This document shows, one piece after another, positions 1-24,000 of a stretch of DNA of 24,000 nucleotides. A program made the translations under genes and the position numbers. Origin of the DNA: Candidatus Hermodarchaeota archaeon (GTDB taxonomy: Archaea > Asgardarchaeota > Lokiarchaeia > Sigyniarchaeales > SOKP01); assembly GCA_048885765.1 (NCBI GenBank), contig JBHLLI010000050.1, positions 3,003-27,002 of the forward strand. Reading direction: 5' to 3'. Each line of letters starts with the position of its first letter. Positions within the stretch are counted from its first letter, which is position 1. A model generated the notes under the pieces. The model was given only the letters and a program-made list of their open reading frames with translations, did no database searches and was not told the origin of the DNA.

Positions 1-447
1 ATTTATAACAATCCTGTTAATTTGAAGGAGTTATTAGATACTTATAATGCAGTACTTATAGATTTTTTCCGAGGTACTTGGTGAACTTATTGAAAGGAGG
101 AATTAGAAAATCTTAAAAAACGTGATCAAGAGTTTAAAGAACGAAATATTAAAATCATTTCAATAGCTAGTGATACAAATAATCTGTTAAGAAAATTCAA
201 AGAAGAAAATCAATTTCCTGTTGTTATGATTTCTGATCGTGGTGCTAAGATTGCTAAAGACTATAATGTCTATTGGTTTGCTGAAGGTTGGGGAACACTT
301 AAAGTAAAACAAGCTATGCCAAGTAAATTTTTAATCAATAAAGATGGTAAGATTGTGTGGAAATACGTTGGAATAGATAAAACAGACAGACCATCAGTAG
401 GAGCAATGATTCTTCTTATTGATAAATACATTAAAAATCCCAATTAA
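1..447 (+). CDS. Redoxin / AhpC-TSA family thiol-disulfide oxidoreductase (peroxiredoxin-like); 5' end lies outside the window; candidate selenoprotein with a U-x-x-U redox motif
   Basis: Frame 1 is open from nt 1 to TAA 445-447 except for two TGA codons at 82-84 and 91-93. Translation: ...NAVLIDFFRGTW-[TGA]-TY-[TGA]-KEELENLKKRDQEFKERNIKIISIASD...NQFPVVMISDRGAKIAKDYNVYW...MPSKFLINKDGKIVWKYVG. This follows the redoxin pattern (F-x-R-G-x-W-C-x-x-C, vv-IS-D, fP-x-l-D, yGV, P-x-tF-lI-d-dG-I). The TGAs fall exactly on both Cys of the CxxC. The ORF track reports only the tail after the last TGA (226..447). Confidence 0.7.
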
Positions 448-510
448 GAATGATTTGAGTATGAAAAATCGAGATACTCATGGACTGCCTTGTGAGGGTT
501 TTGGGATTTT
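434..510 (+). promoter_or_regulatory. Candidate SECIS element (3'-UTR stem-loop) serving the redoxin gene
   Basis: Inner hairpin 456-462 (TGAGTAT) pairs with 474-480 (ATACTCA), with an 11-nt A-rich loop GAAAAATCGAG. It is flanked by 5' ATGA (450-453) and 3' GA (483-484), which could form tandem sheared G.A pairs. An outer 10-bp helix pairs 434-443 (AAAATCCCAA) with 501-510 (TTGGGATTTT). The element starts at the stop codon (445-447). Confidence 0.45.
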
Positions 511-545
511 ATTTCTTTTTCTTTTTTGAGATTTCATTTTAATAT

Positions 546-728
546 TTATGGATTAAACCTTATATATCTAATGAAACGTTTAATCAATGAATTATATCTA
601 AATCCCGTTTCATAATGATACCCACATCTAAAACAATAATGTCGAGCACAATCCGAGCAATCTTCGCGATTTATGGAATAGTCATCCATAAAATCTCCAC
701 ATTTATCACAAATCGTACTTGATAACAT
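546..728 (-). CDS. Small Cys-rich (zinc-ribbon-like) hypothetical protein
   Basis: 60-aa ORF with three CxxC pairs (CDKC, CSDC, CFRC). No recognisable family. It is convergent with the redoxin gene. Confidence 0.4.
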   Translation of the reverse strand: MLSSTICDKCGDFMDDYSINREDCSDCARHYCFRCGYHYETGFRYNSLIKRFIRYIRFNP

Positions 729-830
729 AATACTACATAGACAATAAACTATATTTAAATCAAGGAAGTAGGACGATTTTGTAATAAAACAAAAATTTGA
801 TTTGGATTATTGTTTTGGTTTTTTAAAACT

Positions 831-1703
831 TTATTGTTGATTTTTTACATAGCTAGCTTCCATATAAAATCCAAGAAATATAACACCAAATATGATTAAA
901 TCAATTATTTCTACTACATTTATATATGAAGTATTTTCACCAAGAATACGTTGAAATAACGGTCTTAATATCTGGGAGAGTAAATATGCTGCAAACCCAA
1001 TCATTAAAATAAAAGAATTTACCTGTGAAAGCCGCTTATTTCTATGTGAGAATGCAAAAAGCCACACAATTACCAAAAGAGATGGAATAACTACAGCGGG
1101 TAACAATACACTTATTGAAGGCGTATCAGAGACTATTATAACTGCAGTAGATTCAATTACAACAACTATTATAACTATTATCAAACTAGATTTATTTCTT
1201 GATGTTTCATCTCTAAGATTTTGGAATTTATCTCTTAATGATAGCGAAAACAAAATCATCGTAGTACTTAAATAAATTAATGAAAGCACAGTAAAGATGA
1301 TAATAAAGTACCTGATTTTAATAACAAGTAAATTTAGTGGTTCAGGAAAGTAAAGATAAGTGAAATCAAAGAATAAATCTATCATTTTACCAAATGTCAA
1401 AAGAAGAAAAAAGATACCGAATAAGAAAGGAATATCTGAAAGAAATTGTTGCTCCTGCTTAAACCATTTGAAAAACATATACATTGAACTTCCAAAAAGT
1501 ATAAGAATTCGAACTAAGAGGATAATAACTACTAATTCCATCCCTTGTATATCGTTATAGGCTTGAATAATAATATCTAAATTCAGGAAATAGAGAATAA
1601 ATACCGACATAAAACCTATTAAAGAACCTGTTGAAAGCCCTAGCTTGTACCAATTACTTTTTTTCATATAAATAAACCTCTTTTTAAAAGTGATTTTATT
1701 CAT
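831..1703 (-). CDS. Polytopic membrane protein (about 8 predicted TM helices), unknown function
   Basis: 290-aa ORF made of repeated hydrophobic ~20-aa stretches separated by short polar loops. An alternative start is at M13 (nt 1667, MKKSNWYK). Confidence 0.6.
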   Translation of the reverse strand: MNKITFKKRFIYMKKSNWYKLGLSTGSLIGFMSVFILYFLNLDIIIQAYNDIQGMELVVIILLVRILILFGSSMYMFFKWFKQEQQFLSDIPFLFGIFFLLLTFGKMIDLFFDFTYLYFPEPLNLLVIKIRYFIIIFTVLSLIYLSTTMILFSLSLRDKFQNLRDETSRNKSSLIIVIIVVVIESTAVIIVSDTPSISVLLPAVVIPSLLVIVWLFAFSHRNKRLSQVNSFILMIGFAAYLLSQILRPLFQRILGENTSYINVVEIIDLIIFGVIFLGFYMEASYVKNQQ

Positions 1704-1789
1704 ACAATTTTTAAAAATTATTAATAAAAAGTAGTCACTTTTTTCCCAAATCCAAACTATGATAGTTTGTAGAGAAATTATCCTAAATT

Positions 1790-1810
1790 AAAAAAAAAGA
1801 AAAAAAAGAG
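1790..1810 (-). terminator. Oligo-T tract downstream of the histone gene (archaeal-type terminator candidate)
   Basis: The + strand reads A9-G-A9-G-A, which is a long T-rich run on the minus strand. It lies about 45 nt after the histone stop codon at 1855. Archaeal RNAP terminates at oligo-T. Confidence 0.35.
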
Positions 1811-1854
1811 CTGAAAACATTAAAATCGCGAAAAATTGAATTATTGGATCTGAT

Positions 1855-2061
1855 TTATATTAATCCAATAGCGATTTTCATATCTGCAGCGGTAACTTTC
1901 TTTCTACCGGAGTGTTTAGCAATATCAAGCGCGCAACCAGTTAAACTTTTAGCATATTCTTCTAAATAATCCATTAATTTATCAACTGCGGCTCGACTTA
2001 CAATTTCCGCTCCAGCTTTTTTCATTAGAGCCCGTAGTGGACTCCATGCAAATGCAGCCAT
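1855..2061 (-). CDS. Archaeal histone (HMf-type histone-fold protein)
   Basis: 68 aa. The sequence PLRALMKKAGAEIVSRAAVDKLMDYLEEYAKSLTGCALDIAKHSGRKKVTAADMKIAI matches the archaeal histone pattern (P-x-x-R-I-x-K-x-AGA-x-RVS, A-x-HAGRKT-v-x-x-x-Di). Length is typical for a single histone fold. Confidence 0.9.
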   Translation of the reverse strand: MAAFAWSPLRALMKKAGAEIVSRAAVDKLMDYLEEYAKSLTGCALDIAKHSGRKKVTAADMKIAIGLI

Positions 2062-2539
2062 TTTATTTTTCCTCCACTTTATTTATAATTTTTTTTATTC
2101 TTTTTTTTTGAGAGTATTTAAATTTTAATTAGTATTTCTTATATTTAAATATGTTGTTTGATCATCATTGATCCGATAAATCTGATCATTCAAATATGGT
2201 CGACAAAAAAAATTGATGAAATAAACTTATAAATTTTTTAATAGTTAATTCGATCATTTACATATGATTAATTTTTGATTTCAGATAATAGAATTGTATG
2301 ATCAATCATGGTAACTTTGATATACTTTGGTGAAATATTCCAACCTTATTACAATATATATTACGCAAGATAAAAGATAGGATATTATATACTATATAAT
2401 TTTTACATAATAAAAATTCTGAGACATTAATTTCAAGTTTTATGAAACTTATTATTTTATAACGAATTTACTTATTACTTGCGTTATATTTTATTTTAAC
2501 CAAATATAAATATAAAATATTAATTTAGGATTTTTAAAA

Positions 2540-3610
2540 ATGATGGAAGTTAATTCTAAACTCTTAATAGTATCTGATATTCATCTAGGTTCTTTAGATA
2601 GCGAAAGGGAGTTATTTTTACAATTTTTAAATAATATTTTGAATGGAGAGCATGGGAACAATTTACAGATACTTATTATTTTAGGGGATTTTATTGATTT
2701 ATGTACAGACGTTACAAAAACTCTATTGAAAAGAGATAAAATCCAAGAAATTTTAAACACTTTAATAGAAATTAAAAAGAAGATTAATCTCATATTAGTT
2801 CTTGGAAATCATGAAATTCCTGTTACTGGAGACTACGATGAAAAATTTAAACGTCGAAAAGAAAGATTTTTAAAACGGTTTGATAGGAGTGATTTCAAGG
2901 AATTATTTGAAAAGGAATTTTGTTGTCATTATTTAGTGTTAAAAAAATGGAACAATGAGGATATGCTTTTATTGTATGATGATAGAAATGAAATAGAAGC
3001 TAACCCTAATAATCAGGTAAGAATTCAAGGATTAGATTTGGATAATGATTATACGTGCCTTATGACACATGGTTATCAATTTGATGGCGATTTATATAGA
3101 TTCTTTGTCGGGCAAATATGGAAATCATTAATTTCCAGCAATAATTTTGAGGTTAAGGAGACATATGATTATTTCTGGAATTATATAATAAAGAATGGAA
3201 GAAAAATTAAACCAATCACTTATGAAATGATGAAGTTGGAATTGGCGAAACTAAAGAATAAATCCTTAGAATTTGTCGATAACTTATTTATAGAATTAAG
3301 TAATTTGGAATTTAATTTAATTAAAGCTAATATGCGTGTATTGAAAAGATGGCATCACGCAAGTAAACCAGATTATTATTTTGACGAAATTAAGGCTTTT
3401 TTAGAAGATGAAAATTATAATTTATCAAAAATAAATCATTTAATATATGGTCATTCACATCATAGTGGAATTTCTTATGGCACTATTAACAATCAAAGAG
3501 TTGAAATAATGAACGATGGTGCTTGGCAACATGTGCAACCCTCATATGTCGAAATTTTATCAAAAGGAATGTTAAAGTTGCGATCTTTTTCTGATAAACC
3601 TAAATCATAA
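2540..3610 (+). CDS. Calcineurin-like metallophosphoesterase with a large inserted cap region
   Basis: The ordered metallophosphoesterase motifs are present: SDIHLG (DxH), ILGDFIDL (GDxxD), LGNHE (GNHD/E), MTHGY (H) and YGHSHH (GHxH). Confidence 0.8.
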   Translation: MMEVNSKLLIVSDIHLGSLDSERELFLQFLNNILNGEHGNNLQILIILGDFIDLCTDVTKTLLKRDKIQEILNTLIEIKKKINLILVLGNHEIPVTGDYDEKFKRRKERFLKRFDRSDFKELFEKEFCCHYLVLKKWNNEDMLLLYDDRNEIEANPNNQVRIQGLDLDNDYTCLMTHGYQFDGDLYRFFVGQIWKSLISSNNFEVKETYDYFWNYIIKNGRKIKPITYEMMKLELAKLKNKSLEFVDNLFIELSNLEFNLIKANMRVLKRWHHASKPDYYFDEIKAFLEDENYNLSKINHLIYGHSHHSGISYGTINNQRVEIMNDGAWQHVQPSYVEILSKGMLKLRSFSDKPKS

Positions 3611-3735
3611 AATATGTTTGATATTTTTCACCTCTCAATATTAAATTATTTTTAAATGTTCATAACCTATAAATCCCAGCTTTTATTTTTTAATATTAAG
3701 TTTATTTTTTTTAGCATAATACAACTTTTAACTCT

Positions 3736-4344
3736 ATGTCTGTGCCTACAAATACTACTTCTGAGATCGATAGTAAAGAGAAACCAGCCTATATTTTTAA
3801 AATTACAATTTTAGGGCAGGAACGAGTAGGCAAAACTTGTATTGCTAGAAGATTATGTTTCAATACCTTTGATGTTAATACAAAAGAGACCTTGGGTATT
3901 GAATTTTATACAAAAGATATACCTATTGTTGTTGATGGTGATAATACATTTGTACGACTTAGTATATGGGATTTTGGTGGACGAGAACAATTCAAAAAGT
4001 TATTTCCATATTATATTAATGGTGCGAATGGAATTTTCATGGTCTTTGATCTGATAGATCTTCAAACATTATTAAGGTTAGACTGGTGGTATGACAGACT
4101 TTCAGAATATAATCACGCTCTTACGCCCAGAATGTGTATTGGAGCTAAGAATGATTTAGTGAAGACTGCTGATGAGAAATCTAAAGTGGATGATTTAGTA
4201 ATTAAAAGATTCATGGAAAGACATGATGAAAACGATTTTTTTAAAACTTCTTCAAAAGAAAATTGTAATATTGATGTAATTTTTAAACAGCTCCTTATCA
4301 AAATACTGCAAAAAAATGCCCTAGATTTTGATCGAATACCATAA
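3736..4344 (+). CDS. Ras-superfamily (Rab/Ras-like) small GTPase
   Basis: G1 is GQERVGKT. Switch I is Rab-like (ETLGIEF). G3 is WDFGGRE. G4 is GAKNDL. G5 is TSSKE. At 202 aa it has no C-terminal prenylation Cys. Confidence 0.85.
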   Translation: MSVPTNTTSEIDSKEKPAYIFKITILGQERVGKTCIARRLCFNTFDVNTKETLGIEFYTKDIPIVVDGDNTFVRLSIWDFGGREQFKKLFPYYINGANGIFMVFDLIDLQTLLRLDWWYDRLSEYNHALTPRMCIGAKNDLVKTADEKSKVDDLVIKRFMERHDENDFFKTSSKENCNIDVIFKQLLIKILQKNALDFDRIP

Positions 4345-4349
4345 AGAAA

Positions 4350-5315
4350 TTATATTAGGATAACTATTACTCCTAAAATGGTTATTATAACCCCAATAAA
4401 GCCAAATCTAGATATCCTCTCCTTATTAACGAGATATGTTAACGGAAGTGCAAACAAAGGACTTGCAGTGGCTATTAATGAGACTAGGTTTGCTCCTGCG
4501 AGGTGGACTGATTCAGTATATAAATATGCACCTAAGGAGGTTCCAATTAATGACCCCCCTAATAAGAACATCCATGTATATATTGATTTCCTCTGATATG
4601 AGGGATTGGGCTTTTTTTTTATTAGATATTCTTCTCTTAATACCATTGAGCCTAAAATCATTAATGCAAATGGGAACCTAATTACATTCCCTATAATAGA
4701 ACTTAATTCTTCAACATAAATAATTTGGTCTATTTGAACAGTTGCATATTCAATTAAAACTGCCCCAATGGCCCAACCTATAGATGCTGTAAAACAGAAT
4801 CCTATTGCTTTGATATATTTTTTCTTTTGAGATTCTATTATTAAAATCTCTTGGTTTGCATTGGTATCTAGTTTTACTTCCCTAGGTATACTTTTTGATC
4901 TTCCTATAATTATTACCCCTATTCCAATCAATATGAGTGATAAAACTAAGTTGAGCTTAAATGGTTCATTAAAGAATACTAAAGATAAAATAAAAGTAAA
5001 AAGTGGAAATGTCATTGAAATAGCCAGAGCTATTGTAGTTCCCAAATCCTTTTGAGCAATAAAATAAGCAGTATCTCCGATCACCTGCCCAAATACAAAA
5101 CTTAAAATCAACAACAACCATAATTCCCAAGATACGACAAAAATCAGATTTAACTGATTTAAGATTAGAATAATAAAGAAAAATGTTAATGTACCAATAG
5201 CAGTTCGAAAAAAATTGATGAATGTTGGACTTACTTCCAATTCGGTCTTGCGGAAAATCACATTAGAAACAACAAATGTAAAAACAGCTGATATTGCGAC
5301 AAGTTTACCTAACAT
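4350..5315 (-). CDS. EamA/DMT-superfamily transporter (10 TM, two EamA halves)
   Basis: 321 aa. Two ~140-aa halves of five hydrophobic helices each are separated by a charged loop (SIPREVKLDTNANQEILIIESQKKK). This layout is typical of the drug/metabolite transporter family. Confidence 0.7.
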   Translation of the reverse strand: MLGKLVAISAVFTFVVSNVIFRKTELEVSPTFINFFRTAIGTLTFFFIILILNQLNLIFVVSWELWLLLILSFVFGQVIGDTAYFIAQKDLGTTIALAISMTFPLFTFILSLVFFNEPFKLNLVLSLILIGIGVIIIGRSKSIPREVKLDTNANQEILIIESQKKKYIKAIGFCFTASIGWAIGAVLIEYATVQIDQIIYVEELSSIIGNVIRFPFALMILGSMVLREEYLIKKKPNPSYQRKSIYTWMFLLGGSLIGTSLGAYLYTESVHLAGANLVSLIATASPLFALPLTYLVNKERISRFGFIGVIITILGVIVILI

Positions 5316-5356
5316 TGATATTAAAAATAAAGAAACACATAAATTGTTTTGTATTG

Positions 5357-5965
5357 TTATTCTTGCTTATCCACAACATTTTCAAGGTAAACTTTTAAAT
5401 CCGCATTGCAATTATAACAAAATAATGGAATAGATTCAAATTCTATTCCACATTTTGGGCAAACCTTTTTACCTAAACTGGCAATTTCATGTAAATCTTC
5501 TGTTTTTTGTCTAAATCTGGAATCTAAAATTTTTTTAATAAAAATGGAAAGACCAATTGAAAAGATAATTAAAACACTTCCAAGCAGTATTGTATGTGTA
5601 AAATGAAATAGAAAAAAAGAACTGAAGTAATCAACTGAATATCTAGATAAAAAAACGTATGTGAAAAAGTTAGGAAAGAAAAATGTTAGTAGATTCATTG
5701 AATAGGCTTTTTTAAAATTAATATAAACAATTATTGGAATTACTGAAACCAAAATCCATATTAGATAAATAAAAAATAAACCAGGTAATATATTAAACAG
5801 AGTGTAGTTAGCAAAGAATTGTACTATTAATTTTTGTTCGATTGTTGTATCCCCATTGAAACTAAGATTAATTTGGTAATTAAAATAAAATACAACTAAA
5901 TTTAATATTAGAGTTTGAATTAGAAAGATGCAAAATTTATTTCTAATAATTTTGGTAATCTTCAT
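5357..5965 (-). CDS. Membrane protein with a C-terminal cytoplasmic zinc ribbon
   Basis: 202 aa with 4-5 hydrophobic helices, followed by CPKCGIEFESIPLFCYNCNADL (CxxC-x13-CxxC). Confidence 0.6.
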   Translation of the reverse strand: MKITKIIRNKFCIFLIQTLILNLVVFYFNYQINLSFNGDTTIEQKLIVQFFANYTLFNILPGLFFIYLIWILVSVIPIIVYINFKKAYSMNLLTFFFPNFFTYVFLSRYSVDYFSSFFLFHFTHTILLGSVLIIFSIGLSIFIKKILDSRFRQKTEDLHEIASLGKKVCPKCGIEFESIPLFCYNCNADLKVYLENVVDKQE

Positions 5966-6260
5966 TATTAGTTATCTAAATATTTCAAAGAATAAAACTC
6001 TTCTAAATAATTCCTAATCTAAAATTGGGTGAATTAAAAAAAAAAAAAAAAATTTTGCTATAGTTAAAGAATTCTATTTGAAATGCCCAAAACAGTAAAA
6101 TTTTTAATATTTGCTATCTTTACTAATATACAGTGGAAGACTCGTATTCTTATTTTTTAAATATGGCATATTATAACCATTATAAAGGATGTTTTCTCCG
6201 ATGATTTGTACTTCTTCTTCAAATTCAATTTATGCAAGTATTTTTAGAGGTATTTAACTT

Positions 6261-9188
6261 ATGAGCTATACGTTTTCAAGAACAAAAATGATTGAAAAAA
6301 TTAAATTTGGGCTTCTAAGTCCTGATGAGATCCGCAAAATGTCAGCAGCTAGAATAATTACTGCTGATACATATGATGAGGATGGGTTACCTATACCCTC
6401 TGGATTAATGGATCAACGATTGGGTACTATAGAACCAGGCCAGCGTTGTCAAACATGTGGTAACCTTGTAAGTAATTGTATGGGCCATTTTGGTCATATT
6501 GAGCTCGCTAGACCTGTTATTCATGTAGGTTATGCAAAGAAGGTCTTAAAAGTATTACGAAGCATTTGTCCTGAATGTTCTCGTTTAATGCTTACGGAGG
6601 ATGAAAAAGAAAAGTTTAGGGAAGAACAAATTAAACATCGAAAAATCTTCTTTGAAGGAGATGAAGATGCAGCAAAAATTGTTTTTAAACGAGCAAGAAA
6701 GGCAAAAACTTGTCCCTACTGCGAAGCTAAAAAGAAGAAAATTATTATTGAAAAACCTACAACATTCTATGAAGAAGAAGAAGGAAAAGGTTCACGAAGA
6801 ATAACTCCTATAGAGATTTTAGAACGTTTAAAAAAGATGAGTGATGTTGATCTTAGAATTCTTGGTATTTCTCCGGAGAACGCTCGTCTTGAATGGGTTG
6901 TTTTTACAGTTTTACCAATACCTCCTGTGTGTGCTAGACCATCTATTACTTTAGATAGTGGTATTCGCTCTGAAGATGATTTAACACATAAATTAGTTGA
7001 TGTTATTAGGATTAATCAAAGATTAAGAGAAAATATTGACGCAGGAGCACCTCATTTAATAGTTGAAGACCTTTGGGAATTATTACAATACCATATTACT
7101 ACTTATTTTGATAATCAAGTATCTGGTATACCTCCAGCTAGACATCGATCTGGTAGAGCACTTAGAACTTTAACTCAGAGATTGAAAGGTAAGGAAGGTA
7201 GGTTTAGGAGTAATTTAAGTGGTAAAAGAGTTGATTTTTCGGCTCGTAGTGTAATTTCTCCAAATCCTTATATAAGCATTAATGAGGTAGGTGTTCCTAT
7301 AGAAATAGCCAAAATATTAACAATTCCCACTAATGTTAATGATTGGAATATTGAAGAAATGAAACAGATGGTATTAAATGGCCCATTTAAACATCCTGGA
7401 GCTAATTATATTATTCGGAATGATCGTAGAAGGATCGACCTAAGATATGTTAAAAATAGAAAAATTATTGCGGATATGCTCGCACCTGGGTTCACAATTG
7501 AGCGCCATTTAAATAATGGTGATTTGGTATTATTTAATCGTCAACCTTCTCTTCATAGGATGTCTATAATGGCTCACGAAGTAAAAATAATGAAAGGAAG
7601 AACTTTTCGCTTAAATTTAACAGTGTGTCCACCATATAATGCCGATTTTGATGGAGATGAAATGAACTTGCACGTACCGCAATCTGAAGAAGCTCGGACG
7701 GAAGCGGAATTACTTCTAAAAGTTCAAGAACATATATTATCTCCTAGATTTGGTGGTCCGATTTTAGGTGGTATTCAAGATTTTATATCAAGTGTTTTTC
7801 AATTTACAAGTAAAGACTCTCTTTATACTAAAAAGGATACATTGAAATTATTGTATAATGGAGATGTTTTCAAAAACAATCCTAATTTCAATTTGGACAA
7901 CCTAACTCCTGTTGTTGTTGATCCAGTACCTATGTATTCTGGTAAGGATATATTTAGTACCTTATTTCCAGATGATCTTAATATAAAAGTGAAATCTAAA
8001 TTTTGTAAAAAATGTGAAGTATGTGAAGAAGAAAATTGTTCATATGATGCGTATGTAGTAATTAAAAATGGACATTTAATAACGGGTACAATCGATGAAA
8101 ATTCTTTCGGTGCTATGCAATCAAATAGTATTTTACAAAGAATTATCAAAGATCATGGTAATGCAACAGGTAGAAGATTTTTAGACAGTGCAACAAAAAT
8201 GCTTTTATATGTTATTAGACAGAATGGAATGACTATGGGATTGGATGAGGTTTATGTTCATGGAGATGCATATGAAGCTATTCAAAAAATACTAGAGGAA
8301 GCAAATGAAGAATCTCAAAAGTTAATAAATGCCTTTTATGATAATGATACTAAAATCCTTAGAAGGGCACCTGGGCGTTCTATGAGAGAAACATTAGAAT
8401 TAAGAATCCGGCAAGTATTAGCAGAGGCTAGAAATAAAGGTAATGAAACTGCAGCGGAATTCATTGGAGATGAAGCTCATTCTGTTATTATGACTAAATC
8501 TGGTGCCCGAGGAAATATACTAAATTTAGGTCAGATGTCTGCGCTTGTAGGTCAACAAGCAATTAGAGGAGAGAGAATTAATAGAGGATATAGTATGAGA
8601 ACCCTTCCTCACTTTAAAATTAATGATCTCTCACCTAAATCAAGAGGATTTGTTTCTTCTTCATATAGAAATGGATTAAAACCAGTGGAGTTCTTCTTTC
8701 ACGCAATGGGTGGGCGAGAAGGATTAGTCGACACAGCAGTAAGAACTTCCACATCTGGATATATGCAACGTAGGTTGGTGAATGCTTTACAGGATATGGT
8801 GGTCGAAAATGATGGTACTGTGAGAAACTCTGATAAAAATGTTATTCAATTCTGCTTTGGAGATGATGGAATTGATGCAATGCATACTGATCATGGTGCT
8901 GCGGTAAATCTTGATGTCTTATTACTGAAAGCTAAAGCTCTAAATGTTGATGAAGTACGCGAAGAGATTAAAAAGGGGTCTTCATCAAAAAAACCTGAAC
9001 CTAAGAAAAAAATAGATACTGAGAAAGAACCAATAAAAGAAGTTTCTACTGTGCCAAAACCAACTGAGAAAGAAATGGATGAAGAATCATTAAAACAAAA
9101 ATTTGAGCAAGAAACAGGGAAAAAAGCAATTTGGCGTGGTAAAGAAACCAGCGCATATTTAGATTGGAAAGAAGAACAAAATAAATAA
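6261..9188 (+). CDS. rpoA1: DNA-directed RNA polymerase subunit A' (Rpo1N)
   Basis: N-terminal zinc motifs are present (CQTCGN...C-x-GHFGHIEL; CPECSRL). The catalytic motif is NADFDGDEMNLH. The ORF is collinear with archaeal A'/Rpb1 N-terminal two thirds. An AGAGGT Shine-Dalgarno-like motif lies 10 nt upstream of the ATG. Confidence 0.97.
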   Translation: MSYTFSRTKMIEKIKFGLLSPDEIRKMSAARIITADTYDEDGLPIPSGLMDQRLGTIEPGQRCQTCGNLVSNCMGHFGHIELARPVIHVGYAKKVLKVLRSICPECSRLMLTEDEKEKFREEQIKHRKIFFEGDEDAAKIVFKRARKAKTCPYCEAKKKKIIIEKPTTFYEEEEGKGSRRITPIEILERLKKMSDVDLRILGISPENARLEWVVFTVLPIPPVCARPSITLDSGIRSEDDLTHKLVDVIRINQRLRENIDAGAPHLIVEDLWELLQYHITTYFDNQVSGIPPARHRSGRALRTLTQRLKGKEGRFRSNLSGKRVDFSARSVISPNPYISINEVGVPIEIAKILTIPTNVNDWNIEEMKQMVLNGPFKHPGANYIIRNDRRRIDLRYVKNRKIIADMLAPGFTIERHLNNGDLVLFNRQPSLHRMSIMAHEVKIMKGRTFRLNLTVCPPYNADFDGDEMNLHVPQSEEARTEAELLLKVQEHILSPRFGGPILGGIQDFISSVFQFTSKDSLYTKKDTLKLLYNGDVFKNNPNFNLDNLTPVVVDPVPMYSGKDIFSTLFPDDLNIKVKSKFCKKCEVCEEENCSYDAYVVIKNGHLITGTIDENSFGAMQSNSILQRIIKDHGNATGRRFLDSATKMLLYVIRQNGMTMGLDEVYVHGDAYEAIQKILEEANEESQKLINAFYDNDTKILRRAPGRSMRETLELRIRQVLAEARNKGNETAAEFIGDEAHSVIMTKSGARGNILNLGQMSALVGQQAIRGERINRGYSMRTLPHFKINDLSPKSRGFVSSSYRNGLKPVEFFFHAMGGREGLVDTAVRTSTSGYMQRRLVNALQDMVVENDGTVRNSDKNVIQFCFGDDGIDAMHTDHGAAVNLDVLLLKAKALNVDEVREEIKKGSSSKKPEPKKKIDTEKEPIKEVSTVPKPTEKEMDEESLKQKFEQETGKKAIWRGKETSAYLDWKEEQNK

Positions 9189-9216
9189 TATATATATTTT
9201 GAAGGTAAAGATATAA

Positions 9217-10416
<1,200 letters not shown>

Positions 10417-10523
10417 AATCAACCGAAAACTTTTAATTTAGACGAAATAACTTAAATGTGCCTAAAAAAGTTAAAAAAGTATTGTTCTTATTACTTATTA
10501 TATAGAAACTGTTTGAATATATC

Positions 10524-10898
10524 ATGGCAAAGAGAAAAACTAAAACTTCCATTGAGAAAGTAGATCTTAGTAGGAAAAAAACGAAAGAATTCGATGTAGA
10601 CACTAATATTAAAGTCGCGTATAAAACGGGTAAAATAATTTTTGGTAAAACTCAAGTTCTTAGGAGTTTACATAGAGAAAATCCCTATAAAATGCTAATT
10701 GTTAGTAATAACTGTCCAACAGATTTAATCGATGAGTTAAATAATTACAATTATCTTCTAAAAGACAAGCTTTTTATTTATAAATATAAAGGTTCAAGCT
10801 GGGACTTAGGATTAGCTTGCGCTAAGCCTTATATGATATCTATTATTGGTGTAATTGATTTTGGAGATTCAGACTTAATTTCCTTAAAAACTAAATGA
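10524..10898 (+). CDS. rpl30e: Ribosomal protein L30e (eL30)
   Basis: TGKIIFGKTQVLRSL...MLIVSNNCP...LGLACAKPY matches L30e. Its position between rpoA2 and nusA is canonical. It carries a ~20-aa basic N-terminal extension and ends with a TGA stop at 10896-10898. Confidence 0.9.
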   Translation: MAKRKTKTSIEKVDLSRKKTKEFDVDTNIKVAYKTGKIIFGKTQVLRSLHRENPYKMLIVSNNCPTDLIDELNNYNYLLKDKLFIYKYKGSSWDLGLACAKPYMISIIGVIDFGDSDLISLKTK

Positions 10899-10929
10899 TA
10901 TTAACAAACAGTAGAGATTTGGTTTTTTC

Positions 10930-11406
10930 ATGTTAAAAAAAAATATAAAAATTGATCGGGAAGCAATGGAACTTATTTCCCTATTTAATAATATCTCTGG
11001 TGCCATTATTAAAGATTGTCTTATCTTTAAATCACCTGAAAATGGCACTGAAATTATTATTTTTTTAGTAAAAGAAGAAGATGTTGGAAAAGCAATTGGA
11101 AAATCTGGTGAACACGTCAAAGACTTAAAATCTAAACTCCAAAAAAAGATTGATGTAATTGCTTTCTCAGAGAACTTAAATAAATTTATCCAAAATATCT
11201 TGCAAACCACTAAAAATACAATAATGGTTCAAAATATTGAAATCAAGGAAAATAGAAACTTAAAGAAAACTGTCGTTATAACTGTACGACCTCAAGATCG
11301 TGGTAAAGCAATTGGTAAAGATGGCTCTATGATAAGAAAAATAAAAGAACTCGTTTTAAGATATTTTGAAGTTGATAATGTAATTATTAATACCAAAAAT
11401 ATCTAA
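10930..11406 (+). CDS. nusA: Archaeal NusA-like transcription termination/antitermination protein (two KH domains)
   Basis: There are two GKAIGK-x-G KH motifs (VGKAIGKSGEHV, RGKAIGKDGSMI). Position between L30e and S12 is conserved. Confidence 0.85.
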   Translation: MLKKNIKIDREAMELISLFNNISGAIIKDCLIFKSPENGTEIIIFLVKEEDVGKAIGKSGEHVKDLKSKLQKKIDVIAFSENLNKFIQNILQTTKNTIMVQNIEIKENRNLKKTVVITVRPQDRGKAIGKDGSMIRKIKELVLRYFEVDNVIINTKNI

Positions 11407-11455
11407 AAATAACACTAACTATACATAAATTTTAAGTTTAAGGAAACATTTTTTC

Positions 11456-11471
11456 TACTACTTAAGTAGTA
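11456..11471. promoter_or_regulatory. Perfect 16-nt palindrome TACTACTTAAGTAGTA between nusA and rps12
   Basis: Read directly from the sequence: 8+8 nt with no spacer, 18 nt upstream of the S12 GTG start. In RNA it could form a 6-bp stem with a UUAA loop. Confidence 0.3.
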
Positions 11472-11488
11472 TCAAATAATTAATTAAG

Positions 11489-11932
11489 GTGTTTTATATA
11501 GGTAGCCCAAAAGGACTTTATGCTGCTCGAAAACTTCAGGCAAATCGAAAGAAATATCGATGGTCCAAAACAAAATACAAAAGAAGAAAACTTCAATTGA
11601 AAAAAAGAGTAGATCCATTAGAAGGATCATGTCAAGCGCTAGGTATTGTTCTTCAAAAAGTTGGACGTGAGAGCAAACAACCAAACTCAGCAATAAGAAA
11701 ATGTGTAAGAGTGCAATTGAAAAAGAATGGAAAAGGTGTAACAGCATTCCTTCCAGGAGATGGAGCACTTAATTTCATAGAAGAGCATGATAGAGTGATT
11801 GTGGAAGGAATTGGAGGGGCAAAAGGACGATCTATTGGAGATCTCCCAGGTGTTCGTTATAAAGTAGTAAAAGTTAATGGTGTAAGCCTGGATGCTCTTT
11901 TAGCAGGGAAGAAAGAGAAACCACTTCGTTAA
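11489..11932 (+). CDS. rps12: Ribosomal protein S12 (uS12)
   Basis: GLYAARKL...[15 protein letters not shown]-x-NG...FIPGDG-like...[13 protein letters not shown] is the canonical archaeal/eukaryotic S12/S23 pattern. It has a GTG start preceded by AAGGTG. Confidence 0.95.
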
Positions 11933-11946
11933 AGAGGTATTTAGCT

Positions 11947-12564
11947 ATGAGCAAAGCAAAGCAAGAAATAAAACTATTTAATAAATGGTCTTTTGCAGAC
12001 ATTAATGTTGATGATATAACCCTTGAAAAGTATATTAATTTGAGACCTATTATTGTACCTCATTCAGCTGGGAAGCATGAACATAAAAGATTCTGGAAAT
12101 CTTCTAAAGTCTCAATAATTGAAAGATTTAATAATAGATTACTCTCACCTGGGTTTATTAGCGGAAAAATTAGAGGGCATAAAAGTTCTTATAATTCTGG
12201 TAAAAAAATAAAGTTATTAAGAAGTCTCGAAAATGCATTCACTTTAATAGAATTACTAACTGGACAAAATCCTATACAAGTCTTAGTAGATGCAATTATT
12301 AATACAGCACCCAGAGAAGAAACCACGAAGATAGCTATGGGCGGTATTTCCTATGCGTCAGCAGTCGATATCGCACCTCAGCGTCGAATTGATTTAGCTA
12401 TCAAGTATCTCGTTCAAGCAATAGGAGCTAGATCCCATGCTAATGTTAAGCAATTTGAAGAAAATTTAGCCCAAGAATTAATATTAGCCGCAAATAATAG
12501 CCAAGAATCTAGAGCTGTAAAAAGGAAAGATGAGATAGAACGAATTGCTGTTTCTGCTAGATAA
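11947..12564 (+). CDS. rps7: Ribosomal protein S7 (uS7)
   Basis: LFNKWSF...V-x-D...L-x-YI, ...TGQNPIQVLVDAIINTAPREE...RRIDLAIKYL and the C-terminal AAN...S-x-A-x-KRKDE-x-ERIA are typical of archaeal S7/eukaryotic S5. AGAGGT lies upstream of the ATG. Confidence 0.95.
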   Translation: MSKAKQEIKLFNKWSFADINVDDITLEKYINLRPIIVPHSAGKHEHKRFWKSSKVSIIERFNNRLLSPGFISGKIRGHKSSYNSGKKIKLLRSLENAFTLIELLTGQNPIQVLVDAIINTAPREETTKIAMGGISYASAVDIAPQRRIDLAIKYLVQAIGARSHANVKQFEENLAQELILAANNSQESRAVKRKDEIERIAVSAR

Positions 12565-12570
12565 TTTTTT
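12565..12570 (+). terminator. T6 tract immediately after the rps7 stop (candidate end of the rpoA-rps7 transcription unit)
   Basis: TAA at 12562-12564 is followed by TTTTTT. The next gene is on the opposite strand. Confidence 0.3.
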
Positions 12571-12627
12571 ATATTACTCCTTTCTTATTTGAAACTTTTA
12601 TAAGAAAAAATAAAAAAAGTACAATTT

Positions 12628-13302
12628 TTAAACATGGGCAGCACCACAATAACCGCAATATTTAGCTTCAGGATTTGCAATACTTCCACATTCTCGACAG
12701 AAATTTGCTTGACTATCTACTTTAGGTTTAGGAGGAGGTCGATAAACATGCTCAACTTTAATCTCACTTAAATCTGTTCCACACTTATAACAAAACTTTG
12801 GGTTTCCTTTAACTTTCATACCACAGGTTGGGCAAGCTATAAGGACCCTTGCCCCACATTCTTGACAGAAATCCCATTTCTTTTCAAATCTTTTTCCACA
12901 TTTGTGACAGAATCTAACTTCCCCTGAAATGTATTCTAAAATGGTGATAATAAGAGCTAACACAAATAAAGTTCCAATTGGAATTGCTGGAATCCAATAT
13001 TCTTCAGGAGTGAAAACTTCTCCTAATATAAGAGCAGCCAATACAACAGTAGTTATTAAGAATATGGTCCATACCCCAATTACTCCGATTTTAATCCTTT
13101 GTTCCGACCTAAAATCTACAATTGTAGCCATAACTGATAAAATCAATAATACTCCAATAGGAATGATGGGAATCCAATAATCATAAGGCATAAAGACTTC
13201 ACCAAAAACGAGAGCGATCATTACTACAGTAACAATAGCAAATATTGCCCACAACCCTATTGTTCCTACTTTAACTTTTCTATTAGGATCATTTAACTTC
13301 AT
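12628..13302 (-). CDS. Membrane protein: duplicated 2-TM module followed by three cytoplasmic zinc ribbons (DZR-like)
   Basis: 224 aa. Residues ~9-66 and ~69-125 are clear tandem repeats. The C-terminal half contains CHKCG...CQECG, CPTCG...CYKCG and CRECG...CGYCG. Confidence 0.65.
   Translation of the reverse strand: MKLNDPNRKVKVGTIGLWAIFAIVTVVMIALVFGEVFMPYDYWIPIIPIGVLLILSVMATIVDFRSEQRIKIGVIGVWTIFLITTVVLAALILGEVFTPEEYWIPAIPIGTLFVLALIITILEYISGEVRFCHKCGKRFEKKWDFCQECGARVLIACPTCGMKVKGNPKFCYKCGTDLSEIKVEHVYRPPPKPKVDSQANFCRECGSIANPEAKYCGYCGAAHV
12928..13278 (-). repeat. Intragenic tandem duplication encoding two copies of a 2-TM hairpin module
   Basis: KVKVGTIGLWAIFAIVTVVMIALVFGEVFMPYDYWIPIIPIGVLLILSVMATIVDF aligns with RIKIGVIGVWTIFLITTVVLAALILGEVFTPEEYWIPAIPIGTLFVLALIITILEY. 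Similarity is also visible at the DNA level. Confidence 0.6.
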
Positions 13303-13415
13303 AAAAATACACTTTTAAAATTCATTTAATATCTAACAATTTGGTGAATTACTATTAAAGATATTTGTAGTCCAATTTTTGTTAGTCAAAAAAATAAAAA
13401 AAAATTATAATAAAT

Positions 13416-14918
13416 TTAAATTTTAATTTTGTAATCCAAGATGGTAACAACTACTGCTCCAATCAAGACTCCACCCATAGCAATCCAAGAGATCCAATAT
13501 AAGTTGGCAGGTAAAAGTGATATTTCTAAAACCATCATTGTAAATGCTACTACTAAAAATAACGTCCAAAAACCTAATGCTTTTGTTTTTAGCGGTCTTC
13601 TCAGTATGATATAAGTGATTAAAGCAACAACAGCATATGTGATGATGGTTATTAAAGGAATCGGGACTGGTATACTAGGCGTCTGTGCCCAGAAAGACCA
13701 AAAAAACAATGTAGAAAAGACTATGAAAAAGTTGAAATAATACAGTACACGCCTTAGTATATTCTTATTTTGATCTATCTTATACCAAAGAATTCCAAAT
13801 GAAACGAATATAATCCCTAGAACTATTAGATTTAACGCATACTCGAATAATAAAAATGCCTCAAATAGGTCTATAGGAATGGTAATTAATGTATCTATGA
13901 TATAATGAGTACCCCAAAAAGCGGTAATCATTCCATATCCTAATATCTGAGTCAGTAAAATATGATATGTCGATCTGCTAATCAATGAAATTCCTCGTGC
14001 TATTCGTTTATTAGATTTTTGAGGTAAGAATTTCATTGCGAGTAAAAATAGAAATGCTGAATATGGAATCATTAGTAAGTGATAATCTCCCCTAAGCAAT
14101 GAAACCCCATCAATTCTTATTCTGAAGGCAAAAAATTGGTGTGCTATTATGAATCCCAAACTGATTGGATACAAAAGCCACATGAAGAAATTCCTATCTT
14201 CACTGAGTTTATATCCGAAAGAGAACCATATTCCTAATCCAATAGCAGGTAAGTAAAATAGGGCAGAATTCATAAAAAAACTTAATAGATGGACTTCTTC
14301 CCATGTTGTAATTTCTCCAATCACGAAGAACACAGTTAATTGTAATACTATTTCGATTACAAAACATAATACAAGTCCTACAATTCGGTTTTGTTTGAAT
14401 AACCAATAAATCAATGGTATAACTAAAATAGATTGGATAAGTACTGGAATAAACCAATTCCCTGGACCCCAAAATAGCAAGTAACCGGTAAATAATTGTA
14501 GAAAACCATGGTCTGGATAAAACTGTCCCCACCACATCGCAGTTAAATCAAATCCATACATAAACAATCCTATAAATGTTGAAGCAATATACAACACCAA
14601 AAATGGTAGAATATACCGAAAAATTTTTTTTTTAAAATACTTCCAGCTGTATAGTTCTCTTAATGTTTGTAAACCATCTTTTTGAAAGGAACTTCCCAAA
14701 TTAAAACCCATTATAACTAAAAATACAGGAATTGAGATACGCTCCCATAAAGAAACCGCAACATAAGACTTAATATTCCAAGAAACAACGTGGTCAAAAA
14801 TAACTAGAAATATCATTGCTGCTTTTAAAATATCAATTTGGAAGTAGTTTTCACTCCTTTTTTGTGTGACCTCTTTGTCTTCTAAAGCTAATTCTGTGAT
14901 CTGACTTTTTTTTGACAT
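13416..14918 (-). CDS. Acyltransferase-3 (OafA/NolL-like) family integral membrane protein with a C-terminal 2-TM extension
   Basis: The N-terminal signature YFQIDILKAAMIFLVIFDHV resembles the acyltransferase_3 start (R-x-x-x-D-x-LR-x-x-A-x-x-x-Vv-x-x-H). More than 10 hydrophobic helices follow. The last ~57 aa resemble the repeat module of the downstream gene. Confidence 0.65.
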   Translation of the reverse strand: MSKKSQITELALEDKEVTQKRSENYFQIDILKAAMIFLVIFDHVVSWNIKSYVAVSLWERISIPVFLVIMGFNLGSSFQKDGLQTLRELYSWKYFKKKIFRYILPFLVLYIASTFIGLFMYGFDLTAMWWGQFYPDHGFLQLFTGYLLFWGPGNWFIPVLIQSILVIPLIYWLFKQNRIVGLVLCFVIEIVLQLTVFFVIGEITTWEEVHLLSFFMNSALFYLPAIGLGIWFSFGYKLSEDRNFFMWLLYPISLGFIIAHQFFAFRIRIDGVSLLRGDYHLLMIPYSAFLFLLAMKFLPQKSNKRIARGISLISRSTYHILLTQILGYGMITAFWGTHYIIDTLITIPIDLFEAFLLFEYALNLIVLGIIFVSFGILWYKIDQNKNILRRVLYYFNFFIVFSTLFFWSFWAQTPSIPVPIPLITIITYAVVALITYIILRRPLKTKALGFWTLFLVVAFTMMVLEISLLPANLYWISWIAMGGVLIGAVVVTILDYKIKI

Positions 14919-15234
14919 TATTTGTTTTCACTTCTTTTATACAAATTTATAAAATAATTTTTATAAATAGGTGAATAACTCAATGAAATATAACAAAGAA
15001 GGAGTCCAATTTTTAAATGCCAAATAATAAATCTAAACAAATTATGAAAAATAACTTTCTTATAAATGAATATAATCGAGCCATTGCTTCTTTCTTTTAT
15101 TTAGAAGTTTAATATCACCTGCGTATTATCCTTGTTCCCCAATCTTAAAGAAAAATTCTAAATTTTTATATATTTAAAAGATATAATATTTACTCAAACA
15201 GAATTAACAAATTAGAACAGGGTTATTATATAAA

Positions 15235-17202
15235 TTGGATGCCGACAAAAATCATAATCTCTTAGAAAAGCAACTAAAAACCTTAGGTCAGAAGATTAGG
15301 ATTGACATTCTAAAAAAATTGAAAACTAATCAGACTCCCTTGTCATTTTCAGGAATACAAAAAGAAGTATTAGGGAATGATCTTTCAACTGTGAATTTGT
15401 CTTTTCATTTAAACACTCTAAAGAAAAGTGAGTTAATAGATTCTTCTGAGGAGGGATATTCCATCACAATTTTGGGAGAGAAAATTATAGATAAGATCTT
15501 ATCAATTGAACAGATCCTAAATCAGCAAAATCAAACCAAAATGATCAGAACCTCAAAATATTCTAAAGAATTATTTGATACAACTAAAATTGAAAAATAT
15601 CTAGTTACAGAGGGTGAATTGGAGCATTTTTTAGCTAAGCAAATTGCTCGTGAAGTGGAAGAACGTCTTTCTAAGACAAATATAGAATATTTGACTGCTC
15701 CGTTAATGCGAGAATATATTAATGCTGTTTTATTAGAAAAAGGTCTAGAAGAAATAAGACATAAATTAACAAGATTAGGAACCCCTCCTTTTGAAGTGAC
15801 TAAGTTGTTTGAAAGCAGAAGAAGACAAATCAACCCTAGAATCTTTATTGAAAAGTTAGGTTCTGATGTATCTGAGCAATATTTACTACTTAATCTTATC
15901 CCTAAAAATTTAGCTGATTTATATTTATCTGGAGAAATAGCTCTTTTACATTTGAATTATTGGGCTTTGAGACCTTTAAGTCTTTATATCGATACAGAAG
16001 GAATTATGGATTATTTTTATAATGAGAATATCAACTTAAAAAATAATGGAAACAAGGAATTAAATAATACAGAATTGGTTATTCAATTTACTGATCTTTT
16101 ATATTGTTTGAAACAATTTTACTCCGAAGACTTAGTCTTAGGAAATTTTAACACTCAATTCCTTTCTGCCATTTCATTACCTAAAACAGATTCTTCTGAA
16201 TTGCTATTTTTAACCTCCCAAATTGCTAGATTCAATAATAGTTTTAATAAGACAAAATCATCTCTTACATTGGAGTTTAATAATAGAAGTTCAACAAATC
16301 AGCATCTCATTGACGAGGCTTTTTTTCTCTCTTTAACAAAAAGGTGTAAAGGCTTAATTAAACCACTATTTTTATTTGAGTATTCAAATTTATATCCTTC
16401 AGATTCTCAAAATAATAATATTCAACAATTAATATTAAGTAATTTTAGAAATAATGCTATTTTGTATAGTAAATCAATCTCAAATGTGTTTAATTCATCA
16501 TTAATACCAATATCAAATTTCCAAACAAGTCAGGTAATATTAGATAAAATATTGATCAACCTACATAGCATATCTATAGAAGCTAGGCAGAATGATGAAA
16601 AATTTTTAGAGTTATTACAAGAAAAATTATCATCCGTTTTTAAATTGTATGATTATAAAGAAAAACTAGTGCAGAAGAAATTAAATTCACTTAAACAATG
16701 GGATTTCATAGTTTCGAGTATTTTGAAAGGAAACAGGAATTATATATTAAAAGAAGCTCTGAAATCGATTAGTTTTTTCGGTCTTAATGAAGCTGTATTA
16801 CACCATTGTGGTATTGAACTTGATAGAACAGAAAGTAGTGAATCTTTTGCTTTAAAAATACTTACTTTGATGAAACAGATTATAAGTGAAAAAAATAACT
16901 CAAATGGAAATAAATTTGTGTTAAGCCAACCTCATTATGATTCTTACTTAGAGGACTCATGGCATAATGGAAAACCAGCTCTCAACCAGACTTCAGGTCA
17001 TTATACCCCAACTTTAATAAAAGATGATTGCAGTCTTTCTTTTGACAAAAAAATTCATTTGTTTAAGAAATTTCAGAGTATTTTAGACCGAGGGGCATTG
17101 TTTACCTTAAATATAAGTGAAAATGAAAGGAATATATTAAAAACTCTAAAAAATATAATTCAATGCGAGATAAGTGCTATATCATTAAAAAAGAATAATT
17201 AA
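15235..17202 (+). CDS. Fusion protein: ArsR-type winged helix-turn-helix + ATP-cone + degenerate class III ribonucleotide reductase (NrdD-like) core lacking catalytic Cys and glycyl-radical domain
   Basis: TTG start; the frame opens at 15208 and the first in-frame ATG is at 15541. The wHTH part is LGQKIRIDILKKL...LSFSGIQKEV...VNLSFHLNTLKKSELI...GYSIT. The ATP-cone-like part is MIRTSKYSKELFDTTKIEKYL...REYINAVLLEKG. The rest is collinear with NrdD blocks as recalled from memory (see findings). Confidence 0.7.
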   Translation: MDADKNHNLLEKQLKTLGQKIRIDILKKLKTNQTPLSFSGIQKEVLGNDLSTVNLSFHLNTLKKSELIDSSEEGYSITILGEKIIDKILSIEQILNQQNQTKMIRTSKYSKELFDTTKIEKYLVTEGELEHFLAKQIAREVEERLSKTNIEYLTAPLMREYINAVLLEKGLEEIRHKLTRLGTPPFEVTKLFESRRRQINPRIFIEKLGSDVSEQYLLLNLIPKNLADLYLSGEIALLHLNYWALRPLSLYIDTEGIMDYFYNENINLKNNGNKELNNTELVIQFTDLLYCLKQFYSEDLVLGNFNTQFLSAISLPKTDSSELLFLTSQIARFNNSFNKTKSSLTLEFNNRSSTNQHLIDEAFFLSLTKRCKGLIKPLFLFEYSNLYPSDSQNNNIQQLILSNFRNNAILYSKSISNVFNSSLIPISNFQTSQVILDKILINLHSISIEARQNDEKFLELLQEKLSSVFKLYDYKEKLVQKKLNSLKQWDFIVSSILKGNRNYILKEALKSISFFGLNEAVLHHCGIELDRTESSESFALKILTLMKQIISEKNNSNGNKFVLSQPHYDSYLEDSWHNGKPALNQTSGHYTPTLIKDDCSLSFDKKIHLFKKFQSILDRGALFTLNISENERNILKTLKNIIQCEISAISLKKNN

Positions 17203-18116
17203 TTTGTCATTAATTCAGCCAAGAGAGCTTTTCTCATAGGGATTCCATAATAAGTTTGCTTAAAATAAATGGCTTTTTCTGAGTTATCAACATCTGGAGA
17301 GATTTCTGTGATTCTTGGAAGAGGATGCAATAATCTAAAATTATCTTTTGTATCGTTAAGATCATCTTTTCGAAAAATATAAATGTCCTTAATCTTTTCA
17401 TATTCCTCCAAATCAGCAAACCTTTCCTTTTGTATCCGGGTCATATAAAGAACATCTAAAATATTAAGAATTTTCCTGTAATTTGTAATTTCCTTATATT
17501 TAACATGCCGCTGTTGCAGAAAATCTTTGTCTCGATTTCTCATCCTCAATTCTATAGGACTAATAAAATAAATATTTATATCAAAATTTGACAAAAGAAT
17601 TGAAAGCGAATGAACAGTTCTTCCATATTTGAGATCACCCATTAAACCAATATTTAATCCATCTAAAGTACCAATTTCCTCAGTAATCGTTAATAGATCT
17701 AATAAAGCTTGAGTCGGATGTTCTCCACTTCCTGATCCTGCATTAATAATAGGGACTTTAGAAAATTTTGATGCCATTCGTGCTGCCCCCTCAAGCGAAT
17801 GCCTCATAACTATACAATCACTATAGTTTTCTACTGTTCTTATCGTATCTGCAATGCTTTCACCTTTTTTTATAGAAGAAACATCTCCGGAATGAAATCC
17901 AATCACACTTCCACCTAATCTATACATGGCAGATTCAAAACTAAGACGAGTTCGAGTAGATGGCTCAAAAAATAGTGTTGCTAATATTTTTCCATTGAGA
18001 AGATTTGAATTCTTTATATTAATCATTTCTTTTCCTTTTTTCAATATATATTCAATATCTTCTCTATCAAATTGCTTAGCACTAATTACTCCTTCGCTAA
18101 ATTTCTCTTTAAACAT
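17199..18116 (-). CDS. pyrB: Aspartate carbamoyltransferase catalytic subunit
   Basis: Carbamoyl-phosphate site FFEPSTRTRLSFE is present, along with HPTQALLD, the MGDLKYGRTVHS pattern and HPLPR. Length of 305 aa is typical. Confidence 0.95.
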   Translation of the reverse strand: MFKEKFSEGVISAKQFDREDIEYILKKGKEMINIKNSNLLNGKILATLFFEPSTRTRLSFESAMYRLGGSVIGFHSGDVSSIKKGESIADTIRTVENYSDCIVMRHSLEGAARMASKFSKVPIINAGSGSGEHPTQALLDLLTITEEIGTLDGLNIGLMGDLKYGRTVHSLSILLSNFDINIYFISPIELRMRNRDKDFLQQRHVKYKEITNYRKILNILDVLYMTRIQKERFADLEEYEKIKDIYIFRKDDLNDTKDNFRLLHPLPRITEISPDVDNSEKAIYFKQTYYGIPMRKALLAELMTN

Positions 18117-18278
18117 TGATTATCTCAATTAATATGTTTTTATTAACATTATGTAAATAAGATTTAAATTATTTTTTATTAAACAAGATGGCTTTCATAT
18201 AGAACTAACCAGAACTAATAAAATTTAAAATTTATAAATAATTATTTTAGGTTATCAGATAAAAGTGGTTTTTTAAAT

Positions 18279-18560
18279 TTGAAATACCCACGCACAATAC
18301 GAAGATACTGTCCAACATGCCGATCACATCAAATGCATAGTGTAACTTTATATAAGAAAGGCAAAGAACGTATGCTAAATCATGGACGTAGAAGAGTCGA
18401 ACGAAAAAAGAAGGGATATGGTTCGTTCCCTAAAGAAATTTTCCATAAAAATGCAAAAATAAACAAGAGATCGACTCCTTTGTTAGAGTGTTCTGAATGT
18501 GGAAAAAAGCATTATGCTAAATCATATCGAGTAAAGCGACTAGAATTACAAGAAGCATAA
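18279..18560 (+). CDS. rpl44e: Ribosomal protein L44e (eL42)
   Basis: (M)[19 protein letters not shown]...KGKER...ECSECGKKH is the canonical L44e zinc-ribbon pattern. The TTG start aligns exactly with the conserved MKYP N-terminus. Confidence 0.9.
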
Positions 18561-18565
18561 AAAAA

Positions 18566-18781
18566 GTGAAAAATATGGTACATAAAAGACAAGAAAAGGA
18601 ACTTATCCCACAACCAAAAAGCAGATTTTTACGCGTAAAATGTTTAAATTGTGGAAATCAACAAATAATTTTTGGGTGTTCTGCTACTGATGTAGAATGT
18701 TTAGTTTGTGGAAAAACTTTACTTCAATCTACAGGGGGTAAAGCCAGAATTTTAACTAAAATTCTAGAAGTCTTGTCTTAA
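18566..18781 (+). CDS. rps27e: Ribosomal protein S27e (eS27)
   Basis: [46 protein letters not shown] is the canonical S27e zinc ribbon. The start is either GTG 18566 or, more likely, ATG 18575, which is preceded by AGTGA. Confidence 0.9.
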
Positions 18782-18852
18782 TAGATAAAGTCGTACTACT
18801 TCACTGACTTTTAAATGAGTAACATTATATTAACCCAAATTCATTAAGTCAT

Positions 18853-19317
18853 ATGAATATAGTATTTAAGCAAATTAATGCTTCAAATTTGGATTTAATA
18901 GAAAATTTGGCTACAGAAGCTCATTTTGAAGGTTTCGAATTCGTTAAGCGAACTATTTTCGAATGGAAGAGTGGTTTAAATGACTTTAGTAAGCAGGGTG
19001 AGATCTTATTTGGAATATGTATATCAGATTTATGCATAGGACTTGGTGGGTTAAATGTTGATCCTTACATCAATAATCCTAACATAGGACGTGTTAGGCA
19101 TGTATATATATCCCCGAAATATCGTAGAAAAGGATTAGGCATTCTATTGTTAAATAAAATTATTCACAATAGTGCTAACCATTTTGAATTGTTGCGATTA
19201 TATACTAATAATCTAATCGCTTCCACATTTTACGAGTCATTAGGTTTTAAGCAATCATTTAGCTTAAAAGTAACTCATATCTTAAAAAATCTGGATAAAT
19301 ATCCAAAACTTCATTGA
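18853..19317 (+). CDS. GNAT-family N-acetyltransferase
   Basis: Acetyl-CoA motif A is present (RHVYISPKYRRKGLGILLLNKII, i.e. R/Q-x-x-G-x-G/A), followed by the YESLGF motif B region. 154 aa. Confidence 0.8.
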   Translation: MNIVFKQINASNLDLIENLATEAHFEGFEFVKRTIFEWKSGLNDFSKQGEILFGICISDLCIGLGGLNVDPYINNPNIGRVRHVYISPKYRRKGLGILLLNKIIHNSANHFELLRLYTNNLIASTFYESLGFKQSFSLKVTHILKNLDKYPKLH

Positions 19318-19340
19318 GAATTTTAATAATAAATCTTTAA

Positions 19341-19688
19341 TTATTCAATTTTGCCAGTTTTAACCCAACCTGAATTATCAGTTGCTACAATATTTTGTAT
19401 TTTTACCTTAGGATTAATGTATTTGATTCCTATTTTGCGAAATCGTTCTAAAACTATATCAAATGCTAATTGAACATCACTCTTCTTTTTTAAGCCAGTT
19501 AAGACCATTTTACCAGTAGAAAATATTAATATAGTAGCATGTGGTTTTTCTATGTACATTACAAGTCCTGGAAAACGTTCTGGGTTATACTCAGTATTAA
19601 CATAATTATTGGCGAGCTTGTTTAAATCTATCTTCTCTGTAATTTCAATTATTCCAATCCCAACAATATTTTCTATTTTATCGGTCAA
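19341..19688 (-). CDS. TATA-box-binding-protein homolog containing only one TBP repeat (truncated or single-domain TBP)
   Basis: IENIVGIG...IDLNKLA...EYNPERFPGLVMYIEKPHATILIFSTGKMVLTGLKK...A...RFRKIGI corresponds to TBP repeat 1. The second repeat starts (KVKIQNIVAT) and the ORF then ends 12 codons later. TTG start with GGAG 13 nt upstream. Only 23 bp separate its stop from the convergent GNAT gene. Confidence 0.7.
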   Translation of the reverse strand: MTDKIENIVGIGIIEITEKIDLNKLANNYVNTEYNPERFPGLVMYIEKPHATILIFSTGKMVLTGLKKKSDVQLAFDIVLERFRKIGIKYINPKVKIQNIVATDNSGWVKTGKIE

Positions 19689-19746
19689 AATAATCCTGTT
19701 CTCCTATACTTAAACTAAAGCTTATCTCGTGTACAAATTAAGAAAA

Positions 19747-20190
19747 TTAATTGGTCAATATTTCCTTAGCTGGAAGAACTAAACCGATCACTAGAAGACT
19801 AATTCCAACAACGAATGTAATCATACTTATTCCAATATATCCAATATAGATTTTATATATAATAAAAGTACTCCAAGATATCCCACCACCTATAAGAATT
19901 GCATACCAAGACCATTTTTCAGCTTTACGATAACTTTTTTGGTTTATTAAAACAACCATAGCTCCATTAGCTAATAGAATGCAACCGACTAATTTTTTTG
20001 TGATAATGTAAATCTGTGCAAATTCAGGAGCGGCACCTAAATACTGTTGGTATGTTAAACCAGTATAATATGCAAAATCACTCACAAACATTATTTCAGT
20101 TACAAATATCCATAGCAGGGCCATCACTATTGTATACATTCCCATAAAAAGTATTATAAATGAACCAATTTCTAAATTTGATTTATTCAT
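19747..20190 (-). CDS. Small 4-TM membrane protein, unknown function
   Basis: 147-aa ORF with four hydrophobic helices. A GAGGGAG Shine-Dalgarno-like motif lies directly upstream of the ATG. Confidence 0.55.
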   Translation of the reverse strand: MNKSNLEIGSFIILFMGMYTIVMALLWIFVTEIMFVSDFAYYTGLTYQQYLGAAPEFAQIYIITKKLVGCILLANGAMVVLINQKSYRKAEKWSWYAILIGGGISWSTFIIYKIYIGYIGISMITFVVGISLLVIGLVLPAKEILTN

Positions 20191-20214
20191 TTTTCTCCCT
20201 CTTGATATTTTTTG

Positions 20215-20229
20215 GATTCAAATTGAATC
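20215..20229. promoter_or_regulatory. Palindrome GATTCAAATTGAATC upstream of the 4-TM protein gene
   Basis: 7+1+7 perfect inverted repeat 25-40 nt upstream of the start codon at 20190. It is a possible operator or dimeric transcription-factor site. Confidence 0.25.
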
Positions 20230-20261
20230 TAACAATCTATATTTGTAAATTAATAAGTATC

Positions 20262-20295
20262 CAAATAAAAATATTCGTGAAACTGTTCTTTCACG
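20262..20295 (-). terminator. Hairpin plus T-rich tract after the S13-like gene
   Basis: CGTGAAA (20276-20282) pairs with TTTCACG (20289-20295) around a 6-nt loop, 5 nt after the TGA stop (20301-20303 on the minus strand). On the minus strand TTTTTATTT follows the hairpin. Confidence 0.35.
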
Positions 20296-20300
20296 ATAAA

Positions 20301-20912
20301 TCATACTAAATTACTAATAATTTTTATAAAATTGTCCTTATATTGTATCTCTATATTATTTTCCTCTAAATATTTAACAATTCTCTCTTTAATGATATAT
20401 CCATTTTTAAAATCCAAAAAATTTTTTCCAATGAACTCTGGTAAGTATTTTCTTTCTAAAACAATTTCATTTGAACCCCTAGTTTTCATTAAAGAATGAA
20501 TCTTGCTTACTATCTCAGAATAGATGCTCCGACCTCGAACTTTTAACCTTCTAGGATGCCTTTTTCCTTTAAAACTCTTGATCTTTTTCATTCTATCGAT
20601 ATCTCTTCTTTTTATTATCTCCAATTTATTTGTAATAATATGATGATCTTCACCCGTGTGTAAATCTTTTAATCGATTTACCATCCAATTAGGTATACCA
20701 TTCTCTATGGGATTCGATATTATATTATCAATTCTAGCTAATTGTTCTTCAGAGAGATCTCCTATCCTGAGATTAGGATTTAATTCTGCTGTTTTAACAA
20801 TCGCTTGAGCTAATCTCATATCAACTCCTTTTATTTGAGTCAATCCAAAGATAACTTTACTATTAGAGTCAATTATAGCTCGAGCTCTCCGTAAAAATTT
20901 CATCTTAATCAT
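20301..20912 (-). CDS. Divergent ribosomal protein S13 (uS13)-like protein with a non-canonical ~75-aa C-terminal domain
   Basis: Residues 5-128 (LTQIKGVDMRLAQAIVKTAELNPNLRIGDLSEEQLARIDNII...GIPNWMVNRLKDLHTGEDHHIITNKLEIIKRRDIDRMKKIKSFKGKRH...LKVRGRS) are collinear with archaeal S13. Residues 129-203 are not basic and are unlike the S13 tail. The gene is not in the usual S13-S4-S11-rpoD cluster. Confidence 0.7.
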   Translation of the reverse strand: MIKMKFLRRARAIIDSNSKVIFGLTQIKGVDMRLAQAIVKTAELNPNLRIGDLSEEQLARIDNIISNPIENGIPNWMVNRLKDLHTGEDHHIITNKLEIIKRRDIDRMKKIKSFKGKRHPRRLKVRGRSIYSEIVSKIHSLMKTRGSNEIVLERKYLPEFIGKNFLDFKNGYIIKERIVKYLEENNIEIQYKDNFIKIISNLV

Positions 20913-21017
20913 AAAGAAGATAATTTAATTTTTAATTTCATATGGAAATAAACAATATTATGATTTTTATTAGAAATAATCGTTATAATATAGTTCTACT
21001 TATTGATGAAATTTTTA

Positions 21018-21356
21018 CTATTCTTCACGCCAGGTATATTTACAACTTGTACATTTGAAAAAGTGTGTACTTGGCTCATCTGAACTCCTAATTTGAACTT
21101 GCCAGGTTTCTACTTCCATATTCTTACATTTAGGACATTCTTTTCTAGTGATTGGGTTAGAAGTAATTTTATCCTTTTCAGATATAATTACTAAATTTTG
21201 TTCCAAGTCTTTTTCTTTCTTTTGGATGTTTTCTTTAATTTTTGCACTATCTGACATAAGTTCTCGTTCATAACCACACTTACATGCCAGAAAGGACGTA
21301 CCATTCATAATCTTTTTACGTAAGAGACTTGAACATTCAGGACAAAATTCAACCAT
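21018..21356 (-). CDS. tfs: Transcription factor S (TFS; RpoM/TFIIS C-terminal homolog)
   Basis: An N-terminal zinc ribbon CPECSSLL...CKCGY is present. The C-terminal ribbon is CPKCKN...WQVQIRSSDEPSTHFFKCTSCKYTW, with the acidic DE hairpin intact. Confidence 0.9.
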   Translation of the reverse strand: MVEFCPECSSLLRKKIMNGTSFLACKCGYERELMSDSAKIKENIQKKEKDLEQNLVIISEKDKITSNPITRKECPKCKNMEVETWQVQIRSSDEPSTHFFKCTSCKYTWREE

Positions 21357-21510
21357 ATTAATTATACTACTAATATTTAGTAAAAATTAAAATATAAAAA
21401 CAGAAAAAGTTAAAAAATTTTATGATATTGAAATATAGTATATTGAATTTCTATATAATTGTAAAAAATATTAAAAATTTTACTTGGAATAGACAATCAA
21501 TTAAATAATT

Positions 21511-21876
21511 TTGATTTATATGAAGTTTAAAGAATTTATTACATTTTTAGGCACTACTGATCTTACTGCTACATCAAAATTTTATAAAAATATTCTTGGT
21601 TTAAAATTATATAAAGATCAAGGTGCTTGTCTAATATTTAGCATAAATAGTAAAAGTAAAATTGGTTTTTGTGAACATATGCAGGTCATCCATACTAAAA
21701 AAAGTCCAATTTTAACTCTTGTAACTGATGATGTTGATGAAATTTATAACAAATTAATCAAATTGGGTGTTATTATTCCAGAAAACCCTACAGTTAATGA
21801 AAAATTTAAAATATACCATTTTTTCTTCGAAGATCCTAATGGGTATACAGTCGAAATTCAAAAATTTTTAGATTAG
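21511..21876 (+). CDS. Glyoxalase/bleomycin-resistance (VOC) family protein
   Basis: Contains the typical beta-alpha-beta-beta-beta module signatures: S-x-x-FY-x-x-iLGl at the N-terminus and HFFFEDPNGYTVEI at the C-terminus. The start is TTG 21511 or ATG 21520. Confidence 0.7.
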   Translation: MIYMKFKEFITFLGTTDLTATSKFYKNILGLKLYKDQGACLIFSINSKSKIGFCEHMQVIHTKKSPILTLVTDDVDEIYNKLIKLGVIIPENPTVNEKFKIYHFFFEDPNGYTVEIQKFLD

Positions 21877-21902
21877 TTGTCCTAATATACGTTCATATTT
21901 AT

Positions 21903-22229
21903 CTAATTTAGATTCAGTTCCTTTTTAATTTGATACATTTTTTGATAGTAGTCAAAATTTAGCTTATTCATATCTTGGACAATATCCGCATTAAGCACTT
22001 TTTCACCAGAAGATTGGAACTCAATATCTCCTATTACATTAATTAAATCATTTTCCTTAAATTTGAACTCATCAATACTCATAAGATTAACATTAATTTC
22101 ACCAGTTTTATCATCTAAAACAATTTGCTTATCACTGACTCTGCTTTTAATGTATCCAGTAACTTGGATTCGTTCATCATCTAGAGAAATATCTTTAACT
22201 ATTCTTTGTTTAGCGAACTGAAAAGACAT
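21903..22229 (-). CDS. Small OB-fold protein resembling RPA2/RPA3/Stn1-type ssDNA-binding subunits
   Basis: The pattern is V-x-V-x-G-x-I (RIQVTGYIKS), then hydrophobic-LDD-x-TGEI-x-V, then a second strand block INVIGDIEF, then ADIVQDMNKLNFDYYQ, a C-terminal helix like the DMNE...H/Y segment of RPA32-type OB domains. It is divergently paired with PCNA. Confidence 0.5.
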   Translation of the reverse strand: MSFQFAKQRIVKDISLDDERIQVTGYIKSRVSDKQIVLDDKTGEINVNLMSIDEFKFKENDLINVIGDIEFQSSGEKVLNADIVQDMNKLNFDYYQKMYQIKKELNLN

Positions 22230-22409
22230 TTTTTTTTTAAATAAGAATCATTTAATTAAATATTACATGTTTGAAAATTTAGGATAAGTATAAATAATTA
22301 ATTTAATACCTAAAATTGGTATTATTAAAAGACTAATATCAAACATTATTAATAATGTGAATAAAACATATTTATCTTAATTATCATTCAATAAAAATAC
22401 TGAAAGATT

Positions 22410-23213
22410 ATGACTTTTACGTTAAAATTGGAAAATAGTCGGATATTGAAAGGGATAGTTGAAACTCTCGCGAGTATTATTGACGAAACAGAATTTCGAG
22501 TCACTCCTAAAAAATTCACTATCTCAGCAATGGATCCAAGTAGAATTTGCTTATTAAAACTCTCAATTAATAAGGAAAATTTTGATGATTATCAATGTGA
22601 AAAAGAATCAAAAGTTGGACTTAATTTAGATGACTTAGACAAGATTTTGAAAAGAAGTGCTGCGAACGATTCAGTTGAAATTGATTTTAATGAAGCTGAT
22701 CAGAAGATAAAAATAAAAATGCAACGTGAAGGTGTATCACGCACAAGAACATTTAGCTTAGCATTATTAGATATTGAGATTGAAGAAATTCCAATGGATA
22801 ATCTTTTAAAGATTGAATATCCAGCAAAATGGGTACTTGATCCTGAATTTCTGGTAGAAGCCATAAAAGATGCTGAAATTTACTCTGAAATATTGAATAT
22901 GAATGCGATAGAGGGACAAGGATTAGTTTTTAGTTCTACAGGGCAAATTGGTGAAATGGAATATGATTTGAATGAAGATGATTTGATCGAAACGGATATC
23001 AGTGGTACCAGTAGTGGAGCATATTCTTTAACCTTTTTAAAAGCAATCCTTAAAATAGCTTCCATCACTGAAAAATTAGAAATATCATTAAAAACTGATC
23101 ACCCTTTAAAAATGATTTTCAATCTTCTTGAAGGTGGAGAACTAAGCTACTTTTTAGCACCTCGAGTAGAAGAAGCTGAATTTGAAGACGAAGACGACAT
23201 GGATGAATTTTAA
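22410..23213 (+). CDS. pcn: DNA polymerase sliding clamp PCNA
   Basis: LASIIDETEFRVTPKKFTISAMDPSRICLLKL, LNLDDLDKILKR and the C-terminal YFLAPRVEE are canonical archaeal PCNA blocks. An extra acidic tail AEFEDEDDMDEF follows. Confidence 0.9.
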   Translation: MTFTLKLENSRILKGIVETLASIIDETEFRVTPKKFTISAMDPSRICLLKLSINKENFDDYQCEKESKVGLNLDDLDKILKRSAANDSVEIDFNEADQKIKIKMQREGVSRTRTFSLALLDIEIEEIPMDNLLKIEYPAKWVLDPEFLVEAIKDAEIYSEILNMNAIEGQGLVFSSTGQIGEMEYDLNEDDLIETDISGTSSGAYSLTFLKAILKIASITEKLEISLKTDHPLKMIFNLLEGGELSYFLAPRVEEAEFEDEDDMDEF

Positions 23214-23364
23214 ATGAGTCGTTCTTTTTTTACTTTTGAATATATTTTGGATAAATAAAATTCAAATTTCATAATATCTGAAATTATACCTTCTCACTAT
23301 CAGAAATTAGGAGAAATTTACGGTTTTTAATTATATTTTTAGATAAGGGAGCTTTATCGTAAAT

Positions 23365-24000
23365 ATGAGAATACGACAACGTATTAAGGAAGCTATTCTG
23401 ATAAAAATCGGCAAACCTCGTTATATGAAAATATTAGAAAAAGAAGAGAAAATCACAGATTTATATAATTGTATCTCATTTATTCCAGAATCACCTGTAC
23501 GATTTGAGATTCCTCTAGAAGCGATAAAACGTATCGAAGAAGGGAATCCAACTAAATTCTTCAGATTCAAGATTCTACACGTTATGATTGGAAGTATAAG
23601 AGGTATTTTTAAAGGATTTAAGGAAATCAACAAAAACCCTTCGTGTCCAAAAACAACAATATCCGATATTAAACTTCAAGAATTACAAGAATTCATTATG
23701 TCATTAGGAATTGGTATGATAGGTTATTGCAAAATTCCATCAAAATATATTTTTCAAAATAAAGGTATTTTGTACAAAAATTGCATAGTTTTAATAATGG
23801 AAATGAATAAGGAGAAAATAGATAAAGCACCTAGTTACGACACCTTTCATGAGGTCCATCGCACATATAGGGATCTTGGAATAGCCACGAATAAGATCGC
23901 GAGTTATCTGAGAAAAAATGGATTCGGAGCACATCCAGTACATCCTTTAGGTGGTGCAGTACTCACTCCCCCACTGGCAAAAATTGCTGGTTTGGGGTGG
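23365..24000 (+). CDS. Reductive dehalogenase / epoxyqueuosine reductase (QueG)-family Fe-S protein, N-terminal part (3' end outside the window)
   Basis: Frame 1 is open from ATG 23365 to the window end (212 codons, checked codon by codon). The segment NCIVLIMEMN...YRDLGIATNKIASYLRKNGFGAHP...GGAVLTPPLAKIAGLGW resembles the region preceding the ferredoxin-like Cys clusters of RdhA/QueG proteins (pattern A-x-x-AGLGW). It is absent from the ORF track because it has no stop codon. Confidence 0.5.
   Translation, partial: MRIRQRIKEAILIKIGKPRYMKILEKEEKITDLYNCISFIPESPVRFEIPLEAIKRIEEGNPTKFFRFKILHVMIGSIRGIFKGFKEINKNPSCPKTTISDIKLQELQEFIMSLGIGMIGYCKIPSKYIFQNKGILYKNCIVLIMEMNKEKIDKAPSYDTFHEVHRTYRDLGIATNKIASYLRKNGFGAHPVHPLGGAVLTPPLAKIAGLGW

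Follow-up and report, generated by a model that had tools for sequence, protein, structure and literature searches.

A probable SECIS element of the lokiSECIS class behind a PrxL gene with two in-frame UGA codons in an Asgard archaeon

The 24,000-nucleotide stretch of DNA analyzed here (the window, from a Candidatus Hermodarchaeota archaeon, contig JBHLLI010000050.1) opens within a Prx-like gene that carries two in-frame UGA codons and is followed, directly after its stop codon, by a nested RNA structure. We asked whether this structure, at positions 434 to 510 of the plus strand, is a SECIS element through which the two UGA codons could be decoded as selenocysteine (Sec), to which of the known classes of RNA it belongs, and what its fold adds to the published descriptions. 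The features on which the argument draws are listed below in window coordinates; the helices of the structure are labeled P1 to P3.

1 to 447, plus strand: 3' part of the predicted PrxL selenoprotein gene (UxxU type, Prx-like thioredoxin fold), 148 codons plus stop, cut by the start of the window
82 to 84, plus strand: first in-frame UGA, predicted Sec codon at position 1 of the UxxU redox box, aligned with TGA in all orthologs
91 to 93, plus strand: second in-frame UGA, predicted Sec codon (from the translation and the orthologs), corresponding to Cys in UxxC paralogs
434 to 443, plus strand: 5' arm of the basal helix P1, overlapping the last ORF codons (K-N-P-N) and forming 10 Watson-Crick pairs with 501 to 510
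445 to 447, plus strand: UAA stop codon of the PrxL gene, read from the sequence, in the junction between P1 and the putative kink-turn
448, plus strand: G predicted to pair with C485 and so to close the kink-turn (the -1b.-1n pair), invariant in 68 sequences
450 to 453, plus strand: AUGA of the predicted SECIS core, invariant in 68 PrxL sequences and also in the VhuD elements
454 to 462, plus strand: 5' strand of the upper stem P2, 9 positions, from the RNAalifold consensus and covariation
463 to 473, plus strand: apical loop of 11 nt, GAAAAAUCGAG, with an A-rich 5' half and a terminal AG; A465-467 and G473 invariant
474 to 482, plus strand: 3' strand of the upper stem P2, from the RNAalifold consensus and covariation
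483 to 485, plus strand: GA of the predicted SECIS core and C485, the partner of G448; G483 nearly invariant, A484 and C485 invariant
487 to 499, plus strand: small hairpin P3 (487-491/495-499), 3' side of the junction, from the minimum-free-energy (MFE) fold and paired across orthologs
501 to 510, plus strand: 3' arm of the basal helix P1, from its pairing with 434 to 443, the MFE fold and the orthologs
507 to 527, plus strand: T-rich tract (TTTT, TTT, TTTTT, TTTTTT), read from the sequence

Translated in frame 1, with U standing for the two UGA codons, the gene product reads ...FFRGTW-U-TY-U-KEEL...IDKYIKNPN. Its homologs are redoxins of the PF08534/PF00578 families, all of them from Asgard MAGs, which are labeled Promethearchaeota/Lokiarchaeota, Hermod-, Hod-, Thor-, or Odinarchaeota. 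Scanning the Asgard archaea with each species represented by a single genome, we obtained 68 PrxL loci. TGA occupied the first redox position in all 67 orthologs that were readable there, within either a UxxU or a UxxC box, while Cys at that position was found in 0 of the best 120 PrxL homologs. No Cys-form ortholog of the PrxL clade was found among these best 120 homologs and the 68 loci, which are all Sec forms. The entries marked "C" in the list of Huang et al. are distant paralogs of this clade.

The first-pass annotation had proposed that a nested structure stands directly after the stop codon at 445 to 447, and its coordinates matched the sequence base for base, with both helices appearing in the RNAfold MFE structure. 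The 7-bp helix 456-462/474-480, the 11-nt A-rich loop above it, the U454.G482 pair and U.U mismatch below it, the AUGA at 450 to 453, and the GA at 483 to 484 are all present as it had drawn them, and the 10-bp outer helix (434-443/501-510) is perfect. P2 is thus composed, from its base upwards, of U454.G482, U455.U481, and then seven Watson-Crick pairs. In addition to recovering P1 and P2, RNAfold added the small hairpin 487-491/495-499. On the 5' side of G452 and A453 lie A449, A450, and U451, the candidate 3-nt bulge of a kink-turn (k-turn), and what is known of k-turns and SECIS elements suggests that G452.A484 and A453.G483 may form sheared pairs. Thermodynamic significance was weak, with a z-score between about -1.5 and -2.1 and an equally stable fold of the minus strand in RNAfold, and we did not use it as evidence. 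A search for a bacterial-type (intrinsic) terminator pattern near the element found none. The T-rich tract at 507 to 527, just 3' of the element, is probably an archaeal oligo-T transcription stop, by the general pattern of archaeal termination.

The fold was supported by compensatory substitutions among the orthologs as well as by the MFE prediction, two lines of evidence on which the first-pass annotation had proposed to check it. An element of the form ATGA + 9 + 11 (sometimes 12) + 9 + GA stood directly behind the stop codon in 68 of 68 loci. The invariant positions in the MAFFT alignment (A2) were mostly unpaired ones (G448, AUGA, A465-467, G473, A484, and C485); the U462-A474 closing pair of P2 was invariant as well, and the other stem positions varied. 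RNAalifold on the orthologs predicted P2, with double substitutions at 7 of the 8 predicted pairs, and compensatory changes were seen at 8 of the 9 pairs of P2 and at 9 of the 10 pairs of P1. When the structure as first annotated was taken together with P3, 76 to 82% of cells were paired, versus 30 to 49% with the partners slid, and the covariation score of the observed structure was reached by none of 500 shuffles.

P1 was missing from the RNAalifold prediction because MAFFT lost its register in loci with an earlier stop codon, and it was recovered by covariance-model alignment and by MFE folds of the single sequences. We built the covariance model, R1, from the PrxL orthologs. Before realignment with R1, 88% of cells were paired for P2, 80% for P3, and 62% for P1, the value for P1 being low because of shifts in the alignment register; after realignment, which biases the alignment towards the model, the values were 74% for P1, 89% for P2, and 85% for P3. 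Unconstrained MFE folds of 74 PrxL elements contained an enclosing P1 in 69, P2 in 65, and P3 in 56. Many pairs are G.U on the plus strand (A.C on the other), and the structure is therefore that of the mRNA sense strand. The 5' arm of P1 in PrxL is usually formed by the final ORF codons (AAU CCC AAx, encoding N-P-N/K), and AAUCCC was kept even at loci whose stop codon precedes it (rows of the L014 type), which points to a constraint at the RNA level.

We looked into how specific the element is to genes with in-frame UGA codons. Defined by at least 8 of 9 pairs and by an A-rich loop with AG at its end, the motif was present once in the real 24 kb, both strands counted, and in none of 300 dinucleotide-shuffled versions of the window. 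R1 gave a single match in the window, scoring 89.5 bits (the runner-up scored 14.8 bits, E 0.3). Across the 68 loci, R1 revealed 6 further elements outside its training set (64 to 86 bits), each of them behind a tandem upstream second PrxL gene of the UxxC type, so that the arrangement in the closest relatives is PrxL(UxxC)-SECIS-PrxL(UxxU)-SECIS. There was one element per PrxL gene, whether the gene had one UGA or two.

We performed a similar analysis on VhuD/FrhD, using the Lokiarchaeia FrhD/VhuD sequences in the supplement of Huang et al. to collect 80 metagenome loci. TGA was present at all readable Sec positions of these loci, and 76 of the 80 had the same core, which lay 14 to 25 nt after the stop codon in 75 and 34 nt after it in 1. 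Taking the 148 loci (729 kb) together, all 136 occurrences of the strict motif were on the gene strand, with none on the opposite strand, and none of the several hundred other genes in these 729 kb of Asgard flanks had it. The first-pass annotation had expected the same motif behind other selenoprotein genes, and both the PrxL paralog and VhuD/FrhD bore this out.

Cys-type redoxin paralogs (FSRYFGCPIC) at 9 loci, including loci from the same MAGs as PrxL loci L001, L007, and L034, served as the negative control. At these loci R1 found no match (best 13 bits, E 0.6), the loose type I criteria of Huang et al. yielded no structure, and the 3' ends were plain and T-rich. The first-pass annotation had suggested that the hairpin be looked for behind Cys-form genes; the Cys redoxin paralogs of the same genomes answered this in the expected sense, and the control is one of paralogs only because a Cys-form PrxL ortholog was not found in the data. 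In the data examined, the element was tied exclusively to genes whose in-frame UGA codons fall at redox Cys/Sec positions, and these genes belong to two unrelated protein families.

The comparisons above establish the structure, show it to be conserved and covarying, and tie it exclusively to selenoprotein genes; they also allow the element to be set against the published classes. Mariotti et al. 2016 (PMC4989117) describes the lokiSECIS as having AUGA before a 9-bp stem and GA after it, with an 11-nt loop whose first five positions prefer A and whose last position is an ultraconserved G, in most cases following an A. The same paper places the lokiSECIS close behind the stop codons of PrxL, VhuU, and HdrA-VhuD genes and gives PrxL.1 two Sec residues in its redox box. 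Huang et al. 2024 (PMC11227280) generalizes the lokiSECIS to an "eSECIS-like type I," the major form for prxL genes in more than 400 Asgard genomes, with a model stem of 7 to 15 bp with at most 2 mismatches and a loop of 8 to 20 nt. In the window, AUGA (450-453) adjoins the 5' side of P2, and GA, for which the class also allows AA, is at 483 to 484; the 9 stem positions hold 7 Watson-Crick pairs, one U.G, and one U.U; the loop, GAAAAAUCGAG, has 11 nt, an A-rich start, and a terminal AG; and AUGA begins 3 nt after the UAA stop of a gene with UGA codons in a UxxU box. The class is also characterized by its presence behind other selenoprotein families and not elsewhere, and here the other carriers were VhuD/FrhD and the tandem PrxL paralogs.

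We saw no essential difference from the lokiSECIS or eSECIS-like type I class, and we conclude that 434 to 510 is very probably the SECIS of the PrxL (UxxU) selenoprotein mRNA and a member of that class, its role in Sec decoding being one that we infer from these comparisons. It is a new copy of a published class and, as such, a rediscovery, as elements of this kind were described in 2016 and surveyed in 2024. The presence of such an element behind PrxL indicates that this UGA-interrupted Asgard gene genuinely encodes a selenoprotein with two Sec residues. The claim in the first-pass annotation of a eukaryote-like SECIS layout of the kink-turn type in the 3' UTR accords with what PMC4989117 and PMC11227280 describe for PrxL. 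Its proposal that one element serves both UGA codons agrees with the published description of PrxL and with the single element per gene at the paralog loci. The bearing on the evolution of Sec decoding to which it pointed had already been published. The supplement of Huang et al. contains UxxU Prx-like proteins of this clade, two of them with FFRGTWXTYX; the exact PrxL peptide of the window is absent from its Prx-like list, and the window copy is therefore probably from a genome not analyzed there.

Compared at the level of sequence, the element resembles the eukaryotic SECIS of type I in its 3' UTR location, its AUGA...GA core, which could form tandem sheared G.A pairs, its unpaired A's in the apical loop, and the basal helix below the core. 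Unlike in the eukaryotic SECIS, the upper stem of the Asgard element is shorter, at 9 positions (PMC4989117), the predicted 5' bulge spans just 3 nt with a base pair closing it, in the manner of canonical k-turn geometry, and a 3'-side hairpin takes the place of the open internal loop. Rfam returned nothing at the gathering score over the whole window, and its SECIS families gave no match in 380 to 620 at E ≤ 10, where the only matches were weak ones to C/D snoRNAs and others at chance level. The eukaryotic SECIS reader, SBP2, is reported in the literature to be absent from Asgard archaea.

With the euryarchaeal (methanogen) SECIS the element shares its place in the 3' UTR and presumably also its service to several UGA codons and the archaeal SelB pathway; it differs in having an AUGA/GA core and no GAA_A bulge. 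A search of 430 to 600 for the methanogen structure (two stems, a GAA_A bulge, and G-C clamps), using the eaSECIS-like criteria of Huang et al., returned 0 structures, and the first-pass annotation was right to set the element apart from the methanogen GAA/A type. A lokiarchaeal SECIS was inactive in a Methanococcus maripaludis reporter (PMC11881835), a failure that fits a lineage-specific recognition system.

Like the k-turn of box C/D RNAs, the element combines RUGA...GA with a candidate 3-nt bulge and non-Watson-Crick pairs at 3b.3n and 4b.4n (here U.G and U.U); unlike those RNAs, it has neither C/D boxes nor a guide. The third helix on the non-bulged strand makes it similar, as judged from secondary structure only, to a k-junction, which Wang et al. 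are said to have described in 2014 as a k-turn within a three-way junction. Judged from the sequence, the core (G448-C485, the bulge A449-A450-U451, GA/GA, U.G, and U.U) would fit k-turn geometry. We tentatively suggest that the Asgard SECIS is a three-helix junction around a canonical 3-nt-bulge k-turn and not a simple stem/internal loop/stem, a model that we hold to be possible rather than probable. In this model, a closing helix of 1 to 2 bp would precede the G.A/A.G core, which would lead into the 9-position P2, while P1 would enclose the whole and P3 would sit on the non-bulged strand.

The VhuD elements bear on this model. RNAalifold, run independently on the VhuD set, gave a basal helix (GUGU/ACAC) and a 9-bp stem, together with a mini-hairpin (AUGG/CCAU) placed after the stem and before the basal helix's 3' arm, and the resulting four-helix structure had 96.5% of cells paired, versus 35 to 43% with the partners slid. 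The sequences of P1 and P3 are unrelated between PrxL and VhuD, and the architecture is the same. At the VhuD positions equivalent to G448 and C485, we found U-A in 56 sequences, U.G in 6, and G-C in 1, with a C-G pair below; the closing pair, G-C in PrxL versus U-A or U.G in VhuD, thus covaries between the families. Since the final ORF codons supply the 5' arm of P1 in PrxL, a ribosome that terminates there would, in this model, have to open the helix.

The searchable text of PMC4989117 and of PMC11227280 makes no mention of a basal helix formed from the last codons, of a 3' mini-hairpin, or of the G-C closing pair, and the text returned by a literature search for SECIS, three-way junction, and archaea contains no mention of such an architecture. 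Set against the text, rather than the figures, of the key papers, the three-helix junction and the closing pair go beyond the published description and are a possible refinement of it.

The same k-turn geometry could be read differently. The element might be a kink-turn protein-binding site, for L7Ae or L30e for example, that regulates the translation or stability of a redox-protein mRNA with no recoding of UGA. The canonical k-turn sequence of the core would suit such a site, as would the weak, sub-threshold Rfam matches to families of C/D snoRNAs (themselves k-turn RNAs), the absence of SBP2 from Asgard archaea, and the inactivity of the Loki SECIS in Methanococcus. Yet the element occurs only behind genes with in-frame UGA codons, in two unrelated families, it is missing behind the Cys-type redoxin paralogs from these genomes, and its conserved A-rich loop, which it has in common with the eukaryotic SECIS, is not known as a feature of L7Ae regulatory sites; we consider a purely regulatory site quite improbable. 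We give even less credence to a generic 3'-end hairpin, acting as a terminator or stabilizer of a convergent gene pair and unrelated to selenocysteine. Its unpaired AUGA, GA, loop A's, and terminal G are invariant while its paired nucleotides vary, the motif is found at none of the several hundred other genes in the 729 kb of Asgard flanks, the Cys paralogs have plain T-rich 3' ends, and the terminator search near the element came back empty; these observations stand against the position of the element between convergent genes, the T runs at 507 to 527 downstream of it, and a minus strand that folds as stably as the plus strand.

The Rfam matches also bring up an archaeal box C/D guide sRNA gene overlapping the 3' end of the ORF. 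One example, snoR21, scored 28.4 bits (E 0.04), below its gathering score of 45, other C/D families matched as well, and a terminal helix with an AUGA...GA k-turn resembles a C/D core. Neither a RUGAUGA C box nor a CUGA D box is present in 425 to 530, however, C' and D' boxes are missing, and what lies between the supposed boxes is a covarying helix and not a conserved single-stranded guide. We rejected this candidate, whose Rfam scores stay below the gathering scores and reflect the shared k-turn consensus, and we regard a guide sRNA as extremely improbable.

For the SECIS reading, it is most likely, judging from the sequence evidence, that the element directs Sec insertion at the UGA codons of PrxL; its protein partners and non-canonical pairs are likewise putative. 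The 3' UTR would fold into the basal helix, the kink-turn core (G448-C485, the bulge, and the sheared pairs), the 9-position stem, and the A-rich 11-nt loop. The folded RNA would then recruit aSelB/EFSec and Sec-tRNASec, either directly or through a kink-turn-binding adaptor. The UGA codons at 82 to 84 and 91 to 93, about 360 nt upstream (357 to 366), would be decoded as selenocysteine, and the UAA at 445 to 447 would terminate translation.

The element is one more example of a SECIS class that bridges Sec decoding in archaea and in eukaryotes, a connection reported in 2016 and broadened in 2024, and its value beyond confirmation is structural only, lying in the putative three-helix junction common to two selenoprotein families. 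If the model is true, the junction would suggest that archaea read the SECIS through a generic k-turn binder of the L7Ae/L30e type and not through an SBP2-like factor, and its sharing by two unrelated families would narrow the candidates for the archaeal SECIS-binding factor. The stretch from 430 to 515 offers a defined RNA construct for binding and probing experiments.

The element is also useful for the annotation of the selenoprotein gene. Gene callers truncate UGA-interrupted genes of this kind or translate TGA as Trp. Public gene calls for the PrxL family either start after the second UGA (about 110 aa) or read TGA as Trp, which yields FFRGxWWxxW/C. We found neither a second TGA-interrupted gene nor a second element in the 24-kb window; a TGA-interrupted candidate at 4345 to 4719 was an antisense-frame artifact, and a 7-pair match to the motif at 12819 on the minus strand was a chance match inside an ORF. 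Elsewhere, the gene content of the window marks an archaeon of Asgard type: it encodes an archaeal histone, a Ras-family small GTPase, and PCNA, and it includes a gene run in which split RpoA'/A'' is followed by L30e (10524 to 10898), NusA-KH, S12, and S7.

In 8 of the 68 orthologous Asgard PrxL loci (L017, L021, L022, L025, L037, L041, L055, and L058, at about position 3360 in each), the usual TAA stop codon is mutated, for example to TAT, and the end of the ORF shifts two codons in the 3' direction onto the UGA that belongs to the AUGA core of the SECIS. The selenoprotein mRNAs of these eight loci have their terminating UGA within the SECIS.

In the closest relatives, a UxxC PrxL paralog (Sec followed by Cys) with its own SECIS stands in tandem 5' of the UxxU PrxL gene, which encodes two Sec residues (loci L003, L006, L007, L008, L010, and L012, with elements at about 2617 to 2661 and 3357). 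The window begins within the UxxU PrxL gene, so any tandem neighbor on its 5' side would lie outside the window. At the VhuD locus L108, the downstream element (L108:2943-3027) is of the PrxL flavor (closing pair G...C, P3 hairpin reading ACUCUUGCAAGAGU), and it is located 34 nt 3' of the stop codon, compared with 14 to 25 nt in the other VhuD loci; this element hints at an exchange of elements between gene families. Within the window, the sole further match to the ATGA-9-11-9-RA pattern was at 12819 (-), with 7 of 9 pairs formed, the loop GAAACCCAAAG, and AA 3' of the stem. We judged this match to be a chance occurrence rather than a second SECIS, as it falls within the ORF of a zinc-ribbon protein (12628-13302) and lacks support from the covariance model.

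Three other genes of the window were noted:
546-728 (-), small convergent Cys-rich ORF of 60 aa
10524-10898 (+), L7Ae-family gene (PF01248)
15235-17202 (+), 655-aa ORF with an N-terminal winged-helix/DUF7347 domain

The small convergent ORF has a zinc ribbon-like CxxC...CxxC spacing. About 35 nt separate its end from the 3' arm of the basal helix of the SECIS, and the 98-nt intergenic space between it and the PrxL gene is filled entirely by the SECIS and runs of T. Judged by its position in the operon rpoA'-rpoA''-L30e-nusA-S12-S7, the L7Ae-family gene encodes L30e. Binding to the SECIS k-turn has been reported for eukaryotic L30. Because SBP2 is absent from Asgard archaea, L30e and L7Ae are candidates for the protein that reads the element. 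The 655-aa ORF additionally showed a fragment-like match to the anaerobic ribonucleotide reductase NrdD, restricted to profile positions 283 to 412, which is an unusual domain combination.

The public gene calls for the PrxL selenoprotein (P0001 to P0043) take two forms, both of which are annotation artefacts: N-terminally truncated proteins of ~110 aa that begin 3' of the UGAs, and full-length proteins that have Trp in place of Sec, evidently because a genetic code with TGA=Trp was used to call them. With regard to contig labels, L050 (DATKTW010000172.1) is labeled "Candidatus Nanopelagicaceae bacterium" (an actinobacterial MAG); on it lies a PrxL selenoprotein gene typical of Asgard archaea, together with the SECIS of that gene. 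This contig was probably mis-binned.

Follow-up and report, generated by a model that had tools for sequence, protein, structure and literature searches.

The locus studied here raises the question of what is encoded by a gene whose product, together with its relatives, carries the public PGAP name 'anaerobic ribonucleoside-triphosphate reductase': an enzyme, or a regulator built on the scaffold of one. The window, by which we mean the whole 24,000-nt stretch of DNA that was analysed, comes from Candidatus Hermodarchaeota archaeon (assembly: GCA_048885765.1; contig: JBHLLI010000050.1; positions 3,003-27,002 of the forward strand), with the GTDB lineage Archaea; Asgardarchaeota; Lokiarchaeia; Sigyniarchaeales; SOKP01. 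Orthologues stood in for the window protein in locus-level analyses.

Domain architecture and catalytic elements

The coding features of the gene and its neighbour are as follows (window coordinates, strand):
15235..17202, +: complete ORF of 655 aa with a TTG start, encoding a winged helix-turn-helix (wHTH), an RTS-type ATP-cone and a dead, short NrdD barrel
15274..15519, +: ArsR/DUF7347-type wHTH, aa 14-95, with recognition helix VNLSFHLNTLKK
15541..15789, +: ATP-cone of a divergent 'RTS type' (aa 103-185), where conservation in the family is highest
15820..17199, +: NrdD-like alpha/beta barrel without catalytic elements, aa 196-655, ending on the last barrel strand
15940..15951, +: A236-L237-L238-H239, a degenerate version of the HxHD motif for the substrate triphosphate
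16492..16536, +: aa 420-434 (NSSLIPISNFQTSQV), from which the finger loop is deleted and which contain no Cys (MAFFT alignment against real NrdDs)
17199..18116, -: pyrB, aspartate carbamoyltransferase catalytic chain, convergent (Pfam: OTCace_N, OTCace)

All peptide strings quoted in the original prediction were found in the translation of ORF 15235..17202, and the predicted order of wHTH, ATP-cone and NrdD was upheld by Pfam, profile-profile comparison and Foldseek. The ORF start is preceded by an in-frame stop at a distance of 27 nt. As a possible refutation, it had been suggested that translation begins at ATG 15541 (Met103 of the 655-aa protein), leaving the wHTH untranslated; against this, orthologous loci keep the N-terminus MxxDKN and a start codon at that position (GTG: 40 loci; TTG: 27; ATG: 9). 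The non-ATG start, GTG or TTG in 67 of 84 loci, is a signature of low abundance.

The N-terminal domain was matched by the Pfam model DUF7347 (PF24038; E-value: 6e-10; 39.7 bits against a cut-off of 27.6; aa 14-88), with weaker Pfam matches to HTH_45, HTH_20 and HTH_5, and by an NCBIfam ArsR/SmtB metalloregulator model at 1.9e-5, which is under that model's cut-off. It is strongly conserved in the family alignment, and its secondary structure in the AlphaFold2 (AF2) model is H-H-H-E-E, a helix-turn-helix followed by a wing (pLDDT: about 73-86). The domain sits where related genuine archaeal NrdDs bear an outer ATP-cone. Winged helices can also mediate protein contacts, a general observation that speaks against a regulator.

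The Pfam ATP-cone match of the second domain (PF03477; aa 103-174) fell under the cut-off (E-value: 0.0064; 17.4 bits against 25.8), and relatives with the same cone reached E-values down to 7.7e-10. Profile-profile alignment against canonical cones by using hhalign (probability: 95.9%; E-value: 6e-9) confirmed the homology. The RTS-type cone is the inner or sole cone in genuine archaeal NrdDs. In the profile-profile alignment, Lys7-Arg8 of PcNrdD, the canonical phosphate-binding residues of the cone (PMC11226230), align with an invariant Thr106-Ser107, with Arg105 just before. R175, H176 and R180 are likewise invariant in the family alignment and lie in the last cone helix, outside the canonical-cone alignment. 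Within the family, sequence varies in the loop 2 region, through which the specificity-site signal is passed on. The claim that the scaffold keeps its allosteric nucleotide-binding parts is therefore not borne out, with Thr-Ser in place of Lys-Arg in the cone and a variable loop 2, and because the cone is without the Lys-Arg clamp and loop 2 is unconserved, nucleotide sensing is speculative.

The relationship of the third domain to NrdD, as predicted, was recovered at the levels of both profile and fold. Pfam NRDD (PF13597) matched over its cut-off (E-value: 1.3e-14; 54.2 bits against 26.2), aligning aa 440-565 with profile positions 283-412 of 562. TIGR02487 scored 47.2 bits against a trusted cut-off of 326.35, so that the NCBIfam equivalog threshold was missed. 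A direct PDB sequence search with the protein returned RNase III as its sole match, which is spurious, and the family profile found only P. copri NrdD, weakly, in PDB; a fold search was therefore needed to establish the NrdD relationship. Foldseek with the AF2 model of the 655-aa protein (pLDDT: 74; pTM: 0.65) placed class III RNR structures at all of ranks 1-35 (best E-value: 1e-17; TM-score: about 0.5), and the ten-stranded alpha/beta barrel fold of the RNR/GRE type is present in the model.

The claim that every catalytic hallmark is gone from this barrel held for each element. The finger loop, which carries the thiyl-radical Cys in an MGCR or MCCR motif (PMC9669993), is deleted; the real NrdDs in the MAFFT comparison have MGCR or CC finger loops. 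The HxHD motif, aligned against P. copri, S. thermophilus and methanococcal-type NrdD, is degenerate, S249/L250 occupy the beta-A Cys position, and the NxN flap is absent in the alignment with real NrdDs (residue roles for HxHD, beta-A Cys and NxN: PMC11226230). The protein ends, as do its orthologues, on the last barrel strand, precisely where real NrdDs begin the Zn ribbon, as had been predicted for the ORF stop; Zn ribbon and glycyl-radical motif RxxGY are both absent from the window protein. Because the stop overlaps that of convergent pyrB by 4 nt, there is no room downstream for a hidden glycyl-radical domain, again in line with the prediction. The noted absence of an nrdG activase nearby also stood, with no radical-SAM protein in the 24-kb window. 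Judged by its sequence, the window protein cannot act as a radical enzyme.

Distribution, gene neighbourhood and the wider archaeal clade

The window family is encoded by at least 109 Asgard species-level genomes, and its close homologues, of which there are at least 478, are uniform in length at about 650-665 aa. Complete Asgard chromosomes with the gene include CP070831.1 and CP070805.1. Identity within the family is 51-72% overall; the N-terminal 250 aa are near-invariant, with very high conservation over aa 100-250. Conservation of these 250 aa exceeds what is usual for a specific transcription factor, an observation that runs against a regulator. We found no published description of the family in the literature on Asgard RNRs and ATP-cones, DUF7347, NrdD pseudoenzymes or NrdD-HTH fusions. 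A Promethearchaeota 'nrdD' described in a preprint as a Tn7 attachment site could not be linked to it.

Convergent pyrB lies within 1.5 kb in 83/84 orthologous loci. The overlap of the stop with pyrB, given in the original prediction, stood; pyrB is on the opposite strand, tail to tail, and so no downstream partner in an operon. Gene order is S12-S7-gene-> <-pyrB-L44e-S27e in 83/84 loci, with S7 directly preceding the gene on the same strand in about half, and the wider setting, also in 83/84, is RNA polymerase / NusA / S12-S7 ... L44e-S27e-TFS-PCNA-primase-GINS. No pyrI adjoins pyrB in the window, and no real RNR gene was found within 10 kb in Loki-type loci. Such a conserved neighbourhood could be a frozen ancestral gene order and not a sign of function, which again would count against a regulator.

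The family is the most reduced branch of a clade of wHTH-cone-NrdD-like proteins. The other members, of ~750 aa, occur in Bathyarchaeia, Methanomethylicota, Nitrososphaerales/Conexivisphaerales and, among Asgard archaea, Jord-, Frey-, Njord-, Atabey- and Helarchaeia, where they carry an NrdD annotation and are uncharacterised. The window protein is thus far from confined to one genome, with thousands of relatives in Bathyarchaeia, Methanomethylicota, Nitrososphaeria-related lineages and Asgard. They resemble the window protein in N-terminal architecture, RTS-type cone (31-38% identity over aa 10-310), absence of the Gly-Tyr radical site and beta-A Cys, and adjacency to pyrB. They differ in keeping the finger loop (often with Cys), a Zn ribbon and a degenerate C-terminal domain, whereas in the window family the loop and the entire C-terminal domain are deleted. 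Among 120 clade members checked, none has the radical-site G-[YF] and none the beta-A Cys, and in 99 Asn replaces the Asp of HxHD. The wHTH did not arrive along with the truncation; the domain is common to this much larger, older clade of proteins that still have the Zn ribbon.

Genes for the ~750-aa relatives are often followed immediately by a real grx-nrdD operon, whereas the window family has no adjacent nrdD. The order pseudo-NrdD, (glutaredoxin-like), NrdD occurs in 33 of 61 informative clade loci, and pseudo-NrdD convergent with pyrB in 13 of the 61; the clade gene also adjoins pyrB/pyrI. The one downstream NrdD that was examined has all hallmarks of the genuine enzyme. Some clade loci are linked to mevalonate-pathway genes, and no linkage to RNAP or ribosomal genes was seen.

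Promoter and candidate operators

Alignment of 80 distinct upstream regions gave three conserved elements, and a possible fourth lies close to the start codon:
15112..15135, +: Box1, candidate operator; consensus ATATCACCYACATATTATCTAAAT; window sequence ATATCACCTGCGTATTATCCTTGT
15151..15176, +: core promoter resembling BRE/TATA, a block conserved among the aligned upstream regions; consensus AAAATTCCTAAATTTTTATATAATTG
15183..15213, +: Box2, candidate operator at the transcription start region, between TATA box and start; consensus ATATTATTTAGTTAAGCAGAATTAAAGAAAT
15218..15223, +: possible Shine-Dalgarno-like element CAGGGT, 11 nt before the TTG; common in orthologous leaders

From its sequence and position, we infer that the block at 15151..15176 is an archaeal BRE/TATA, and a Shine-Dalgarno-like function of CAGGGT is possible. 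A sigma-70 promoter/terminator scan was uninformative, the host being an archaeon. Box1 and Box2 share an ATATTAT core and flank the TATA box in the gene's own promoter, and we infer from sequence that they are candidate sites for specific DNA binding by the wHTH. The Box1 PWM scored >10 bits in the own promoter in 83/84 loci, with only 7 further matches >10 bits in 1.46 Mb, two of which are a duplicated promoter module; Box2 matched the own promoter in 73/84, and outside this promoter both boxes are almost missing from the 1.46 Mb. The conserved leader had no Rfam match and no predicted consensus RNA structure or covariation, so its conservation is at the level of DNA sequence. Scanning of the window and the 1.46 Mb of orthologous loci with both PWMs yielded nothing convincing at any other promoter, that of pyrB/L44e included. 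With other promoters within +/-10 kb of the gene showing no operator in common with it, a regulon is hypothetical.

In Bathyarchaeia-type loci, the grx-nrdD promoter is marked by the conserved motif ACA[GC][AT]ATTTTA[AT]A, of which 860 kb contain 21 copies, all in the pseudo-NrdD/grx-nrdD intergenic region and on the coding strand. An intergenic module there, TGTCAATTT...TTATACAGAATTTTATACAAT, upstream of grx-nrdD, is a candidate site. The 7-mer CAGAATT, which occurs both in Box2 of the Loki type and in the motif of the Bathyarchaeial nrdD promoter, was set aside as evidence because it is compatible with chance (rough estimate: about 0.05) and the recognition helices of the two subfamilies differ.

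Competing explanations and known systems

Because the catalytic parts are lost and a DNA-binding domain is present, the window protein is probably a regulator of DNA-precursor metabolism and not an enzyme. As the foremost reading, a conserved, catalytically inactive archaeal NrdD paralogue most likely turned DNA-binding regulator has, in our judgement, an even chance of being right. Such a protein would dimerise through its NrdD scaffold, and its two winged helices would bind DNA. The likely target would be the gene's own conserved promoter, at Box1 and Box2 around the TATA box, with promoters of deoxyribonucleotide/nucleotide metabolism genes as further probable targets. A small ligand, plausibly a nucleotide, could modulate DNA binding, and its site might be the cone or the remnants of the barrel phosphate-binding loop, with its conserved SQPH. 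A pseudoenzyme acting as a nucleotide-linked regulator had been proposed originally; this is plausible and is strengthened by the relatives directly upstream of grx-nrdD, and the weaker part of the proposal is retained nucleotide sensing.

The strongest rival, which we consider unlikely, is a pseudoenzyme that does not bind DNA and serves as an allosteric or scaffold partner of genuine NrdD (as a heterodimer) or of aspartate carbamoyltransferase, with the wHTH used for protein contacts. Since NrdD is an obligate dimer whose monomers influence one another (PMC11226230), a dead paralogue could pair with a live one, a possibility with which the tandem of pseudo-NrdD and real NrdD in 33/61 loci agrees. 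The near-invariant adjacency to pyrB, without pyrI beside it in the window, would suit a partner of aspartate carbamoyltransferase, and a conserved protein interface would agree with how strongly aa 100-250 are conserved. However, members throughout the clade keep a canonical ArsR-like recognition helix, the Loki-type family persists without an adjacent nrdD, and pyrB is convergent and so not co-transcribed.

Less probable still is a general chromatin- or transcription/replication-associated Asgard factor recruited from NrdD, with no specific role in nucleotide metabolism. The RNA polymerase, ribosomal and replication genes around the gene in 83/84 loci, its place right after S7 on the same strand in about half of them, and an N-terminal half conserved almost like informational proteins would all suit such a factor. 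Gene position is weak evidence here because gene order in the region is generally frozen; moreover, the gene has its own conserved promoter, and in the wider clade it is linked to nrdD, pyrBI or genes of the mevalonate pathway rather than to RNAP or ribosomal ones.

We give similarly little credence to a barrel with a new, non-radical catalytic or ligand-processing activity, which would make the protein a bifunctional enzyme-regulator. Twelve polar barrel residues are invariant in the family (D437, K438, N442, D454, H524, C525, E528, R531, E552, N554, Q565 and H567), and the phosphate-binding loop, TPAE in real NrdD, is a conserved SQPH, both of which speak for this reading. Yet several such residues (H524, G526) also occur in real NrdDs and may be structural, aa 255-430 of the barrel are poorly conserved, and none of the family-specific motifs looks like a known active site.

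The two remaining explanations have next to no likelihood. A genuine anaerobic ribonucleoside-triphosphate reductase, as publicly annotated, accords with the Pfam NRDD and TIGR02487 matches and the PGAP name, and is refuted as far as sequence can tell by a TIGR02487 score of 47 bits against 326, by the loss of finger-loop Cys, beta-A Cys, HxHD, NxN, Zn ribbon and glycyl-radical domain, and by the lack of room for a C-terminal domain and of a nearby activase. A decaying pseudogene or nrdD relic, suggested by the lost catalytic parts and a length shorter than NrdD, is refuted by conservation: at least 109 species genomes have the ORF intact and at an unchanging length, with strong purifying conservation and a conserved promoter, and gene order is kept in 83/84 loci.

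Returning to the DNA-binding regulator, we hold more tentatively, as somewhat short of probable, that deoxyribonucleotide supply in archaea has its missing master regulators in the window protein and its ~750-aa relatives, an ancient and widespread TACK/Asgard family. The dead NrdD dimer would then read nucleotide pools through vestigial cone or phosphate-binding sites, and its ArsR-type winged helices would control nrdD, the protein's own gene and possibly pyrimidine-biosynthesis genes. If so, thousands of 'anaerobic ribonucleotide reductase' entries would be transcription factors. More than 2,600 relatives, along with the window family, are publicly named 'anaerobic ribonucleoside-triphosphate reductase', and metabolic reconstructions of Asgard archaea, Bathyarchaeia and related archaea that count the family as RNR are wrong; they may, for example, infer anaerobic dNTP synthesis where none exists. 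For the regulation of RNR genes in archaea, only some of which are reported to have bacterial NrdR, a putatively DNA-binding pseudo-RNR beside nrdD is a concrete, testable candidate. Real NrdD, the wHTH-NrdD-like proteins that lack the radical Gly-Tyr and may or may not keep the finger-loop Cys, and finally a loop-less short protein form a stepwise series, a clean example of conversion from enzyme to pseudoenzyme, in the lineage closest to eukaryotes.

Among known systems, archaeal and methanogen NrdD shares with the window protein a homologous inner ATP-cone, linker and ten-stranded barrel, including the motifs YLTAPLxRE, TRLGxP, NLxxI(A/S)xEA and GLxEA, and the pyrB adjacency of the window gene matches the position of real nrdD in Bathyarchaeia loci. 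The window protein differs in having an N-terminal wHTH for the outer cone and in the loss of all catalytic elements and of a conserved loop 2. Regulators of the ArsR/SmtB type (HTH_5, HTH_20, DUF7347) share the wHTH signature and predicted fold; they are metal sensors of about 100-120 aa, whereas the window wHTH heads a 655-aa protein with no evident metal site. In the searchable literature we found no report of an RNR catalytic subunit as a DNA-binding regulator or sensor. Enzyme folds reused as sensors or regulatory modules with DNA- or RNA-binding function, such as PyrR, BirA, PutA and TrmB-type sensors, are alike in concept.

The closest comparison is with NrdR, the bacterial repressor of RNR genes, in which a Zn ribbon is joined to an ATP-cone. 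Bacterial-type NrdR is also reported from 'some archaea' (PMC9110341). Both proteins fuse a DNA-binding domain to an ATP-cone, relatives of the window protein share the genomic link to RNR genes, and the two repeated boxes in the window gene's promoter recall the paired boxes that NrdR has upstream of RNR operons. The window protein differs from NrdR, which is about 150 aa long, in having a wHTH and not a Zn ribbon, no Lys-Arg in its cone and a 460-aa NrdD barrel, and NrdR models gave no match to it in the Pfam and NCBIfam scans. By this comparison it is at most an analogue of NrdR and not a member of that family; as a regulator, it would be the functional counterpart of bacterial NrdR in archaea, made from different parts.

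Domain architecture and catalytic residues

The 655-aa protein is a conserved NrdD paralogue, truncated and catalytically dead, that carries a divergent ATP-cone behind an ArsR-type winged helix. It is encoded by a single long ORF (window 15235..17202, + strand, TTG start) that contains all of the peptides quoted in the original prediction, with Met103 at ATG 15541. Pfam placed a DUF7347 winged helix at aa 14-88 (E=6e-10, above cut-off), accompanied by weaker ArsR-type HTH matches, and NRDD at aa 440-565 (E=1.3e-14; 54.2 bits vs a curated cut-off of 26.2), which map to profile positions 283-412 of 562. The ATP-cone match (aa 103-174, E=0.0064) was sub-threshold. Comparison of a profile of this cone type (RTS-type) with a canonical-cone profile in hhalign gave 95.9% probability and E=6e-9, which makes the RTS-type cone a true ATP-cone homologue. 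The NCBIfam NrdD equivalog scored 47 bits vs a trusted cut-off of 326. An AlphaFold2 model computed from 26 family members (mean pLDDT 74, pTM 0.65) was searched against the PDB with Foldseek, and the first 35 matches were 35 class III RNR chains (best E=1e-17), from S. thermophilus, P. copri, T. maritima and phage T4; the protein is therefore a true NrdD homologue over the whole barrel, beyond the Pfam segment. All three parts named in the original prediction, namely the N-terminal winged helix, the cone-like segment from Met103 and the NrdD-collinear region, were thus recovered.

The protein was aligned with P0242 (a genuine NrdD of methanococcal type), one Bathyarchaeial NrdD, and partial sequences, as given in HMMER alignments, of the structurally solved NrdDs of S. 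thermophilus, T. maritima and P. copri; residue roles follow the structural study of P. copri NrdD (PMC11226230). The finger loop bearing the thiyl-radical Cys is deleted (aa 420-434 contain no Cys), the substrate-triphosphate motif HxHD is replaced by A236-L237-L238-H239, S249/L250 stand where the beta-A Cys would be, there is no NxN flap, and the loop 2 region (RGGxQ in genuine NrdDs) is replaced by sequence that varies even among family members. The protein ends at the last barrel strand (…ISAISL), where genuine NrdDs begin the Zn ribbon and RxxGY glycyl-radical loop, both absent here. No radical-SAM activase was found within the window. The predicted absence of every catalytic hallmark, of the C-terminal domain and, within the window, of nrdG was borne out, and the protein is catalytically dead. 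A frameshift cannot hide a C-terminal domain, as the stop codon of pyrB, on the opposite strand, overlaps the ORF stop by 4 nt.

The sole invariant Cys of the family is C525 (nt 16807-16809), in NHCGIELDR; this position is Val or Thr in the genuine NrdDs checked (YHVG in P0242; WHTG in the NrdD of the Bathyarchaeia-type locus L086).

Conservation and the wider archaeal clade

Protein search recovered at least 478 homologues. Of these, the 120 top-scoring ones are 496-671 aa long (mostly 650-665), have identical Pfam architecture and are all from Asgard archaea (Promethearchaeota/Lokiarchaeia, Thor-, Hermod-, Hod- and Odinarchaeota). One entry, from a Hermodarchaeota MAG, was 100% identical. 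With each GTDB species represented by a single genome, 109 genomes carried the gene. Overall identity among members is 51-72%, with the winged helix, cone and residues 200-250 almost invariant; the family is not a relic. Orthologue starts are conserved at an MxxDKN N-terminus and, in the window, the ORF start is preceded at 27 nt by an in-frame stop, so the winged helix is translated, which disposes of a start at ATG 15541. Across 84 orthologous Asgard loci (L001-L084), non-ATG starts are the norm (GTG in 40, TTG in 27, ATG in only 9), and weak start codons as a rule would fit a low-abundance protein. One of these loci (DATKTW010000033.1), labelled 'Candidatus Nanopelagicaceae bacterium', has the complete Asgard arrangement (rpoA…S7-gene-pyrB-L44e) and is probably an Asgard contig that was mis-binned or mislabelled.

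Among 1.84 billion cluster representatives, the nearest relatives outside the 650-aa family are ~700-850 aa long, match residues 10-310 at 31-38% identity and combine a DUF7347 winged helix, ATP-cone, full-length NRDD and Zn ribbon; their hosts are Jord-, Frey-, Njord-, Atabey- and Helarchaeia among Asgard archaea, together with Bathyarchaeia, Methanomethylicota and MAGs labelled Nitrososphaerales or Conexivisphaerales. In all, >2,600 proteins match at E<=1e-5. The nearest genuine NrdDs are methanogen-type enzymes, which have either two cones, canonical outside and RTS-type (VRTS+…F…KI) inside, or just the RTS-type one. The wHTH clade has its winged helix at the position of the outer cone. Among 120 clade members, none has the radical-site Gly + Tyr/Phe (the commonest version is SRVSAKxLP), none has the beta-A Cys and 99 have Asn in place of the HxHD Asp, so the whole clade is non-catalytic; roughly half keep the finger-loop Cys (ATGCRF). 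The 655-aa family is its most eroded branch, with finger loop and C-terminal domain deleted. The original prediction of an RNR scaffold that lost its chemistry and gained a DNA-binding domain therefore stands as to the chemistry; the winged helix, shared with the wider clade, predates the truncation.

Gene neighbourhood and promoters

The clade is large, archaeal, mis-annotated as RNR and genomically tied to nrdD and pyrB. Gene order in 83/84 Asgard loci is rpoA'-rpoA''-L30e-NusA-S12-S7, optional opposite-strand DZR and acyltransferase genes, the gene, then convergent pyrB, L44e and S27e, with TFS, PCNA, primase and GINS beyond. Window features are:

3736-4344, + strand: Ras/Roc/Arf-family small GTPase, 202 aa, adjoining a Metallophos gene; the RNA polymerase genes lie downstream
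15112-15135, upstream of the gene: Box1, ATATCACCYACATATTATCTAAAT
15151-15176, between Box1 and Box2: BRE/TATA-like block, TATA box TTTTTATATA
15183-15213, upstream of the gene: Box2, ATATTATTTAGTTAAGCAGAATTAAAGAAAT
17199-18116, - strand: pyrB, solitary, without adjoining pyrI
19341-19688, - strand: single-repeat TBP ORF, 115 aa, Pfam TBP E=3e-25
20301-20912, - strand: ribosomal protein S13 homologue, 203 aa, Pfam match at residues 13-128 only

Ras/Roc/Arf-type GTPases count among the eukaryote-like signature proteins of Asgard archaea. An ordinary archaeal TBP contains two repeats; the single-repeat ORF was found in only a few orthologous loci. The S13 homologue extends ~75 aa beyond its Pfam match at the C-terminus. 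At L004 (12014-15067), IS605/TnpB-type elements adjoin pyrB, with a TnpB fragment between the gene and pyrB, a rare break of this pair, and a full OrfB beyond pyrB.

Three Bathyarchaeia-type contigs carry the clade's pseudo-NrdD gene followed by a same-strand glutaredoxin-like gene (grx) and a second NRDD gene, then convergent pyrB and pyrI; at L086, L089 and L090 pyrB and pyrI form a divergent pair, whereas the window pyrB has no neighbouring pyrI. The second L086 product (ENANL flap, HIHDLEY, beta-A Cys, CYQCCAY finger loop, Zn ribbon, SRVTGYY) has every hallmark of a genuine enzyme. We examined 86 wider-clade loci from metagenomes and assemblies, 61 with enough downstream DNA: pseudo-NrdD is followed by (grx) and nrdD in 33 and directly by convergent pyrB, as in the window, in 13, with neither arrangement in a further 13. 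From these counts, the window arrangement looks like the ancestral cluster minus grx-nrdD. tRNA-like sequences (GGGGCTGCCCGGATTCGAACCGG…) lie just upstream of pseudo-NrdD at several Bathyarchaeia-type loci, namely L088 ~6770-6870, L089 ~6565-6640 and L090 ~6650-6730, apparently on the opposite strand.

The 200 bp upstream of the 655-aa gene are strongly conserved across ~80 Asgard species regardless of the upstream neighbour. Box1 and Box2, with ATATTAT as their common core, bracket the TATA box, and in L001-L084 the module lies roughly between -125 and -25 relative to the start codon. PWMs matched the gene's own promoter in 83/84 (Box1) and 73/84 (Box2) loci, with almost no other matches in 1.46 Mb of orthologous loci, where no promoter of another gene carried the boxes. 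The exception is a second full module 2.8 kb upstream of the gene in L028 (~7196-7297) and L029 (~7194-7295), beyond inserted acyltransferase + DZR genes, which suggests that the insertion duplicated the promoter. The leader gave no Rfam match and no conserved RNA structure, so its conservation is at the DNA level. This arrangement would be expected of an autoregulated promoter but fits control by another factor just as well.

In Bathyarchaeia-type loci, the pseudo-NrdD/grx-nrdD intergenic region carries a conserved module of its own, TGTCAATTT … TTATACAGAATTTTAWACAAT … TTTAAGTA. Across 860 kb there are 21 copies of its core ACA[GC][AT]ATTTTA[AT]A, 21/21 before grx-nrdD, at:

L086 10560-10600, coding strand
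L088 9480-9520, coding strand
L089 9260-9300, coding strand
18 further loci, coding strand

A regulator encoded directly upstream would be the obvious candidate to act on it. Some eight further loci have a related motif in reverse orientation.

Possible nucleotide sensing and proposed function

Nucleotide sensing is the weakest link of a regulator reading. Lys7-Arg8 of the P. copri NrdD (PcNrdD) cone contact phosphates (PMC11226230); they align to invariant Thr106-Ser107, just after invariant Arg105, and loop 2, the relay of the specificity site, is not conserved. The claim that the allosteric nucleotide-binding parts are kept is therefore unsupported, the cone homology itself being real. Some genuine archaeal NrdDs have an RTS-type cone as their sole cone, so it may yet be a functional site, if of another kind, and invariant SQPH at the phosphate-binding loop position (TPAE in genuine NrdDs) leaves room for a retained ligand site.

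The original observation of a dead NrdD scaffold with winged helix and cone is confirmed; its interpretation as a nucleotide-sensing regulator is partly supported. We give an even chance to a dimeric DNA binder whose binding would be modulated by ligand and which would control its own promoter and nucleotide-metabolism genes. A regulatory partner of NrdD or ATCase that does not bind DNA, the main rival, is rather unlikely; a general chromatin or transcription factor and a repurposed enzyme are each more improbable still. Literature searches found no description of the 655-aa family, and a survey of RNR insertions and extensions (PMC9669993) does not mention winged-helix fusions; the archaeal clade is apparently undescribed. 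As a ligand-modulated DNA binder, the 655-aa protein would be functionally analogous to bacterial NrdR while made of different parts.

What the first reader, a model, noticed from the sequence alone, without database searches (positions are those of the whole stretch)
19341..19688. TBP homolog with a single TBP repeat
The 115-aa product aligns to TBP repeat 1 (IENIV...YNPERFPGLVMYIEKPHATILIFSTGKMVLTGLKK) plus the inter-repeat linker and the first strand of repeat 2 (KVKIQNIVAT). It then ends after 12 unrelated residues (DNSGWVKTGKIE). The rest of repeat 2 is absent in all three minus-strand frames: only 23 bp remain before the convergent GNAT gene, and I translated the following ~120 nt without finding TBP-like sequence. 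The gene keeps a GGAG ribosome-binding motif and an intact repeat. There are two readings. It may be a remnant of a TBP paralog truncated when the GNAT gene was acquired. Alternatively it may be a functional half-TBP acting as a homodimer or as a decoy for TFB or other TBP partners. The second reading is notable because the two-repeat TBP saddle is thought to derive from a single-repeat ancestor.
Basis: partly seen in the sequence, partly recalled or inferred. Interest (0 to 1): 0.65.

Follow-up and report, generated by a model that had tools for sequence, protein, structure and literature searches.

The report
Stand-alone half-TBP gene in Lokiarchaea
This is a real, conserved but dispensable gene in a small group of Asgard (Loki-type) archaea that encodes only one of the two repeats of the TATA-binding protein. 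It sits beside a normal full-length TBP elsewhere in the genome, and similar single-repeat TBPs are already known from other archaea.

Summary
Window 19341-19688 (-) encodes a 115-aa protein made of TBP repeat 1, the linker, strand S1' of repeat 2 and a 12-residue tail. No repeat 2 exists anywhere in the window.

It was not truncated by the GNAT gene, and it is not an assembly error. Five other lineages carry the same 115-118-aa gene at the same site (TFS-S13-membrane ORF-halfTBP, convergent with S27e-L44e). Most lack the GNAT gene, and the stop codon lies 11-137 nt from S27e.

The six sequences form one clade derived from Lokiarchaeal TBP repeat 1. Related MAGs also carry a canonical 227/228-aa TBP.

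dN/dS is 0.2-0.55, with every confidence interval below 1. An unconstrained ORF would almost never stay open over this divergence. AlphaFold2 predicts that the tail forms an extra strand pairing with S1' in both subclades.

The gene nevertheless evolves far faster than its neighbours. It is frameshifted in two lineages and deleted in at least two nested lineages, so it is an accessory gene.

The mechanism is inferred only. My best guess is a basic, monomeric half-saddle that binds DNA or a TBP partner without recruiting TFB.

Single-domain TBPs are known from Halobacteria (TbpA) and Thermococcales. I found no report of one in Asgard archaea. This would be a new variant of moderate interest.

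The parts
19341..19688 (-). Complete CDS of the single-repeat TBP paralogue ('half-TBP'). It is 115 aa with a TTG start and a TAA stop at 19341-19343.
   Evidence: ORF list. Pfam PF00352 single hit. The identical 115-aa protein P0001 is in the protein collection, and an 87%-identical 115-aa orthologue P0002 exists.
19434..19679 (-). TBP repeat 1 (aa 4-85), with elements S1-H1-S2-S3-S4-S5-H2.
   Evidence: Pfam match to profile positions 3-84 of 85. AF2 model with pLDDT 93 shows strands 4-15, 42-46, 51-55 and 60-66 and helices 22-28 and 69-85. Foldseek finds only TBP structures, TM 0.75-0.82.
19380..19433 (-). Inter-repeat linker plus strand S1' of the former repeat 2 (aa 86-103, ...IGIKYINPKVKIQNIVAT).
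   Evidence: Aligns to the canonical ...AGIKLANPEITIQNIVAS. AF2 predicts a strand at 91-103.
19344..19379 (-). Clade-specific 12-residue tail (aa 104-115, DNSGWVKTGKIE). It forms a turn plus an extra beta-strand predicted to pair with S1'.
   Evidence: The tail is homologous in all six orthologues, with pattern N-x-x-G-[WMR]-[VI]-x-[TIS]-x-x-[IVF]-x. AF2 predicts a strand at 109-113 here and at 112-116 in P0031, where the tail pLDDT is 85-90. The tail has no significant similarity to any part of canonical TBP (p=0.78).
19701..19718 (-). Conserved upstream element: TTAG(A/T)TT (19712-19718) followed by AGGAG (19701-19705). These are candidate transcription-start and ribosome-binding signals.
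   Evidence: Both motifs are present upstream of all six orthologues, although the rest of the intergenic sequence diverges. Their function was not tested.
18853..19317 (+). Context only: a GNAT acetyltransferase gene inserted between the half-TBP and S27e in this lineage.
   Evidence: Pfam Acetyltransf_7/_1. The gene is absent from the syntenic site in L001, L002, L003 and L085-L088. L089 is too short to tell.
19747..20190 (-). Context only: a conserved 147-150-aa membrane ORF immediately upstream. It may be co-transcribed with the half-TBP.
   Evidence: It has no Pfam hit. It is 82-88% identical in L085 and L001. It is also present in relatives that lack the half-TBP, namely L093-L096.

Best explanation
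The gene encodes a lineage-specific, stand-alone single-repeat paralogue of the archaeal TATA-binding protein.

Shown:
- It arose from a duplicate of the Lokiarchaeal TBP gene that kept repeat 1, the linker and strand S1', and lost the rest of repeat 2.
- It sits at a fixed locus in the common ancestor of a narrow group of low-GC Promethearchaeota (Loki-type Asgard archaea).
- It has been kept as an open, translatable gene under purifying but relaxed selection.
- It acquired a new C-terminal strand and a set of clade-invariant substitutions.
- In related genomes it coexists with an almost invariant canonical two-repeat TBP.
- It is dispensable, being repeatedly frameshifted or deleted.

Inferred:
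- The protein folds as a monomeric 'half saddle'. The new tail strand pairs with S1' and caps the sheet edge that repeat 2 would otherwise continue. New hydrophobic residues on helix H2 (L74, I78) and Y90 may repack the exposed surface.
- It is basic and lacks the acidic N-terminal tail of the canonical protein. The window's subclade keeps the repeat-1 DNA-contact residues and both central Asn/Val pairs.
- It therefore most likely still binds the minor groove of AT-rich, TATA-like DNA, or a partner of the TBP N-terminal repeat.
- It has no C-terminal stirrup, so it cannot recruit TFB and RNA polymerase.
- It would then act as a non-essential modulator or competitor of promoter occupancy, not as an initiation factor.

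The confidence of 0.6 is for the whole statement. I put the 'shown' part at about 0.85 and the specific mechanism at about 0.3.
For: Identity and fold: Pfam TBP hit at E=3e-25. AF2 models have pLDDT 93 and 88. Foldseek returns only TBPs.

Orthologues and synteny: six distinct sequences (window, L089, L003, L085-L088, L001, L002) occupy the same TFS/S13/membrane-ORF | S27e/L44e/ATCase/NrdD site.

Rarity: an exhaustive HMM search of 1.84 billion representatives found only three short single-stretch clusters of this clade.

Origin: the clade is monophyletic and groups with Lokiarchaeal repeat 1, not repeat 2. The best identities, about 61%, are to Promethearchaeota TBPs.

Coexistence: canonical 227/228-aa TBPs occur in the same MAGs, L023 with L002 and L041 with L086.

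Selection: NG86 dN/dS is 0.21-0.54, and every bootstrap 95% interval is below 1. The closest pair, window-L089, gives 0.38 (0.17-0.84). The neutral probability of an open 115-codon frame is 1.6%, 0.14% and 0.015% at 0.25, 0.5 and 1 substitutions per site.

Structural adaptation: the tail pattern is conserved and is predicted as a strand in two subclades. Clade-invariant changes are A10G, V12G, V63L, E73Q, R74L/I, V76F, K78I, V80L, A86I/L and L90Y.

Charge: pI is 9.2-9.9 and net charge +3 to +9 in all six, against pI 4.5 for the full canonical protein.

Conserved upstream TTAGNTT + AGGAG motif.
Against: No expression, binding or oligomerisation data exist, so the mechanism is inference.

The gene is the fastest-evolving one in its neighbourhood. 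Its dN is 0.22-0.39 against 0.01-0.11 for S27e, L44e and ATCase. Amino-acid identity between lineages is 44-68%, while the canonical TBP cores of two of the same MAGs look identical by eye when the and translations are compared (no alignment was run).

Two lineages carry 1-nt deletions in poly-A runs. One of these is reproduced in an independent Logan assembly. At least two lineages nested inside the clade lack the gene entirely.

Subclade B has lost key DNA-contact equivalents (N7T, F39V/L, N99K). The window protein itself has Y in place of the Arg equivalent to yeast R105. Canonical TATA binding is therefore not conserved across the clade.

The AF2 alignment is dominated by canonical TBPs, and the tail pLDDT in the window model is only 66-83.

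NG86 on 29%-GC genes with dS near 1 is rough. The NJ trees have no support values.

The canonical tbp of the window's own genome was not seen, because only 24 kb were available.
Confidence: 0.6

Rival explanations
1. The gene is a non-functional remnant: a slowly decaying pseudogene of a TBP duplicate that happens to remain open.
For: It evolves fast. Two lineages are frameshifted and at least two nested lineages have deleted it. The clade is very small.
Against: All bootstrap intervals for dN/dS are below 1. Four lineages keep an intact frame over dS of about 1, where neutral survival is at most 1.6% per lineage. Length, tail pattern, clade-invariant substitutions and upstream motifs are conserved. 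The fold is predicted with confidence.
Confidence: 0.15
2. The protein forms a homodimer that rebuilds a symmetric TBP-like saddle. It then acts as an alternative or competing TATA-binding factor, recapitulating the presumed single-repeat ancestor.
For: Repeat 1 is intact. Subclade A keeps the DNA-contact residues, both intercalating Phe equivalents and the central Asn/Val residues. The protein is basic. A new conserved hydrophobic stripe on H2 (L74, I78) could be an interface.
Against: S1' and the tail strand are predicted to occupy the sheet edge where a second repeat would have to dock. Subclade B has lost the Asn and Phe residues needed for TATA kinking. No repeat-2-type stirrup exists for TFB. 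No multimer prediction could be run.
Confidence: 0.1
3. The protein is a decoy or adaptor that binds a protein partner of the TBP N-terminal repeat, or some other ligand, and does not bind DNA.
For: DNA-contact residues are not conserved across the whole clade, while S4-S5 and helix H2 are invariant and H2 gains conserved hydrophobic residues. The locus sits among transcription and translation genes such as TFS and S13. The C-terminal extension of the neighbouring S13 is homologous to the N-terminal extension of a two-repeat TBP paralogue, P0109.
Against: No partner has been identified. The stirrup sequence is variable among orthologues. The link to the S13 extension rests on one pairwise hit with E=7e-9, and a database search for that domain found nothing.
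Confidence: 0.12
4. The gene is an artefact, or was truncated recently. Either repeat 2 was removed by the GNAT insertion or by misassembly, or the gene is one half of a split TBP whose other half is nearby.
For: The GNAT gene lies 23 bp downstream. Interrupted canonical TBP genes do exist in other Lokiarchaea.
Against: GNAT-free orthologues have the same length and tail. At least 12 independent contigs agree. No repeat-2-like sequence exists in the window or in the syntenic loci.
Confidence: 0.03

Closest known systems
Canonical archaeal TATA-binding protein (two PF00352 repeats; e.g. Pyrococcus woesei 1AIS/1PCZ, M. jannaschii 2Z8U, and the Lokiarchaeal 200-228-aa TBPs)
   Same: The repeat-1 sequence is about 60% identical to Lokiarchaeal TBP. 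The fold is the same S1-H1-S2-S5-H2 arrangement. Most repeat-1 DNA-contact equivalents are kept in the window's subclade.
   Different: There is only one repeat plus S1'. There is no C-terminal stirrup, which is the TFB-binding site by established TBP/TFB structures (my own knowledge of 1AIS and 1D3U). The acidic N-terminal tail is missing. A new C-terminal strand is present. The gene evolves fast and is dispensable, whereas the canonical protein is almost invariant.
Halobacterial TbpA-type single-domain TBP paralogues (Brindefalk et al. 2013, PMC3597702)
   Same: It is a single TBP domain that clusters with bona fide TBPs. It coexists with full-length TBPs. TbpA is reported as functional but non-essential. 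This is the closest analogue in kind.
   Different: The origin is independent. The nearest relatives here are Promethearchaeota TBPs, and haloarchaeal plasmid TBPs are only 39-44% identical. This clade is chromosomal and fixed in a ribosomal/TFS neighbourhood. It carries a conserved S1' plus extra-strand C-terminus. I did not retrieve the TbpA sequence, so its C-terminal architecture was not compared.
Thermococcales monopartite TBP-domain proteins (e.g. P. furiosus NP_578195, 82-136 aa; Brindefalk et al. 2013)
   Same: They are small stand-alone proteins predicted to adopt one TBP domain, and they occur alongside a normal TBP.
   Different: Those proteins are highly diverged from TBP and form their own sequence cluster. 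The protein here is plainly a recent TBP derivative that passes the Pfam TBP threshold by 65 bits.
TBP-like N-domains of RNase HIII and DNA glycosylases (TBP-domain superfamily)
   Same: In these proteins a single TBP-type domain serves as a nucleic-acid-binding module.
   Different: Those domains are fused to catalytic domains and are only remotely similar in sequence. No such families appear among the Pfam or structure hits here.

Membership tests
TBP domain family (Pfam PF00352, TBP-like fold) | Significant match to the TBP repeat profile above the curated threshold | tested here: met
   88.2 bits against a cut-off of 22.9, E=3.3e-25, profile positions 3-84 of 85.
TBP domain family (Pfam PF00352, TBP-like fold) | S1-H1-S2-S3-S4-S5-H2 fold | tested here: met
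   AF2 models with pLDDT 93 and 88 show this order of elements. All 44 Foldseek PDB matches with E<=1e-3 are TBPs, with TM 0.75-0.82 normalised to the query. This is a prediction, not a solved structure.
Canonical TBP (general transcription initiation factor) | Two tandem TBP repeats in one polypeptide forming the ten-stranded saddle | tested here: not met
   There is one Pfam stretch only. No repeat-2 sequence exists in any frame downstream or elsewhere in the window. The same holds in all orthologous loci.
Canonical TBP (general transcription initiation factor) | C-terminal-repeat stirrup that binds TFB/TFIIB | tested here: not met
   The whole region after S1' is missing. That TFB contacts the C-terminal stirrup is established knowledge from the 1AIS, 1D3U and 1VOL structures and was not tested here.
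Canonical TBP (general transcription initiation factor) | Conserved DNA-contact residues (central Asn/Val on S1 and S1', two intercalating Phe per repeat, S4/S5 Leu/Val/Thr) | tested here: inconclusive
   Subclade A, including the window, keeps N7, V9, F39, L54, F56, K60, V62, T64, N99 and V101, but has Y45 in place of Arg. Subclade B has N7T, F39V/L and N99K. The residue mapping to yeast TBP is from memory.
Canonical TBP (general transcription initiation factor) | Essential, near-invariant, universally retained gene | tested here: not met
   Identity between lineages is 44-68%, and dN is about 2-30 times that of the S27e, L44e and ATCase neighbours. The gene is frameshifted in L001 and L002. 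It is absent in L093-L096, which nest within the clade.
Canonical TBP (general transcription initiation factor) | TATA-box binding and support of TFB/RNAP recruitment | not testable with these tools
   This needs EMSA and in vitro transcription.
TbpA-type single-domain TBP paralogues (Halobacteria) | Single TBP domain, not part of a larger or misannotated gene, clustering with bona fide TBPs | tested here: met
   Genomic context and six-frame translation were checked. Identity to TBP repeat 1 is about 60%.
TbpA-type single-domain TBP paralogues (Halobacteria) | Coexistence with a full-length TBP in the same genome | tested here: met
   MAG DZ2S.252 has L002 (half) plus L023 (227 aa). MAG DZ2S.393 has L086 (half) plus L041 (228 aa). 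This could not be checked in the window's own genome.
TbpA-type single-domain TBP paralogues (Halobacteria) | Common descent with halobacterial TbpA | tested here: not met
   The nearest relatives are all Promethearchaeota TBPs. Haloarchaeal plasmid TBPs are 39-44% identical. The resemblance is analogous and of independent origin.
Thermococcales monopartite TBP-domain proteins | Own sequence cluster, only remotely similar to TBP | tested here: not met
   This protein is an obvious TBP by sequence. The Thermococcales proteins are described as highly diverged. No direct alignment to them was made.

The most novel reading that the evidence does not exclude
The half-TBP is a natural, selected single-repeat TBP that self-associates into a symmetric saddle, or into a longer sheet joined through its new edge strand. 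In Asgard archaea it would bind promoter DNA as an alternative or antagonistic TBP. That would be a living model of the homodimeric ancestor postulated for TBP, in the lineage closest to eukaryotes.
Probability: 0.1. Interest if true: 0.8.

Novelty: new variant of a known kind. Interest (0 to 1): 0.45.

Why it matters
TBP is the textbook case of a pseudo-symmetric protein thought to descend from a single-repeat homodimer. Natural proteins that live with only one repeat show whether and how that half can fold and be useful alone.

This clade is a clean, datable example. It comes from the archaeal group closest to eukaryotes, and the two-repeat parent is still present for comparison. It has an identifiable structural patch, namely the retained S1', a new capping strand and a repacked H2. 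Its pattern of gain, maintenance and repeated loss marks it as an accessory regulator.

It gives experimentalists six ready-made sequences for testing half-TBP folding, oligomerisation and DNA binding.

It does not change the current picture of transcription initiation. Single-domain TBPs were already described in Halobacteria and Thermococcales.

Tried and rejected
1. Truncation by GNAT insertion is rejected. GNAT-free orthologues have the same length and tail.

2. Assembly error is rejected. Independent NCBI, ENA and Logan contigs agree.

3. I tested whether the tail is the old S4'-S5' region brought next to S1' by an internal deletion. A profile slide of the 12-aa tail over canonical TBP gave a best score below the shuffled mean (p=0.78). 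The S5' position ranked third with a trivial score. This origin is not supported, and where the tail came from remains unknown.

4. A search for more members in JGI metagenome contigs with a C-terminal-specific alignment matched 350 pattern stretches, none confirmed.

It was still useful for showing coexistence.

6. A homology search with the S13 C-terminal extension ('domain X') found no candidate sharing words with the query.

7. The first S27e look-up used the 71-aa GTG-start ORF and found nothing. The 68-aa version worked.

I reran it with the truncated database versions.

9. The context of P0109, a two-repeat TBP paralogue with an N-terminal extension, is not syntenic with this locus. It is therefore not the full-length ancestor at this site.

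10. Literature searches for a single-repeat TBP in Asgard archaea found only the 2013 superfamily paper, which covers other archaea.

Full report
**Observation**

The ORF at window 19341-19688 (-) is 115 aa with a TTG start. Pfam finds one TBP repeat, PF00352, at aa 4-85 with E=3.3e-25. A canonical Lokiarchaeal TBP run by tblastn against the window hits only 19374-19679. That hit covers repeat 1, the linker and S1' at 59.8% identity. The query's repeat 2 merely re-hits the same stretch at 39%. After ...KVKIQNIVAT come 12 residues and a stop. None of the three downstream frames contains TBP-like sequence. The convergent GNAT gene (18853-19317) ends 23 bp away.

**Organism and neighbourhood**

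The best protein matches are TBPs of Promethearchaeota (Lokiarchaeia-type Asgard archaea) at about 55-62% identity. The window is 29% GC. It carries the following genes:
- RNAP A'/A'' and a Ras-family GTPase (Pfam).
- NrdD, ATCase, L44e and S27e, named by ORF length and gene order matching the annotated syntenic loci L001, L002 and L085; no family search was run on the window copies.
- GNAT, the half-TBP, a 147-aa membrane ORF with no Pfam hit, S13 with a C-terminal extension, and TFS (Pfam).
- A glyoxalase, a Ten1-like OB protein and PCNA (Pfam).

**Orthologues**

Five further distinct sequences share clade-specific motifs: IENIVGxG, KMVLTGLKKxSDVQLAFxIVL, and a tail N-x-x-G-[WMR]-[VI]-x-x-x-x-[IVF]-x.
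- P0002/L089 is 115 aa and 87% identical.
- P0031/L003 is 118 aa.
- P0107 is 118 aa. The identical protein occurs on 8 contigs, including three NCBI MAGs (L085-L088).
- P0083/L002 and P0072/L001 are two shorter annotated products.

Wherever enough flank exists, the gene lies at the same site: TFS, then S13 and/or the membrane ORF, then the half-TBP, convergent with S27e-L44e, followed by ATCase and NrdD. None of these loci has a GNAT gene. The stop codon is 11 nt from S27e in L085 and 100-137 nt away in L001 and L002. There has never been room for repeat 2, and the GNAT insertion did not truncate the gene.

The short 85-aa and 73-aa products of L001 and L002 result from single-base deletions in poly-A runs. 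Reading on in the shifted frame restores a 115-aa protein with the same tail. The L001 frameshift is reproduced in an independent Logan assembly.

**Rarity**

A profile search of 1.84 billion representative proteins gave only three short single-repeat clusters of this type among about 5,000 TBP hits. A clade-specific scan of JGI metagenome contigs found none.

**Origin**

In an NJ tree of repeat-1 regions the six sequences are monophyletic. They group with Lokiarchaeal repeat 1, far from repeat 2, and their internal branches are long (no support values). The gene is therefore a secondary reduction of a TBP duplicate, not an ancestral single-repeat relic.

Two MAGs that carry the half-TBP also carry a canonical 227/228-aa TBP: DZ2S.252 has L002 plus L023, and DZ2S.393 has L086 plus L041. 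The two canonical core sequences look identical by eye in the and translations; I did not run an alignment. Their half-TBPs are 44% identical.

**Selection**

Pairwise NG86 dN/dS is 0.21-0.54, and every bootstrap 95% interval excludes 1. The least saturated pair, window-L089 with dS of 0.19, gives 0.38 (0.17-0.84). S27e, L44e and ATCase in the same genome pairs give 0.01-0.07. The half-TBP's dN (0.22-0.39) is about 2-30 times theirs (0.013-0.112).

In a neutral simulation with the genome's base composition, a 115-codon frame stays stop-free in 1.6%, 0.14% and 0.015% of replicates at 0.25, 0.5 and 1.0 substitutions per site. Four lineages are intact at dS of about 1. The gene has been maintained by selection, though weakly.

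**Loss**

An exact look-up of the window's S27e protein found relatives in which the membrane ORF abuts S27e directly, with 77-115 nt between them. These are L093/L095 and L094/L096, and they contain no TBP-like sequence.

In an ATCase+L44e+S27e NJ tree, L093 is sister to the window and L094 is sister to L085, with L002 outermost. This implies at least two independent deletions in addition to the two frameshifts. The gene is dispensable.

**Structure**

AF2 models of the window protein (pLDDT 93, pTM 0.85) and of P0031 (pLDDT 88) show the TBP domain. Both also show a long S1' strand (91-103 and 93-106) followed by a turn and an extra strand (109-113 and 112-116). The tail pLDDT is 66-83 in the window model and 85-90 in P0031. 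Foldseek returns only TBPs.

Clade-invariant differences from canonical repeat 1 are A10G, V12G, V63L, E73Q, R74L/I, V76F, K78I, V80L, A86I/L and L90Y. R74L and K78I place hydrophobic residues where the canonical H2 has charged ones. I infer that these repack against the S1'-tail hairpin or form an interface; I had no model coordinates to check this.

The tail shows no significant similarity to any part of canonical TBP.

**Functional surfaces**

I mapped the yeast TBP DNA contacts from memory. Subclade A (window, L089, L002, L001) keeps N7, V9, F39, L54, F56, K60, V62, T64, N99 and V101. The window has Y45 where canonical TBP has Arg. Subclade B (L003, L085) has N7T, F39V/L and N99K.

All six proteins are basic, with pI 9.2-9.9. 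They lack the acidic N-terminal tail that gives the canonical protein a pI of 4.5.

The stirrup is variable, and the TFB-binding C-terminal stirrup is absent by construction.

A TTAG(A/T)TT + AGGAG motif is conserved upstream of all six genes.

**Interpretation**

The gene is a genuine, lineage-specific, stand-alone single-repeat TBP paralogue that has been structurally adapted to life without repeat 2. It has been kept under relaxed purifying selection as an accessory factor and is repeatedly lost.

The most likely mechanism is inference. The protein is probably a monomeric, edge-capped half saddle that binds AT-rich DNA, or a partner of the TBP N-terminal repeat, without recruiting TFB. It would then modulate initiation, not drive it. 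Homodimer, protein-decoy and near-neutral-remnant readings remain open.

**Comparison with known proteins**

Single TBP-domain proteins have been described. Halobacterial TbpA is close to full TBPs and is non-essential. A diverged Thermococcales family also exists (Brindefalk et al. 2013, PMC3597702). The present clade resembles the TbpA type in kind. It differs in three ways: it is of independent, Lokiarchaeal origin, it is fixed in a chromosomal information-processing locus, and it has a conserved S1' plus extra-strand C-terminus.

Full-text searches found no report of a single-repeat TBP in Asgard archaea. I rate it a new variant of a known kind, of moderate interest.

**Limits**

- There are no expression or biochemical data.
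- Multimer prediction was not possible.
- NG86 and NJ are simple methods applied to AT-rich, partly saturated data.
- The AF2 alignments are dominated by canonical TBPs.
- The window genome's own canonical tbp was not seen.
- TbpA and the Thermococcales sequences were not aligned directly.

Noticed in passing
L049:5289-5335 (also L090:~1095-1141 and L091:~825-871): In three other Lokiarchaeal lineages the canonical TBP gene is interrupted exactly at S1' (…ITIQNI | VASGD…) by a conserved 30-nt insert carrying an in-frame TAA. This splits the gene into a repeat-1 ORF (130-141 aa; P0050, P0055, P0058) and a repeat-2 ORF (81 aa). The insert holds a perfect 8-9-bp hairpin. The flanking exon sequences pair in an 11-bp helix with two compensatory changes among the three sequences. 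The fold z-score is -4.95. The layout is helix / 4-bp helix / 3-nt bulge and looks like a bulge-helix-bulge mini-intron. Unspliced, the gene would yield another 'half-TBP'.
   Followed up: partly
window 20301-20912 (-), aa ~137-199; L084:784-1587 (P0109): The S13 ribosomal protein next to the locus has a C-terminal extension of about 70 aa. The extension is 39% identical (E=7e-9) to the N-terminal extension of a 267-aa two-repeat TBP paralogue from another metagenome. The same small domain is therefore fused to S13 here and to a TBP elsewhere, which may hint at an interaction. A database search with the domain found nothing.
   Followed up: partly
L001:~6234-6251 and L002:~6195-6212: The half-TBP orthologues in two MAGs carry single-base deletions in A6/A7 runs, while the shifted downstream frame remains open and conserved. 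The neighbouring genes in both loci have normal lengths. The L001 lesion recurs in a Logan assembly (L092). The lesions may be recent inactivations, or sites of transcriptional or ribosomal slippage.
   Followed up: partly
L093:3031-3109, L095, L094:2825-2941, L096: Close relatives with an identical S27e protein lack the half-TBP entirely. L093 also lacks S13 at this site. The locus is a small hotspot of gene gain and loss: GNAT is present only in the window lineage, S13 is absent in L001 and L093, and the membrane ORF is absent in L002.
   Followed up: yes
window 20301-20912 versus L085:4798-5406: S13 shows a much lower dS between the window and L085 (0.27) than the flanking genes do (0.9-1.5). 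This suggests recombination or gene conversion within the locus.
   Followed up: no
P0106 (272 aa) and P0105 (376 aa) from the representative search: These TBP proteins have three and four PF00352 stretches. P0106 reads as repeat 1 - repeat 1 - repeat 2, possibly a haloarchaeal-type sequence. P0105 is a head-to-tail doubled eukaryotic TBP and may be a gene-model artefact.
   Followed up: no
window 3736-4344 (+) and 21903-22229 (-): The window encodes a Ras/Roc-family small GTPase. It also encodes a Ten1-like OB-fold protein next to PCNA and, in the syntenic loci, primase. Both are typical Asgard 'eukaryotic signature' genes.
   Followed up: no
L051/L083 (MAG CSMAG_846) and L059/L070 (MAG Bin_204): Some Promethearchaeota MAGs carry two distinct full-length TBP genes. 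TBP paralogy is therefore common in this phylum, independent of the half-TBP.
   Followed up: no

Follow-up and report, generated by a model that had tools for sequence, protein, structure and literature searches.

A conserved, fast-evolving Asgard fusion protein that joins a uS13 body to a new winged-helix-like domain and is encoded outside the ribosomal operon

The Lys/Arg tail of ribosomal protein uS13 threads to the P-site tRNA. A gene that encodes the body of uS13 with a different domain in place of this tail raises the question whether its product is a housekeeping ribosomal protein, a paralog with another task, or no functional protein at all. Such a gene is located on the minus strand of the 24-kb stretch of DNA that was analysed as a whole (in the following referred to as the window). 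The window comprises a G+C content of 29.5%, and its nearest relatives are MAGs labelled Promethearchaeota, i.e. Asgard archaea. The gene product, a fusion of an S13 body with a C-terminal winged-helix-like (WH) domain, is abbreviated here as S13-WH. The features of the locus are as follows:

20301..20912 (-), complete and intact ORF encoding S13-WH; 203 aa if counted from the first ATG
20529..20876 (-), uS13 body, residues 13-128 (Pfam PF00416), with an H2TH-like N-terminal domain, a helical region and a KIKSFKGKRH...LKVRG motif; no basic tail
20304..20522 (-), C-terminal domain, residues ~131-203, predicted winged-helix-like, with a conserved E-x-x-L-E-R-K-Y-L-P-E-F motif; unannotated domain family
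20265..20296 (-), terminator-like hairpin TCGTGAAAGAACAGTTTCACGA, then a T-rich run, beginning 5 nt past the S13-WH stop codon
21018..21356 (-), upstream gene for transcription factor S (TFS; Pfam Zn_ribbon_TFIIS, E = 9e-17), in which the acidic loop RSSDEP is intact
19747..20190 (-), downstream gene for a polytopic membrane protein of 147 aa without a Pfam family, called as a membrane protein from its hydrophobic sequence

The stop codon TGA of the ORF occupies positions 20301-20303. A second ATG at 20903 would give a protein of 200 aa; this start was chosen by gene callers (P0001, 200 aa) and in the ortholog P0002, and is probably the true one. One terminator-like hairpin was found where 0.2 were expected in shuffled sequences, a count that reflects a match to the consensus only, and a terminator role 3' of the gene may be assumed on this basis.

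The two neighbouring genes, which had been named correctly in a previous sequence-only reading of the locus, are context and lie outside the S13-WH element itself. Further information-processing genes of the window are rpoA', rpoA'', L30e, NusA, S12, S7, L44e, S27e, a single-repeat TBP-like gene and PCNA, and a Ras/Arf-family GTPase is encoded in the window as well. The window and the locus L001, which come from two related genomes, both place the S13-WH gene within a conserved stretch of core information-processing genes. The P0002 protein was found identical and with conserved synteny in three independent MAGs. The gene order TFS, S13-WH, membrane protein, TBP is common to the window and the P0002 genomes only and is absent at the other S13-WH loci. 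A conserved functional neighbour was considered on account of small membrane proteins that adjoin several WH genes. This idea was rejected, since these membrane proteins are mutually non-homologous (for the 147-aa protein, homology to those adjoining other S13-WH genes could not be detected) and the adjacency to TFS is confined to the window/P0002 lineage.

The uS13 body in comparison with canonical uS13

The N-terminal part had been described as S13-like from the sequence, which agrees with the match of residues 13-128 to Pfam Ribosomal_S13 (E = 6e-31, 108 bits compared to a gathering cut-off of 31). A predicted full-length model matched archaeal and eukaryotic uS13 chains, including that of Pyrococcus, in a Foldseek search with E = 1e-6 and 41-42% identity. 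The S13 core comprises a net charge of +9 compared to a canonical mean of +10.8, and the S13 body probably still binds RNA. In these three respects, the body match, the fold matches and the net basic body, the protein resembles archaeal and eukaryotic uS13 (S13p/S18e).

The departures from uS13 are nevertheless considerable and comprise the missing basic tail, scores below the family cut-offs, altered conserved positions, a location outside the operon, an extra domain of 70 aa and a raised evolutionary rate. Canonical Asgard uS13 proteins are 162-166 aa long, share a pairwise identity of 70-100% (mean 82%) and end in ...VRGQRTKSTGRHGLVVGVxRKK, while the identity of the window S13 body to them amounts to 60-65%. 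At positions conserved to at least 95% among 121 canonical Asgard uS13 sequences, the window protein is altered in 15 of 69 cases, compared to 0-4 in the canonical sequences. Both NCBIfam equivalog cut-offs were missed by S13-WH (NF003140, 134.4 compared to 159; TIGR03629, 130.9 compared to 175.55), whereas the canonical Asgard protein P0070 passes the first with 184.7 and lies just under the second with 173.5. The divergence proposed previously is thus well founded. The same holds true for the motif changes listed there, with one minor correction: IKGVDMR, FKGKRH and VRGRSIYS in place of the canonical IKG(V/I)GRR, YKGVRH and VRGQRTKS do fall on positions conserved to at least 95%, but the change to VRGRSI is found in the window only, since the ortholog P0002 retains VRGQRT. 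Directly after VRGRSIYS, the basic tail ...STGRHGLVVGVxRKK is absent and replaced by the WH domain, in agreement with the segment of ~75 residues that had been noted at this point.

A frameshift error had been named as a possible origin of this segment. Both other frames on the S13-WH strand are dense with stop codons and comprise no remnant of a basic tail, which excludes a frameshift origin of the C-terminus.

Occurrence, copy number and selection

Among 5.8 billion proteins, the S13-WH long forms (188-232 aa) fall into 10 clusters at 90% identity, compared to more than 590 canonical uS13 matches, and all long forms originate from AT-rich Asgard contigs. The architecture is retained in the 10 clusters down to an identity of 45%. 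In all 19 canonical S13 loci examined (14 Asgard and 5 other archaeal), S4 is located downstream, and S11 as well wherever the flank reaches that far. By contrast, neither S4 nor S11 was found within the 24-kb window or in the usable flanks of the other long-form loci, which are L001, L002, L003 and L006 (all P0002), L026 (P0144), L028 (P0126), L033 (P0127) and L035 (P0135). The gene is accordingly stand-alone, as had been stated. The gene neighbourhoods differ between the long-form lineages; in L026 and L033, genes for HxlR-type regulators are located two genes away from S13-WH.

The sequence-only reading had further proposed a paralog of a canonical uS13 encoded elsewhere in the genome. The rarity of the long forms, their position outside the operon, the scores below the cut-offs and a constraint ~7-30 times lower than that of ribosomal proteins speak for this proposal, while no canonical rps13 was found for this genome or for the three P0002 MAGs among the matches listed. 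The alternative raised there, a sole S13 with a lineage-wide extension, becomes unlikely on the same grounds. The assembly GCA_048940845.1 contains the long form P0126 (contig 611) together with a canonical S13-S4 locus (P0070, contig 116). Since it also holds a second, different canonical S13-S4 locus (P0055, contig 61), it is a mixed bin, and the co-occurrence of P0126 and P0070 is only suggestive. A scan of the JBHLNW contigs revealed the long form only, with exact 8-mers that would catch just 32% of canonical Asgard S13. No canonical S13 was found within the accession blocks of the three P0002 MAGs among the matches listed, in a comparison of 30 S13 clusters by GenBank accession. Altogether, S13-WH is likely to be a paralog, a conclusion drawn on indirect grounds. 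A uS13 phylogeny, which had been suggested as a check, contributes nothing to it: when the S13 body and the WH domain were analysed by neighbour joining, long branches were drawn to the base and the trees gave no clear answer on monophyly, and they were not used as evidence.

The genome pair formed by the window and the syntenic locus L001 (P0002) allows a direct comparison of evolutionary rates. The S13-WH proteins are about 81-82% identical, with a dN of 0.11 and a dN/dS of 0.41. In the same pair, S7, S12, S27e, L44e and L30e showed dN/dS values of 0.014-0.059 at identities of 86-98.5%, and PCNA showed 0.023. Canonical Asgard S13 pairs mostly range from about 0.06 to 0.13, so that the dN/dS of S13-WH is raised ~4-fold over canonical Asgard S13 and 7-30-fold over the ribosomal proteins of this genome pair. 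In this respect S13-WH behaves unlike an essential structural ribosomal protein. The value is at the same time significantly below 1 (26 of 75 changes synonymous compared to 19.5% expected, p = 0.0015), and each half of the protein is constrained (dN/dS of 0.47 and 0.32), which indicates a functional gene and no pseudogene.

The synonymous divergence of the gene requires a separate remark. Its dS of 0.27 is the lowest of 17 genes in the window/L001 pair, compared to 0.63-1.55 for the 16 neighbours, and the substitutions are distributed nearly evenly over the codon positions (0.115, 0.095 and 0.17). Possibly the locus recombined recently and the protein then changed rapidly, or synonymous sites are under constraint; in the latter case, the dN/dS of S13-WH could be inflated. 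An Rfam scan of the window revealed no RNA family that would account for the low synonymous divergence.

In public MAGs, the S13-WH genes now carry the annotation '30S ribosomal protein S13', which can mislead marker-gene phylogenies and completeness estimates.

The C-terminal domain and its partners

An AlphaFold2 prediction of the WH domain based on an alignment of 22 copies (A3) reached a pLDDT of 90.9, and in the full-length model the domain showed a pLDDT of 88-95. The predicted topology is alpha1-beta1-alpha2-alpha3-beta2-beta3 (H-E-H-H-E-E; helices at residues 3-18, 27-34 and 49-57, strands at 22-26, 60-65 and 68-73). The C-terminal ~70 aa are accordingly modelled as a compact winged-helix-like fold, in line with the earlier expectation of a folded segment.

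The novelty claimed for this domain was borne out in every comparison. No match was found in Pfam, a sequence-profile search against the PDB gave no significant match, and Foldseek returned nothing significant against the PDB (best E = 0.13, TM 0.43-0.57) or the viral structures of BFVD (best E = 5.6e-3). Among the weak structural neighbours, winged helices of eS10, Stn1, ORC/Cdc6 and STIV F93 were found, with eS10 of 40S heads on top (E = 0.13). A known-domain identity for the C-terminus was consequently rejected, and the likeness to eS10, Stn1 and ORC concerns the fold class only. In the literature searched, neither S13-WH proteins nor the WH-like domain were found described. The 'ERKYLPE' WH-like domain constitutes a new, Asgard-restricted family, and as a domain family without Pfam, PDB or BFVD match it can now be named and modelled.

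Compared to known winged-helix domains (the N-terminal domain of eS10, the C-terminal WH of Stn1, the WHD of ORC/Cdc6 and STIV F93), the domain shares the predicted H-E-H-H-E-E topology, but differs in that it is near neutral, carries its motif off the recognition helix and matches none of them significantly. Family members carry net charges between -9 and +6, with +2 for the window copy, and helix 3 of the domain lacks a basic character. Conservation is highest in the motif E-x-x-(I/L)-E-R-K-Y-L-P-E-(F/I), which is located at the junction of strand 1 and helix 2, outside the usual recognition helix. The near-neutral charge together with this motif position suggests protein-protein interaction rather than DNA binding.

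The WH domain is rare and is found in diverse arrangements. An exhaustive profile search revealed 17 proteins among 1.84 billion (1.84e9) representatives, while a word-indexed homolog search with the WH profile found 4 proteins only, and a metagenome scan with a subset of 6 sequences of the WH alignment found 2 loci. A profile built from the 22 copies of A3 scored 97 bits for the window copy. A Pfam scan showed the following arrangements:

WH and S13 body: P0126, P0127, P0128, P0135
WH and SRP54 M domain alone (SRP_SPB), no NG domain: P0131
WH and EF-2 domains III-IV-V (EFG_III/IV/C), no GTPase: P0140
WH and Roadblock/LC7 (Robl_LC7): P0136
WH and REC (Response_reg) with a zinc ribbon: P0139
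WH and zinc ribbons: P0130, P0132
WH tandem pairs: P0125, P0133
WH alone: P0129, P0134, P0137, P0138, P0141

Further arrangements were observed at the level of loci. L032 encodes a fusion of zinc ribbon, Roadblock and WH, and L031 comprises a REC-WH-zinc ribbon gene followed by a Roadblock gene. In L035, a second WH-domain gene is located 15 nt after the S13-WH gene (E = 7e-20; 65 bits with the A3 profile). Near one of the stand-alone WH members, a gene with a gelsolin domain was noted on the basis of a weak Pfam match. The G+C content of all fetched WH contexts amounts to 29-34%, which is similar to that of canonical Asgard S13 loci. A mobile Asgard domain family with SRP54-M, EF-2(III-V), Roadblock, REC and zinc-ribbon partners had not been foreseen when the sequence was first read.

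In P0135 and P0143, a part of the S13 tail is kept before the WH domain, whereas the window lineage is without tail, and at least three sequence groups can be distinguished among the WH domains attached to S13. Both observations indicate that the fusion of S13 and WH is either old or recurrent.

Possible roles and known counterparts

S13-WH combines a uS13 body with a new WH-like domain in one chimeric protein, which is conserved, under selection, encoded outside the ribosomal operon and fast-evolving. The explanation that we favour, held with moderate confidence, is a paralog-type derivative of uS13 with an adaptor domain and not a housekeeping uS13. In such a protein, the S13 body would direct binding to the place that uS13 occupies on the 30S head, or to the rRNA there, whether the subunit is mature or still immature. 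The WH domain would act as a protein-protein adaptor which, judging from the domain architectures, probably pairs with other WH-domain proteins, and this pairing could link the ribosome to regulators of the Roadblock/small-GTPase type. With no tail and a bulky domain at the exit point of the tail, the protein would modulate 30S function or serve as a placeholder instead of being a standard structural protein. The function modulated in this way might be assembly, hibernation or a specialised subpopulation, and the placeholder role would be akin to that of the eukaryotic paralogs Mrt4 and Rlp24. Since the WH partners are diverse, the label 'translation-linked' may be over-read from three architectures.

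Three other explanations have to be weighed against this one. S13-WH could be the sole uS13 of its lineage, a structural protein which left the S13-S4-S11 operon and gained a lineage-specific C-terminal extension domain seated on the 30S head, much as the 40S head of eukaryotes bears extensions of its own and ribosomal proteins with winged helices. The matches listed for the P0002 MAGs comprise no second S13, the gene lies in a conserved information-processing block in two related genomes, its body is still basic with a uS13-like fold, and E. coli tolerates the deletion of the S13 tail. The top Foldseek matches of the WH domain, although weak, also point to eS10 of 40S heads, but this likeness is not significant, and the searches for a second copy were of low power, since the 8-mers are present in just 32% of the canonical Asgard sequences. 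A dN/dS of 0.41 next to ribosomal proteins at 0.014-0.059 in the same genome pair, 15 of 69 altered near-invariant positions and the missed equivalog cut-offs are further difficulties for a sole uS13. Moreover, the long forms are located outside the operon in every context and in several distinct lineages, while all 19 canonical genes are inside, and the same WH domain is found on EF-2 without its GTPase and on SRP54 without its NG domain, which cannot be sole functional copies. Altogether, we regard a sole uS13 as quite unlikely. Less improbable, yet still unlikely, is a non-ribosomal nucleic-acid-binding protein, in which the H2TH-type fold of S13 and a winged helix were co-opted for DNA or non-ribosomal RNA, for example in transcription regulation. 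Winged-helix domains are most often DNA-binding and the N-domain of S13 belongs to the H2TH class, as in the Fpg/Nei DNA glycosylases, so that both the predicted topology of the C-terminus and the N-domain class would fit. The neighbouring TFS and single-repeat TBP-like genes and the HxlR-type regulators in L026 and L033 could be read in the same way. The TFS/TBP neighbourhood, however, is not kept in the other S13-WH lineages, the WH domain is near neutral with a non-basic third helix and with ERKYLPE at the strand 1/helix 2 junction, and the SRP54-M, EF-2 III-V, Roadblock and REC partners point to translation and protein-protein signalling and not to DNA.

A decaying duplicate or an assembly or annotation artefact without function would be consistent with the near-even distribution of substitutions over the codon positions and with a dN/dS that is high for a homolog of a ribosomal protein. 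It is, however, extremely improbable, given the intact ORF of equal length in two genomes, a dN/dS below 1 (p = 0.0015), the closed alternative frames, the high-confidence WH fold, the architecture preserved in 10 clusters to 45% identity and the identical, syntenic protein in three MAGs. An origin from a frameshift or pseudogene was rejected on account of the closed frames, the dN/dS below 1 and the conserved architecture.

The adaptor explanation can be extended to the whole domain family, at a clear loss of probability. The WH domain would then be a dedicated Asgard adaptor, and WH-WH pairing would couple truncated ribosome-docking modules (uS13 body, EF-2 III-V, SRP54 M) to Roadblock/LC7-small-GTPase and two-component signalling. 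In this scheme, S13-WH would be a placeholder or regulator of the 30S head and a prokaryotic forerunner of eukaryotic paralogs (Mrt4, Rlp24, Efl1) and of Roadblock-GTPase modules (Ragulator-Rag). As a complete scheme we consider it speculative and distinctly improbable.

Among the known systems, the Roadblock/LC7 (MglB-like) small-GTPase regulators of Asgard archaea are connected to the WH domain. Two arrangements join WH to Robl_LC7 (P0136 and L032), a Roadblock gene is adjacent in L031, and contigs with WH genes commonly encode Ras/Arf-family GTPases. The window protein itself is without a Roadblock domain or neighbour, so that the link concerns the domain family and not this protein.

Eukaryotic ribosome biogenesis characteristically employs paralogs in which a docking body is combined with an interaction module. 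The pairs Mrt4/uL10, Rlp24/eL24 and Efl1/EF-2 comprise eukaryotic paralogs that serve as placeholders or biogenesis factors, and it has been argued that such paralogs did not arise before LECA, the proteins being single-copy in archaea (PMC8481954). As in Mrt4 and Rlp24, the docking body of S13-WH is kept, the functional end is lost or replaced and a C-terminal interaction element appears to be gained; in the case of Rlp24, it is the tail that recruits Drg1. Efl1, the paralog of EF-2, finds a parallel in the EF-2 III-V and WH protein described here. This comparison is one of analogy, as Mrt4, Rlp24 and Efl1 comprise no sequence relationship to S13-WH, whose function we infer. To our knowledge, no uS13 placeholder is known in eukaryotes. 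A selected uS13 derivative with a new adaptor in the closest archaeal kin of eukaryotes would show that the strategy seen in Mrt4, Rlp24 and Efl1 was already explored in Asgard archaea, and this case is strengthened by the presence of the same WH domain on fragments of EF-2 and SRP54 and on Roadblock proteins.

Divergence of the S13-WH gene between close relatives

The S13-WH gene, which encodes a uS13 body followed by a C-terminal winged-helix-like (WH) domain, was compared between the window (20301..20912, minus strand) and L001 (10001..10609), the syntenic locus of a related genome. It showed a dS of 0.27, the lowest among 17 genes compared, while the remaining genes ranged from 0.63 to 1.55, and its differences per codon position were almost flat (0.115, 0.095 and 0.17). 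Possible causes of this low dS are a recent recombination or a constraint on synonymous sites.

Neighboring genes in the window

The second gene away from the S13-WH gene is a TBP-like gene, followed in this list by an acetyltransferase gene:

19341..19688, minus strand: TBP-like protein of 115 aa, matching Pfam TBP with just a single repeat (E = 3e-25)
18853..19317, plus strand: GNAT acetyltransferase, 154 aa, flanked by the S27e and TBP-like genes

Since the TBP-like protein comprises one repeat and shares only 48.7% identity with its L001 counterpart at a dN/dS of 0.32, it is another copy of a core information-processing protein that is truncated and fast-evolving. L001 contains no sequence aligning to window ~18800-19250 (0% identity), so the GNAT region differs by an insertion or deletion in these close relatives.

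Further genes of the window were as follows:

21903..22229, minus strand: small OB-fold protein with a match to Pfam Ten1_2 (E = 9e-8), a family of the CST complex component Ten1
6261..9188, plus strand: RpoA', 975 aa, with a long lysine/glutamate-rich C-terminal extension
5357..5965, minus strand: membrane/zinc-ribbon ORF

The Ten1-like gene adjoins PCNA in divergent orientation, and the intergenic region common to both showed 94-96% identity to L001. Upstream of rpoA' lies the membrane/zinc-ribbon ORF, not rpoB.

WH-domain relatives at other loci

A second WH-domain gene begins 15 nt downstream of the gene for the S13-WH protein P0135:

L035 907..1161, plus strand: WH domain opening the protein (HMM E = 7e-20)

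This direct adjacency suggests that the WH domain works in pairs. Some stand-alone or tandem WH proteins, namely P0142 (L023 2889..3167) and its relatives P0133 and P0134, have a high content of arginine, alanine and glycine. Despite this composition, the contig around P0142 has a G+C content of 31%, and these proteins may originate from a transfer from a different lineage.

Canonical S13 operon and annotation

The S13-S4-S11 operon, elsewhere tightly packed, is split in some Asgard genomes by an extra 1.3-2.9 kb, on either the S13 side or the S11 side of S4:

L016 10426..12277
L011 10958..13853
L007 5096..6383

The public MAG GCA_048940845.1 (loci L028, L029 and L030) comprises two differing canonical S13-S4 loci and one S13-WH gene, so that two or more Asgard genomes are probably mixed in it. 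The score of the window S13-WH protein did not reach the NCBIfam equivalog cut-offs. The S13-WH proteins P0002 (the L001 ortholog), P0126 and P0144 are labeled '30S ribosomal protein S13' in GenBank, a label which could confuse marker-gene sets.
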